Assembly (NCBI GenBank): GCA_028534125.1
Contig: CM052816.1
Span: forward strand, 8,806,001-8,870,000
Direction of reading: 5' to 3'
DNA length: 64,000 bases
DNA from: Lama glama
Taxonomy: Eukaryota
The position numbers and the translations under genes are program-made. Shown in pieces: positions 1-64,000 of this stretch; the stretch's first letter is position 1, and every line of letters starts with the position of its first letter. The notes under the pieces are model-generated. The model did not search any database, was not told the DNA's origin, and was given only the letters and a program-made list of their open reading frames with translations.

Positions 1-974
1 TGTCACCATGGAAGAACACTCAGGCTGCAGAGCCAGACTGTCTCAAGGAGTGAGGAGGCAAGACTGGTGGGGGACATATAGTCAAGGAACTGACTCTACC
101 ATTAGAGGCCCTGGGACCTTAGAAAGTGCCCTTGATCTCCCTCCCCAAGGCTCACTGTTATCATCCGCAAATTAGCCGAAATATCTAACTTGCAAGGATT
201 TAATTACATAGTGTCCCCTGCTTATTTCAGTGGTTTATGAAGAATACATCCTTAATAAATGGCAGCAAAGTATCTAGTTATGCCCTGTGCATATATAATT
301 TATAACTATTGGTCTGATTATATTTTATAATCCAGTCCTCTTTTTCTTTTTCCTTCTGCTCCTATTTTTAATTTGGAATTTCATGCTACATTTTTTGTAT
401 TCCTTTAAATTTCTGTAAAGAGGACATTATTATTATTATTATTACAAATAATAGTAATAAAATAAGAGTGTGAGAGAAAGTATGTAAGCTGCTAGGCAAA
501 TGTGAAGCATTCTTAACAAGTATTTCAAGTGTCTCAAGCTGCATTGGTATATAATACATTGCACCACAGATCCAAAAGATCCTTGCAAATCGTCACCCAT
601 GTGCCAAGGAGCTGTGGACATTAAGTCTCTTGTCCCATGGGGCTCTGGGAAATGGCACAAGGGATGCACTGGAAGAAGGCAGGCCTTGCAAGGAAGAGAG
701 AGAGCCAGTAAGAGAAGCCCTGGGTGCCCTGAGCTCTGTCAGCAGAACTCTGGTTGACCGTCCTAAGGGAGAGAACTTGGCTGTATGCAGACTGAATGAA
801 AGAAGATGGGGAAGAAGTTTCTAACACATTCCTAACAATTCAATTCCAAAGATGAAATGATCTTGACAGGTAGTAATTGTGTGAGCTGTACAAATATCCT
901 TTAAGCAATGGATGGGAGATGGTATGGCGGGGGGTGGTGGTGAAGGATATGGGAAAGTTGGAAGAGATAATGTC

Positions 975-1350
975 ATCAATTAGGTTCAGATCTGACTACA
1001 GGAAACACAAGTTCAAAACTGTGGCTTACACAATATGGACACTTATTTCTCTCTCCCATGAAAGTATAAAGACGGGTCTAAGGCTGGTGTGGTGGTTCTA
1101 CTCTGCTTAACCCTCTGGTTCACACCCACCTTCCCATGGTATGGCCCTCATCTACATTGGTACAAAATGGTGGCCGTCATTCCCACGTTCCAGGAAGCAA
1201 GATGGAAGAAGAAACAGAATCAGAAAGGTGAAGGGACAAAGATGGAAAGGGCAGAGGAAGACTCTCAGAAGCCATATCTCACTGGCCAGAACTTAGTCAC
1301 TTGGCCATGTCCAGTGGCAAAGGAGGATGGGAAACGTAGTCTTTATACTG
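975..1350. mobile_element. Old MaLR LTR fragment (MLT1K/L-like)
   Basis: GTGGCTTACACAA...GGCCAGAACTTAGTCACTTGGCCA...GGGAAACGTAGTCTTTA motifs. Confidence 0.45.
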
Positions 1351-2699
1351 GGTAGTCATGGTTCCCCCTAATAAGTCCACCTGTGGAAGGAGAGAATTAA
1401 TGTTAAGGAGTAATCAGGATGGTGCTTCCGATCTCCTTCAGCTCTAAAAGTCCATGAGTTTGTGATTCTTGACCCTCTATCACCCTCTACCCAAGGTCTG
1501 AACCCTTGCTTTTGACCCAGAGTGGATATCTGAGTGGAACAGGATGAGACTGCTAAGGGAAGGCAGGGAAGGCTCACAGAAATGCTATATTAGAGAGGAG
1601 ACTGCCTCTCTGTTCTCCATGCTGACTGAGCACCATCCCTGATATTTGGAAGCCTCTCAGGGAAGCCATGACCTCTGCAGCCTACAGAATTGCCTTTCCT
1701 TGGGGCAATGAAATGTTCTGTTCTCAGCTTTCACAGGTGGGCAACCTACTAAATGAGCACTTGAAGGATGTTTCCATATCTATCCCAAAATGGAGGGAAG
1801 CTGCGGTGCACTATGTCAGGAAATGCCCTGGATTTACCTGTTTGTGCGAAGGGATCCTTTCTGGAATTCAGAATCAGGAAAATGCTTATCTCCAGCTGAG
1901 TTCACATGATTTTCTTTCTCTGTTAACACATCAGATAACGCAGTGGCCTTCTGTTGTGTTTGCTGCCTTAGCATTATGACTCCTCTTCCTCCTTTTGGTT
2001 AAATCACCTCCTTTTCTTTGGAGGCCCCCCACCCCCACACCAGCTTTCAGTCCATGTAGTTCTGGTGGGGCTGACTCCACCTTTTCTTCTCTTCCAGGGG
2101 GTGGGCACAATATGCAGGCCTGGCTAATTGGGGTCACAGTGACTGGGTCCCAGATTAGGTCACGTTCTCCTCTGGGCCATCATAGGACACGCCTGTGATG
2201 TTCACTGAAATTACTGAGGAGAAGCATATCTTCTTGTGAGTGTTAAGTTGATAAGATGCAAATCTGAAGTTATTGGTGGTCATTTTTGCACCCTGCAGAA
2301 AGAGCGTGCTTGAGAGTGTGGGAATGAGGCCAACGCAGAGGACAACAGAGCAGGGAATGGAAAGTGTAATACATTCCTGATGACATGAACTGAGACTCTG
2401 AACCCAGTCCATCCCTGAATTTCCCAGTATTTCCCTAAATTTCCCAGTATATGAGTCAATATATCCTCTGTCTCTTTTTTTTTCTTTCTTAAGCCAGTTT
2501 GAGCTAGGTTCCCATCACTTACAAATGAAATAATCCCCAATAATGTGCCAACCAAAATGCAATTCTGCCTGGAAATGGAGATAAGAATTTTGTGATTAAC
2601 AACATTAAGTTATCGCAGTTGCCTGACATACCTGCTGCTAGGCTTCTCTCATAGCAGACATGCTGGGAGCTGAGTGAGTATGCCCGCTATGGCAGAGAG

Positions 2700-3311
2700 T
2701 CTGCAGAAGTGCTTGCCACAGATTTCTCTCATCCCCGCACACCTGTGTGCCTCTTCCCACTGGGTGGTGAAATCCATTTTTCTCCCCTTGAACCATGAAT
2801 CTCGGTTTGTTTCATGATTTTCTTTGACTGATAGAACTTGGTTGCACTGATGCTGTGCTAGTTCGGGTCTTAGGTCTTAAGAGGTCTGGCAGCTTTTGCT
2901 TTTGTCTCTTAGGCTCTGAGCTGTTGTATAAAGAAGTCTGGCTATTTTCCTGGAGAAACCATGTGAGAGAGGAGGTCTAGCCAGCCCCTGGTGTCCTAGT
3001 CACCACAGTGGAGGCACTAAACATGGGACGGAAGCCATCCTGGACATTCTAGCCCCAGCCAAGCAGGGCAGAGAATGGGGAGTGTCGTATATTCCTGATG
3101 TCATTACTTGAGCCTCTGGATCCAGTCATGCCTGAAGGCAGTTCAGCTGGATAGAGCAGAATGCGGCAGCCTGAGTGGTCCTAGCCAACACCGTGTAGAG
3201 CAGAACCACCCAGATGAATCCAGCCAAACCACAGGATTATTAGAAATAAATTGCTGTTTTAAGCCATTAAGTTTTGAGTTGGCTTGTTATGCAGTAATAG
3301 CTGACTGAAAC
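2700..3311 (+). mobile_element. Old MaLR LTR (MLT1-type)
   Basis: Ends in the typical AATAAATTGCTGTTTTAAGCCATTAAGTTTTG...TGTTATGCAGTAATAG; internal GAAGCCATCCTGGACATTCTAGCCCCAG. Confidence 0.6.
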
Positions 3312-4079
3312 GTCCACTCCATTCCAGCAACTTTGGAATCTCAGGATGTGTCACCGGGTGTCTTGTTTGAATGAAGGCATTACTGAGACCTGGTGGAGGG
3401 AAGAGTTGGGGCTAACGGTCAGATGAGTGGAGGCTGAGGACTGAGACTCTAGGACAATGAGGAGAGGAACTCTGCTTCAGTGCTGGGGGGCCCTGGGTGG
3501 CTGGGAACTCACCTTGAGGGGGAAAAAGGCCAAAGCCGAGGTTTCAGTTCAGGAGGATGACTGAAGGTGGATGGGAAACACTATTCGACAGGTAGTCATT
3601 CTAATAGCCTTTGGCCCAGCCACCTTTGGGGAGTGGCAAGGGGGGCTCACCCAGCCACCGCAGGCAGAGTTGGCCATGCTAGCAGGGAGTAAACCCTTCC
3701 ACAGTCTCTGAGAGGCAAGCTGGGGGCAGAGAGGAGCCTGCAAGAGCAAGTGCAGAGGGATGGTTAGAAACAGGCAGGGCTGGACTGCTAGAGCTTTGAA
3801 ATCACAGATCACTGGGTCCCTACAAGGTTAGACGACCCTGAGTCTGGAGAAGCAAGGGTTATGCTTTATTGCTTCAGCCTGCCTATTTTTCTTTTTCATT
3901 ATCCTGTTTTATTTGGGATTTAATCTTCCAAATCATCTCAAATCCTTTATGGAAGTGGGTGGGAGGCAGCGGGTCACAGATGCCTGAGAGCTGGGATTAT
4001 CCCTGGAACACAGCAGGAGGGATCAGAGCTGGCAGACTGTCCCCTGACTCCACCTACTCTTCTCCGGGGAGGCCCTCAG

Positions 4080-4342
4080 GTGTGCAAATGTATGAGGGTG
4101 TGTGAGTGTATGAATAGGTAGAAATGTGAGTGTGTGTGACTGAATATATGTAAGACATGTATGTGAGTACCTGTGAGAGTCGTGTGAAAAACGGGTGTGT
4201 GCTAGCATGTGATTAAGTGTATGAATGTGTGTGAGTGTGTGTGTATACAAGTGTGAGAGTGCTTGTGAGTGTGCCAGCTGGGTGGAAATGGATGTGCATT
4301 CACATGTGTGGGTGTGAAAGTGTGTATGAGTGTGATTAGGTA

Positions 4343-4378
<36 letters not shown>
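4080..4378. repeat. Degenerate TG-rich tract ending in a pure (TG)n microsatellite (about 4344-4378)
   Basis: Directly visible. Confidence 0.9.
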
Positions 4379-4380
<2 letters not shown>

Positions 4381-7300
4381 GTCTACCACCCTCACAACAC
4401 CAGCCCATCTTTAGAAAACCTAGTCAAAGACTTTGCTAGGTGCACAGGGCTCTGAGGACCGCCGCCCCCCCCCCCCGCCCTATGACATGTGACTCCGCCC
4501 TGACTAAAGATCCTAGTGCAGGGCCCTCCCTGGCCCTTCTCTGCCGTCATCCCTTCTCCCCTCCTCTTTCCCCCTCGCAGGTCACAGCTGGTCATTCCGG
4601 CCTCATCCCTGCACTGCCCGCGGCAGACCCAAGGATGCCCTAAAACGGGTCCTTCTGGGACAGGAGAGTGATGGGGTGTTGGCTGGGCCGGGGCCCACGG
4701 CCCAGAGAATGCTGCTGCGCCAGAGGCCCTTGTGAAACTTTTTCCGGACAGCAGTGAGGCTGAAAATCCCCAGGCCTCCGCCTTTTCGGACTGCCAAGGT
4801 CACGGCTCCCTCGCTCAGGGATCCCGCTCTCTGCCGCCCTCTTCTGGTCATCTCCCGCCGACTGGCGCAAAAGGACGGCAGCCCCACATTCACATCCGTA
4901 CCCCACGTAGAGCAGCTTCCCTCCAGCTTTGCTGCCAACAGGGCACAGGGGGGCCGGGCTGGACGCTCCCCAAGGCCTGGGATCTGGGTTCATTGTCTCC
5001 TTGATGCTTCCTGCAGGTCTGACACTCAGTAGATGTCCTACCAAGAGAAAATGAATTCATGGATTGGCTCAGTAGTCAAAGAGGAAACTGAGGCCCTGAG
5101 GAGGGAACACAGTGAACTGGTTGCATATGCAGGAAGCATACCGAGCTCGCCAGGTGCCCAGGGTTTTTTCTGCCTTAGCTTCATCCGGGAACGAGTCCTG
5201 GCCTTTTCCTGCTCAACCTGAGTCAGACTTTCTCAGTTGACTGGGGCTGCCCTAGGAGAAGTAGGTTGTCCCCAGATTGGGGCAAGTGGCTCAGATTGGG
5301 GAGGTGGGCGGTGAGGGTCTGGAAGCCAGCCTGCCTCTGCTGGGCACCCAGGCTGGTCCTGCCTGATTGTGCTGAGCTGGCCCACACCTGGGCGGATGAT
5401 GCTGCTGACACAGACACGCCCGTGAGCCAGAGGGCATGGAGGTGCCCCAGTCATCTCCACCCCACCCACTGCCTCCACCATGGCGTCATTACCTCTCCAA
5501 AGGAAGACACCAAGGTTCAGAGAGGCCAGAGTTGTCAAAGGCCGTTCTGCACCTGCAAGTCTCTTTCACTAGACCCTGGAGCTCCCCTAGGAGTCTCACT
5601 CCAGCTGTCCCTCTGTGAGACAGCGCCACCTGGTCCCCATCCCAGGACTTCCAGACAATGATGCCGCTCCCTTCTTTTCTAGTTGCTCATTGTAGGAAAA
5701 GGGAAAACATAGAAAAGCAGAGAGAAAGCAAAACCACCTGAGAGACCGTCCCATTGATCAGCCCCACTCCCCAAATAGGCCTGTTAACTCTGCTGGAGTT
5801 AACTTTACTGGAGTCAAATGGATTCCTCCCTGGCTACTTCCTCCAGGACTGAACCCCTCCCTGACCTCTCTATGTGGCCTCACCCAGTCCACTTGCAACC
5901 CTCACTCCAGCCCAGATTGTCCCCACCCCAGGGTCGGCCTCCATGCCCTTCTCTCTTCTGCTGTCCCTTTCCCCATTGTGCCTGCCTTGGTTGGTGACAG
6001 CTCAGAAGCCCTGTGGGGTCATTGGTGCTAAGATTTCATGTCTAAGTGAGGTAACTGGATCAGCCACTCTGTTGCTCCAAGACTTTCTGTGGCTCCCAGG
6101 CAGACAAGCGAAGTTCTCAGATTACTCTGGCATTCAAGGCCACACACCATCCTGCCCCAGTGCCATTCCAGACATTATCCCTTCATGCTGCAGGCCAACA
6201 GGGCCGATCTACTTCCTTCTGGGCCAGTTTCCTCTGACAGTGCATGAGCTAAGTGAGCTGGAGCTGTGTCAACTTTTATCTCTTTGTCCTCAGTGCTTAG
6301 CCCAGGACCTCAGTGGGCTAAATAAGTGGACTCTCAGTAAGTGTTCACCAAAAAGAACTAAGTTGGTTGGGGGCAAACCAATTCACTCTTGTTAAAAATG
6401 ATAAGAAGCATTTGGTCAGCATGTATTCTGTCCAGACATTGTGTTCCGTGCATTACAGGGATTCCTCATTTTGTCCTCACAACTGATTTCTAAGGTGAGG
6501 CTACTATAATGCCCACTTTCCAGATGAGGAAACCGAGGCCCAGAGATACTAAGCGATTTGATCAAAGTCATATCCAGGATCCCACCGCAGCCCATGACCG
6601 GCTGCCCTAGACTGCAGGGTTTGCCTGCTCCTGCCTTATAAGCATGCTGGCTGTCTGCCCTTTTTTCCCCACCCTCCTCCATCTGGGCCCAAAGACCCTT
6701 CCATTCTGCCCTCACTTCAGGTTCAGCACCAGGGCCTGGGCAGTGCAGGGCAAGGCTCCGGTGAGCCTCAGGTGCCCAGCTGTGGCCAAGCATGCCAGGA
6801 AGCCTGCAGGGATAGTTCTGTAAAGAACAGGAGTACTGCTGCTCTGTCAGGCGTCTAAACAAGATTCAGCAGGTCGGCTTTAGGTCCTAGAACTCAAGTC
6901 CCTGATGTGAACTTGTACTGATGCAGCATTGGAGAGGCCTGGCCTGGGAATCTGGGCCCAGGCACAATCCCAGACTCACCATGTGACCTTGGGCAAGGAG
7001 CTGAGCTTTGCTGAGCTGCAGCTTCCACATCTGTACAATCAGCATGAGAATATCCACCTCACACAGTCGTCAGGAGCATAAAACGGGAGCTGGCGTGGGA
7101 AGACATTTCATAAACTACAGAGCTGCTGATGGAGGATGAGGGGATATTGTTGTTCTGTGCGACTGGGATCGCCAGAGGCCTGGTTTAGAGGCCGGGAGGG
7201 GCAGGGGCAGGACAGATACTACCGGCTGGCAGGGGAAAAGGTTTTTCTGGTTAGGATGTGCAAAGTAGGTGGGGTGGGGCAGAAGTGGGAAAGGGGCCTG

Positions 7301-8126
7301 TGAAGGTAGGCGGGGCCTCTGTCAGGAGCTGCTGGGGATCCCAGAAGAGCTGCTGAGTCACCTTCCTCCTCTATATCCTTCTTTTTCTTTTTTTTTTTTT
7401 GTCTTAATTACCTTTTTCTGCTTACAAAAGCAGTAAACGCCCATTGTATAAAGTTCAAACAACAGCGAACTGTTAGTGTAGAAGGTAGACAGTTTCCTGT
7501 TTGTGCTCCCCAGATGTAACTGCTGTTGACATTTTGAAGTATGTTCTTCCAGATTTTTCTTTTGAAAAGTAAACAGATGCATATTTTTAAATTGAAAAAT
7601 CCTGTTCTTTGAAGACAATTCAAAGCAAGGCAGAACAATGTAATGTATACTCCTTTCACACCCATCTCAGAACCAAATGCTATTAACAGCTTTGTAGGTA
7701 TTTCCATCAACTGTTTATATGCATTTATATCCACAAGAGGGCAAGAATGAGGAGGGGCAGTAATGATTATAGACACAAAAGCCAAGACTGCCAGGGTGCA
7801 AGTCCCAGCCCTAACAGTTACTAGTTGGGTGACCGTGGGCAAGTTACTTTACCTCTCTGAGCCTCATTATCTTTCTCTGTAAGAAGGCAATAATGATAAC
7901 ACCTACATCAAAGTATCATGGAGAGAATTAAGTGGAATAAAGTCTGCAGTGCTCAGCATAATGCCTCAGTGAAGATTAGCTATCGCAGACACACCTAAAG
8001 AGAGTCGATTTCTCCCCCACGAAGTTGGGATCATATGATGCATGCTGTCCTGTTTGGTTTGGGGGCAGAATTCCGTGGAAAGGTGAGCCATAGGGATCCT
8101 GAAATTTGCATTGGAAATGAGAAGTC

Positions 8127-8180
8127 TTGCATTTAGAGTCAGAGAATTGGTTGCATTTAGAGTCAGAGAATTGGTTGCAT
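8127..8180. repeat. 24-bp tandem duplication
   Basis: TTGCATTTAGAGTCAGAGAATTGG twice, plus TTGCAT. Confidence 0.9.
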
Positions 8181-8718
8181 AAGTGTAGGATGGGAGAAAC
8201 CTAGATTTCCCAAGATGAGTCACAGCCACCTCTGTGATGTGGCGGCCCCGGCTTGCATCAGTGGATGTTGAGCTTTCAACAGGAGGTTGGTGATGGGTTT
8301 TCTGCAGCCTGGGCTTTTTGTCCACCTGATGCTCCCATTCCCTTAAAAGCTTTTGTAGGCCTCACTACATATAAATCCAGCTACCCACATGGTAACTTCT
8401 ACCTTTAAATGTCTACAGTTTTTCCCACCCAGTCTCACTTCCCACCTCCCTGGAACCCCCTTGTCCTCCAGTCTTTCCAGCCTCAGTGTGGGCACCAAAG
8501 TCTGCCCTTTGCTCAAGCCATACCCAGGGCGGAGGGTGGGGTGAGAGCTGCTTTCCGCTTCCATCCTACATGGAATGGAGTCCTTTGGGTCTTCGCTCCC
8601 ACACATACCCACCTCCCTCCACCTCCTTCCTCTCTTCTGTCTGTCACCCTCAGTCCCTTTGCCATCCCAGAGCTACAACAAAGTTTTAATGTTCACTTTG
8701 ATCTTATGGGATAGGTAT

Positions 8719-9150
8719 TGTGGTGGGTTGAACAGTGGCGACTCCAAAGATCAGTCCACATGCTAATTCCCGGAATCTGTGTATATGACCTTATTTGAAA
8801 AAAATGTCTCTGTACATGTGGTTAAGTTAAGGATCTTGAGATAAAGTCATCATCCTGGATTATCTAAGTGGGCCCTGATTCAATGATAAATGTCCTTACA
8901 AGAGACACATAGGGGAGATTTGACAGACAGAAGAGAAGGCGGTAACACAGAGCAGAGAGTGAAGGAGCCAGGAGCCAAGGAATGCTTGGAGCCCCCATAA
9001 GATGGAAGATGCAAGGAACAGAAACCTCCCAAGCATCTTCAGAGGTAACATGGCCCTGCCAACACCTTGATTTTGGATTTCTGACCTCTAGAACTATTTT
9101 GGATTTGTTTTAGGCCCCCCAGTTTGTTATTATTTGCTATGGCAGCCACA
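8719..9150 (+). mobile_element. MaLR solo LTR (MLT1 family)
   Basis: TGTGGTGGGTTGAA start; TTAAGTTAAGGATCTTGAGAT...CATCCTGGATTATC...GGCCCTGCCAACACCTTGATTTTGGA; GCTATGGCAGCC end. Confidence 0.75.
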
Positions 9151-11477
9151 ATGTCATTCAAATGTCAAAACAATATAACGTGTAAATATTGAGAAATCTT
9201 GCTTTTCTAGGTAAGCACTCTTACTAAGTTCTTTTGTATTCTTCCAGGATTTCTTTTTGCAGATATAAGAAAATAAGAAAGGGGAATACATTTTGATTCT
9301 CCTGCCTGTTTGAGTGAGCTTTGAAACACATAACTGGCTGTGTTTCACTCACTGCACTTAGGTGACCCAAACTCTTCACATGGCCCACAGGGCCCCACTT
9401 GGCCTGGCTCTGTGCCCCTCGACCCCGTCTCACCCCACTCCTCCACTTTGGGCTGCAGCCCCCCTGGCCTCCTTACACTCCTCCTGCCTTAGATTCTTGA
9501 CATCCATCCTTGCTTCTGCCTGACCCACCCAACCCTACTGTCCCCACTGTCTTCCTGTCATCAGATCCCCTAATCCTGCCACTTCTCATTGTACCATTCT
9601 GTTTCATTTTCTTCCTTGAATTTATCATGATATAAAATTGATCAAGTGGTGGCTGATTTGTTTGTGTCTGTCTCCTGCTCCAGATTGTAAATTCTTGGAG
9701 CTGGGATTTGTTTTATTCACCTCTCCATCCTGGGCACTGGAAACAGTGCTTGGCACATGGTAGGCCCTCTGTAAACATTTACTGAATACATAAATCAGTA
9801 CTAAAGGCCAACCACTTTCTAGAAACTGACATGCATTAAAGAAAGGGTCCTCAGAGTCCACAGACCCTCTAAAGTAGTAGGTAACATTTTGTGTGGGAGT
9901 GTGTTATTTTCCATGGAGATGGTTGACTGCTTTTATTAGGTTCTCAAAGAGGGTACTGACCCCAAAGATGTGAAAGGGTTTTAAAATCAAGTCTTGATTG
10001 CACAGCAAGGGAAACAAGCTTACATTCAGTCTCTGAGGCCCACTGGGGGCCCCGAGCATGTTTAGTCTGGAGGAGAGGAGCCCGAGGAAGCCAGGACCAC
10101 TATTTGTAAATCTCTGTGGGCAGCAAAGGAACCAAGGAAAATGACAGGGCTTTCATTCCAACAGGAGAAGGACTACCTAACAATCTAAGTTGACCAAGGA
10201 CATAGAGCTGCCTGATGAAGTGGTGAGGTCCTTGTCACTGGAGGTATGCAAGCAGATGTGCATGCCCCTCTGTCAGAAATTGGTCTGAGATGAGCAGATA
10301 AAGGAAACACACACTTTGGAATGTCAGAGTGGTAAATGGCTTGGGTCAGAGGGGGCAGACTTTAAGTTAATGTAGCTGTGGTTCCTTCCAGCCTCCCACA
10401 GGTTGGAGTGCAATTGACAGGCCCTTGATTGTTCCCAGAGTGAGGCCGCTTGGATGCCATCCCCACATTCCATGAAAAATTAGCAAGTCTGGACCTATCC
10501 CCTCCCTGCTAGGTTGGTTTCCACTTTGCCTGCTCCCATGACCCCGAGAGGGGCTGTCTAGGTCTGAACTTCAGGGACAGGCCTGAGTCCCCTCTTAGGC
10601 CACTGCCTTTTCTCAGCAATAAGCTTGGTTGCTCAGGCTGCTGGCCAGGCCCGCGGGAGGGCTGGAGGCATGCGATCCCCTACAGCCAGATGGCCTCCCT
10701 CTGGCTCCCTCCAGCTCCCTCTGGGTGGGTGGCTTTTCTTTCAGGACCAGAGGAATCCTTTTCACCTCCTTTGTCTGTATCATTGGACCACATCCTGGAG
10801 CAATCTTGGGGTGCCCTTCTTACTGTCTGCTTTGAGAGACGCAGCTCTCAGGGAGCCTGAGGGAACCTTTTTCCTTCAGGAACTTTTCTTCATAAAGCAG
10901 GAAATTAAACCTCTCCACTGAGCCAGGGGTGCCAAGTCCCTCGGGGCCCACCAGGAGGCAGGAGAAGGCACCTCCAGCATGTTGGTAGGTGTAACAGGAT
11001 CAGTACTGCTGGATGAAGTCTCCCAGGCCTTCTTCTCAGCCCAGGCAGCTGGGAATCTTCCAGGAACTGGAGGACCAGGTTGGACACTCCTCTATCCAAG
11101 CTTGTATATAGGGAAATTGTTGGCCCGGGTGCCGGGTTGGTGCTTGCTTCCTGCTGTAGCCACTTAGCACTTATGGAACCCTGGAACCATGTCTAATGCT
11201 CTGACATGCTCCATCTGAATATCACAAATGAGATAATATATATAAAGTAAATTCACAGTGCCAGGCACAGAGTAAGGGCTCAATAAATCATAGGTTCTAC
11301 TATTATTAGAATTTGAATTAAGTATTTCTTAAACCGCTCTAAGCCTCTGAAAAATATGATGACAAGATGAGTCCCTAAACAAGGACCAGATGAGGTCCTG
11401 GGATGGAAAGTGCATTTTGAGATGCAAATTCGTATGCAAATATATTAGGTAATGGTCAATGATAAAAAATGGCAAGT

Positions 11478-11539
11478 CCACAAGAGGCGCTGCCCTCTTG
11501 TGGTCTGTACTTCCAGGTACGGCCACAAGAGGGCAGCAC
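11478..11539. promoter_or_regulatory. Cluster of CTCF-like motifs (CCACAAGAGG three times, including an inverted repeat)
   Basis: CCACAAGAGGCGC (+, 11478), GCGCTGCCCTCTTGTGG (-, ending 11503) and CCACAAGAGGGCAGCA (+, 11523). Confidence 0.6.
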
Positions 11540-11779
11540 CTCCCCCGGCGGGTATCGCGCCTCTCCCTGGACGTTCCTCCAGGAGGGACCCCGTGCGGGA
11601 TGTCCTGTCAGGAAAAGGAGGTGCAGACCCCCACTGCCCAAAGAGCCTGGGCCTCGTCCTAGGACTCCGTCACCAGACTTGTCAGGGGAGCCAGTTTCTT
11701 CTCCCCACAGAAAGGAGGCCCTCGGCACATGAGATGTATTTGAAAGTGTTACTACGTCAGGGCTGTGTGCACAAATGGT

Positions 11780-12330
11780 CTCATCGCTGACATCCTGGAA
11801 GAGGAGGGCAGGATCTCGCAGCTTCGTGTGTGCGAGGGAGTCGTCGTCACCAGGCCGAGTTCTCTGGCTGTCGCGTCCCCCGCCGCGGCCCCAGCGCCAG
11901 GCGCACGCGGCCCCCAGTGCCGGCTGGCGCGGAGCTGCGCTGAGGTGAGTAGAGGCGACGCTCCCTGTGCTGGGGATTGGCTGTTGGGCCTGGGATTCTC
12001 GGCCCGCCGCGTGGAACCCGCCTGTGGGGGTCAGGAAGCCGCGTCTTAGCGCGAGCTCCCCGGGGGTGTGGGGAGAGAGTTCTAGAAGGAACTCAGCAGG
12101 ACAAGGCCTGTGAGTTTCGAGAAGGCCCCAGGGCCTGACTGGGATCTGTGGCGAAGCTGAGCAAGACCGGGGTGCGTCGCCGGGGGCTGCGGGGCGGCGG
12201 CGGCGCGGCGGCGGCGCGGCGAGAGGAGCTGGCGGGCCGTCCGGCCTCTTCCGCCCGCCCTGCGGCTCCCGGGCGGCCGCGGCCTGTGTGCGACCCGCGG
12301 CCCCTCAGCAGTGAAGGGCCGGCGCGCGGG
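11780..12330. promoter_or_regulatory. CpG island without an identifiable coding gene
   Basis: Dense CpG/GC sequence, a GGCGGCGGCGC run at about 12190-12222, and a plus-strand donor GAG|GTGAGT at 11944/11945. Confidence 0.75.
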
Positions 12331-12849
12331 CCTTGTTCTGGGGAGCAAAGGGGAGACGAGGGGAGGCCTTGGGCATCTGGGAATCGTCATGTAAGAGCCT
12401 GTTGGTCAGTTTGTTGGGGTTTTCTCCTCACAATGTAGCCGAGTTTGGAGGCTCAAGCTAAAGGTGGGGTAATTGTGTTTAAAATGTCCCCAGGTGTTGG
12501 GCATGAGGCCTGTGCTGCAGTGAGTGTTAGTTCACTCTGAACGCCGACACCTGTGTGAGGTGTGATTTCAGACTGTCCTGCCCGCTCGTCCTGGTCAGCG
12601 ACACCTTGGGGACTGAAGGGGAGCGGCTGCCGTGTGGCGAGGCCCGAGGTCTCCTCAGCCTGCGTCCTGGTCCCACCCTAAGGGACCTCATCTCGTGGCA
12701 CTGTCCCCCCGACCTGCCACAGCTGGCGTTCCCACACACCGTGACAGCTTCCCGGGCTCTGACTATCCTGAGTGGGGTCCTGATTGCTATCAGGCCGGCC
12801 CCTGGGAACGTCCGGCAGCGTAAAGGCACGGAGGGTTACACTAGCTGGG

Positions 12850-13182
12850 GCCGTTACCCCCTCAAATTCATGAAGTCTTAACTCCCAGTAGTTCCGAATG
12901 TGACCGCATTTGGAGACAGGGTCTTTAAAGAGACAATTAAAGTTAAATGAGGTCATGTGGGTGGGGCCTTATCCAACAAGACTGGTGTTCTTATAAGAAG
13001 AGATTAAGACACAGGGAGAAGACAGCCATCTACAAGGCCAAGAGAGTGGCCTCAGAGGAAACCAACCCTGCTAACACGTTGATGTTAGACTTCCAGCCTC
13101 TAGAACTATGCTAAAATAAAATTCTAGTGTTTAAGCCACCATCTGTGGTGCTTTGTTATGGCAGCCTTAGCTGATTGATACA
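12850..13182 (+). mobile_element. MaLR solo LTR (MLT1A/B-like)
   Basis: GAATGTGACCGCATTTGGAGACAGGGTCTTTAAAGAG...GACTTCCAGCCTCTAGAACT...TTTGTTATGGCAGCC...ATACA. Confidence 0.75.
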
Positions 13183-13269
13183 GGCTGTTAGGTGCTTTCC
13201 GTGCCTTCACCTCCTCCCCTCCCCCCATGCTCCCAGGAAGTAACAGGACACAAGTCAAGGGTCCAGCAC

Positions 13270-13275
13270 TTTATT
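13270..13275 (-). terminator. Candidate poly(A) signal of CARMN/pri-miR-143/145
   Basis: Minus strand reads AATAAAGTGCTGGACCCTTGACTTGTGTCCTGTT, with a GU-rich downstream element, about 1.7 kb past miR-145. Alternative AATAAA hexamers at 14612-14607 and 14620-14615. Confidence 0.5.
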
Positions 13276-13641
13276 ATAGTCACAGAACACAGGAGGAACC
13301 ACTTTGATTTCACTGAAGGCTTGTTTTACCCTCTCCGCCTGGGGAAGTCACAGGGATAGCCCTACCTGCCAGGCCAGGCCAAATGGGAGAAAGGGGGCAA
13401 GGGCAGGTAACAAGTGTAAACAGAGACTTGATTTGACCCAGCTCCACAACTTATTAGCTGTGTGATCTTAGGCAGTTCTCTTACCTCTCTGGGCCTTGGC
13501 TGCCTCGTCTGAAAAGGAGTAAATGACAGAACCTACCTCACTGGGTTGTAGTGAGGATTGAATGAGACAGTGCCTGTGAAAGTGTTTAGTACAGTGCTCT
13601 GTAAGTTGTAAATACTCAGTGAGTGGAAGATAGTATTATTT

Positions 13642-13760
13642 TTGGTGAGGGGGAGGTAATTAGGTTTTTAAATTATTTTTTTAGAGGAGGTACTGGGGAT
13701 CGAACCTAGGACCTTGTGCATGCTAAGCATGCACTCTACCACTTGAGCTCTACCCTCCCC
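13642..13760 (-). mobile_element. tRNA-Ala-derived SINE (Vic-1-like) with target-site duplication
   Basis: Minus strand reads GGGGAGGGTAGAGCTCAAGTGGTAGAGTGCATGCTTAGCATGCACAAGGTCCTAGGTTCGATCCCCAGTACCTCC plus an A-rich tail. TSD ATAGTATTATTT at 13630-13641 and 13767-13778. Confidence 0.85.
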
Positions 13761-14964
13761 ACAAAAATAGTATTATTTGGAGCAAATCAGATTTCTTCTT
13801 GGTCAGGTTGGCTCCAGTCTCTGTGGATGAGGAGGAGGGGGAGCTCATACTTCATAAACATCTTCAATGTGGCCTCTTAGGAAGACATGTGTGGGAGCCA
13901 CCTGGTCTGTGGGAATGTGGTGATCAGACCCCAAGGTGAGGATCCTGGAGCCATGGTTCTTACTGTCTCTACCAACTTCATGAAAAGCACTAGGTTTGTT
14001 TAAAGTTCTAGTGTTGCACCTGGACCACTTCAGGTCTCTGGCATTTAATCAGTTAACGTTTTCCATGTCTATTTAGATGGTCTTCCTTTTTTTAAAAAAT
14101 TTTTTCTGTTTTTACTTTTGGCTAAGGAATTGGCACAAGCCAGTGAACTTGGAATCAGTTCTGGCTCAGCCTTATGCTGTCTGGATGATCTCGGGCTAGT
14201 CACTTCACCTCTCTGAACCTCACCATCCCACTGACCTTCAGGAGCTTTGCAGTTGAAGCCAGGTGCTGCAAATTAAAGTAAGTTATGGAGGCAATATTTG
14301 TAATGAGGTGATGAATGGGGCTTAAGCAGTCACTGGCTCAGAAGGGCCTGGGGCGGCAAAAGGAATCTCAGCACGTGCTTGCGTGCGTATGTGTGTATAT
14401 GTGTGTCTAGAAGTGAGCCCTACTGTTCCTGGACTGGGTGGAGGCAGGCATCACCACAAGAGGGCACTCTAAGCTTTTTTGTCTTCTCCACCTCAATGGA
14501 AACATTTTTCATTTTTCTGTGGCTGCATTCCAAATCAAAAGAACACTTGTGTTTTTTTAGTTTACCTAACTAATTTAGTAAACTTTTAAAAATAAATTCA
14601 TGTACATTTATTCGTTTATTGATAATAATTGATTTGATACTTGTGACCCCTACTGCTTGGCATGCTGGGAAGTGGGGTGGGGTGGAGGCAGAACACATGC
14701 TTCACCGTGTCCTGGTTCAACCACTGCTCAGCTGAGTGCCTGGACACATTTCCCAAGAGCAGGACAGTGGTGAACTTCCAATTCCAGACTCACAGGATGT
14801 TACGAAATGGAGAAAATGGAAAGAAAAGCAACTTAAAGGTCAAGAATACAGTCCGCAACCCTCTTACCTCCAGCACATGGCCTTCCACTTGACCTCATGC
14901 TGTGCTTGAGCCAAAGCCCCATAGGGACAATTCTGGGGTGGGAAGGAGGCGAATCCAGCTGTTG

Positions 14965-15052
14965 AACCATGACCTCAAGAACAGTATTTCCAGGAATCCC
15001 CATCTTAGCATCTAAGGGATTCCTGGGAAAACTGGACCGTGAGGACAAGGTG
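14965..15052 (-). ncRNA. MIR145: pre-miR-145 hairpin (mature miR-145-5p at 15037-15015)
   Basis: Reverse complement reads CACCTTGTCCTCACGGTCCAGTTTTCCCAGGAATCCCTTAGATGCTAAGATGGGGATTCCTGGAAATACTGTTCTTGAGGTCATGGTT. It contains mature GUCCAGUUUUCCCAGGAAUCCCU with complementary arms. Confidence 0.99.
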
Positions 15053-15683
15053 AGAGAGTGGCCGTCAGCACCAAGGCCCTGCCATGTCCCCAAGGACCAG
15101 CTGGAGTTTTCTTCTGCATCCAGCCCCATCTGCAGAAGCCAGCGTGGGTGCCATGTATCTCGGGATGTGGATGAGATTGCTCCGGGAGTAGTAGTGACTG
15201 GAACTTCAAGTGTCCTGGAAAGTACCTTCCCTGTAGTCAAAGGCCATGTTGTCAACTAGAAACCATCTGGTAACTCCCCCCACCCCCACCTCCCCATGAT
15301 TGCCATGGGTCCTGTGTATTCCTGAGTCTTCAGCCAGAGGGAGGGTTTCACTCTAAACTAACTGGACAAATCTGGTTCCAAGTCTCTGTTTGGCAATTTC
15401 CTTGCTGGCGATCTACAGCAAGTCACTTAACCTCAGCTTTCCCCAACTATAAAATGGGACAGTATAGGACCTACGGGATAAAGTGAGATAAATAAAGTTA
15501 TGGGGAAAGAGGAGTAGGAGGAAGGAAGTCCATAGGATTGATGGAAAGTGTTTGGGTCTGTCTTTGCTAAAAGTGACCCAAGATATAAGGACAAGACCGG
15601 AGCAGGATTTGTTATGTTCTCCTCCTGCTCCCCCATCCCCAGGTTCCTAAGTCACATGTAGTCGGTAAGAATATGGATCTGAA

Positions 15684-15772
15684 GGGGGAGTATAGCTCAG
15701 TGGTACAGTGCATGCTTAGCACTCATGAGGTCCTGGGTTCAATCCCCAGTATCCCCACTTAAAAAAAAAAAA
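15684..15772 (+). mobile_element. tRNA-Ala-derived SINE (short Vic-1-like) with poly(A) tail and TSD
   Basis: Reads GGGGGAGTATAGCTCAGTGGTACAGTGCATGCTTAGCACTCATGAGGTCCTGGGTTCAATCCCCAG plus an A-run. Flanked by AAGAATATGGATCTGAAGG and AAGAATGTAGATCTGAAGG. Confidence 0.85.
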
Positions 15773-16500
15773 GAATGTAGATCTGAAGGCAGATAGATTA
15801 GGCTACAACTCTGGCTCAACACAGTCAATGTGTGATCTTGGGTGAGTTACCTAACAGCCTCAGTTTTCTTATCTGGAAAATGGGTCAGTAACACTGCCCA
15901 CCTCCCAAACTTGTTAAAAAATAAAACAAAATTGTGCTTAGCCCAGTAATTTTCCTGTGCTGCTCCTTGCTTATTTGAAGCCCCTGAGAGAGGTGAGGTA
16001 TTTGGGAGATGCCTGGATTAGTTTAGGCAATACCTCAAAGAGTGAAGAACCTAACTCAAAGCCCAGGACTTTTGTCTTTAGCACTGAAAGGATTTTTAGG
16101 AATTGTCCAATGCACAGATGATGACTGGGTTTCAGCTTTGAAACTGGGTTCTAGCTCTCTAGAACTTAGTGTTGAGAAGGATTCTGAAGCAACTGAATGC
16201 TTCAAGAGAGGATGCCTTGACTGATTAGTAGTGTCCACCCTGGGTTCAGAAAGAGAAAGCAGAGTCAGGGTGCTGAGTAATAGCCACCAGTGAGTGCTGC
16301 AACACCTCGTTTTACAGCTGGGCAAACTGGGGTACACAGAGGAGTCGGCACTTGCCCAGAATCACAAAGCAGATCGTGGCACAGGTAGAACTTGAGTCCA
16401 GGAACTTCCTCAGCTGACAAGATGGAGACTGAAAACATTCCCGTCCTTTCCTGGTGCCTGCAAGCACCTCTACCACTTACCGCTTCCAGGCTGCTGGCCG

Positions 16501-16606
16501 GCCGCAGAACAACTTCTCCCTTCCTGAGCTACAGTGCTTCATCTCAGACTCCCAACTGACCAGAGATGCAGCACTGCACCTCAGGCTGGGAGACAGGGCG
16601 CCACGC
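16501..16606 (-). ncRNA. MIR143: pre-miR-143 hairpin (5p 16580-16559; mature 3p 16546-16526)
   Basis: Minus strand contains GGTGCAGTGCTGCATCTCTGGT, a loop, then TGAGATGAAGCACTGTAGCTC. It lies about 1.45 kb upstream of miR-145, as in the known bicistronic cluster. Confidence 0.99.
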
Positions 16607-16797
16607 TGCTCTGTGCGGGGGGCTGATGGCAGGGAGTCCATCCTAGGCAGGAGAACGGGCGTTAGAGGGGCCTCAGCTCCACCCTCCAGCTCTTGCTCCA
16701 GAAACTGCTGTAACTACCCAGGATGTGTTTCCTGTCCTCAGCCTGGTACTTGAGCCCTCTGGAACCAAGCCTCAACCTTCCTTTTCTTTGTTTGTTT

Positions 16798-17050
16798 CTT
16801 TTTTTAAAAAACAGTTTTATTGAGCTATAATTCACCTAGTTAAAATGTACAATTAAATGGTTTTTAATCCATTCACAAAGTGGTGTCACCATCACCACAG
16901 TCCATGTTAGAACATTTCATTGCTCCAAAAGAACCCTCTCACCAAATAACCCCTCCCAGCCTCCCATCACCTGCTGTCTCTGTGGAGCTGCCTATTCTAG
17001 ACATATCAGTAAATAGAGCCAGCCAACAGGACAGTGTACCTTTTTGACCC
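16798..17050 (-). mobile_element. L1 3' fragment (reverse)
   Basis: CAGTTTTATTGAGCTATAATTCAC...CACCATCACCACAGTCCATGTTAGAACATTT...TGCCTATTCTAGACAT. Confidence 0.6.
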
Positions 17051-19132
17051 CACATTCTATCTTTATGCTTGATGCATCCCAGCCAAAGAGCACATTCATG
17101 GTACTTTATATTTTAATCAGCAAATGTTTGCTTCAGTCTCCTACCTGGTCTCCCTGCTTCTACTCCCAGTAATTTCCCAGCCATCCTCACACAGTGATAT
17201 CTCAAAATGCAAATATGCCTATGTCTCACCCAGGCTTAAGATGCTGAAAGGTCTCCCATTGCTCTCTGGCTAAATTCTGAAACCCTCACCAAAAGCTACG
17301 AGGTCCACTCCATCTGGCCTCTTCCTCTTGGCCCCTTGCCCCCTTTCTCCTCCAGGGAGCCCTGTGCCCCCCACCTCAGGGCTCCCAGGTACCAAACTGC
17401 TCCCCATGATTCTCCTGCCTGTCTCCTCTGGGTGGGCTGAGTCTCTACTCAAATGGCCTCTTCTTCTGGGAAGCCCTCTCTGAGTCCCTCAGACACCAGG
17501 AGACCTTGGTCCATGTCCGTACACATTCTGTGCCCTCTTCCTAATCCTTTACCACACTTGTGATGGTAGACATATAATATACATTGTCTGAGTGGCTGAA
17601 TCGTATTCTTCGATCACATTCTCTCCAGTGTCAAAGCTATTTGCATCTGGGTCTGACTTGGGGTAAATCTCCAGTTCCCTGAGGATAGTACCCACACTTG
17701 TTAATGGTGAGGTCCCTTGGCCTTGTGGAGACCTTTGTACGTGATAGTGGGCCCCAGAGAATGCCACTTGGTGGATGATTGGCCATGTAAATATTTCATT
17801 TTCCTCTCAGGACATGGCTTGGGTGGGAAACTCTGAGTGGGCAGGCAGAGCCCTGTCTACACTTCTCCTGCCCTACCAAGATCTCAGGGCACCCCCAGAG
17901 GACCCTCCTGCATTGCTGATGCCATCTGTGGTGGCCTTAATGCTGGATGACATATACTGCCATCTTGGCAGCCTTTTCTCCGGTTAGGAGAGAGCAGGAA
18001 AACATATATCTCCTTACAAAATAGTGTCTCTTAGGCCTCTGGCAGAAATTTGAAATCAGGCCCCTATCTGAAGAGTGTTTTCCTCTGGTCTGCCACTTGG
18101 GGCAGATCAGGCCCAGTGGCCTGCTGAGAGGGACAGCCCCTTCCTGAGGTATTCCCACCCAAAGAACTGCCTTCCTCTAATATGGTAATTCTTGCATAGG
18201 AACTCTTTCCAAACTTCATTTGGCTGGGGAGTGATTCCAACATCAGGATCCACCTTGAGGGCTCCTGGGCAGGCCACAGCCTGTCTAGTCCGCTCTCAGA
18301 TGTCTCCCACTAGCCCTGCAGAGAAAACACTTGTCTTGGCCAACATGGAGCTTTCAGTAAGAAGCTGGGGAGGGTTGTCCTGAAAAAGCGATCATTTGCT
18401 GCTGGGAGGCAAGCTGGTAAGGCCAGCCTCCTGCATTCCTTGGTGTGGGACTCTTTGCAAAGGTCTTTCTCCTGACCACCCTTGGCATCCTAAATGCAGC
18501 ACAACAAGGGGAGCAAGCGATTTTGCGGAGTATGTGGCCTGAGTGCTAACTTTGGAAGACTGCTTGCAGGCCTTCTGCTTCCCTGGGGAAGAGAGCCTCA
18601 GTTGGGTGCTATCCTGTCTCTGACACTTTTCTGGCTCCTGTCTGTCTCCTTCAGGCCCAGGGTCTTGCAAGCCACAGTACCAGGGGAAAGAGTAAGAACA
18701 CTGTTGCACTTCTACGGTCTTTAGTCTTAACTGTATTATTTCCTAATCATGGATAGTGTTCTAGTTTCCCTTTTACAGTAGCCATTTATACTTAGGTATT
18801 AAAAAGGACTCATCTTAAATTTTAAAATATTGTAATTGCTTGCAGATACGGCAAAAATAAGAAAAGGGGCACCTGAGCGCCTGCCTTTTGAAAAACTGCC
18901 CCTCACATTTCATCTGCACAACAGCTGGGCGGTCGGTTGTTTGGCAGGGGAACCTTATCACCTCCACATAGAAGGCCAGGAAGGGGAGGAGACAGTTCCA
19001 GGTCACAGCCTGGCCTGAACCAGGGGAATGGACGGCTATTTCCAGCACACCCCACTGGACTCAGAATATTGCCGCAAAGATAGCAGCTCTCCTGGGTGTA
19101 GAAACAGGAAGTGGATGGGAGGCAGTCTCACG

Positions 19133-19350
19133 CTCCTGTGGGAAACTCTTTCACGGGGACAGGGGTTGAGACCTTTGACTGGGGAAGGTATTTGCCTCCA
19201 TATCCTTGGCTATAGGCTGCTTAGTTCTGTTCTTTTGTATCTCCTGTGGGAAACTCTTTCACGGGGACAGGGGTTGAGACCTTTGACTGGGGAAGGTATT
19301 TGCCTCCATATCCTTGGCTATAGGCTGCTTAGTTCTGTTCTTTTGTATCT
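19133..19350. repeat. Perfect 108-bp tandem duplication
   Basis: Copy 1 at 19133-19240 and copy 2 at 19241-19348, with CT microhomology at the junction. Confidence 0.95.
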
Positions 19351-20395
19351 AGAAAAATCATAGTGATGCTGATGGTAATAAGAATTGTCATTTATTGAAT
19401 GTTTTAATTGTGCTAATCCTCATGCATCCCCAAGGTTCCATAGGCAGGGGATTTTCCAAGGGCATGGAGCTAGGAGCCCAGCTGGGATTCCTAGCAGAAC
19501 AGCTGACCCAGGACCCTTATTTTTAAACTCCATGCTGCATGTCTCATCCACTGACTGACTTACCAGTTCTCTGGGACTGGGGACAGGGTCTAAGCATTTC
19601 ACCTGTCCTTTCAGCAAACCGAGTGCTTCTTCTGTGTGCCAAGGGGAGACAGGCCTGAATCTGATGTGATCCTTACCCTGGAGGAGAGCAGTACTGAGGT
19701 AGAAGGAAAATGCCCCTGGCAAGGTGCATGACACCAGTTGCACAACAGAGAGCCTGAGAAAGGACTGCCAAGGGCTTAGAGGACAAAGAGGTTCTCGCCC
19801 CTGGGGGGCTTGGGAGGGCATCCTGGAGGAGGAGGTGGTGCAGCTGGATTGGGAGGAGGCCAGAAGTGCAGGAAGAGTTTCCTCCTGGTTCCCTGGCCCC
19901 AGGCACCCTTCCCTAGAGTCTTGCGTGCCAGCTGGGCAGGCAGGCTGCATTAGCCCTGATCCCCGGTCTCCTTCCAATGAGACCTCACTAAGAAGGCGGT
20001 GGATGGCTCTCCTGTTCCACTTACCCCGTGAGAGGCTCCTTCTCACTCTGGGTCTCCAGTTAGCAGGGGGGTCACTCGGAAGACTTCTCACGAGCCCTTC
20101 TCCTCTCTGTTGCTCCATTTCTCTTTCTGTCGAAGGAGGCAGTTGAATGGGTGGCTTCAGCGTCTGACCTGGCAGAATATTACCTGCCTCTGGCTGTCTG
20201 CAGTTGTGGGGGCTGCTGCCCGAGGAGGGGCTGTTTTCCCTCTCTGTTCCCCACTGTCTTCAGGAAATGTCGCTTAGCTGGGGGGACCTCTGTCTTCTGC
20301 CGGGAAGCTCTGGGGAGGCTGGGAAGGAGAAAATAAACAGTGGCTGTCTGGATTTTCTCGCCAGGCCTGAGAGAGGAGACCTTCCTGACTCCTTT

Positions 20396-20405
20396 CCTTA
20401 TATGG
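20396..20405. promoter_or_regulatory. CArG box (SRF/myocardin site), probable upstream miR-143/145 smooth/cardiac muscle enhancer
   Basis: Perfect CCTTATATGG (CCATATAAGG on minus), about 3.8 kb upstream of miR-143, matching the position of the known SRF-dependent enhancer. FOX-like AAATAAACA at about 20331 and NKX-like CACTTA at 20018-20023 are nearby. Confidence 0.8.
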
Positions 20406-23400
20406 CCAGGCTGCTCGGGCTGGGAGCCTGCTGCTGTGTGCCCCCACCCTCCAGCTTGAGTGAGGGCTGGGGGCCACCGTTGGTCACCTGGGACTCTGGT
20501 ACTGCACAGGCCAGAGCAGGGCTATAGGTGGAGGGCAGGACCCAGGATATGTCCCAGTAGTCGCCTGTACAACCTGGACAACTGTCGTGGCCTCTGGGCT
20601 GTGTAGGGTGGAGCAGGTGGGGAGGATTTATACTGGGGTAAGGGGGTGGGGTGGGGGGAAGGGATCTATCTGGTTTTGTCTTAACCCCTAACTCATAATG
20701 TGACCCTGGTCAAGCCCTTTCCCTTTTCATGCCCTTGTTTCCCCCTGTGTCAAAATGGGCATGGGAAACACGAATTGATCCACCCATTCAGTCCCATAAG
20801 GTGGGAGCTGTTGCAACTCCATTTTACAGAAGGGAAAACAGGCTTCAAGAGGCTAAGGAACTGGACCACAGCTATCTAACTAAAAAGGGAGCAAGGCTGG
20901 ATTTGAACTTGGGGCTACCTGACTTCAAGTTCTGTGTTCTAAATGGACTGATTGCTAAGGTGCCTCTTGGTGATAATCTGCAACCACTCATGTATGCCTC
21001 ATGGAAAAGGGATTCTGCTGGGGCTGCTCCCCCAGAGGACCAGGGGGCTCCAGTCCCAATGACCCAGCTCAAAGGCGACTGTTATGTAAAGCAGTGGGGG
21101 CAGAGGCTGTAAGTCATTCACATTGGTTCCCCAGGGCCCCACATAGGGCCCGGCAGAGACTCAGGGCTTAGGAAAGGAAGGTTGTGGTTTCACAATGAAT
21201 GAACCTCAGTAGTCACATCTGTACTATGGGCACAATCTCCTAACTCCCAGGCACATTCTGAGGATTAAACAAAACTGGATAAGAAAGCGCTGAGATGCCA
21301 CCTTTACGATGGTGTTGTCTTTCTGTTCACAAATTCCTTTTTCCCTCTAAAGTACCCACGTACTTTTCAGCCCCAGGCCACTGTCTCTTGAGCTGACCAG
21401 TCCCTTCTCAGCCCAGCTGTGAGACTGAGTGATGAGGGGTAGATCTGTCGCGCCCTGAGCTCTGGGCTCTGGCAGCAGTGACCGTGGGAAGGGCTGCAGG
21501 AGGGGAGGGTGGGAGGGGAGCTGGGGGTGGGTTGCTGGGAACAGCTCAGAAATGAGCCTCGCACAAGCATGAACATCCTGTGTGCTCTTGAGCTAATCCT
21601 GGAACCTCCCTCAGCCCATCCATCATCATGGCATCCTCTCAGACCCCGGCCCCTTCCTGGGGCCCAGGGGGCGGGGCAAGGGGGCTGAGGACCGACTGTC
21701 CTGTCAGCGTGGTGAGAGACCGCAGCTGGCAGCTCTGTAGGCCTGCTCAGTGTCGGAGCCCGACAGCGCGGGGGAGGAGGCGCCTGCAGCCCTCCTAATC
21801 CAATTTGTTTGGGCCCAATCTTCAAGGCTCATTTGCTAGTGAATGAGGGCCGGGTGCGTGTGCTGTGCTGGGGCGCACGTTTGCACACACGTGTGGTGCA
21901 TGCAGAGATGAACAGGTGTGATTTGTTATATAAACCAGGCCTGGGCCTCGCCTCATGTCCCTGGCGTGTCTGCTCCTTGTCGGAGGCTTGCCTCCCATGC
22001 TCACTTCCAAATCTTCCTCCTCTTTTTCCATCCTCATGAGATCTGGTGCCAGAATGCCTCTCTGCAATTGACTGTCTGCTTGACTCTGCATGGAGTTCCT
22101 TCACCTCCCTGGGCCTCAGTTTTTCCACCTGTCTTTTGGAGTTGGTCCCTTATCCTGTCTGTTCCACTAACAACTGGTAGGTGGGGAAGAAGGTAACGGA
22201 CAGTAAGAACAACTGCTACTGTTTCTATAGCTTTACCATGTTCCAAGCACTGTGCACCTGGGCACACACCACCCCACGTCTAGCTGCTTCAAGAGTATGA
22301 CCCAATTTACTCCTTTCCAGGGAAAATTACCATCCCCCTCCACGGCTCCTTCAAATCCTTTGTTCTTCATAGAGCTCAGTCTCTGCGTTGTTTGTTTGTA
22401 GGGAGCATAGGGTGGATTCTTGGCTCCTGGTGGGTTTTCCTTTCTTTGGTTCCATTTTTTTTTTCACCTACAACCCAGGCCGTATGGTCCCGACTTGCTT
22501 GCACCCCATCAATCAGCAGGGCCTTCCTTCAACTCTTCCTTTCTGAGGCCTGGTTTCTTGGTCATTCTGAGTGTTGGGATGGGGAGATTATCCTGAGGCA
22601 TAGGGTTATTGCAGGAGTGTATGTGCCGATGAGCAGAGGTGGGGAGCACTCACAGTTCTGTGTCCAGGGCCCCTGCTGCCAGCCCTCCTTGGGTCCACAG
22701 GAGGCCCCTCTCTGGGGTGCTTGTTCCTTTAGCATCAGGGATGCAGGGGTGGCTTCCACCAGTCAGTGCCCTTGCCTGAAAGGAACAAAGATAACCCCTA
22801 TCAGAGGATTCTGGGGGGCCCTGTGACCAGAGCCCTGGTCTTCATGGGGCCTGACTGAGCTGCCGGGCCCTGAGGAATTGAGATGAGTCTGGGCTGCTGC
22901 TGCGTCCTCAGAAGCCTTGGGCTGAGCCTGCTGATATTTTCCAGACCTCAGGGAGGCTGTTTCTCGGGCCCTCGGCCACCATTATCTCTGCTGTGCTTGC
23001 CTGTCTTTCATAGGGGGTCTTCTGAGTAGCTCTAAGTTCCAAGAGCAGAAGTGGCCACCTTCCCTTCCCAGCACACCCAGGCGCCATCAGCGAAAGAACA
23101 GGTTTGGAAGGAAATTTCCTGGAGGCCCCTCTGACCAATGGCCCCCAACTCTAGCTTCATACATGGAAAAGGAACTATTTAGGGGTAGATGGAAATCTGA
23201 GATTAACACAGTGGCCAAGGATGAAGGGACAGCCCTAGGTCTGCCAGTGACCAATTCCAGCTGCACAAGGCTTTCAGCCTGCAAATGCTGCCTCCTGTAA
23301 CTCAAGGAACACTCACAACTACAGCCAGAGGTAGGAATGACTTCCCTGCTTACTGAGGTTCAAAGAGGCTCTGCAGTGTACCCAGGTCAACCCCTGGCAA

Positions 23401-25910
23401 GTATCAGAGGCTGGCTCGAACCCCGGGCTGCTCATGCTTAATCCAGCTGTCTCCTGAGCTTGGGCAGCAGCCAACTGGATGACCACAAAACAGAGCTCAC
23501 ATCGTCATGGTCATTGCAAAAGCCCCTCTGCCCTCTCCTGGCCTTCATTTCCAAGAAACGCAAAGGGCTGGGAGCGGGCCACATCTGCAAGCCAGATGGC
23601 ACTGCTGTGGGAGAGGGCTGAGGTTGGGCCCGTGCTGATTTTTTTCTGGAGGAGCCTTCTTGCTCACAGCTCCCCTTCCTCTGCTCCCTCACACATGTGT
23701 GTGTACCATAGCCTGTGCTCTCCTTGGGCTCCAAGGCCCTAGAGTTTCCACCATATGTGTGGGAAGAATTGAGAAGACATCGGCCCTGGAGCCCAGCAGA
23801 CCTGCGTTTGAATCTCACCCCTAGCACTTTCTAGCTGTGTGATCTCAAGCTTGTGGCTTCACCTCTCTGAATCATGGCTTGTTTGTGAAGGTCAACTGAA
23901 GGGCAAATGAGGTAGATGGCAAGTGCAAGTGCAGTTGCAGTCACCTCATAAGCCCACAATAAATGGCTGCAATTTCCATTATGAGCACAAAGCTGGGCCC
24001 ATGGTGAGGCACAGGCATGGGAGGACGAGAAGCAGGAAGGGTGAGGGCAAAGGTTCGAGGAGTCATCCAGAGAAGATGTGGTAGCTGGGGTGAGGGCCAC
24101 CATGTGGGGGCTCTTACTAGGTCCCCTCCGTTGTGTGGCTCTGTTGTTCCCAGAGCACCCTCCCACCCCCTTGACAGCCCAGCTGAGTTCGCCAGCCTCA
24201 CACGCTCCCTACTTCCTCCCCAGGGAGGGTCACTGCTGGGGACTTTGGAGCAAGCCCTGGGAACGCAGTCTGAGGCTGAAGCAAGATGATGCAGGAGAAA
24301 GGGAAGAGAGGGAAAGAAACGGGGCCCAGAACTGCCTGGCTTACAAGCCCAGTCTTGAGTAGCTCAGGTTCTGGGAGGGTGGGGGGTAGAGACCAGGATC
24401 CCCAAGACTCCACAAGACCTTCCAGTGAGAACAAAGCCTGGGAAAACAGTGACAGTGATAACAACTTCTGCTCGCCTACCCGGCTTACACTGGGACTTGC
24501 CATAATCCTAACTGGCTAACATACGTTATAGCTGACACGCTGGTGCCTTCGAAGTGTTCCACACCCGCTAAGTGCTTTGTTTTACCCAGGATTTTTCATC
24601 TGATCGTCACAATTGATTATGAGTTAGCTGCCTTTCTTATCCCCACTTTGCAGATGAGGAAACTGAGGCTCCCAGAAGTTGCAGTGCTCCTCAAGCTCAC
24701 ACACTTGGTAAATGTCAGAATCAGGATTGGCTCCAGGCAGCCCGACATGCATTTTCAGGCTCCCCTGTGAGAGCAGATGGCTCATGGCTCCCTTTTTACA
24801 GAGCGATAGCCGGAATCTCTCTCATGACATTCTGTCAAGCGTGTGTTCCTGTTTATGGAAAGGTGGCTGTGAGCAGAGAGAGCATTTTCAATGTAAGTAG
24901 AGGCTGTGTGGGCCCTGGCAAGGGCATGTGTCTCCATAAGCAAGGGGACTTCTCATTTTGGTTTGTTTTGCCTCTTTTCCACGGTATTTCTCCCTTTTAT
25001 GCTGTCCGTTTGAAAGAAACAACAACCCACCATGATAAAGGAGTTGGTTCTCCCTTCTGTCTTGTCTACTTTGCAGGAAACTGGGGACCTCCAGGGTTCC
25101 AGTTTGCTGGGCTGAGTGATACTTTCTGGGTAATACAAATGTTGGTTTCTTCTGGCATGTGTTGGATGGGAAAGCAGCAGGTTAGGCACAAGTTCTCCTG
25201 TAGGCATGCTGTGTGATTGCAGACAAGTGTCTTCCCCTCTCTGGGCCTCACCATGATGTGGTGGGCTGAGGACTAGATTCAATGGTCCAGAGATCTCCCA
25301 GGGTCAGATAAAGGGGGATAGTTTGACTCCATGCCATTCTCCTGGTGAGTGTCAGTGTGAAGGAAGGTGAGTGGGCTGCACAGAGCTCTGTGGAGTGAAA
25401 GAGACAGGCATCAAAGCTGGAGCTCCCCACAGCTGCCTCTCGCTCCCCTTGCCCCCATCTCACCCTCACTGCTAAGCCTCAGGCAGGCCCCCAGGACCTG
25501 GACCAGGTGGATTTTCTGCAGCAGAATGTGAAGTCTCAGAGCAAGCATGCTGGAGGCACCCGAGTCGTGTGCCCACGTGTCAGGTGAGGGAACTGAAGCC
25601 TGGAGAGGAGAAGCAACAAGCTCATGATGCAGTCATTCAGAGGCCCAGCTAGGACTGACTCCTTCCACTCACTGAGGGATCCTAATCGGTCAGATCTCAA
25701 GAAAAGGGCCCTGGGAGGAAGGCAGGAGAGAGGAAGGCCTTTAAATTCCCTTGGCTTTGAAGATGGAATAATCATGACTTCCTTTTCTGAGTATCTTTTG
25801 GCCCTTCCTAGAACCAGATGGCGGATGTTTGGAATTTATGTTGTAAATAGTGTTTGAGAAGGGAGTGGGGGTGCAGATGTGTTACTTTCTCCAACCACCA
25901 AAAACAAGAT

Positions 25911-26140
25911 CTGAGGGAGGAAAGTGGAGGAGGGGAGATGACGAGGAGGAGATTTGAGGAGAAGGGAGGACTGAGGGGGAAGGAAGAGGGGAGGAGAGGG
26001 AGAGAAAAAAAGAGATTGATGGAGTGAGAGTGAGAGCAAGGCAGAGAGGCAGAGAGAGGAGAGGAGAAGGGAGGGAAGAGACAGCAGTGGGCCGAGAGGG
26101 AGGCATACAGAGGGAAGGTGGATGAGGGAGATGGGGAAGG
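25911..26140. repeat. GA-rich polypurine low-complexity tract
   Basis: About 230 bp dominated by A and G on the plus strand. Confidence 0.85.
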
Positions 26141-26201
26141 TCTCCCGGGTGCAGGCCCAGAGAGGCTCCATCTTGAGTTCGGGAGCAAACCCTTGAGTTT
26201 T

Positions 26202-26275
26202 CTAAAAATAGCTCAGCCTTTCCCCCAGTGGGGCTGGCAGCAGGGACCAAGAGAGGCATGCTTGTCCTTTTATGG
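26202..26275. promoter_or_regulatory. MEF2 site (CTAAAAATAG, 26202-26211) plus CArG box (CCTTTTATGG, 26266-26275): candidate intronic muscle enhancer
   Basis: Two perfect consensus motifs 54 bp apart in non-repeat DNA. Confidence 0.6.
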
Positions 26276-29200
26276 TAAGAAAAATCCAGATTCTCTGAGG
26301 GGCAGCTGGGCTGGAGCCTGTAGTTGTGGATAAAGCCCAGCCCTGGGGTCTGGGGTGGGACAGGGATGGACAGGGTTTGTGACTTGGTGGGATTTCCTGG
26401 GCAGGGTAGCCCCACCCTCTGTGAAGACAGGGCTGAGGAGGCCACACTGGAAAGGCCTGGGGTCCTAGGGTGCACGGGCTCCTAGAGACATCTTACCACC
26501 CTTATCTCCCTGTTTCATAGAAGAAGAAACTGAGCCGCAGAGAGGGGAAGAGATTGTGGGCTCCCCATGTGAGGGGGTTTGAAGTGTCAAGGTAAATCAG
26601 TGCTTGGGTCCACACGAGGTTGGCTTACATGCCCTTTACTCTGGAGGGCAGAGTGGTCTGTGGACAGAGCACTAGTCTGAGTGTCAGGAGCCCCAAGGCC
26701 TCCTCCCAGTTGACATGCTATTTGCTGTGTGACCTTGTGCAATCTGCCGAACCTCTCTGATCTCAGATTCCCTCATAAGGGCCTTTGTAGCTTTTTGCCT
26801 CTCTGGGAATTCCAAGGCTGGAAAGCAAAGCTTGGGCAGAAAGAATGCTATTCCCTGGCAGAGGGGAGCCTGCAGGCTTCTGTTCTACTTCCTGTCGTGA
26901 GAAAAAAGCTAAGATGGACTGAGAAAGAGAGAGGAGGTGCCGCAGGAGACTGGGTCAGATCATGGATGGAATCTCTGACTGTCCAAGCTGGCTGGGTCCA
27001 GCCCCTCACTGGGCACACTGATGCCTGAGAGGACCTCATCTCAAGTCATGCAGCGCATTAGGAAAGAGCCAGGAAAAGAACCAAGGGCTTCCCCTCCTAG
27101 CCGTGGGCTCTTTCCTCTGCAAGAGGCCTCCCATCTGCAGCAGTCCACAATTTAGGGGATCATGTCTGGCCAGTAAAAGCGCCTTCCTGGGGAGAGCTGC
27201 CAGAACTCAATATACGCTGTCATCCTCTGCCCGCCTCTTGGAGACAGTTCTTGAAAACAATTATGTCCTGTCGGGGGACCCGCCTCTTCTCTGTTCCCCT
27301 CCTTTGGCTGCGAGGACCATACCATAGTCTCTGTCTTGGCTTAGAAGGCAGGGAAGAGGCAAAGAAGGACGCACAGGACTGGGTGGCCACCCTGGCAGTG
27401 TGATCTTGGGCAAGTCTCTCCCCATCACTGGCTTCAGGTTCTGCACCTATAACATGAGTAGATGGCCTTGATGCTCTAGGTCACTTTCGGGTCTAATAGG
27501 ACTGTGACACTGTGAGTTTAAGATTCAGCACTAAGACTGATTATTAAGCATTTACCAGGATTACCAGTGTGAATGAGACGGATCTAGTCTTATCTACAGA
27601 TCTCTGTAGCTTTTCATTCCATTGAGACAGGGACCCAGTGCCTGGAAGCCCAAATCCCAAAGCCCTCTGTTCTGGGAATCTTGGCTAACTCTCTGACTCC
27701 AGCTTGAACCCAGAGCTCAGGTAGCTCTGGTCTTGCATGTCCAGGAATGCCTGCTGGTCTGGTCAGTGATCATGCCCACTGCCTACGACCCTGCCCAGGC
27801 CTCGCTATTCCCTCGACTTTGCTCTCTGCCTCACTCTTCCCATGTGGTATACAGCTCCCCAAGGCCCAGCCCATCTCCTCCCTGTCTGCCCCACCCTCTC
27901 ATCTCTCCACACTGGTCTTCCTTTGATTCTGCCCAATGAGAACCCTTGCTTTCCTCTCCCAGCCTCCAATGGCACCCCTGCCCACCACTGGGGGAAAACA
28001 GGGACAGGAAAGAAAGGGGGATAAAAATAAAGTATTTTGTTCTAAATTGGAAGCTTCCCTGTGACCCTCCTGGAATTTCCATGTAGACTCTTTGGGGCAT
28101 GTGAACAGGTCTCCCAGGGACCCTGGCCCTCTCTGTCTTCCTGCTGGGTGGAAGGTTCCCCAGGGACCAAGTCTCAACCAGGCTCCAGGTCTCTCTGGTC
28201 AGGCCTGGTGCTCCCTGGGAAGGGCAGAAGGCAGCAGTGGAGTGGAAGGAAGTGGGAGGGAGAGGAGGTCCCTAGAGGCCCCTGTGTGAAATCAAGACAG
28301 AACTGATGTCATGCCTAGCTGGGAATCTGACATCCAGGCAGCAGAGGGGCTCAGGATCGTAAGATTGTCCCAGGGCAGCTAGGGCTGTGATGTGAAGTCC
28401 CAGCCTGGTGGTGGGAAAGGCCATGAGGCCCAGCCTCCTCTACTGTTTGACTTCTCTCTACAGTGTCCGTGCTAAGCTTGCATACCTCTGGTGATGGGAG
28501 GTGCACTGCTTCCCGATCGCCTTATCTGTCTTTGGACAGACTGTTGAAGACACCTTCCTAATATCCCACTGACACCTGCCTCTCTGGGGCTGCATGCTCT
28601 GTCCTTCGGGGCTACGAAGAACCAGTTTCTGATCACCAGAAAGCTCTTCAAATTTTAAAGATGGTGACTGCAGCCCTTGGGCTTTCTTCCGCTCCTAATC
28701 CCACCCTGAGGTCTCCTGTCTCATTTCTTGATATCTCAGGGTCACCAATGCCCTAATTCCCAGGTCTCTCCTGCACTGGGGCTCTTGGCTGGATGATGTT
28801 TTGGGGAAGAGTACAAATCTCCTGCCCAGAGACAGACACCAAGGAGGACTTCTGTCTTCTGGGACTTTGATTTCTGGCAGTCAAACCACTCCATGACCAG
28901 GCCTTCCTTGCTTTGCCAGCCTCAGACTTCACCAAGCTTCTAGACCTACCCGCAGTTCCAGCCAAATGGGCTTGTTTGCTGTTCTCCTGAAAGTCCTGTC
29001 GCCTTTCCTTTGTACAAATAGCTCTCCACTTGGAATGCCTTCTCCTCTCTTCTCTGTTTATCCAAAGTGTGCCCCCTGCTATTATGACCACCCCCACCCC
29101 AGGTTTTTCCTCCCTGAGAGTTTGGACATCCACTGTCATACATGGGATGACCAGAGCTGTCCTCTTCCCATCCCAAATCCTGGATCATCTCAGTCTGAAG

Positions 29201-32200
29201 GGCCCAGAGGGATGGAGGAACTTACTCATGTGTTGACTGTAGAGCTTGGGCCAGAGAACTAGCCTGTTTCTTTCTCTTTCTCTCCATCTTGTTCAGCTTA
29301 TCTCAGCAGATGCCCTTGGACTTAGTGGGGTTATTGGGTCACATGCCTGAGGTCTGGCAGGCTCCAGGCAGACTGACCAGTGGCCTCTCAGCCCAGAGCC
29401 CAGCCAGGGTGCTGTCATGGCCACTATGGATGGCCTCCTGAGGCAGTAACTCTGTCTGGACACTGCACACCCACCTGTTTCCCTGAAGGAGGAGAAGGGT
29501 ACGGGGCAGACGCTAATAGCAGCGGAGCAGTGTCCCTGTGAAGTTTGTAAGTTCCAGTGTGTTTTCCAGTTTGGGGTTTTTCTATCTCCTTTGGAGCTTG
29601 GCTTGGGTCAGAAGAGGATGTTAGAGGAGAAGACCTAGATTTGTGGCTGGGATGGGCTCTTGGGGATATATAAGGATGAGGCTGCCTCCTCCAGCCTTGG
29701 CTTAGCTGACTGCCCCTTCCTCAAATAACTGATGAGCTGTGTCAGTTAAGGGCAGCCCAGGACTGAGCATGCCCCCAAGGGTACTAAATCCATGCTAATG
29801 TGTGCTCATGGATGAGGATTGTCTGCATTTTTGCCACTGGCATTTGGCAGTGGTGGAGGCTCTGTTTATATCTTACTATAACAATGCCTAATCTAGAAGG
29901 AAGCATCAACTTTCAAGTGGCCTCCTTCCCAAGCGCCAAGAGTTGGTCCTATTAGGTGGATAGAACCAGAAGGAGCTCTTTTTCACAGACTCACTGGGGG
30001 CAGTGCTAGAGCGTATGTGTATGGGTTCTAGAGTCAGGTAGACCTGGGTTTGAGTCCTAGCAGAGCCTCCTATAAGCTGTGTGACTTTGGGCAAATGACT
30101 AAATCTCTCTGAGCCTCAGGTTCCCAGAGGGATAATAGTACTTACCTCAGAGAGTGCTGGGTGAAGGGTTGGCTGCTTGGGAAGACATGATACATGGCAA
30201 TTTTTGAAAGAACAAGGGCCACTTATCCCCTTAGAGGGAAAGCAGAGTTAGGGCCCAGTATGGCATCTCCTTCTCCTGAAGAAACTGCCTTTTCTCATCA
30301 CATTTTTGCAGTTATTTTTAATGGAGTACTTATTATACGCCAGTCACTGTTGAGAGCTTCATGAATTTTAAATCATTTAATCTAGACAACTCAACAGCCT
30401 AATGAAGCAGTTACACTTATCATGCCCAAGGTCACACAGCTGCTATAAGGCAGGTCTGGGATTCAAACGCAGGCAGCCTGATGCCCCTCTGGCACCTTTA
30501 GTGGCCAACCTGCTGCATCTTAGCCCCACTAGCAGCACTCTGACCCCAGCCTGGTCCCCTCATCACCTGGGCATGGGGATTCATTCAGCCCACACTGGAA
30601 AGGCCCCTGGCTCCAGAATCAGCCTCTATTTTCTCATCCAAACAAAAAGGGGCTGATGAATTGGTCTCCTAGGTTCATGACAGTGGGTGACTCATGCTGT
30701 GTGTTAAGGCATGTTTTAAATTGGAGAAAAGGTTTCTGGTGGTGAAGCATTGCCACCAATGAGCCTCTTTTGCAAGAGGGGAGGGGGCTGGCCTCTGTGG
30801 GCTCTTACCATGTGTGGTGAATCCCCATGTGGCTGTCTAGACAGGCTGTTAGGAGGTGGCAGCCACTGTGGGCTCTTTCCCCTGAATTCTTTTAGACCAT
30901 TGCAGGCGAGCTCTGATTGGACTGTGGTCACTGCAGACTTCTGGGCTAGGGAGGGCCATCTCGGCTGTGCTCCCACCCCAGGGCCTGCCAGTGCCCTGTT
31001 AACTTGGATGCATGTAGGGAAAATTTCTAAATACCTGTGTGGACAGGAATGCTATGGCATTTCTATTTCTTTCTTAAATTCTTTATTATACAAATTTGAT
31101 AAATATAAAATAAAATGTGTAATATGTATGCTTCAAGAATTCAGATAATTTCCAGGTTGTCAAGAAGGGGAAATGCTCATACACTGCTGGTGGGAGTTAT
31201 GACGTGGTTTGACCACTTTAGAAAATAATCTGGTGCTTCCCTGTAAAGTTGACAGGAGCATACCCCAGATGCAGCCTTCCCCGTCTAGGTATGAACCCCG
31301 GAGAAACTCTGGCTCATGTGCCCCTGGGGACATGGACGAAAATGGTCATAATAACAATCAGAAACAGTCTTTATCACAGCTTCTTTGCATGCCCGTGTGT
31401 CCCTGAGCCCCAGGGGCTGTTTAGTTGGGAAATTGCTATTGAGACATGGCCCAGGCATAACCCAAAGGTGAGGACCTCAGAGACCATCTGTTCAACCCTC
31501 AAGGCTCACTTGGGAAATCAGACATAGCCCTGAGGGTCAGTGGCGACACCGGGCCTGGAACTTTCTATTCCTCAGAGCTATGTGTGTCAGCTCTTCCTTA
31601 GAATGGGCCAGCCTGGGAAAGGGCTGACTTTGCCCAAAGAGCTGCCATGTGGCTGCTAAGGACCAGTGACAAGGAAACTCCTTTCTATCCAGCGGGGCAT
31701 GGTGGGGCTGAGGGAGGGGCAGTGGCCTTTGAACTAGGAGACTCAGGTTAAACTCTGGTGTGGCCACCCACCTAGCCTCGGTCTCCTCTGTGAAGTGGGA
31801 GATTCCACATCACTGCGCTCAGAGGTAGAGGTGCTGTGGTGGACAGGCTACGAGCGTGCTTTTTGCAGGCTAGATTCATATCCCCTCTGCCACTTTCTAG
31901 CTGTGTGACCTTGGGTAAGTTCCAGTGATTTTCTTTCCCTACAAATGGAGATGAAGGAATGATGCTAATTCCTGTCTCGTGGTAATCCTGGGAGGATTAA
32001 ATGATAATGCAAGAGCTTCAGCCCAGGACCTTGGCTCCCAGGAAATCCTCCATATACATTCATGAAGTATATTAGAGGATTCCCTGGTTCTTGGGTGTGG
32101 TGGCTACGGGGCAGGGCAGGAGGTAGGAGACCCCTGGGGACAGAGCAGCTGGGGCAGCCGGCCCACATACTGTGTCCAGGTTTAACAGTTCATGAGCTGT

Positions 32201-34337
32201 GTTACCTTAGGCAAGCTACTTAACCTCTCTCTGTTTCCTCATCTATAAAATGGGGATAATAGTTGGACCTACCTCACAGGATTGTCTTGAGGGTTAAGTG
32301 AATTAATTTGTGTAAAAGCCTTGGGTAGTGCCTGAGCCTCCTCAATTGTGGTATAATTTTCCTATCTGCACCACCATACAGGCTGATTCTGTTTCAGCTC
32401 TATCAGCCCTCTGTGTGACCTAGAGTGGTGCTCCCTTTTTTTTTGTGGATTAAGTTACCTTAGCTCTGTTTGCTAAGGTAGGTTTCAGGCTGCTTGACAG
32501 CACAGCATTCTCAAAACTCCATGTGTGTGGGAACTCCCCAGGGAGCTTGTATCGCAGCTTCCTGGGCCCCACCCAGGATTCTCTGTTAGTTGATGAGTAT
32601 ACAGTGGTTCAGACACCACACTTTGGGACACACTGTCCACACAATACCCTACAAGTGCTGGAAAGGAGACCTCACCTAGCTCTTGAACATTTTGAGCTGA
32701 TCCCTCTTCTGTGCCCCTTAACCTCTGACCTCACCCCTCCTGCTCTCTCTTCAGCAGCTCTGTGTGCTGTCTGCCTGGGTCTCACTCGCACATCGCTCTA
32801 AGCATAGCTAAGGTCATCTTAACCCACAAAAGGAATAAGGCTAATTGTAATAAACATTAGCCAAGTTATCCTGCTCTTATGAACATATGTCCCTCACTCC
32901 TCATGACAGCCAAGTGAGGTCTGAACCAAAGCCTTACCCATTCTATAGGGGAGGGAGCTAAGACTCAGAGATGGCAAGTGACTTGCCCAAGGCCACTTGT
33001 TTGGTAAGTAAACAAGCCAGAATTGGACCCAGGCAGTTGAATTCCAGAGTCTCCTTTTGGACTCTTACGGCCTTAGGTCTTGTGTGACCAGAAGTGGGGA
33101 AACAGGGGTGCTGGGCAGGCTGGAGCTGGAGGACTTTGTCCATTCTAGGCCCCAGATGTGCCAGAGCTTAATCTGAAGAGCAATGTTGCCTGCCCGTCTT
33201 CCAGCCCTGACCCCAGACCTCTGCCTCTACCCAGCCCTCCCTCCCACGTTGCCCGTCACGAGTCCGCCGCCTTCCTCTGAGTCTCCTGGCCCCACCACTT
33301 TGCCTCTTGAAACTCTCCTATCTTTTCTGTCCCCATCCCACTCCAACGTCCTGAACCCCAAGTACACTGAATTTAGAGATCAGGCCCCTTCCTCAACAGA
33401 AGCTGCCTTGGGGCCAGGCTTATCCTGAGGTCTCCAGGTTGGGCTGGCCCTTCCCCTGGCCAAGCCTGAAGTCATTGACCCTTCAGCTTCTTTCCATTGC
33501 GTGAGGCTCAGACTCCAAAAGCTGCCTGAGCTTCAGATGTCTACTTAGACCCTAAGCCTGTGGTTACACAGTAGACTAGCTCAGGGCCTCCTGGGGGAAC
33601 TTTCCAACCCCACCTGCCTTCTAGGCTCAAATGGGGTTCAGAAGCCATGTCCTGCATGGAGACCATGTTGTCCGTCGGCCTCATACTACAGATGGGAAAC
33701 TGCAGCCCAGAGAGGGTAGGGCGTCCCCCCAAGGCCCCAGGGCCAGGCAGTGAGAGGCAGAGCTGAGGCTGCAGCCTGCGTCCTCATCCCCCAGCCAGGG
33801 AGCTCTTCCCACTGCTGCGGCCAAGCCAACACCCCAGCCTTTCCGCCTCTCTGCCTGTCTGCCGGAGCCTGAGCTGACATCGCTTCTCCTCCGGCTTTGC
33901 TTCTTGAAACCATTATTTGAAAACAGTTTTCCTTGCCAGGAGCCCCAGGCTCTTGTTGCTGAGAAATCAAACTCCATAGACAAGGAAGAAGCATTGTCTA
34001 CAGCGAAGCCAGCAAGACGGGTGCAGACTTGGGGATGGTGGTGATGCTCAGGCGGTGGGACACTTATGCTCTGCCCTCCCTCTGTTCCCACCCCCTCATT
34101 TAACCACAGCCACAAGGAGTCCTCAAAGCCAACAGGACCATGGATCCTGCACATCCGGTCAGGGCAGGATGGGCGCTTAGAGATCATCCAGTCCAGCCCC
34201 TGTGCAGATGGGGAAACCGAGGTCCAGAGTCGGTTAGCAAGAGAGCAAGGACTTAGACCCCAGATGCAGCATCCCCCGGGGAGGATGCCACAGAGGCCCC
34301 CCTCTTCACAGACCCCACATTTGCCGCTGGTTCTTAC

Positions 34338-34463
34338 CTCTCCTGTGTTTTGGTCCAGGTGTGGCTCCTTGTGACCTGGAAACGGGGACCAGCCTGTTTG
34401 GGGGATGATTGGAGGTGTCACTGCTCCTCAACTAACTTGACTGGGCCTCTGGCACCCCTCACT
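34338..34463 (-). ncRNA. CARMN: Probable CARMN exon 1
   Basis: Minus strand reads ...AAGTTAGTTGAGGAGCAGTGACACCTCC...GGAGCCACACCTGGACCAAAACACAGGAGAG|GTAAGA. This resembles the MIR143HG first exon as I recall it (not verified). It begins about 25 nt after TTTAAAA and ends in a consensus donor. Confidence 0.6.
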
Positions 34464-34482
34464 GCCACTGCCACGGGGGCAC

Positions 34483-34657
34483 TTTTAAACAGCTGGCACT
34501 GGGCCCCCCTCCCCTTAGCCCCTTGCCCACTGCTCCCTGGCCACAAAGGCCCCTCTGCCTTTTACCTTATATGAGCTGAAGAGGCGAGCCCAGTGTTGGG
34601 ACAAGGCGGGTACTGAGTCCTCTCGGGCCCCTCATTGGCCCAGGCGCCTGCCACGTG
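34483..34657 (-). promoter_or_regulatory. Probable CARMN promoter: TATA-like TTTAAAA (34483-34489), E-box CAGCTG (34490-34495), CArG-like CCTTATATGA (34565-34574), CCAAT (34634-34638), E-box CACGTG (34652-34657)
   Basis: Motifs read directly, in promoter-like order upstream of the candidate exon 1. Confidence 0.55.
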
Positions 34658-37600
34658 ACCACCTCGCCTTGACCTGCCCCCGGTGCCGAATGTTGCTTTT
34701 ACCCCCTAAGGAAGGAGTGGTTGACAATTTTCATATTTCTTCTAAATTTGGAGATTTCAGACAATGCTGGGAGGCTTGGCTCCAGCTGCCAGAGGCCCAT
34801 GTGGAAGTCATTAAGCTGAGGAAGGGGGGCCGGGGGAGAGAGGGAGGCAGGGGGAGGAGGAGGAGGAGGAAGGGGGTAGGGGCCAGAGTTCTGAGGGTTG
34901 CCAGTTGTCAGCCTGGGAACATGAACAGACTCCCTGGGAGCAAGCTGTGTGTGAGAATTTCCTTCCTCTTCCCGAGTCCCTGGTCCCAGGACTGGAGTGG
35001 GAGTTCTGAGATTTTCTGGGAACTGTCAGTGGGGAAGACACCATTCCTGGCTCCTGGGGTCCAGAGGGTGGTGGGAATGGCAGGGGATGGGGGCCACGAG
35101 GAAGTAAATCCTCTCTCCAGAGAGCCGGGACCCTGGGAGGCTAACTCCATCATTGTGCGAAGAAGGCCTGGGCCCCAGAGGGGTAGGGCCTGCCTCAGTG
35201 AGACAGGAGGCAGCGACGGGCAGGAGTGAGAATCCAGGGACTTGCCTCTGGGGCTCCCTTTCCCCAGGAGTCCTAGTCATGAGAAGGGCCCATCTCTCAC
35301 CCTTTCTTATTATGCTCTGGTTACACTGGCCTCCTTGGAGCCCTTAGCATATTTTCATGCCTCAGGGCCTTAGCAATTGCAGTCCTCTCAGACAAGTGCC
35401 CTATCCCCAGGGCTTCTGCTAGCCGGTTCCTTGACTGCTTCTGGTCTCAGCTCAAAAGTCACCTCTGGGAGAGGCCTTGCCTGGCCACCACTTTATTCTC
35501 TACCACCTCCCCTGCTTGTTGCCCTCTAGGACCGTGCCTGGGTTGTACATGTCTACTGATTTAGTTGCTTGTTGTCTTAACTCTTCCAGGAAAGCATGAC
35601 TCCCCTGGGGAGGGTCTGTGTCCCCAGGCCTCCTGCAGTGCCTGTGAGGAATGTCCAGAAAGATGTGTGTGGAGGGGCAGCACCAGCATAGGCTTGGCCG
35701 CTCTGAAGCCCGGGGAGGGCTCCTTCAAGTAGCCTTGTTGCTCAGAGCTTTCCCTCTGTGGCCAGGCAGGCTGGACCCCAACTACCTTCGTGCACAGTCC
35801 TCCAGACCCCTGGGCCTGCACAAGATGCTGCCGCCTCCCTCCAGCAGGATTCCCTCCAGCACATGGCCTCAGCCTTGGGCCATCCTGTATGGGGCGGCTG
35901 TGTGGCCTCTGGGGGGTGTTGGGTGCTGAACCCAACCCTGTCCTGACCTTAAGAGGCTCCCAAACTAGTAGGAGAAACTTCACCCCCACTTTGTTCCTTC
36001 TGAGGAAAAAATTCTCTTGATGTCAGGAGGCCTGCGCCTTTGTTCTTGCCTCTGCCACTTCCTCCCTGTGAGGTCTGGGCACAGTTATTCAGTTGCTCCT
36101 CTGAGCCTCACTTTCCTTCTCTGTGAAATGTGGAAAATAGGGCCTGCCTTTCAGTGTTGCCGTGAAGGTCAAGTGGGACAGCCCCTGCAGTCCTGGGAAA
36201 TGGGTCAAATCTGGAGCCAGACTGCACTCAGCACTGCCTCCACTGCTTCCCACGGGGAATGGAGGTGGGGATGATGTTTAACATCCATGAACTTCACTTT
36301 CCTCCTCTGTAAAATGGAGCCAGAAACAGCCCCTGCCTCCCAGGATTGCTGTGAAGATGAAGTGAGGCCATGCTTATGAGGGGGTTAGCCCAGAGCTACA
36401 GCTGCAGAGCAAGTGCTCAGTAAATGCCAGATATTGTGAGGGTCACAATGCCACACCTGACACACAGCAGCCTCGCCGTTCATGTCATCCCTCTCCTTTC
36501 TGAACCAGGAAGGTGGATGCCATTCACAAGCCCACTCCTGGGGTGTAAGATGGTGGGCGGGGAAGCCTGGTACCCCGCACTTCCCACCCCTGCTTAGTGT
36601 TCCAGTCTGACACTCCAGAGCACCACCAGCAGATCCCAGGGTAAAGGTAATTCTAGCTCAAGGGAACCATCAAAAATATGAAAAATCCACTTGAGAGGCT
36701 GTGAAACTGTTATACTTTTGTTAGTTCTTCTACTGTAGCCTCAAAGGTTTTTTCATCAAGACAGAAAACAGAAAAATGACCACTGTAGGTTGTGGAGAGA
36801 CCCCACCATTTGAATATCCAAGCACTCTGTGCCTGGCCAAGGTTGAGTCGGCCACCTCTCTGAGCCAACAGGCTCTGTTATCAGAAAGTCTATTATTAGA
36901 GGACAGAACAAGGAATCGAAGCGACCTGGAGACACATCCTAGGAGAGGAGGTGTTCCAGCACCAAAATATCTCCAAAAGCTAACTAAATGGCCGCCGTTT
37001 GTGACTCAGTCTCCATAAATCTGTCTCAGACGTTTGTTTTTGAAGCCCTGTCTGTTTCCTTTGTGCCTCTCTTGGGAGTTATGAGTGCTTTATGTCTATT
37101 AACCATTGTGTGAAGTGGCTTTTTTTCCCAGTCTGTGGCGAGGAAGCCTTAAACTCCCTCCACTCCCAGAGGAAACAGGTCAGTGAGACTCTGGCTAGTA
37201 TGTGTGAGTAAGTTTTGGGAAGTGAGGGGAGCTTCTTGTTGGAGGCTGGGTGTGAGAATGTGTTTGGTGAGATCTGTGTCCTCAGAGGGGGTGTGCCGTC
37301 AGGGGCAAGAGAATCCCAACCTAGAGGGTGAAGGGCCTAGAGACCAGAAATCTCATGGGGCCTGGTGGAGCTGCTCCACCTTTATAGGCGATCGAGGAAG
37401 AGACTGAGTTAGTACAGTTGGAACCTTCAGGAAGATGGAATGCAGGCCTACATAACAAGGGCTTTTTAAGTCAGTGGCTTTACTCAAGGAGGAGGTGGAC
37501 TAGTGGGCTGTCTTATAAAATGACGAGCTCTCTATTGTTAGAGGAATGCAAACAGGCTGACAACTTGGTAAGTCCCTGCCAGCCCTGAGATCCTATGAAA

Positions 37601-38069
37601 TTTATCTCACACTTTGTGTTCTCACCCCCAAACTGTTCCTAACCTCCGGCCCTGATTTCATACTAATTCGACCCAAAAGGCACAACTCAGGGGTAACCAT
37701 TTGGGAGACAGTTATGTATTGGAAAGTGCTATACCCCTGAGTTAAAAAAATCAAGCTCCATATATTTTCTTTGATGAGCATCAGATTTTTATTTCATTGA
37801 CTGAGTTTGATTCTGAGAGGTAAGCAATAGACAATTAGTGAAGAAATGCTTATAGTTGTCATTAAACCAATTTTTCAAGAATTTTATAGATAGCTGTCCA
37901 CAACATATTACTGAGGTTAAAGATCATGGTACAGAAGAATATATGGTATAATACTATTTAAGTAAAATGATGTATTTGCCAAACTGCAGTCATCCATACC
38001 TTTTAGGATGGCTATGATAATAATAGTAATAATAATGCCACCACCAACAAAACCCTAGATACTTAGATA

Positions 38070-38545
38070 CTTGTACACTGATGCCTGTAGCAGCATTATT
38101 CACAATTGCCAAAATGTGAACACAACCCAAATGTCCATCAATGGATGAACAGATAAGCAAAATTTGGTACATGTGTACAATAGAATATTATTCAGCCATA
38201 AAAAGGAACGAAATTCTGGTACATGCAACAGCATGGATGAACCTTGAAAACGTCATGCTTTAAATGTTCAAGACTCACATGCTAACATCATGAAATAAGT
38301 TGGATACAAAAGGACAAATGCTGTATGATTCCACTTATATGAAGTATCTTGAATAGACACATTCATAGACGTAGAAAGAATAGTGGTTGCCAGGTCCTTG
38401 GGGGGAGGGGAATGGAGAGTTATTATTTAATAGGTATAGAGTCCCTGTTTGGGATGATGAAAAAGCTCTTGAAATGCACGACATTGTGCAACTAATGCCA
38501 CCAAAATAGTTAAAATGTTCAGTTTTATGTGTATTTTTACCGTAA
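38070..38545 (+). mobile_element. L1 (L1M-type) 3' fragment
   Basis: GCAGCATTATTCACAATTGCCAAAA...CCCAAATGTCCATCAATGGATGAA...ATTATTCAGCCATAAAAAGGAA...ATGGATGAACCTTGAAAAC. Confidence 0.85.
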
Positions 38546-38628
38546 GAAAATAACTGATGTGTCTGCATATAGGGGTAAGTGTGGATGTAGCCCAGTTCCC
38601 TGCTGGAGGCTGAGTTTGTATTTTGTCT

Positions 38629-39128
38629 NNNNNNNNNNNNNNNNNNNNNNNNNNNNNNNNNNNNNNNNNNNNNNNNNNNNNNNNNNNNNNNNNNNNNNNN
38701 NNNNNNNNNNNNNNNNNNNNNNNNNNNNNNNNNNNNNNNNNNNNNNNNNNNNNNNNNNNNNNNNNNNNNNNNNNNNNNNNNNNNNNNNNNNNNNNNNNNN
38801 NNNNNNNNNNNNNNNNNNNNNNNNNNNNNNNNNNNNNNNNNNNNNNNNNNNNNNNNNNNNNNNNNNNNNNNNNNNNNNNNNNNNNNNNNNNNNNNNNNNN
38901 NNNNNNNNNNNNNNNNNNNNNNNNNNNNNNNNNNNNNNNNNNNNNNNNNNNNNNNNNNNNNNNNNNNNNNNNNNNNNNNNNNNNNNNNNNNNNNNNNNNN
39001 NNNNNNNNNNNNNNNNNNNNNNNNNNNNNNNNNNNNNNNNNNNNNNNNNNNNNNNNNNNNNNNNNNNNNNNNNNNNNNNNNNNNNNNNNNNNNNNNNNNN
39101 NNNNNNNNNNNNNNNNNNNNNNNNNNNN
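38629..39128. other. Assembly gap (500 N)
   Basis: Run of N; the true size is unknown. Confidence 1.
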
Positions 39129-42100
39129 GAGGTAGATTCCAATTAGGAGCAACCTGGTTGATGGGATTAGGGAAATCTGCTTTAATATTCCCCTCCAGGC
39201 CTTGGCTTAAGTTGACTTTGCTCGTCCATCTCTCCCCTTTGATGCTGAGAACTCCTCTCGGCTCCCTATCTCCCACCCTGCCCATGTTTCCCCAACTGAC
39301 ACTCCTCAGCAGCCCTGAGGACTGCAGGCTGACTCCAAGCCTTTGTAAACCACCAGGGACTATTAAACAAATCCTATAATTAGAAGCCAGGTTTCCTAAA
39401 CGAAGTGAAAAATGTAACGTTACCCTTTGTTTGTTCACTGGATGCTCAACGCATGTCCCATGACCCAGAGGAGCTGTGACTTCGGGTTTCCAAGAAGACT
39501 TAATAAGGTAATGTTTATAAAGTTCTTAACTTTACAACTCCATTGGAGTACAACTCTGTGAAATGAGGACAAGCCATAATTCCGAGAGATCTGCCCTCCT
39601 CTTCGCCCTGTCCCAATGGTAGAGAATGTTGTCCCCTTATGTGGTGTGCGGTAAGCCCCAAGATTAGAAATAAAGCAAGTGGGGTCTGGCCCCAGCTCTG
39701 ACACTGAATTGCTGTGTGATATTGTATCAGTATCTTTCCCTCTCTGGACTTGTGTTTCGCCATCTGTAAAAGAGAAGACATGATGAGACTTGCTTATTCT
39801 AAAAGCCTCTTCCAACTCTGACTTACAGTTTAATTTCTGTATCTCTCTACCACAGGGTTTTATCTCAGGCAAGGATTCTTCTCCAGATTTGACCTACCTT
39901 CTCTGGGCTCAAAAGGACTTGGTAATGTACCTTGAATTAGATAAATCTAGGTTGAGGTTGACAAGACACATGTTTACATCCTTTGTGCTTCAGCTTTGAA
40001 CCCATAAGGCCTCTCTCATGTGATAAAATGCATAAAAAATAATGTAAAAATGACTTACAGAAAAAAAAACTCAACTCTTCAAAGGAATTCAAACTGGTCA
40101 ACATGAGGAATAGTGAAAAGAACCAATCCTCTGTCTGGAGGTGGTAGCCACTATTGAGTATACATAATATTATGTTGACATTATATATAATAACTGACAT
40201 TTATTGAGTTCTTTTTATGAACCAGACTCTGGGCTAAGGATTTACACTCATCCTCTTAGTTAACCTCACAGCAAATTCATGAGGTAGGTACCTTCTCATT
40301 ATCCTCACTTTATAGGTAAGAAACTGACATTTAAAAAGATGAAAGAATTTGCCTGAAGGAAGTAAGTGGTTGGAGCCAAGACCCCAGTACCCATTATTGA
40401 CATCTGTCAATCCACTGCTTACCAACTTCTGGTGCTTGTGGAAGTAAGTATCATAATGAAGCTTCCATCACTGTATGTCCCTGAGTGATTCTGATGTGCA
40501 AAGCACACTCAGGTAGCCTACATATGACTTGTAACGTAGGTGAGAAAGTCACCTTTGCTGGGCTAATCCTCCAAGATCTGAGGACTGTTTATTACTGCAG
40601 CGCAACGTGGCCCATCCTGACTGATACTGCTTGGCTCCGGGCAGGGGGAGCAGCTTTGTTCTTTATATTCTCAAGAGCAAATTTTTCATCTGCAGATGGA
40701 AGGAGTGGGGAGGTAGATGTTTTGAAAAAGTAGAGACTAAAAAAATATGTAGTAGCACCTGATAGCAGTATCACTGAGAAGCCAGCAAAATGAACAGTAA
40801 GGTCCCATTGAGTCTGTGATTCTAAGAAATGGTTTAAAAAACAAGATTTAAAAGTGATTCTGGAATAATAGGGTCAGAGCTGGTTATATGGTTGAGATAA
40901 TGAGCTAGAATGCAAAGGAATCCCAATATGGAAGACAAAAAATGATGGACATAGCTATGTGGTGGCTTGACTGAAGAGCCAAAGGATCCCAGTTTTTTTC
41001 CGAGAGTGCACTGCTGGGGGAAGGGAGATTGGGGTCAGCCAGACCCTTGCACTCTCTCCAGAGCTGACAGAAAAAACATATCCCTTGGGCACTGAGCCCT
41101 CTTGCCAGACACATTTCCCTCTAACAAAGGTTTGTCCAGAGAGCATGGCCAGGCCATATCAGAAATGATTTGGATGGCTTTAGGCGCTCTGTGCGCACTG
41201 CCTAATGACAGGATGCCCACCTCCCACCACTGCCTAGTTCCAGTGCCCCATTCCCTAACTGGGGAAAGGTTAGGGTGGGGCGGTGGTCAAAGTGGCCTCA
41301 GAGGCCTCACCTTTCATCTCAACCTCTGTCCCTTTTCCCCTGTCTGTATAGACATGGGCAGGTTAATTCCCTTCCCCGAACCTCAGTTTGTCCAGTTTTG
41401 TAAAAATCTTTGTATTTACATGGGATTGATGCAGGGAGTAAATAAATTCAAGGATATAAATGTGCTTTGTAAACTGTCGTGTTCTATCAGTGTATGAGGG
41501 ATATCACTGGTACCACTAGGCAACTACTCACAGCATCTGCCTGGGTCCTAGGGCTGGGCCGCCTCTCTCTCTGAGGGCCAGAAACTTTGAAGCTGTCTTC
41601 TAACAGTAGAACAATGATCAAGGCTTCTTTCCTGGGAACCAGACTTTGGAAATGGTCAGATTCCATACAAGGCACTTCTTCCTCCTTCCCCACAAATACA
41701 GTATTTATGAGAACAGAACTTCCAATTTAAATCTGGCAAGATTTCACATTCTGGAAGCATTGTACCTTCCTCCACATGCCCCAAGGGCTGAGGTCAAGGG
41801 CTTCCCAGGAGATGTGGCAGTTCCCAGGGATGCAGGAGATACAGGAGACTGAGAGCAGAGGGGCCCAGAAAGAGCCCTAAAATGGCCCTAAAATGTCGAT
41901 ACTGTTACCTCCATCATTCTGTATGAGAACATGAGCTCAGGAATTGTTTCACTGTTCACTGCTGTATGCCCAGTGCCTAGAACAGTGCCTGGTGCATAGT
42001 AGGTGCTCAGTATATGTTTGTTAAATGAAGGGAATGAACCCGTCTCGAGAACTCTCAAGGCTCTTCATTGCCCATAACTTGAAGATCACAGCTCCTAGAA

Positions 42101-44904
42101 AATTACAGAGGCTCTCAGGCAAGTTATTTAAATTACCATCTAGGGCAGCTTCTCAATATCGTCTGCTAACAGGTTCAGGCCACAGAGACAAGCTTCTTCA
42201 GGGAGGCCTGGTTTGGGGTTCAGTGCAGCCCTAAGAGCCTGTAAGTTTTGGAGGCTGTTTTCTTGGAGGGAGGCAAGATGAGGACGGGGACTTTGGCGGT
42301 GGCCATCAGGGTTCCTTGCTGAAGAGTGATGTGATAAATCTTAGAGTCACTGTGTGTCCACCAAGTGGTGGATGGTGAGTAGTGCTCAGCGTTTCTCTGT
42401 TCTCTCGGCAGCTCGTGCCCTGGTCATAACAGGGCTCAGGCACCCAAGCCAGGCACCAAGAAGCATGTGTGTGAATAAGGCATGCTCACTGCCTATGAGA
42501 AGCTTCCGCCTAGTGACCCTTCAAAACGATAACAAAACAAAACACACACGTACAAGACCCCATCTACAAATCTGCAGTCACGCAGATACACACCAAAACC
42601 AGAGCAATAAAAGCAGTACTATCTGAGCCAATAGCAGAAACCAACGTGTAAGTCAAACTTTGGTAAGTATCATCCTTTTTCAGCTGTGTTGGGGAGCAGG
42701 CCTTTGAACCCAAGCTGCAAAGGAAGTGTCCTCCCTCCCCCAGCCTCTCCCTCCCAGGACTGCTCTTCCATAAACTGCCAAGAGACTCCACCCCCTTTCC
42801 CCCACAGCACAAGGTTCTTCCTCCCCTGGGGTCTGGGCTCCAGGGGTCTGAAGACAACATTTCTCATGTTGTACCCTTTTCCTGCTTCCGCTGGAGAATG
42901 GGGCTTCCCACCCAAAATAGATGCAGACCCAGCAAGAGGAGGGGCTGACAGCTTTGTGGGGAAAAATCAGAACTCTGGATCTTGTAAGTCCAGACGTCCT
43001 GTAAACTCTGACCAGAGTATAAACATCCCCCGGGACTAAGGGAGGATATGCTGGTGGGCAAGGGGCCCAGCGCCTCCATCTGCCCTGGGGACAGGCTGTT
43101 TATTCCACATGCCTCGTGGGCCCCCTTGGGCTCCTTCCTGTCTAGGTCTGGGCAAGTAGAGGCAGGCAGGACAGCCCCACATGGGGGCCTGAGGCCTTGG
43201 ATATAAGATTCCACCTCTCAGGGTAGAAGGGAACTTTTTAAAGCTCAATAAGCCCAACTCGCTTCTTTTCTTCAGTCTCCTTCACAACTGGCCTTCTGGC
43301 CTCTGCTAAAACCCCTCCACTACTTGGGAACTCACTCTTTCCCAGAGCAGCCATTCCATTACTGGGACTCTGGGAGCTGGAAAGTTCTAGAAAAAGAGCA
43401 GTTCTAGAATTGTTCAGTGCGGCCTGATTGAGCAGAGCTAAGAATAATGTGTACAGCAAGATAACAGCAGCGCCATTCCCGGAGCCCACACTGTGCCAGG
43501 TGCTTTACCTGTGTTATCTTGTTAATTCCTCCTCCTCTTGAGGAGGACACATAGGCTCAGAGAAGTTAGGCCACTTGCCCAAGGTGACCCAGCTGTTTCG
43601 TGGAGAGGCAAGGGTCCAGTCACTTCAGTTCAAAGTCTGTGCTTTAAATATTAGTCTCTACCAGTTCTTCACAATCAAAAAGCAAAAATAGCACATACAC
43701 CACAGAAACACCATACAACAAACACAGGTACACACAAACCAACTAAATTACAATAAAAACAACCCAAACTGGCTAAATATTAAGTACACATCGTGTGCCA
43801 GAAAAATCACAGTTTTTATGATAAAGGCATTTTAACAACCCTGTGAAGACACTGAGGCTCACTGAGGTTAGGAAAAATGGATGTGGCCACATGAGAAGAG
43901 GCAGAGCAAATGTCCAACCACCATTTCTGAGGTCTGCAATCTCCCACCACACCGCACTGCATGCCAGGAAGGAACTTCAGCATAATGAAAGAGAAAACTT
44001 TTATTGTTATAATGATTATTTTCAACAAAGAGAGCTTTAAAAAGTGAAATGTATGTCCTCAGAGAAATTGATTCCTTACGTTGGAAGTGTCTAGCAAAGA
44101 TGCTTTAGAAGGGATTCCTATACTGAGAGGGGCTACACATGATCTCTCCCAGGGTCCATCTGCAACCCAGAAACACAAATTAGTGTTTTCAAGGCTGGAC
44201 TCTGGGCAGAAGGGAAGCCTCGGCCACCCAGTCCCAGAGCACAAGCCCACCTCTTGGAGTCCTACCCAAACTCGCATTTCCTTGACTCCCCCCCTGGGGG
44301 CAGAGGCATTGGCGCCTGGCCTGGGCAGAGGGTCATGTAGATGTGGCATCCCCTCTGTACATCCCAGTGGCCGCCCATTCACCCAGGCCTTGCCCTTTTT
44401 GAGAACTGGGAGCTTACTGGCTGAGTCTGTTCCCACCAACAGTGTTCCCGTCCAGGGAGCTTAAAATAGTGCCTCTTGGCTGGGGCTCTGGAGCACGCAG
44501 TGAGGGAGGCATTTGTGCAAATATGGGCCTGGGAGAAGGACTCCTACCCTGAGGGGGTGGGGGCTGGGGTGGGCAGCGCGGCAGGAGAGCCAAGACCTCC
44601 AGTGGAGGATGCACCCTCCTGGCCACAGCCCCACTCCATCTTGCAGCAAAGGCGCCTGCTAGTCTCCTTCTGCCTCCCCTAAACTTATTGGGTCCACTTG
44701 GGCAAATTTTTACACCAAATCCCATAGGTCTTCTGGCCCAGCCAAGGCTCCAGAGTGAGTCCACTGGGAACAGGGACCTCTGCATTCTTTACTGGTTCGA
44801 TCCTAGTCACCACCTCACAGTGCTCTTCCTACCTAGGAATACTCCAGAATTATCCTTTTGAAGGTCCAACTCAAAACTTGCAACAATTATAGTGACAATT
44901 GCAG

Positions 44905-45140
44905 CTGCCACTAATTGAGTGCTTACTTTTGTCAGGTGCTCTGCTAAGTGCTTTAACATGCATTATCTTGTTTGGTCCCCACAACCATCCACTGAAGCCC
45001 AAGTTACTATTATCTCTACTGTGCAGTAGAAACTAAGGCTCAGAGAAGTCAAGTAACTTTCCCAAGGTCACACAGTTGTGAACTGGTAGAGGCTGGACTA
45101 AAGCTCAGGTCTGTCTGTCTCTGGAGTCTGAACTCTTACC
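44905..45140 (-). mobile_element. MIR SINE (one of many; others near 6410, 6960, 7790, 13430, 24560, 30000, 32190, 40195, 51560)
   Basis: MIR core GAAACTAAGGCTCAGAGAAGTCAAGTAACTTTCCCAAGGTCACACAG. Confidence 0.75.
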
Positions 45141-46063
45141 TCCTAGTCTGCACCTTCTCCTCCGGATCCCCACTACTCTGGCCTCCCATCCTCCATGCAA
45201 GCGTTATCACCCTGTATTACATCCATATAAGCAGTTTGATTCAGTGCATCAGGTATTTAGTGAATGCCCCCTATGTGCCAGGAACATTGCTGGGTGTCAT
45301 GCCCACACCCTGGGAGCTCTCAGCTCCTCTTGAGGACTGTAGTTTGGGCTTGGGCTCAGTGACTTCCCCAGCATACAGAGTCTGCTTTGTTTGAGGATGT
45401 CAGGGTGAGGCTGAGGCAAGCATAGACCCTCCTGGATGACCAGCTGACCAGTTGGACATTCTGGCTTCCCCCCATGGCTGTAATTCTCCTCTCCTTCCTC
45501 CACTGCAGGGAATCAGACAAACTCACTTTGAATCCTCTGTGACTTTGGGCTTTCTGAGCCTCAGTTCCTCCACCTGTGGATTTGGGATAAATTTAGGACC
45601 TCACCACAGGGTGTTTGGGAAGATTTAATGAAGCAATGAACATGAAGGACTTAGTGCAGTGCCTGGCAGTCAGTAGTAGATATTAAGAAACGGCTATTAT
45701 GATTGCCCATTGTAATTTTCTGGAAATTACGGTATCCGGGTACTAGATGGCTAGGGCCTAGCTCGTAGTAGGTGCTTCAGGTGAAGGGATTCAATCACAC
45801 AGCAGACAGAAGCCCTCACCCCACCCTTGCTCCCTCACTCCTATCTGGCTATGCTGTTCCTGCTCTGCTGTGGAAGGTGTCCCAGGCGCTGGTCCTCATC
45901 AATAATAGAGTTGCTCAGGCAGCCAGGGGCAGACACAGGACCTTTACGTACTTACCTGGTTCCCTCATTTTCAGCTCAGGGCCCATTCCAGGGAAAAGGA
46001 GTGGCTGGCTTGGAAGTTCTGCCAGGGTTTGCCTGTTCCTCAGGGATGTCTGGCTTTCTGGTG

Positions 46064-46077
46064 GTGCCACCTGGTGG
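46064..46077 (-). promoter_or_regulatory. Strong CTCF core motif
   Basis: Minus strand reads CCACCAGGTGGCAC. Confidence 0.55.
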
Positions 46078-48927
46078 TGAGTACACAATGGCTCAGAGCT
46101 GGGTGGCAGCCGCAGGATCTGGTGGCTCTGAGCACGACCAATCCCTGCCCCTCACTCTCCCGTCCATTTGCCCCTTCCCTCATTAACCTGTACTGACCAC
46201 CTTCTCCATTCCTCAACTCTGCTGTGGGGCAGAAACCCCTGAAGCCCAAGTTCCCACACCAACCTCAGGCCTGGCTCTGACCTGGGGGTGGGTAGGGTCC
46301 CTTGGTGGTTGGCCAGGGTTCACACTCAGGATATCCTGCGGGGCAGATGACCCCTCAGTGTTTTCTAGAAACCAAGGCTGGAAGGAGAGGCCTCCTTCCT
46401 GGCCTGAGATGGCCCAGGAATGGGAAACCCAGTGATGGTCACTGGGGCCCTCCTTGACTCTGCACAGCACCTGCCTGGGTACCCACAGACACCCCCTTCA
46501 CATTGAGGCCTCTGGGACTCCCAGAGGGCCTGGCCTGGCCCCTGGGTCCCCTCTTGACCAGCAAAGAGGCCCAGAGATGTATGTATAAAGTTTTGGGGAA
46601 GAGTAGTAAGAACTAGGAGACTGAATTGTGCTCAAACCCAGCTCTACACCAACATGCTGTGTGAGCTTGAGTCAGGCCTGTTCCTCCCCCGGTCTTGGGC
46701 TCCTTATGGTAGAGTGGGGGCTGGGCAGGGAATGAGCTAGGTGGTGGGTGAGGACCCCTGTAGCTCCTAGACTGGGTCCTTGTTAAGGTACAGACTCCTG
46801 GGCCTGCTCTGTCAGAACTCCGGGGCCGGAACCCTGGAATCTATATAAACAAGTACTGAAGTTGGGAGCCGAGGAGGCCAAGTCTCGTCTTTGGGAAATG
46901 GGAGCCAGGGGTGTGTGCTGCCAGCAGATAAGGAGATAGTGGTGGTGTCAGGGGTCCTGAGAAGCAGAGGAACCCCTTGCAGCCCAGGCCCTATCTTTTA
47001 ATTTCCCCACTTTTCTGTGGATATAGGGAGGGGCCCCCCAGCTGCATGTCTGTCAGACCCTACTGCCAGCAGCAACAGAGGGGCAGCAAGGAGGCTGCAC
47101 AGATTATAACCAGGTTGCTCCATCCTTCGCCCCCTCATGCTTGTTTGACATGCTCAGAGGACAGTGGTGGAGGGGCTGGGACAGCCTGGGGTGGGAGAGG
47201 GGGCCCTTGTTGCTTGACGAGGTATTTTCAGAGTCCCCCTCCCTCTGGAGTTTCCAACGATAGAATAGAGCCCTGTCTAGTATTTGACCAAATATGGTGG
47301 TATCTTTCATGAGCTCAAGCCTCAGCCAGCTTCTCAGTTATGCTGTGGAAACCTGCCCTGGACAGATTAATCTTGTGACATTCAGGAGCGCCTCACACCC
47401 TGCGTTCTTCCCCTTGGCCGATTCCTGTAAATGGCCAAGAGTGGCCCTGAGCAAGACGGTACAGTCCTAGGGGTCTGTTCATGGTATCCCTCCCCTATCC
47501 TCTTCACATCCCTTCCACGCAGTCTTCCGTCTCTCCAGGTGGACTTGGGGTAAGAGACCGAGACCAGCAGGCCTGGTCTGGTCAGCGTATGATTCCAGGA
47601 CACATAGACCCTGGGGTCACCTGAGCTCACAAAATTGTGGCCAGACCCTGTGAAGCCCAGAGCTCTCTCAGCCAGGAGGGTGGGCCCAAGGGGTAGAAAG
47701 GAGAGTTCGCTGAGCAGTGAGAACTGAGCTAGCTCTAATGCTAATTGGAACAGCTAACATTTACAGATAACAATGATACAATTATTTTACAATGATAATT
47801 TTCATAATAAACAGCTGTGTTAATTGAGCACCTACTACGTGCCAGGCACAGTACCAGCTGTTTAACATAGGTTTTTCCCCTTACTCCTCGTAACAGCCCC
47901 AAGAGATGGATCCTATGGCATCCCCGTTCTAGAGATGGGGGAGCCGAGGTTCAGAAGGATTTCAGGGAGAAACGGTTTAGGCTACTGTCACTTCTTGGCC
48001 ATGACTCCTATTTTACAGAGAAGGAACCTGAGTCTGAGAGAGAATGGAAGTCACAGGGGCAGGCCCTTGGGGCAGAGACCTTCTATACAGGAAGGGGAAG
48101 GCTGCATCTGAAAGATCAGGACAACCAGTCATCAAGTCCTCATGGACCTGTGACTTGGCCTGCATGAGAGCACGCAGATTCAGAAACATGTTCACAGCAG
48201 GCCAGAACTGTGCAGAAAATATGCCAAGAAAAACAGTGTAGGGTGGTGGATAAAGCCCTGCATGGGACTCGGTATGAATCCCGGCTCTGTCACCTCTAAT
48301 TTGTCGTATAATCCTAGACAAGTCCCTTCTTCGTTCTGGCCTCAGTTTCCCTGCCTGTGAACTAAGGGTGGGACTCTGGTCACCGAGGGCCGCTTAGCTC
48401 ACCTGAGGCTGGCTGAGGCCAGAGAGCCTGAGGCTGTTTCCCTGGGAGATGGGGCCTGTGTCCCGCTCCTGGCCAGCACGCTCTGAGAACATTTGCTCTC
48501 CTGACCAACGGACAGCCTGTCCCTCCTCCGCCCTTGCCCCCTTGCCATCCCCCAAACTGACGAAGCTGATTGTCTTAGCCGGCCCTGTGGGTGCTGGCTG
48601 GGCGGCCGGCCGCAGGCCACAGGCGGAGGTGCCACCCGCCAGAGCCCCACCAGACACACAGGGCATTGTCCCTCAGTCAACAGCCCCTGGGCACCTCGGC
48701 CCGGCTCCTGGCCTGCCCCCACGGCCCTCACCGTCTGCCACTGCGCCAGGTCCAGCCAGCTGGGGCCCAAGGCGCCCGGGCAATGATGAGCCCACCCACC
48801 CACTCCCCCAGCAGCCCCCTGACGAGCTATAATTGCTTCACTCCATCCTGTTGCTGCCATTCTCTTGGCGGAGGCATCTGGGGTTCCAGGCGGGCGGCAG
48901 CTGCAGGCTGGTCGCCTGGCTCACAGG

Positions 48928-48948
48928 ATGGACTGGCTGCACAACCTG
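48928..48948 (+). CDS. IL17B: Interleukin-17B coding exon 1 (MDWLHNL)
   Basis: AGGATGG Kozak context; ATG GAC TGG CTG CAC AAC CTG|GTACGT donor, phase 0; matches the IL17B N-terminus. Confidence 0.95.
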
Positions 48949-49154
48949 GTACGTGGCAATTCCCCACCCCACCCCCCACTCCTTTTTAGGGCCTGAGTTT
49001 TGTTACTTCTTTCCTATTGATTAATGGCAGCCTCTGTTTGGCTTGGAATCTGCAGAGGCGAGTTCTCCCTCTGTCTTCTCCCTCAGGACGAGAAAGAAAC
49101 AGAGACTGGTCTCAGAGCCTGCAGCCATGGCCAGTAGCTCCAGCTCCTGAATGG

Positions 49155-49201
49155 AGCTCAGCCCTGCTACACTGAAGCTCAGCCCTGCTACACTGAAGCT
49201 C
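49155..49201. repeat. 21-bp tandem duplication
   Basis: AGCTCAGCCCTGCTACACTGA twice, plus AGCTC. Confidence 0.9.
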
Positions 49202-49572
49202 TTTTAGGCCAAAGGCATCTGGGGAGATCCTGGCAAACTTGGTTATCGGGGTTTTTCCAAAGAATTTCTGGGTCCTGAGATCCAGGCTGTGTAACCTTGG
49301 GCAAGTCCTTCTGTTTCTCTGTTCCCATCTATAAAGGGAAGGAGGGAGACTGATTCTATTTTGGGTTTCTCTGAGTTTAAGAATGCCATGTAAGAAGCTC
49401 AGATGAGAAAGCCTATTGTTAGGGAGAAGTTTGTCTGCTCCAGAACCTAGGACCAAAAAGGAAGAATTCAGCGATTTGAATCTGTCATGGATTTTGCACC
49501 AAGAAATAGTTCTGCCAAGAGGGGCTCTGCTGAAACTTGTATCCAAGGGTCAAGACTGGCTAGATAGTCTGG

Positions 49573-49728
49573 AGAGATCAGCGTGGGCCGTGCGGGGTTT
49601 AGGGTTAGGGATCCAGGGCAAGTGGGAGCCTGGCTAGATTCAGCAAGGGAAGGCTGAAGAGATCAGTGTGGGCTGTGCGGCGGTTAGGGTTAGGGATCCA
49701 GGGCAAGTGGGAGCCTGGCTAGATTCAG
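49573..49728. repeat. Imperfect tandem duplication (period 85) containing (TTAGGG)2
   Basis: AGAGATCAG(C/T)GTGGGC...TTAGGGTTAGGGATCCAGGGCAAGTGGGAGCCTGGCTAGATTCAG occurs twice. Confidence 0.9.
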
Positions 49729-50399
49729 TGAGGAGACAGAATTCCCCCTAGAGGATCCTCCTTTCTGAACAGCCCTGGCCTCCACCCAAGTCCTGGCCCT
49801 TCACTCCTGGCTTCCTGAGGAGTCTGCGTACTGCTGGGCCCCCAGGTCCTCTCCTGTGTAAGAGGCTTTCCTGATGCTCCCAGTTCTAGGGGGAGAGGTG
49901 GATGGCAGCAGCTGAGAGTGGACAAGGGATCAGGCAGCCAGAGGGTCAGGGTGTGGAGGAAGAGGGCATAGGTGTCATGGAGTCCAACAAGGATCCTTGG
50001 CCATGACCTGCCCGTCTCCCCGACTTCATCCTTCATCCTCTTCCCATCTACTCTATTTCAGCCTGACTTATTCCTTTTGGCAAAGCTCTTAACCAACAAA
50101 AACTTCCTTTCATGCTGTTCCTTCCCCCACCCGCGTACAATTTTTAGGCTCCCTCTGCCCACATCTGTCTCCGTCTTAGCTCCGTCAAAGATCTCCAGAC
50201 ATGCCCCCTCCTCAGGAAGGCTTTGCAAGACCCCTCACTGCCACCAGGCTGAGCAGGTGGCCCTGCTCTTCTCTAACCACACACTGCACGGTCCTATCCT
50301 CACACTTGCTGCCAGCGAGGCTTAGGTGCTTGCTTTCTCGTTCACTGTCTGTTTTCCTTGCCACACTGTAAGTTACAGGAAGGCAGGGATGCTGACAGG

Positions 50400-51005
50400 C
50401 GTTCATTCACTCAGCACATGGTTACTGAACACCTATGTGCTCAGTTCTATGCAGACACAGGGGAACAAGACAGTGTGTGGAGATGGACACCATGCTGACC
50501 CTCATGGAGGCTGTGCTTAGTGCAGGACTGACATATAAAAGAATCACGCGTCCAAATTGTTAAGACAGCAGTCATACAAGAGGCATGTGGTGTTGAGAGC
50601 CCAAGAAGGTCCATGGAGGCATCACTAAAGAAGTCACACTGGAGCCAAGACTTGAGGGGTGAGAGGCAGGACACTGCAGAGAGCGGCCTGTACAAAGTCT
50701 CTGTGCAGGAAGGAGTGTGAGGAAAGGAGGGTGTTAGGGAAGGACCCAGGCTAATACATGGGTGTGGGAGGAAGCCAGGAGGGATTTGCAGAGGGAAGTC
50801 AGGCCTGGGAAGGTGATGCTATCAGATTTGCATTTCAAACAGCCGTCCTTGGCCAAGGTGTGGAGAATTGATTGGAAGGAGCCAGGGGGGAGGTGGGGTA
50901 CCAGGCAGGAGCCTGTTAAGCTGTCCAGGAAAGTGAGGCTGGTGGTGCAGATAGAGAAGTGGATGGGTGGGGAGATTTTTCAGAGTGCAACAGGAGTTAA
51001 CGATG
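50400..51005 (-). mobile_element. L2 fragment in IL17B intron 1
   Basis: TTCATTCACTCAGCACATGGTTACTGAACACCTATGTG...ATCAGATTTGCATTT...GTGTGGAGAATTGATTGGA. Confidence 0.55.
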
Positions 51006-51187
51006 AGTGTGGTGTGTACATGTCAATATATATGAGAGGTGGGCTGGTGGGACCAGGCCAGGGCATGGCAGGTGAGCATGCCTCTCCTAGAGGCCTGTCT
51101 TCTTCCCTCCCTACTCCTTGGGCCCTGAATCTTAGCCCAGAAGGAGACCTGGGTTTCCTAACTTTGACCTGTGGCTTTCTTCCCCAG

Positions 51188-51477
51188 CTGTTCCTTCTCA
51201 CCATCTCTATCTTCCTGGGGCTGGGCCAGCCCAGGAACCCCAAAGGCAAGAGGAAGGGGCCAGGGCGGCCTGGGACCCTGGCCCCTGGGCCTCACCAGGT
51301 GCCACTGGACCTGGTGTCCCAGGCAAAGCCATATGCCCGCATGGAGGAATATGAGAGGAACCTTGGGGAGATGGTGGCTCAGCTTAGGAACAGCTCCGAG
51401 CCGGCCAGGAAGAAGTGTGAAGTCAACCTGCAGCTGTGGCTGTCCAACAAGAGGAGCCTGTCACCCTGGGGCTACAG
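51188..51477 (+). CDS. IL17B: Interleukin-17B coding exon 2 (LFLLTISIFLGLGQPR...NKRSLSPWGY)
   Basis: Acceptor TTCTTCCCCAG|CTG and donor TACAG|GTAGGC; 290 nt. Encodes the hydrophobic signal peptide, an NSS sequon and the IL-17 family RSLSPW motif. Confidence 0.98.
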
Positions 51478-53162
51478 GTAGGCCACGCTGGGCAGCAGTG
51501 GGTAAGCTGTGTGTTGGAGGCTGGGGGAATGTCTTGCCCCCTCTCCCTGTCATCATAAGAGTTAAGACCTTGGATTCAGAGCCCTGGGTTGCATCCTGGC
51601 TCTGCTTCTTACTGGCTGTGTGACTTTGGTCAAGTTGCTTAGCCTCTCTGGGCCTCAGACTCCTCAACTGTAAGTGGAGGTGATAGTAGCATCTATGTCA
51701 TAGGCTTGTCAGTAAATGAGATATCCACACAGAGCCCTGCCATTATGTTCTTTAAGTCTCTGATGAAATGCCTGCAAGGCCTTCCCAAATGTTACGTCCT
51801 CCAGCTTAGAGTGCCTTGTACACACCTCTAGTTACAGCACTTCCAGGCAGTATTGAGTTAGCTGTGTGCACATCTGTCTCCCATGCTAGACTGGGACCAT
51901 GCCAATGCCTGCATCAGAATCATCTAAGGGATTCTCATGCCCCATTCAATCAAAATCTCCAGGGGTGAGGCCCAGAAAGTGGCACTTCAATGTATCTCCA
52001 CACAGCTAGGCCTGAGAATCAAGACCTGCTGCCCTTAGGGGACAAGAGTGGTGTCTTACCTTGGCTGAAGCTCCACTTCCCAGCACAGCACCTGGCACAC
52101 AGCAGGGGCCACGTGTACATGTGTTGAAAAAATAATGCAGAGGACTGACCCTGAACTCATGAACCCAAGCCAAAGATTTTTAGCCACATACTTATGTCCT
52201 GAGACTGTAGAACAGCAATGTTCAGTAGAACTTTCTGTGGCCGTGTAAAAAGTCCAGTATGGTAGCTGCTGGCCTCATGTGGCTACTGAATATGGCTAGT
52301 GTGACTGAGGAGCCAATTTTGATTAAACTCAAACAGCCACATATGGCTAGTGGCTCCCACACCTAGAATGTGGCACTTGTAATAAGGATCCTCTGAATCT
52401 GGGCTTCTACTTTACTATGTCCTTGACTTTCTTGAGGATCTTATAAGTATGCAGGTTCTGATTCAGGAGGTCTAGGGCAGGGAGAGATTCTGCATTTCTA
52501 ACAAGCTCTCAGGCGAGGCTGATGTTGCAGGTCCACAAGTCAAGTTCACCCCCAATATTTAGCAGATGGGGACACTGAGGCACAGAGAAAAAGTCACAGA
52601 GTGAGTCTCTGTACTCTCAGCTCTGGGAGGGAACTCATCTGTGTTGTCCCTCAGTGACCATCTAGTGTCCAGGACAACAGACTCACTCACATGGTGGTGT
52701 GTGGAAAATATTTGCTGAATAAAGAGAAACTAAGTCAGAATAAACCCACATCCCCTGACTCCTCTTCCTGTGGGGTTAGGCATCGATATGCTCACTTATT
52801 ATTTCCAGTGTATTAAGTTTCCCAAAAATATAAACAAGTGAGAGGGATGGGGAAGACAGAGGCTTAGGCTTCTTGAGATCCCACGGTACAATCTAGTAAT
52901 GGGCTGGTCATCTTGCTTGATGAAAGGAAGAAACTGGGTAGCTGGTGACCTTGAATCTGGATAACCTTGGGGTGGTGACTTGCCTTCCAAGATCTTTAGT
53001 CGTCACCTACGGCACAGAGTTGATGACTGCTGTTCCTCCAGCAGGGCACAGTCTTGCTGTGGAATCAAAACCTGGGTTAGGAAAGGGAGGGACATGGGGA
53101 ATGGGTGCTGGTTTGTTTTTCCCACCACCTTCTGCCACGCACTCTCTCCTGCCTTCCTGCAG

Positions 53163-53394
53163 TATTAACCATGACCCCAGCCGCATCCCTGCGGACCTGC
53201 CGGAGGCACGGTGTCTCTGTCTGGGCTGCGTGAACCCTTTCACCATGCAGGAGGACCGCAGCATGGTGAGCGTGCCCGTGTTCAGCCAGGTGCCAGTGCG
53301 CCGCCGCCTCTGCCCGTTGCCGCCGCGCACCGGGCCCTGCCGCCAGCGCGCTGTCATGGAGACCATCGCTGTGGGCTGTACCTGCATCTTCTGA
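53163..53394 (+). CDS. IL17B: Interleukin-17B coding exon 3 (SINHDPSRIP...VGCTCIF*)
   Basis: Acceptor CCTTCCTGCAG|T; cystine-knot motifs CLCLGC and CTC. Exon lengths 21+290+232 = 543 nt = 180 aa plus stop. Confidence 0.98.
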
Positions 53395-53436
53395 GACAGC
53401 CCTTCCTGCACCCCCATGCCAAGCAAGGCAATGGAA

Positions 53437-53442
53437 AGTAAA
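53437..53442 (+). terminator. Variant poly(A) signal AGTAAA of IL17B
   Basis: AGTAAA 43 nt after the stop, followed by a GT-rich stretch (CTTTGGGTTTG); no AATAAA seen nearby. Confidence 0.55.
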
Positions 53443-54102
53443 GGCTGTCTTTTGTAAAGCAAGACTTTGGGTTTGCTCCTTGTGGCTCTGAAGCCAAAAC
53501 ATGGGTGGGAGGTAGATTTTGATCAGTGTGAAGGAGGATTTTTCCATCACTCAGAGTTTTCCAACACTGCAGTAGGTTATTACAAAAATACTGCATTCAT
53601 TCCTATCATTTAGGACAGTCAGAGACTTCCTTTAATTTGCGTTTATAAGGCTATATTTCAGCCATGTTATTGGAGCTTGGTTGGTATAAACCTATCTAGG
53701 AGTGAACAAGAGCTGATTCTCCTCCAGTTAAGTCAAGGGCCATTGCAAACAGGCCCTTTAGAAGTGGTGAGCTCCCTGTCTCTGGAAGGGTCCAGTTAAG
53801 GCTGAGCCTCTCAAGAATATTGAACAGATTCTTCCTCTGGGTGGAATAGATGATCTACATGGTCTCTTTCAACTCTGAGATTCTCTACAGGTCAAATTTA
53901 TATCCAGAGGAGCGCCTCTGTGTTGTCAAAAAGCAGGGTTTTTTAACCTGGGCCAGTGAGCACATAAATTTTCATGTGAGTGTATCTTTCTGGGCTGGAG
54001 ACCCCTGGCTTTGAACTCTCAAGTATTGAGAACATCAGTGCAAATCATTCTTTCACCCAGACTTATCCACAAGGGGATCTGGTTAGATGATTTGCTGATA
54101 TC

Positions 54103-54290
54103 AGTGGTTCTCAAACTTTACTAGCACCAGAATCCCCTGGGCTTGTTAAAACACAGATCGTTGAGCCCCACACACAGAGGTTCTGAGTCAGTAGATAGGG
54201 GCCAAGACTTCACCTTTGTGATGCAGTGGTTCCCAGGTGATGCTGATCTGGGAATGACACTTTGGTCTGGGAACCACACTTTAAGAATTG
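54103..54290. mobile_element. MER5A-like hAT DNA transposon
   Basis: CAGTGGTTCTCAAACTT...CAGAATCCCCTGG...TTCCCAGGTGATGCTGAT...ACCACACTTTAAGAA. Confidence 0.7.
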
Positions 54291-57200
54291 CTGGCTTATG
54301 TCAAGACCCTTTGCTGATCAAAATGGCAGTGTGGACAGACTTGTCCTAAAGCTCCTGCTGGCCCCTGACCCCTGGATGCTAACACCCCCCCCATTAGCCC
54401 CTTGCAATTCAATCCTCCCCTGCCCTCCTAGCCTCTGCAGCAAATCCTAAATCAGCTGTTCTAGGGGCTAAAAATACCTTCCCTCCCCAAGACAGCTGAG
54501 GGGCTCAGGCTGTTCTCTAAAGGTAAGAATAGCTGGCACTTTAGAGTTAACTTCAGTAACAGGGCCAGCAGCCAGTATAGGAATACTTTGCTTGGCTGCT
54601 GTAACTTCAGTGCCTAAAGCAGCTTTAGTTCTGAATGTTTTCAGGGTTTAATTCATGAAAGGGTTAGGTATGTGCCTGTCTGGGCTGGCAAGTAACTTAC
54701 CTTTTTTGGTATTGTTCTAGAGTGGATACTGGTTAAAATTACCCTAGGAAGCTCCGGCCTGGTTCCAGACATGGAAAATAGACTTCATGTGCCAGCCCAT
54801 ACTGATGCCTTCAGTGGCTGCTTCTCCTCCCTGTGCGGGGGTGGATTGCTCTTCTGTGAGGCCCTGCTCTCCAGGCCGTAAGACTTCAGCTGCACACAAG
54901 GGACCCATGGCCTCCAAGGTTTTTTTGTGGGGTGAGGGCCCCCCAGGTGTCTGGGGCATAAAGATTGGGTGGGAAAACTCCTCATCTGGGTTGGACCACC
55001 TGTTCTCTTCCTTCCAGAGCATCAGACACACAGAGATGCTCAACAAGTTCCTGTTAGTTTTATGTGACGTTCCTCTTTCTGGGCTTCAGTTTTCTCATCT
55101 GTGAAAGGAGCAGATGGGAGTTAGGTTTTACCATTCTGTGACTTAGGAACTTGGCCTCAGGAGCTTGGGCTGGCAGCTGGCCCTTCCCGGTCCCCTGGTT
55201 CAAAGGCGGCACCAGGGAGTTCAGGACCTTTGGAGAGCCAGGTCTGCACCGCACCTGGGAACCTTCTTTGGTGAGTCTAAATGGGTTTCATGTTTTCCAC
55301 TGTCTGGTGAGAAACCCCCACTCCATGAGAAGAGAGGCCTCATCTACCTCCTTCAGCCCTGCATCTCTGACACCTAGCACAGTGCCCAGTGCAGAATAGG
55401 GGTGCAGGGCTTGGTGAATGAATGAATGCATGCAGGCATGCACACACAGAAGCCTCTAGGGGGAGCCCATGATCTGCCCCTAGCTCCTGTTGCTCCTTCA
55501 AAAGTGGGTCAGGAGCAAGGCATTCCTCTCTCTCCCACTATTCCTCACCCACTCCCAACTCTACCCTCCACAGCCCCGCTCCCAACAAAGTGCTGAAATT
55601 TTTCTTGGGTCACCTGCTCTAGAGGGGGAGTCTAGGGGTGGAGTTTTAAATGTCTATGACACTGCACCCAGGACTGCAGAGGTGGTGTGGTCTCTCTCCC
55701 ATTTTGTTTGGCAGATTGTAGGGCTCTCTCTGTCTTTGCAGATTCTCTCTCCTCTCCCAGAGAGCGCTGGGCCCTTGGGGGCTTCTTTCCTGGGATGAGA
55801 AGGCTAGGTTGGGACCTGGGGCCTGCTGGTTCCCATGCTGCCTTCTGCTGCCTTCAGGAATCGCTGGCCTTCCCTTGCAGACAGAGAAGTGGTAGGATCC
55901 AGCTCTCAGGTTCAGGCCTGCAGAAGCAGGCAGCGTGGGCATTTTGGCTTGCTTTTGTCCTGAGCTGTTCAGGCCTGCGTACCGGCATAAAGGAAGCTTC
56001 TGAAGGACCAGCCAGCTCCATTGCAGCCCAGCTGAAGGTCAAGTTTATCTGCCCTGGTTTTCTCCTTCTGTGCAACCATCCTTAGGGATGCAAGGGAGGT
56101 ATGGTTATTAGGGACAATTCTGGCATTGGCCTTGGTCCTCTGGCCCAATACCAGTGATCATCAGTTACATCATGACAGCCCGTGGCATCTTCATTTCAAA
56201 CACAGGCCATGAAAAGAGGCCATTACACATTGATTTCCCTGGACCTGAAAGAAGAGGGAGGGCACAGCCCCACCTGGCGTCTGGTTGACATCGTGCCTGT
56301 CTCTAATACCTTTCTGCCCCTCTAATCTTGTAGTTTAGGTGAGACCCCTTTTGCCCCCAGGGTGGGGCCTGACTATTCTAAGACAGTCAGTTTACTCTTA
56401 GCGCCTGCATCCATTACTGGTCTGGTAGCTGAGTCCTAAGCAAGTCAGCATGTGGCATTCTCTTGGTCATAGGGATTGGTTAAATAAAGGGCCCAGTTGG
56501 CCCCGAGCCCAGACTTTGGTTCAGGGGTTGTGGGAGAAGGCCCCCTGGCCCTGGGAGCTGTTGCCAGCCATCTCTGATCATAAGAAGTAATGACACTGGC
56601 ATTGCAGTGTTCGGTGCCTGCCATGTGCGTGGACTTTTGTGATAACCAAAAGACCCTTTTATTGCTTAAGCTAGTTTGAGTTTTATTTTCTACTACTGCA
56701 AACAATTTCCTGTAATGACCAAGTGCTTGCTACTCACACTTTAAAGGCAGCCTCTCTTTCATTACCACTGCCATCACCTACGCATAGTAACAACTTCAAA
56801 GACAATTTGGGACTCCACCTACTTGAAGGGTATTTTGCCCATGCTGAATTCAATTGATTTTAAGGAGAAACTCCAGATTTAAGCTGTGTTCTGTGGACTT
56901 GCCAGGAGACCTTGGGCAAATTCTCTTCTCACTTTGGGCTTTTGTCTCTATCTCTACAAAGAGAGGGAAGTCAGTTGGATGATCTCTGGGGCTGTTCCCG
57001 TTAGGAATTCACAATATCAATGTCATTTGGCAGTGTTGTATCTGCCTGGGTATCTGGGCCCTCACCCCAGCCAGGTTTAGCAGGTCTGGATGGAACTTGT
57101 CATAGAGGTTAACCTCCAAAAAACTCCATCCCCAACTTCTTTTCTCCCTTTCCTCTTGTGGGGTGAATGTTTGGGGGTGTGAGGTACAGCTGCCTTCCAC

Positions 57201-57348
57201 CAGCTGGGAACTTGTCTTCTTGTAAGACAGATCCATTGTATTTTTTAAATTTTAAAACTTTTAAATTAAATGTATGTTTTGGTATACATATATGTGAATG
57301 AAATGTACATACACATGCCCTATTCTATATGTATTTTATTTTACGTAA

Positions 57349-57440
57349 CTTTTTTTTAATTGAAGTATAGTCAGTTTACAATGTTGTGTTAATTTCTGGT
57401 GTACAGCACAGTGATCCAGTTATACAGGTCCACTGTATTA
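57349..57440 (-). mobile_element. Short L1 3'-end fragment downstream of the PCYOX1L stop
   Basis: TTTTTTTTAATTGAAGTATAGTCAGTTTACAATGTTGTGTTAATTTCTGGTGTACAGCACAGTGAT is the reverse complement of an L1 tail. Confidence 0.65.
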
Positions 57441-58188
57441 TTCCTCAATTCTTGCATAATGGACAGAATGATCAATTCTTCCAGGTACCAAGGAAAAGCT
57501 TTCCTCTTCCTATGGCCTGGTATGTTTCCCTTTTTCCCACTGGTTGCCAGGAAGTTTGAAGCTGTGTTTCCAGCTCCCCTGAGGTAACCATTTCTTCCTT
57601 GGAACCAACACTTCCTACCACAGTGTTGTTTAGAGGCTTAAGTAGGTGCCTGGCATCTAACAAGCTTACAGTAAACAGGAGCTATTATCCTGTCTTATGT
57701 CTTTTGATCTTCCCTCTATTTGCAACCATCTGGTTATGTTTCACTGTAGGTATTGTCTCAGGTACATTTTGGGAGTAGGCAGGGGAAAACAATAGATTCC
57801 GAGTTCTCTGCCTTATATTCCCTCCCATAGTTATCCCTATCTCCTAGCTAGAAAACCAAGTCAAAATCAGCTTAAGATGGATTTTTATTTCTTCTTAAAA
57901 AAAATAAATAAAATGAATATGCTTGAATGTCCTCGCCTTCTCTCACTCTCCCCCTTTGAAAGAAGCAACCACTGTGAGAATCCATATGGAGAGGCAGAGA
58001 GTGGGTCACCAGGATCCACACTGAAGGGAAAAGATGCTCCACACATGAGAGGTCAGAAGGATGCTCCATACACGAGGGGTCAGAGAAGGGCTCGGTGGGT
58101 GAGTGCGGCTTGTACAACCGCGGCCGCTATTGGTTGGGGGCACCCTTTTTCAGTAGGGGCTGGACATTTCTTGCTCTTCCCGGAGCCC

Positions 58189-58847
58189 TCACAGTTCAGT
58201 CTTCACCTTGTGCATCAAATCCTTTTGGTCAATCTTATCTAGGTCCTGGTACCAGCGGTTGTAAGCCAGCAGGGCCACATTCTTGGCAGCGACAGCCGTC
58301 ACCTCCACGGAGCTGGCCGCCCACTCCAGGGCGTTGAGGTGGAAGAGCTGGTCGTGCAGTGCAAACCGTGGGAGGGTGGTGTGGGAGCCATGGAGGGGGT
58401 GGGCCTGCCACTCGGCTGTCTGCACCGAGTAATAGGAGCGGAAGAGGGTCTTCAGCTGGGACCGGAAGAGGGGCTGGGGGGACTGGACGCGCCAAACGGC
58501 TGCTTCCTGAGGCTGCTTCCGGCGGAAGCTGGTGGAGACATTGACAGGGCAGATGTTGTCCAGAGCACTGAAGAAGCTGGGGAAATCTGTGGTAAGGATG
58601 CTGGCGAAGGGGAAAAGCTTAGGGTCGGGGAAGCCAAAGTAGGAAGAGTTGAGGTAGCCGTGGACCAAGGAGACGACAGTGGGCTGGAAAGAGCCCTGGA
58701 CAACATCGATGGGTGGGTCGAAGCCTTCGAAGGTGATGGTGCTGCTGTTGTCCAGGTGCAGAGGGGTGGCGATGACCACTATGTCGTAGTAGTCGGAGCC
58801 CGTGCCCGCCTCATTCTCATACTCTACGTGGTACAAGGGTTTCCCTT
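58189..58847 (-). CDS. PCYOX1L: Prenylcysteine oxidase 1-like, last coding exon (EGKPLYHVEYE...HKVKTEL*)
   Basis: Acceptor TCTTCCAG|AA, phase 1. Encodes YDIVVIATPL, LNSSYFGFPDP and AAKNVALLAYNRW of the prenylcysteine lyase domain. Confidence 0.97.
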
Positions 58848-59332
58848 CTGGAAGAAGAGTGAAGAAAACACAACAGTCAGCTGATTTCTTGGCTTCCACC
58901 CACTGGTCTCCCATTTGGGGCCCAGCAGTGAGGGGATGAGACACTGCGTGCAGCTGGGCTGACCAGATAGTGGGTCCCAGTCTTGCCATGCTGGTGTAGC
59001 TGCAGGTCAAGCCCTGGGCTGGAGTCAGGAGATCCGAGCTCTTCCTCTAGCTCTGCTGCTGACTAGCTGGGGGAACTTGGGCAAAGCTGTGGGTTGAAGT
59101 CCTGGGTGTTCAAATGAAAGGAGCTAGATTAATCAAAGTCTCAGCTTTCTGGCTCTGACATTGGAATCAGGACAACAGTGCCCTCTGGTGTCACTCGGCA
59201 GTGCTGGGCTTCCCACTGGTTTTTTTGGAACCACTCCCTGGCAGGTCTCAGACCAGAGTTTAAGGACAGAGGAGGTGGAAGTGTTAACTGTCCAGGAATG
59301 GAGTGGCCGCAGCCCCAGCTCTGCCTCCTCAC

Positions 59333-59473
59333 CTGTATGCTGCAGGGAAACAGAGGTCACCGTGGCGTAGATCACGTTGGCCTTGGTGACCTTCAGCAGA
59401 CCGGAACAAACCAGCTTGTTGCCTCCCTCCACAGACCACAGGCTGCCTTGGGCCCCAGCTAGCGACATGGCTC
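59333..59473 (-). CDS. PCYOX1L: PCYOX1L coding exon (GAMSLAGAQGSLWSVEGGNKLVCSGLL...QHT)
   Basis: 141 nt; acceptor TTTTGCTCAG|GA, donor ACAG|GTGAGG; phases 1/1 are consistent with neighbours. Confidence 0.96.
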
Positions 59474-59624
59474 CTGAGCAAAAGGGGAGGATGGGCAGTG
59501 GGTTCTGCAGAGCCCAGCACCATCCTACCTGGGCCTTTCTCCCAGGCCAAGCCTCCTCCCAATCCCGGGCACGGAGAGACAACATACACACAAATAAATA
59601 CAACAAAATTCATAGTGTTATGAA

Positions 59625-59930
59625 GTAAAAACATTATGCTCAGTGCAAGAGCTACTACTATAAAAGAACACAGATTGTATGACTTTATTTACACAGACTG
59701 CCCAGAATGGGCAAATCCACAGAAACACAGAGTAGATTCATGGGCCTAGGGCTGGAAAGCTGGGGGATGTTGAGAAAGGGATGGGGCTATAGGTATGGGA
59801 TTCCTTTTGGGGGCAGTGAAAAGCTTCCAAAATTGATTGTGGCGATGGAAGCACAACTCTGTGAATATACTGAAAGCACTGAATCCTGCACTTTAAATGC
59901 GAGAACTGTGTGGTATGTGAATTATATTTT
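59625..59930 (+). mobile_element. L1 3'-end fragment in a PCYOX1L intron
   Basis: AAAACATTATGCTCAGTG...GGCAAATCCACAGAAACACAGAGTAGATT...GCACAACTCTGTGAATATACT...GTATGTGAATTATAT. Confidence 0.75.
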
Positions 59931-60084
59931 GAAGGATACACACAAGATACTGGAAGAATGAGCAGGGTAGTCTTGCTAAGGGGATGCCAGGCAGGACCTG
60001 TAGGGTGGGAAGGAGCTAGCAGTGCCAAGAGCCAGAGGAATAGTATCCTGGGCACATGGGAAGTGCTTGTTAATTACAAGGCTT

Positions 60085-61115
60085 TTTCATTCATTCAACA
60101 AAAACGGGCTGAGTGCCTATGATGGTTGGCACTGTTGTGTCTGGGATACATCAGTAAACAAAGGGGACAGAGACTCCCTCTGGGAAGGCAGCATTCTAGT
60201 GGGAGGAGATAAAATAAGTCGATTAAATAGTTTGCTAGAAGATGATACCAGCAGGGCAGGGTGACTGGGCCTGCTGGGGGTTGGAGGGGTAGGGCAGCTT
60301 CAATGAAAAGGCAACATCTTCATCAAGACAGGGGAGAGCAGGAGTTTACCATGATTATGTTTCAGGGAAGGATGTTCCAGGCAGAGGGATGACACCACAA
60401 AAGCCCCAATGTGGGAGTGCACCTGCAAGGCTGGAGACACGGCAGTGAGGCCAGAGTGGCTCAGCTGAGGAAGGTGAGTGGTGAGGCCTCGACCATGGAG
60501 GGCCTTGCAGGCCACTGGAAGGACTTTAGGTTTTACTTGAAGGAAAGTAGGAGCCATTACAGTTTTACACACAGGCCTGACATGATCTGTCTTTCATTAT
60601 AAAAGGATCATCTGGCTGATGTGTTGACAAGAGCTGAGGGGGTCGGGTGGGGGACCTGGTAGGAAACTTGCAGTAGTCCAGGTGAGGGATGCTGGGGGCT
60701 GAGACCAGACAAGAGGCAGTGGTAGGAAGCAGTCAGGTTCTGGATAGATGTGGAAAGTCAAGCAGATGGGATTTCCTGACGTATCTTATAAAGGATATGA
60801 GAGAAAGAAATGATTCAAGGTTTTGGCCAGAGCAAGTGAAAGGAGCCAAGCTGGGGAGATGCTGGGAGGGGCAGGCTCAGGGGGAAAGATCAGATGCTTA
60901 GGTTTAGACCTGCTGAGTCTGAGATGCCCATTAGCCCTTCCAGTGCAGACACAGGGGTGGCAGCTGACACAGGAGCCTGCAGTTCTGGAGGGAGGTCTAG
61001 GCTGGAGGTCATATTTGGGAATCAGGTAGGAGGAATTTAAAGCCTTGAGACTGGCTGAGCTCAACCAGGGAGGGTGAGTAGTTGAGGGGAGAAGAGGACA
61101 AAGGACTGAGGCTGA
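60085..61115 (-). mobile_element. L2 LINE fragment
   Basis: Begins CATTCATTCAACAAA (reverse L2 tail); continues with GAGGGCCTTGCAGGCCACTGGAAGGACTTT and TCTGGCTGATGTGTTG-type L2 body. Confidence 0.75.
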
Positions 61116-61621
61116 GCCATTCATCTTATGAGGCGTGAGAGGAGACGGACTCAGCCAAGCAGACCAGGGAGTGCTCGTGCAGTTCCTCGACCTTGAATGC
61201 CCCTCCCTGCCCCTTCACCACTCCAGCAAAATCCTACTGCAACTTTCAAGGCCCAGAACAGTTGCCATGCTTTGGGCAAGACAAGCCCCGATGACTCTCT
61301 CAGGCAGATGTGTGCCCTGTGCTGGAGGATGGTGGGTGATGTGTGTGCCCATCTGCCCCAGTGATGAGCTGGGAAGATGAGGTCCTCTATTAGATGAATC
61401 CCCTGGGGCCCAGAGGCCTCAATGGGGCAGCTCCTGAATCTGATCCAAACAGCACTGGACCTGAGATCTGAGCCTCCCTTTCACCATGGGGTGAATACCA
61501 TCTCCTGCCAGCTCAGCGGGGCAGTGTTGTTTAGTTGACTGTACTAAGCTGAGTAAATGAGAAATCATTATGGGGAGAGTTGAGAGAGGGCAGACAGGCA
61601 GGCCGAGGTCTGGAGGCTCAC

Positions 61622-61833
61622 CAGCAAAGGCGGGCATGGCGGCTGACTGGCCATAGCTGGCCCGCAGGACAGCGGAGACGACGTCGTCGATAAAGCGCTG
61701 TGTGACGCCCACCTGGAGCAGAGACTCGGCCACGGAGCGCTGGGTCATGTTGACGAAGGCGGACTCCCCCAGCGAGTAGAGCAGTTCCTCCACACCCGAG
61801 AAGGCATAACCGTGGGCCTGGTACTTATAGATC
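61622..61833 (-). CDS. PCYOX1L: PCYOX1L coding exon (RIYKYQAHGYAFSGVEELL...MPAFA)
   Basis: 212 nt; acceptor CTGCCAG|G, donor GCTG|GTGAGC; phases 2/1 are consistent. Confidence 0.96.
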
Positions 61834-63586
61834 CTGGCAGACACGTGGAGCCACAGCCCTTGTGCAGAAAGGCCTTTTCGGCTGACCACCCACTACTGGG
61901 TCACTGTACCTGGGGCCCAGCAGGGACCAGCCCCTCCTCTCCATGTCAGGGGGTGGGGAGGCTGGTTATGGTACCCTTGGCCTGTTCACTGGCTGTGGTG
62001 GGACTGGCCACCCTAAAGGAACAGCACAGAAGGAAGGGCAAATACTCTGGAATCCCATTAGACCTGGCTTCACATCGTGGCTCTGCTGAGCGATAATCAT
62101 GTCCCCTCTCTGAGCCACTCCCTGCCTGAGGTCGTAGTCCTCACTCAGCTGGAACTGCCGAGCAGTGGGCCTGGCACCCCCACTGACACATTACCTCTCT
62201 GTAGCTTCGGCTCTGCCCTGGTTTCTAGGACCACATTGTACTGATGGCAGCTGCCTTATGCCAAAACTGTCACCCTTTCTGCTAGCCCAGCCTGTCTTCC
62301 ACCCTGGCTCAGTCCGACAGGGTTCCCACTCACCCCCTAATGAGCTGATGTCTCATTCCCCCACAACTCCTCCAATCTCAGGGACTGGCATTGCCTGGAA
62401 CCATCTGCTGACGGACTTTCGGACGGCTGGCCTTTGAAATGTTGCTCCTGTTTGAACTGCTTTGTATATGTGTTGAGTTAGGTTATTGACAGGACACCCA
62501 GATAGAGGTGTCATGAGATCAGTTAGAAACTGCTTAGTATGTTTAAAACTTAAGGGGAAACTGGGGCTGATAGGTAGAAGTTGTCTCCCACGAAAGGGAG
62601 AACTCGACACTCCAGGTTTGGATAAAATTGACAAGGGAGGAATATGTAAGAAAGAAGAAAGAGGGGTAAAGACATAACTTTGGGGGACACTGGGAGAATA
62701 TAAGGAAGAAGTGCCATGAAAAGCACAGTTAGGGGAGTGGATAGAGCAGAGAAGTGCCAGAAACGAGGAAGTGTCTGAGTGTCTGATGCTGAAGCCTCTG
62801 CATCAGGGCCAGGAAACAGGGAGAACCTTCAGGAGGGACTCTGGGAGGGGGGTGCTGGATGCCAGCCTGGCGAGTGAGTGGACTGTGAGAGGTGGACAGG
62901 GTGACAACAGACCACTTGTCCTCATTATCTGGAGGTGATGGGGAGGGGCTGGGACCCAAGGAGGAGACAGGTGATAAAGGTGTTTGTTCTAGATGGTACT
63001 GGGGGACAGAAGAGTTTGTAAATGGTGGCCCAAAGGCTATTTGTGGCCTACAGATATGTTCTGTTTGCTTCATAAGAGGAATTGATTGCCCACACTGAAA
63101 AACTGGGAGATTTCACAGATAACTCTGGATTTCCACCTTCTTCTGACACACTGGAAAATCTAGCCACGTGAGGCTGGCATTTCCACGTGGCCACAATTGG
63201 CTCGAGCAGAGAGCTGGCTGCCCCTTCACATGGGGCCTTGCTCTCCAGGGCCCCCCAACCCCTATCCTGCCCTTCCACCCAACTGCTTCACCTATTTGTA
63301 AGCCAGGTGGGCCTTTATAGGTAACTGAGTTTGTAACCCGTGCTTTTATTTACCAGTTTAGCTGAGGGAAAGAGGATGTGACACTACCAGAGACCAACCA
63401 CTGCAGCACCAAGTAAGTACCTCCTTGACACAGGGCATGCCCAGAACCTGGGCTGAACTGTGCTGGGTGCTCACACCTGGCAAGGACCTTTTCGCTTTCA
63501 CTGGTGTATAGTCAAGTCGGTTCCTTTGGCACCTCTTTTCCTCTCTTCCTCTGGAATGCCCTCCCCACGGCTCTGCCCAGCCCTAC

Positions 63587-63761
63587 CTCATGAACTTCTC
63601 CATGACCTCCTCCACCCACATCTGCAGCCTCAGGAAGCTGATGCCATAGTGCCACCAGAGGCGGAAGAGGTTCAGCAGGTACCAGTCAGTTTCCTCCAGC
63701 ACGAAATTCTCCCCGTTGAAGATGGCACTCCTGCCTCCCACCTCGCGCCGGTGCCGCAGCC
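63587..63761 (-). CDS. PCYOX1L: PCYOX1L coding exon (GLRHRREVGGRSAIFNGENFVLEETDWYLLNLFRLWWHYGISFLRLQMWVEEVMEKFM); upstream exons outside the window
   Basis: 175 nt; acceptor TCTCCTCAG|GG, donor ATGAG|GTAGGG; in frame with the next exon. Translated by hand because it is not in the ORF track. Confidence 0.95.
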
Positions 63762-64000
63762 CTGAGGAGATAAGGAGGTCTCAGGTCCCCTTCAGAGGGC
63801 CCCCTGGGGGACCCAGCAATGCCTGAAGCTTAAACTCGGGGACTTCCTGAAGGATGCACAGGGACTGGCTCCATGAGAAGGAATATGAACGCCATGGTTT
63901 GTGCCTCTCTGATGCTTATTTAAAAACAGTAAACCATGCACTGGGAAGATGTCTGACCTGGTTAGTCAACAAAGAATTGAAAATAATGTACCATGTTACA

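Follow-up and report, generated by a model that had tools for sequence, protein, structure and literature searches.

Several miRNAs overlap a splice site of their host transcript, and the members of this splice-site-overlapping (SO) class are the systems closest to the locus described here. In miR-34b, according to the excerpted text of Mattioli 2013 (PMC3794580), the pri-miRNA hairpin contains the acceptor of its non-coding host's terminal exon, the branch point falls in or next to that hairpin, and splicing and Drosha cropping are mutually exclusive. The candidate signal in miR-145 has the same layout. It differs from miR-34b, in the same excerpt, in that the miR-34b junction is documented by expressed sequence tags (ESTs), in tissues and in minigenes, and in that miR-34b lacks a pyrimidine tract. 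A similar arrangement is found in miR-205, a conserved miRNA hosted in the lncRNA MIR205HG, with a hairpin that straddles the splice site adjoining the last exon (PMC4561498). There, the fate of the hairpin depends on which terminal exon is chosen, as it would in miR-145. Unlike miR-145, miR-205 was confirmed by transcript assembly under Drosha inhibition and by RT-PCR, and miR-143/145 were not flagged in the same data. A third system, mmu-miR-412 in the Mirg cluster, shows the within-cluster uncoupling proposed for miR-145; in contrast to miR-145, an inverse correlation during development has been shown for it (Melamed 2013, as cited in later papers). The position of the junction of such SO miRNAs is reported, in the part of the literature at hand, as not conserved across mammals.

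The miR-143/145 pair and its host CARMN have a central part in smooth-muscle identity, in vascular disease and in many cancers. The expression of the two miRNAs is not always in step, and a separate promoter region, located immediately upstream of miR-145, has been reported, in a source available in excerpt, as one route to their uncoupling. A preliminary description of the cluster in Lama glama had proposed another route, namely a textbook 3' splice site whose AG lies within mature miR-145-5p and whose use would destroy miR-145 and leave miR-143 intact. Here we compare this signal with its genomic neighbourhood, with the predicted fold of the hairpin, with orthologous loci and with published transcripts.

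The miR-143/145 cluster of Lama glama

Matches to Rfam covariance models place the miR-143/145 cluster on the minus strand of the window, by which we mean the whole 64,000-nucleotide stretch of DNA that was analyzed; all features below are on this strand unless stated otherwise. The mir-145 precursor hairpin lies at 15051-14966 and matches RF00675 over its entire length (model positions 1-86 of 86) with 112.8 bits (E 9.6e-26). This is above the gathering score of 50 and makes it a member of the family. The mir-143 precursor hairpin, at 16595-16512, scores 111.5 bits against RF00683. Within the mir-145 hairpin, the miR-145-5p arm occupies 15037-15015, its first nucleotide being the G at 15037, and the miR-145-3p arm 14999-14978. 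Two CNNC motifs, CAAC (14962-14965) and CAGC (14959-14962), start 14 and 17 nt past the end of miR-145-3p, a spacing as expected of an SRSF3-dependent Microprocessor enhancer.

A tandem AATAAA at 14607-14620 (signals at 14620 and 14612, which are 345 and 353 nt past the mir-145 hairpin) probably marks the proximal end of the pri-miRNA in the window. The distance is similar to that in mouse, where the pri-miRNA assemblies, as far as the excerpted annotation file goes, stop 412-419 nt past Mir145a. More AATAAA signals occur in the window at 14049 and 13275. The wider region also contains a run of 500 N (an assembly gap) at 38629-39128, where the body of the CARMN gene is expected, and, downstream of the 3' region of CARMN, a GGC-rich tandem repeat at 12181-12221 with a period of 11-14 and about 3 copies.

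When set against ordinary pri-miR-145 processing (RF00675), the window shows no difference: the match is full-length, the basal stem covaries and a CNNC motif follows downstream. This ordinary reading of the locus needs no splice site.

An acceptor-like signal across the mir-145 hairpin

A check of the sequence confirmed every position that the preliminary description had given for the proposed splice site. The branch-point-like motif GCTGAC spans 15069-15064. Its A, at 15065, precedes the putative exon start by 34 nt, and the CTGAC part of the motif matches the yUnAy consensus within the range of 18-40 nt upstream of the acceptor. The C-rich 'pyrimidine tract' (15034-15051) consists of the 5' strand of the pri-miR-145 basal stem together with nucleotides 1-4 of miR-145-5p. 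The candidate acceptor AG (15033/15032) corresponds to nucleotides 5-6 of miR-145-5p, which puts the exon start at 15031 and makes the CAG of the acceptor nucleotides 4-6 of an invariant miRNA. The acceptor has the YAG of canonical U2-type 3' splice sites and, as had been stated, no AG separates it from the branch-like A, the closest upstream AG being 47 nt away. The donor suggested as its partner is also where it was described: GCG/GTAAGT at 16475-16483 (last exon base 16481) agrees with the consensus at 7 of 9 positions, lies 31 nt past the mir-143 model, and would delimit a putative intron of 1449 nt from 16481/16480 to 15032.

A splice-site consensus composed of CAG, tract and branch-like motif is therefore contained in a bona fide pri-miRNA hairpin. 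GCTGAC is the sole part of this signal outside the mir-145 hairpin, with CTGAC sitting 13 nt upstream of the Rfam mir-145 model, and an additional branch-like CTCAC occurs inside the stem, 20 nt upstream of the acceptor AG.

The logic by which this acceptor would affect miR-145 only is sound. Splicing to 15031 would leave the transcript without the 5' basal strand and without nucleotides 1-6 of miR-145-5p. The hairpin could then not form, and miR-143 would be spared. The competition between splicing and Drosha that had been invoked is likewise a known arrangement of SO miRNAs, in agreement with the excerpted text of Mattioli 2013 (PMC3794580).

Strength of the signal and chance expectation

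We scored acceptors with a rough position-weight scheme covering positions -20 to +1, which uses approximate frequencies, is not MaxEntScan, and in which the ranks alone are trustworthy. The acceptor with exon start 15031 scores 1.17 and ranks 867th out of 10,435 AGs on both strands (top 8.3%). Locally, it ranks 33rd out of the 36 sites that score at least 1.0 on the minus strand between 18500 and 12500. Eleven of the 16 positions from -20 to -5 are pyrimidines and only 5 are T, GG occupies positions -7/-6, and T follows at +1. By this rough score, the site does not have a strong U-rich polypyrimidine tract. With such ranks and a T-poor tract the term 'textbook' is not borne out, and the preliminary description, right in its coordinates, overstated the strength of the site.

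We then counted how often comparable signals occur in the window. Of the 10,422 AGs that could be scored, 869 reach or exceed the value of the 15031 acceptor, and 129, 37 and 17 of these are preceded 18-40 nt upstream by YTNAY, CTRAY and CTGAC, respectively, with no AG between. The composite motif, defined as a score of at least 1.17 with CTRAY 18-40 nt upstream and no intervening AG, thus occurs 37 times in approximately 127,000 strand-bases, or once per 3.4 kb. This corresponds to approximately 0.025 expected occurrences per 86-nt hairpin, a figure uncorrected for the free choice of features, and the composite motif, although real and uncommon, is therefore nothing exceptional. The mir-145 hairpin itself prescribes two of the three components, CAG and tract.

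Competing and look-alike splice signals nearby

A much stronger acceptor-like signal lies at 16240-16270 (exon start 16239), with a score of 7.76 and a CTGAC 26 nt upstream. It is just 241 nt downstream of the 16481 donor, a short intron is therefore possible there, and it would compete with the candidate acceptor for that donor. Considered as a motif, 16239 is the best real-looking acceptor in the neighbourhood. Two more acceptor-like sites have their exon starts at 15757 (score 8.37, in the poly-T of a SINE) and at 15470 (score 5.24). Because these three stronger sites all lie between 16481 and 15031, we dropped the pairing of these two as the favoured intron.

The neighbourhood also holds two tRNA-like Rfam matches, at 15686-15757 on the plus strand (50.9 bits) and at 13685-13757 on the minus strand (32.5 bits). 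A poly-A/T run comes after the first of them, which has the appearance of a tRNA-derived SINE located between the two miRNAs. The T-run of this SINE creates the top-scoring minus-strand pseudo-acceptor, 15757.

Closer to the candidate, a second AG inside miR-145-5p (15023-15024, exon start 15022) lies 9 nt downstream of the first one and scores 3.72. Upstream of the hairpin, an acceptor-like signal at 15130-15150 (exon start 15129) scores 0.87 (rank 954 out of 10,435), close to the candidate, and, if used, would keep the miR-145 hairpin intact within the exon.

The mir-143 hairpin is flanked by signals of its own. An acceptor-like site precedes it (exon start 16642, score 2.88, CTAAC 20 nt upstream) and, together with the donor-like 16481, would bound an exon of 162 nt with the whole mir-143 hairpin. 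Signals like these two were found around mir-143 in neither of the two orthologous clusters described below, and the mouse CT26 assembly, in the excerpt available, makes no use of an exon of this kind. On the other side, the donor-like GAG/GTAAGA at 14862-14870 (last exon base 14868) lies 97 nt past the mir-145 hairpin and, with 15031, would bound an exon of 164 nt, nearly the same size as the potential mir-143 exon. Overall, 14 donor-like sites occur on the minus strand of the 6 kb between 18500 and 12500. One of them, CTG/GTCAGT at 16555-16564 (16561), matches 7 of 9 consensus positions inside the mir-143 hairpin, and is another case of a splice signal imitated by a conserved hairpin.

Pairing of the stem and orthologous loci

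The mir-145 hairpin folds identically in contexts of 131, 271 and 451 nt, with a minimum free energy of -49.6 kcal/mol for the 131-nt fold. In the three contexts, the unpaired probability of the acceptor AG is 0.00, 0.00 and 0.01, respectively, and that of CUGAC, which is mostly free, is 0.79, 0.70 and 0.69. The tract is mostly paired, with most positions below 0.1 unpaired and a mean of 0.31. In the predicted fold, single-stranded access is therefore lacking for the AG and for most of the tract. The region of the upstream alternative acceptor has a mean unpaired probability of 0.30-0.36, so that the tract is no less accessible than this region. With mean accessibilities this similar, the argument that the acceptor is hidden depends on the stability and the conservation of the stem.

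To find orthologues, we scanned metagenome contigs with the 23-mer of miR-145 and obtained two loci, L001 and L002; the scans of genome contigs and viral contigs returned 0 matches. Both loci are complete vertebrate mir-143/mir-145 clusters (L001, 1549-2072; L002, 715-2075). The spacing between mir-143 and mir-145 is approximately 355 nt in L001 and 1190 nt in L002, as compared to approximately 1460 nt in the window. Judging from this much shorter spacing, the two loci evidently come from distant vertebrates, presumably as host DNA in environmental or gut samples.

The consensus fold of these three sequences only (window, L001 and L002) predicts 32 pairs. In the segment 15051-15037, 14 of the 15 columns are paired, and all 5 pairs in which both partners changed among the three sequences fall within 15051-15040, that is, inside the 'tract'. 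The A and the G of the acceptor are paired in all three sequences. The 5' strand remains pyrimidine-rich in the two orthologues (9 and 12 pyrimidines out of 16). Both of these distant orthologues lack a YTNAY 18-45 nt upstream of the acceptor and a GTAAGT donor past mir-143.

Published transcripts of the locus

For the comparison with published transcripts, we take the mouse Mir145a hairpin to be at 61647825-61647894 of chr18 and human MIR145 to be at chr5:148810209-148810296 (hg19). Each of these coordinate pairs also co-occurs in papers, that of Mir145a in mouse miRNA papers. The human orthologue of the predicted exon start is then 148810230 (chr5:149430667 in hg38) and the mouse one chr18:61647882 (mm10).

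Chang 2015 (PMC4561498) blocked Drosha in order to stabilise pri-miRNAs, and the assemblies covered here are C2C12 and CT26 in mouse and A172 in the human Drosha-block file. Tables S4/S5 of that study report miR-130b, miR-199a-2, miR-202, miR-205 and mouse miR-670 as splice-site-spanning, and miR-143/145 are not flagged in them. In the excerpt of mouse.gtf, transcript CT26.78030.5 is composed of exons at chr18:61665302-61665529, 61654430-61654538 and 61652243-61652406, and of a terminal exon at 61647413-61650150. This terminal exon of 2.7 kb holds the whole Mir145a hairpin and has no boundary at the orthologous acceptor; it reaches 2.2 kb further upstream, and both hairpins therefore lie in one unspliced exon. 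Loss of Drosha is a condition that the preliminary description had named as a test, and under it the CT26 assembly, within the part of the file that was available, is unspliced here. StringTie assemblies represent dominant isoforms, and a minor junction can be missed in them. In the same excerpt, C2C12.59724.2 is a single block (61647406-61647841) that begins near the 3' Drosha cut. In mouse aorta, the excerpted text of Dong et al. (bioRxiv 10.1101/2020.01.30.927335) reports no reads across the exon 4-5 junction that is unique to the miRNA-spanning Carmn V1.

In human, seven annotated CARMEN isoforms were obtained by capture long-read sequencing and all of them except the precursor C-215 end upstream of the miRNAs (Plaisance 2022, PMC10262180, in excerpt). 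A contiguous cDNA of 2.2 kb that covers both miRNAs has been cloned (Iio 2010, in excerpt). The A172 rows in the excerpt of human.gtf from Chang 2015 (PMC4561498) contain no exon in chr5:148.807-148.812 Mb. In the BodyMap human heart, where Drosha was not blocked, the excerpted data of the same study show two single-exon blocks, at chr5:148808583-148808790 and chr5:148810236-148812390 (hg19). The latter, heart.37510.1, extends to the CARMN 3' end in that excerpt. It starts 6 nt inside the predicted exon, at the equivalent of position 15025 of the window and approximately 48 nt upstream of the 3' Drosha cut. We considered heart.37510.1 as the 3' product of Drosha and dropped this interpretation; the miR-143 block and the mouse C2C12 block start near the cut instead. 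Because it begins inside the hairpin, well before the 3' cut, the heart block fits an exon started at the acceptor better than a Drosha product. Its pattern is as from a hairpin-less, Drosha-resistant spliced exon, which we take as a weak hint, its end being defined by coverage and no junction having been assembled.

Lists and reviews add little to this picture. Table 1 of Mattioli 2013 (PMC3794580), in the part available, reports 17 SO miRNAs derived from spliced ESTs, without miR-145. The table of a review (PMC7369991) labels miR-143/145 in CARMN as 'mixed' and 'intron/exon junction', with no source or position, and this label is another weak hint, in this case of use in human. Apart from it, the literature retrieved nowhere states that miR-145 overlaps a splice site in use. 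Gregorova 2024 (PMC11347158) mentions none of miR-143, miR-145 and CARMN, a paper on SO miRNAs in macaque does not include miR-145, and the excerpted supplements of Pianigiani 2018 (PMC6097652) contain no match. CARMN reviews give no junction positions, and the Plaisance supplement gives no coordinates. A search for the numbers of the orthologous exon start returned only papers on unrelated subjects. Overall, published assemblies mostly argue against the use of the acceptor.

Discussion

We consider it rather likely that what resembles an acceptor arises mainly as a by-product of the pri-miR-145 hairpin, with no dedicated role in splicing. Its CAG belongs to an invariant miRNA, as nucleotides 4-6, and its C-rich tract, as the 5' strand, pairs with a G/A-rich 3' strand in the basal stem on which the Microprocessor (Drosha/DGCR8) depends. 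Only CTGAC is free sequence, and its match to the consensus would be due to chance or to recent drift. On the nascent transcript, the hairpin would fold, AG and most of the tract would be hidden, and Drosha/DGCR8 would crop. The terminal part of pri-miR-143/145 would normally stay unspliced and end at the nearby poly(A) signal, and where a molecule fails to fold or is not cropped, the acceptor may be used as a cryptic or minor 3' splice site. Hairpin constraints thus probably explain most of the signal, and the acceptor is probably not used much. Given its anatomy, the pairing and covariation of the stem, its weak composition and the published mouse assembly, we infer that it goes unused in Lama glama, and our verdict is that acceptor 15031 is cryptic or at most minor.

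The main alternative holds that 15031 is used as a true alternative 3' splice site, so that miR-145 would belong to the 3' splice-site-overlapping miRNAs; the splicing would then be a minor constitutive leak with no regulatory role. An upstream CARMN donor would be spliced to nucleotide 7 of miR-145-5p, giving a hairpin-less and Drosha-resistant terminal exon that accumulates as a lncRNA, and each transcript would be either cropped or spliced. The core signals have the right geometry for this, with a branch-like A 34 nt upstream of the exon start, a CAG and no AG between them, in a composite motif of which approximately 0.025 are expected per hairpin; in addition, the branch-like motif is predicted to be unpaired. 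The human heart block, with its start 6 nt inside the predicted exon and its extension to the CARMN 3' end, and the 'intron/exon junction' label of PMC7369991 point in the same direction, and miR-34b, miR-205, miR-133a-2 and miR-412 provide precedents, in sources available in excerpt. We nevertheless regard this alternative as unlikely. Published assemblies show no junction here, the heart block being a single exon with a coverage-defined end, and the Drosha-blocked mouse assembly is unspliced at this point. miR-145 is missing from both the EST-based (Mattioli) and the assembly-based (Chang) lists of SO miRNAs, the site is weak in composition with stronger acceptor-like sites upstream, and in the predicted fold its AG is fully paired. 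SO miRNAs like miR-34b use buried acceptors that lack a tract, and pairing and weak composition therefore do not exclude use. If splicing did occur here, the second AG (15024/15023, exon start 15022) might be taken instead of the first, with the same effect on the hairpin. It scores higher (3.72 versus 1.17) because of a T-run and a G at +1, and the heart block, whose start corresponds to 15025, begins between the two candidate exon starts. However, the first AG downstream of the branch point is normally the one chosen, the heart block starts 3 nt upstream of exon start 15022, and no junction evidence accompanies the second AG; its use is the least probable of the possibilities considered here.

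The use of the acceptor as a regulated switch, with less miR-145 relative to miR-143 and more of a spliced CARMN isoform as the outcome, is highly improbable. It would share the anatomy of a genuine acceptor, and the mechanism has been shown in minigenes for other non-coding SO miRNAs (Mattioli 2013, PMC3794580, in excerpt; Melamed 2013, as cited in later papers). Yet all the points against a genuine acceptor apply to it as well, and silencing of Drosha or SF3b1 left the inclusion of endogenous SO-miRNA exons unchanged (Pianigiani 2018, PMC6097652, in excerpt). Moreover, a 2026 review of uncoupling (PMC13686912), in the part available, ties miR-143/145 to RNA-binding proteins, editing and 5' methylation and takes its splice-site examples from other miRNAs, and the promoter region directly upstream of miR-145 is already a reported uncoupling route. 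We do not think that the acceptor sets the miR-145:miR-143 ratio. The proposal that its use uncouples miR-145 from miR-143 did not find support: the site is weak, its AG is paired, better acceptor-like sites lie upstream, the branch-like motif is missing from both orthologues obtained and the mouse assembly is unspliced. In its broadest form, with mammalian miR-145 as an unlisted SO miRNA in which the choice between cropping and splicing sets the miR-145:miR-143 ratio and yields a stable 3' CARMN lncRNA in smooth muscle, the idea is very unlikely, if slightly less so than a regulated switch as defined above.

These results carry a caution, as conserved hairpins can imitate splice sites. If the acceptor were used, miR-145 would be a further member of the known class of SO miRNAs, closest to miR-34b and miR-205 and, with respect to uncoupling, to mmu-miR-412. 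A splice site that destroys only miR-145 would, if true, be a simple cis-acting means of uncoupling the two miRNAs and a possible target of splice-switching oligonucleotides.
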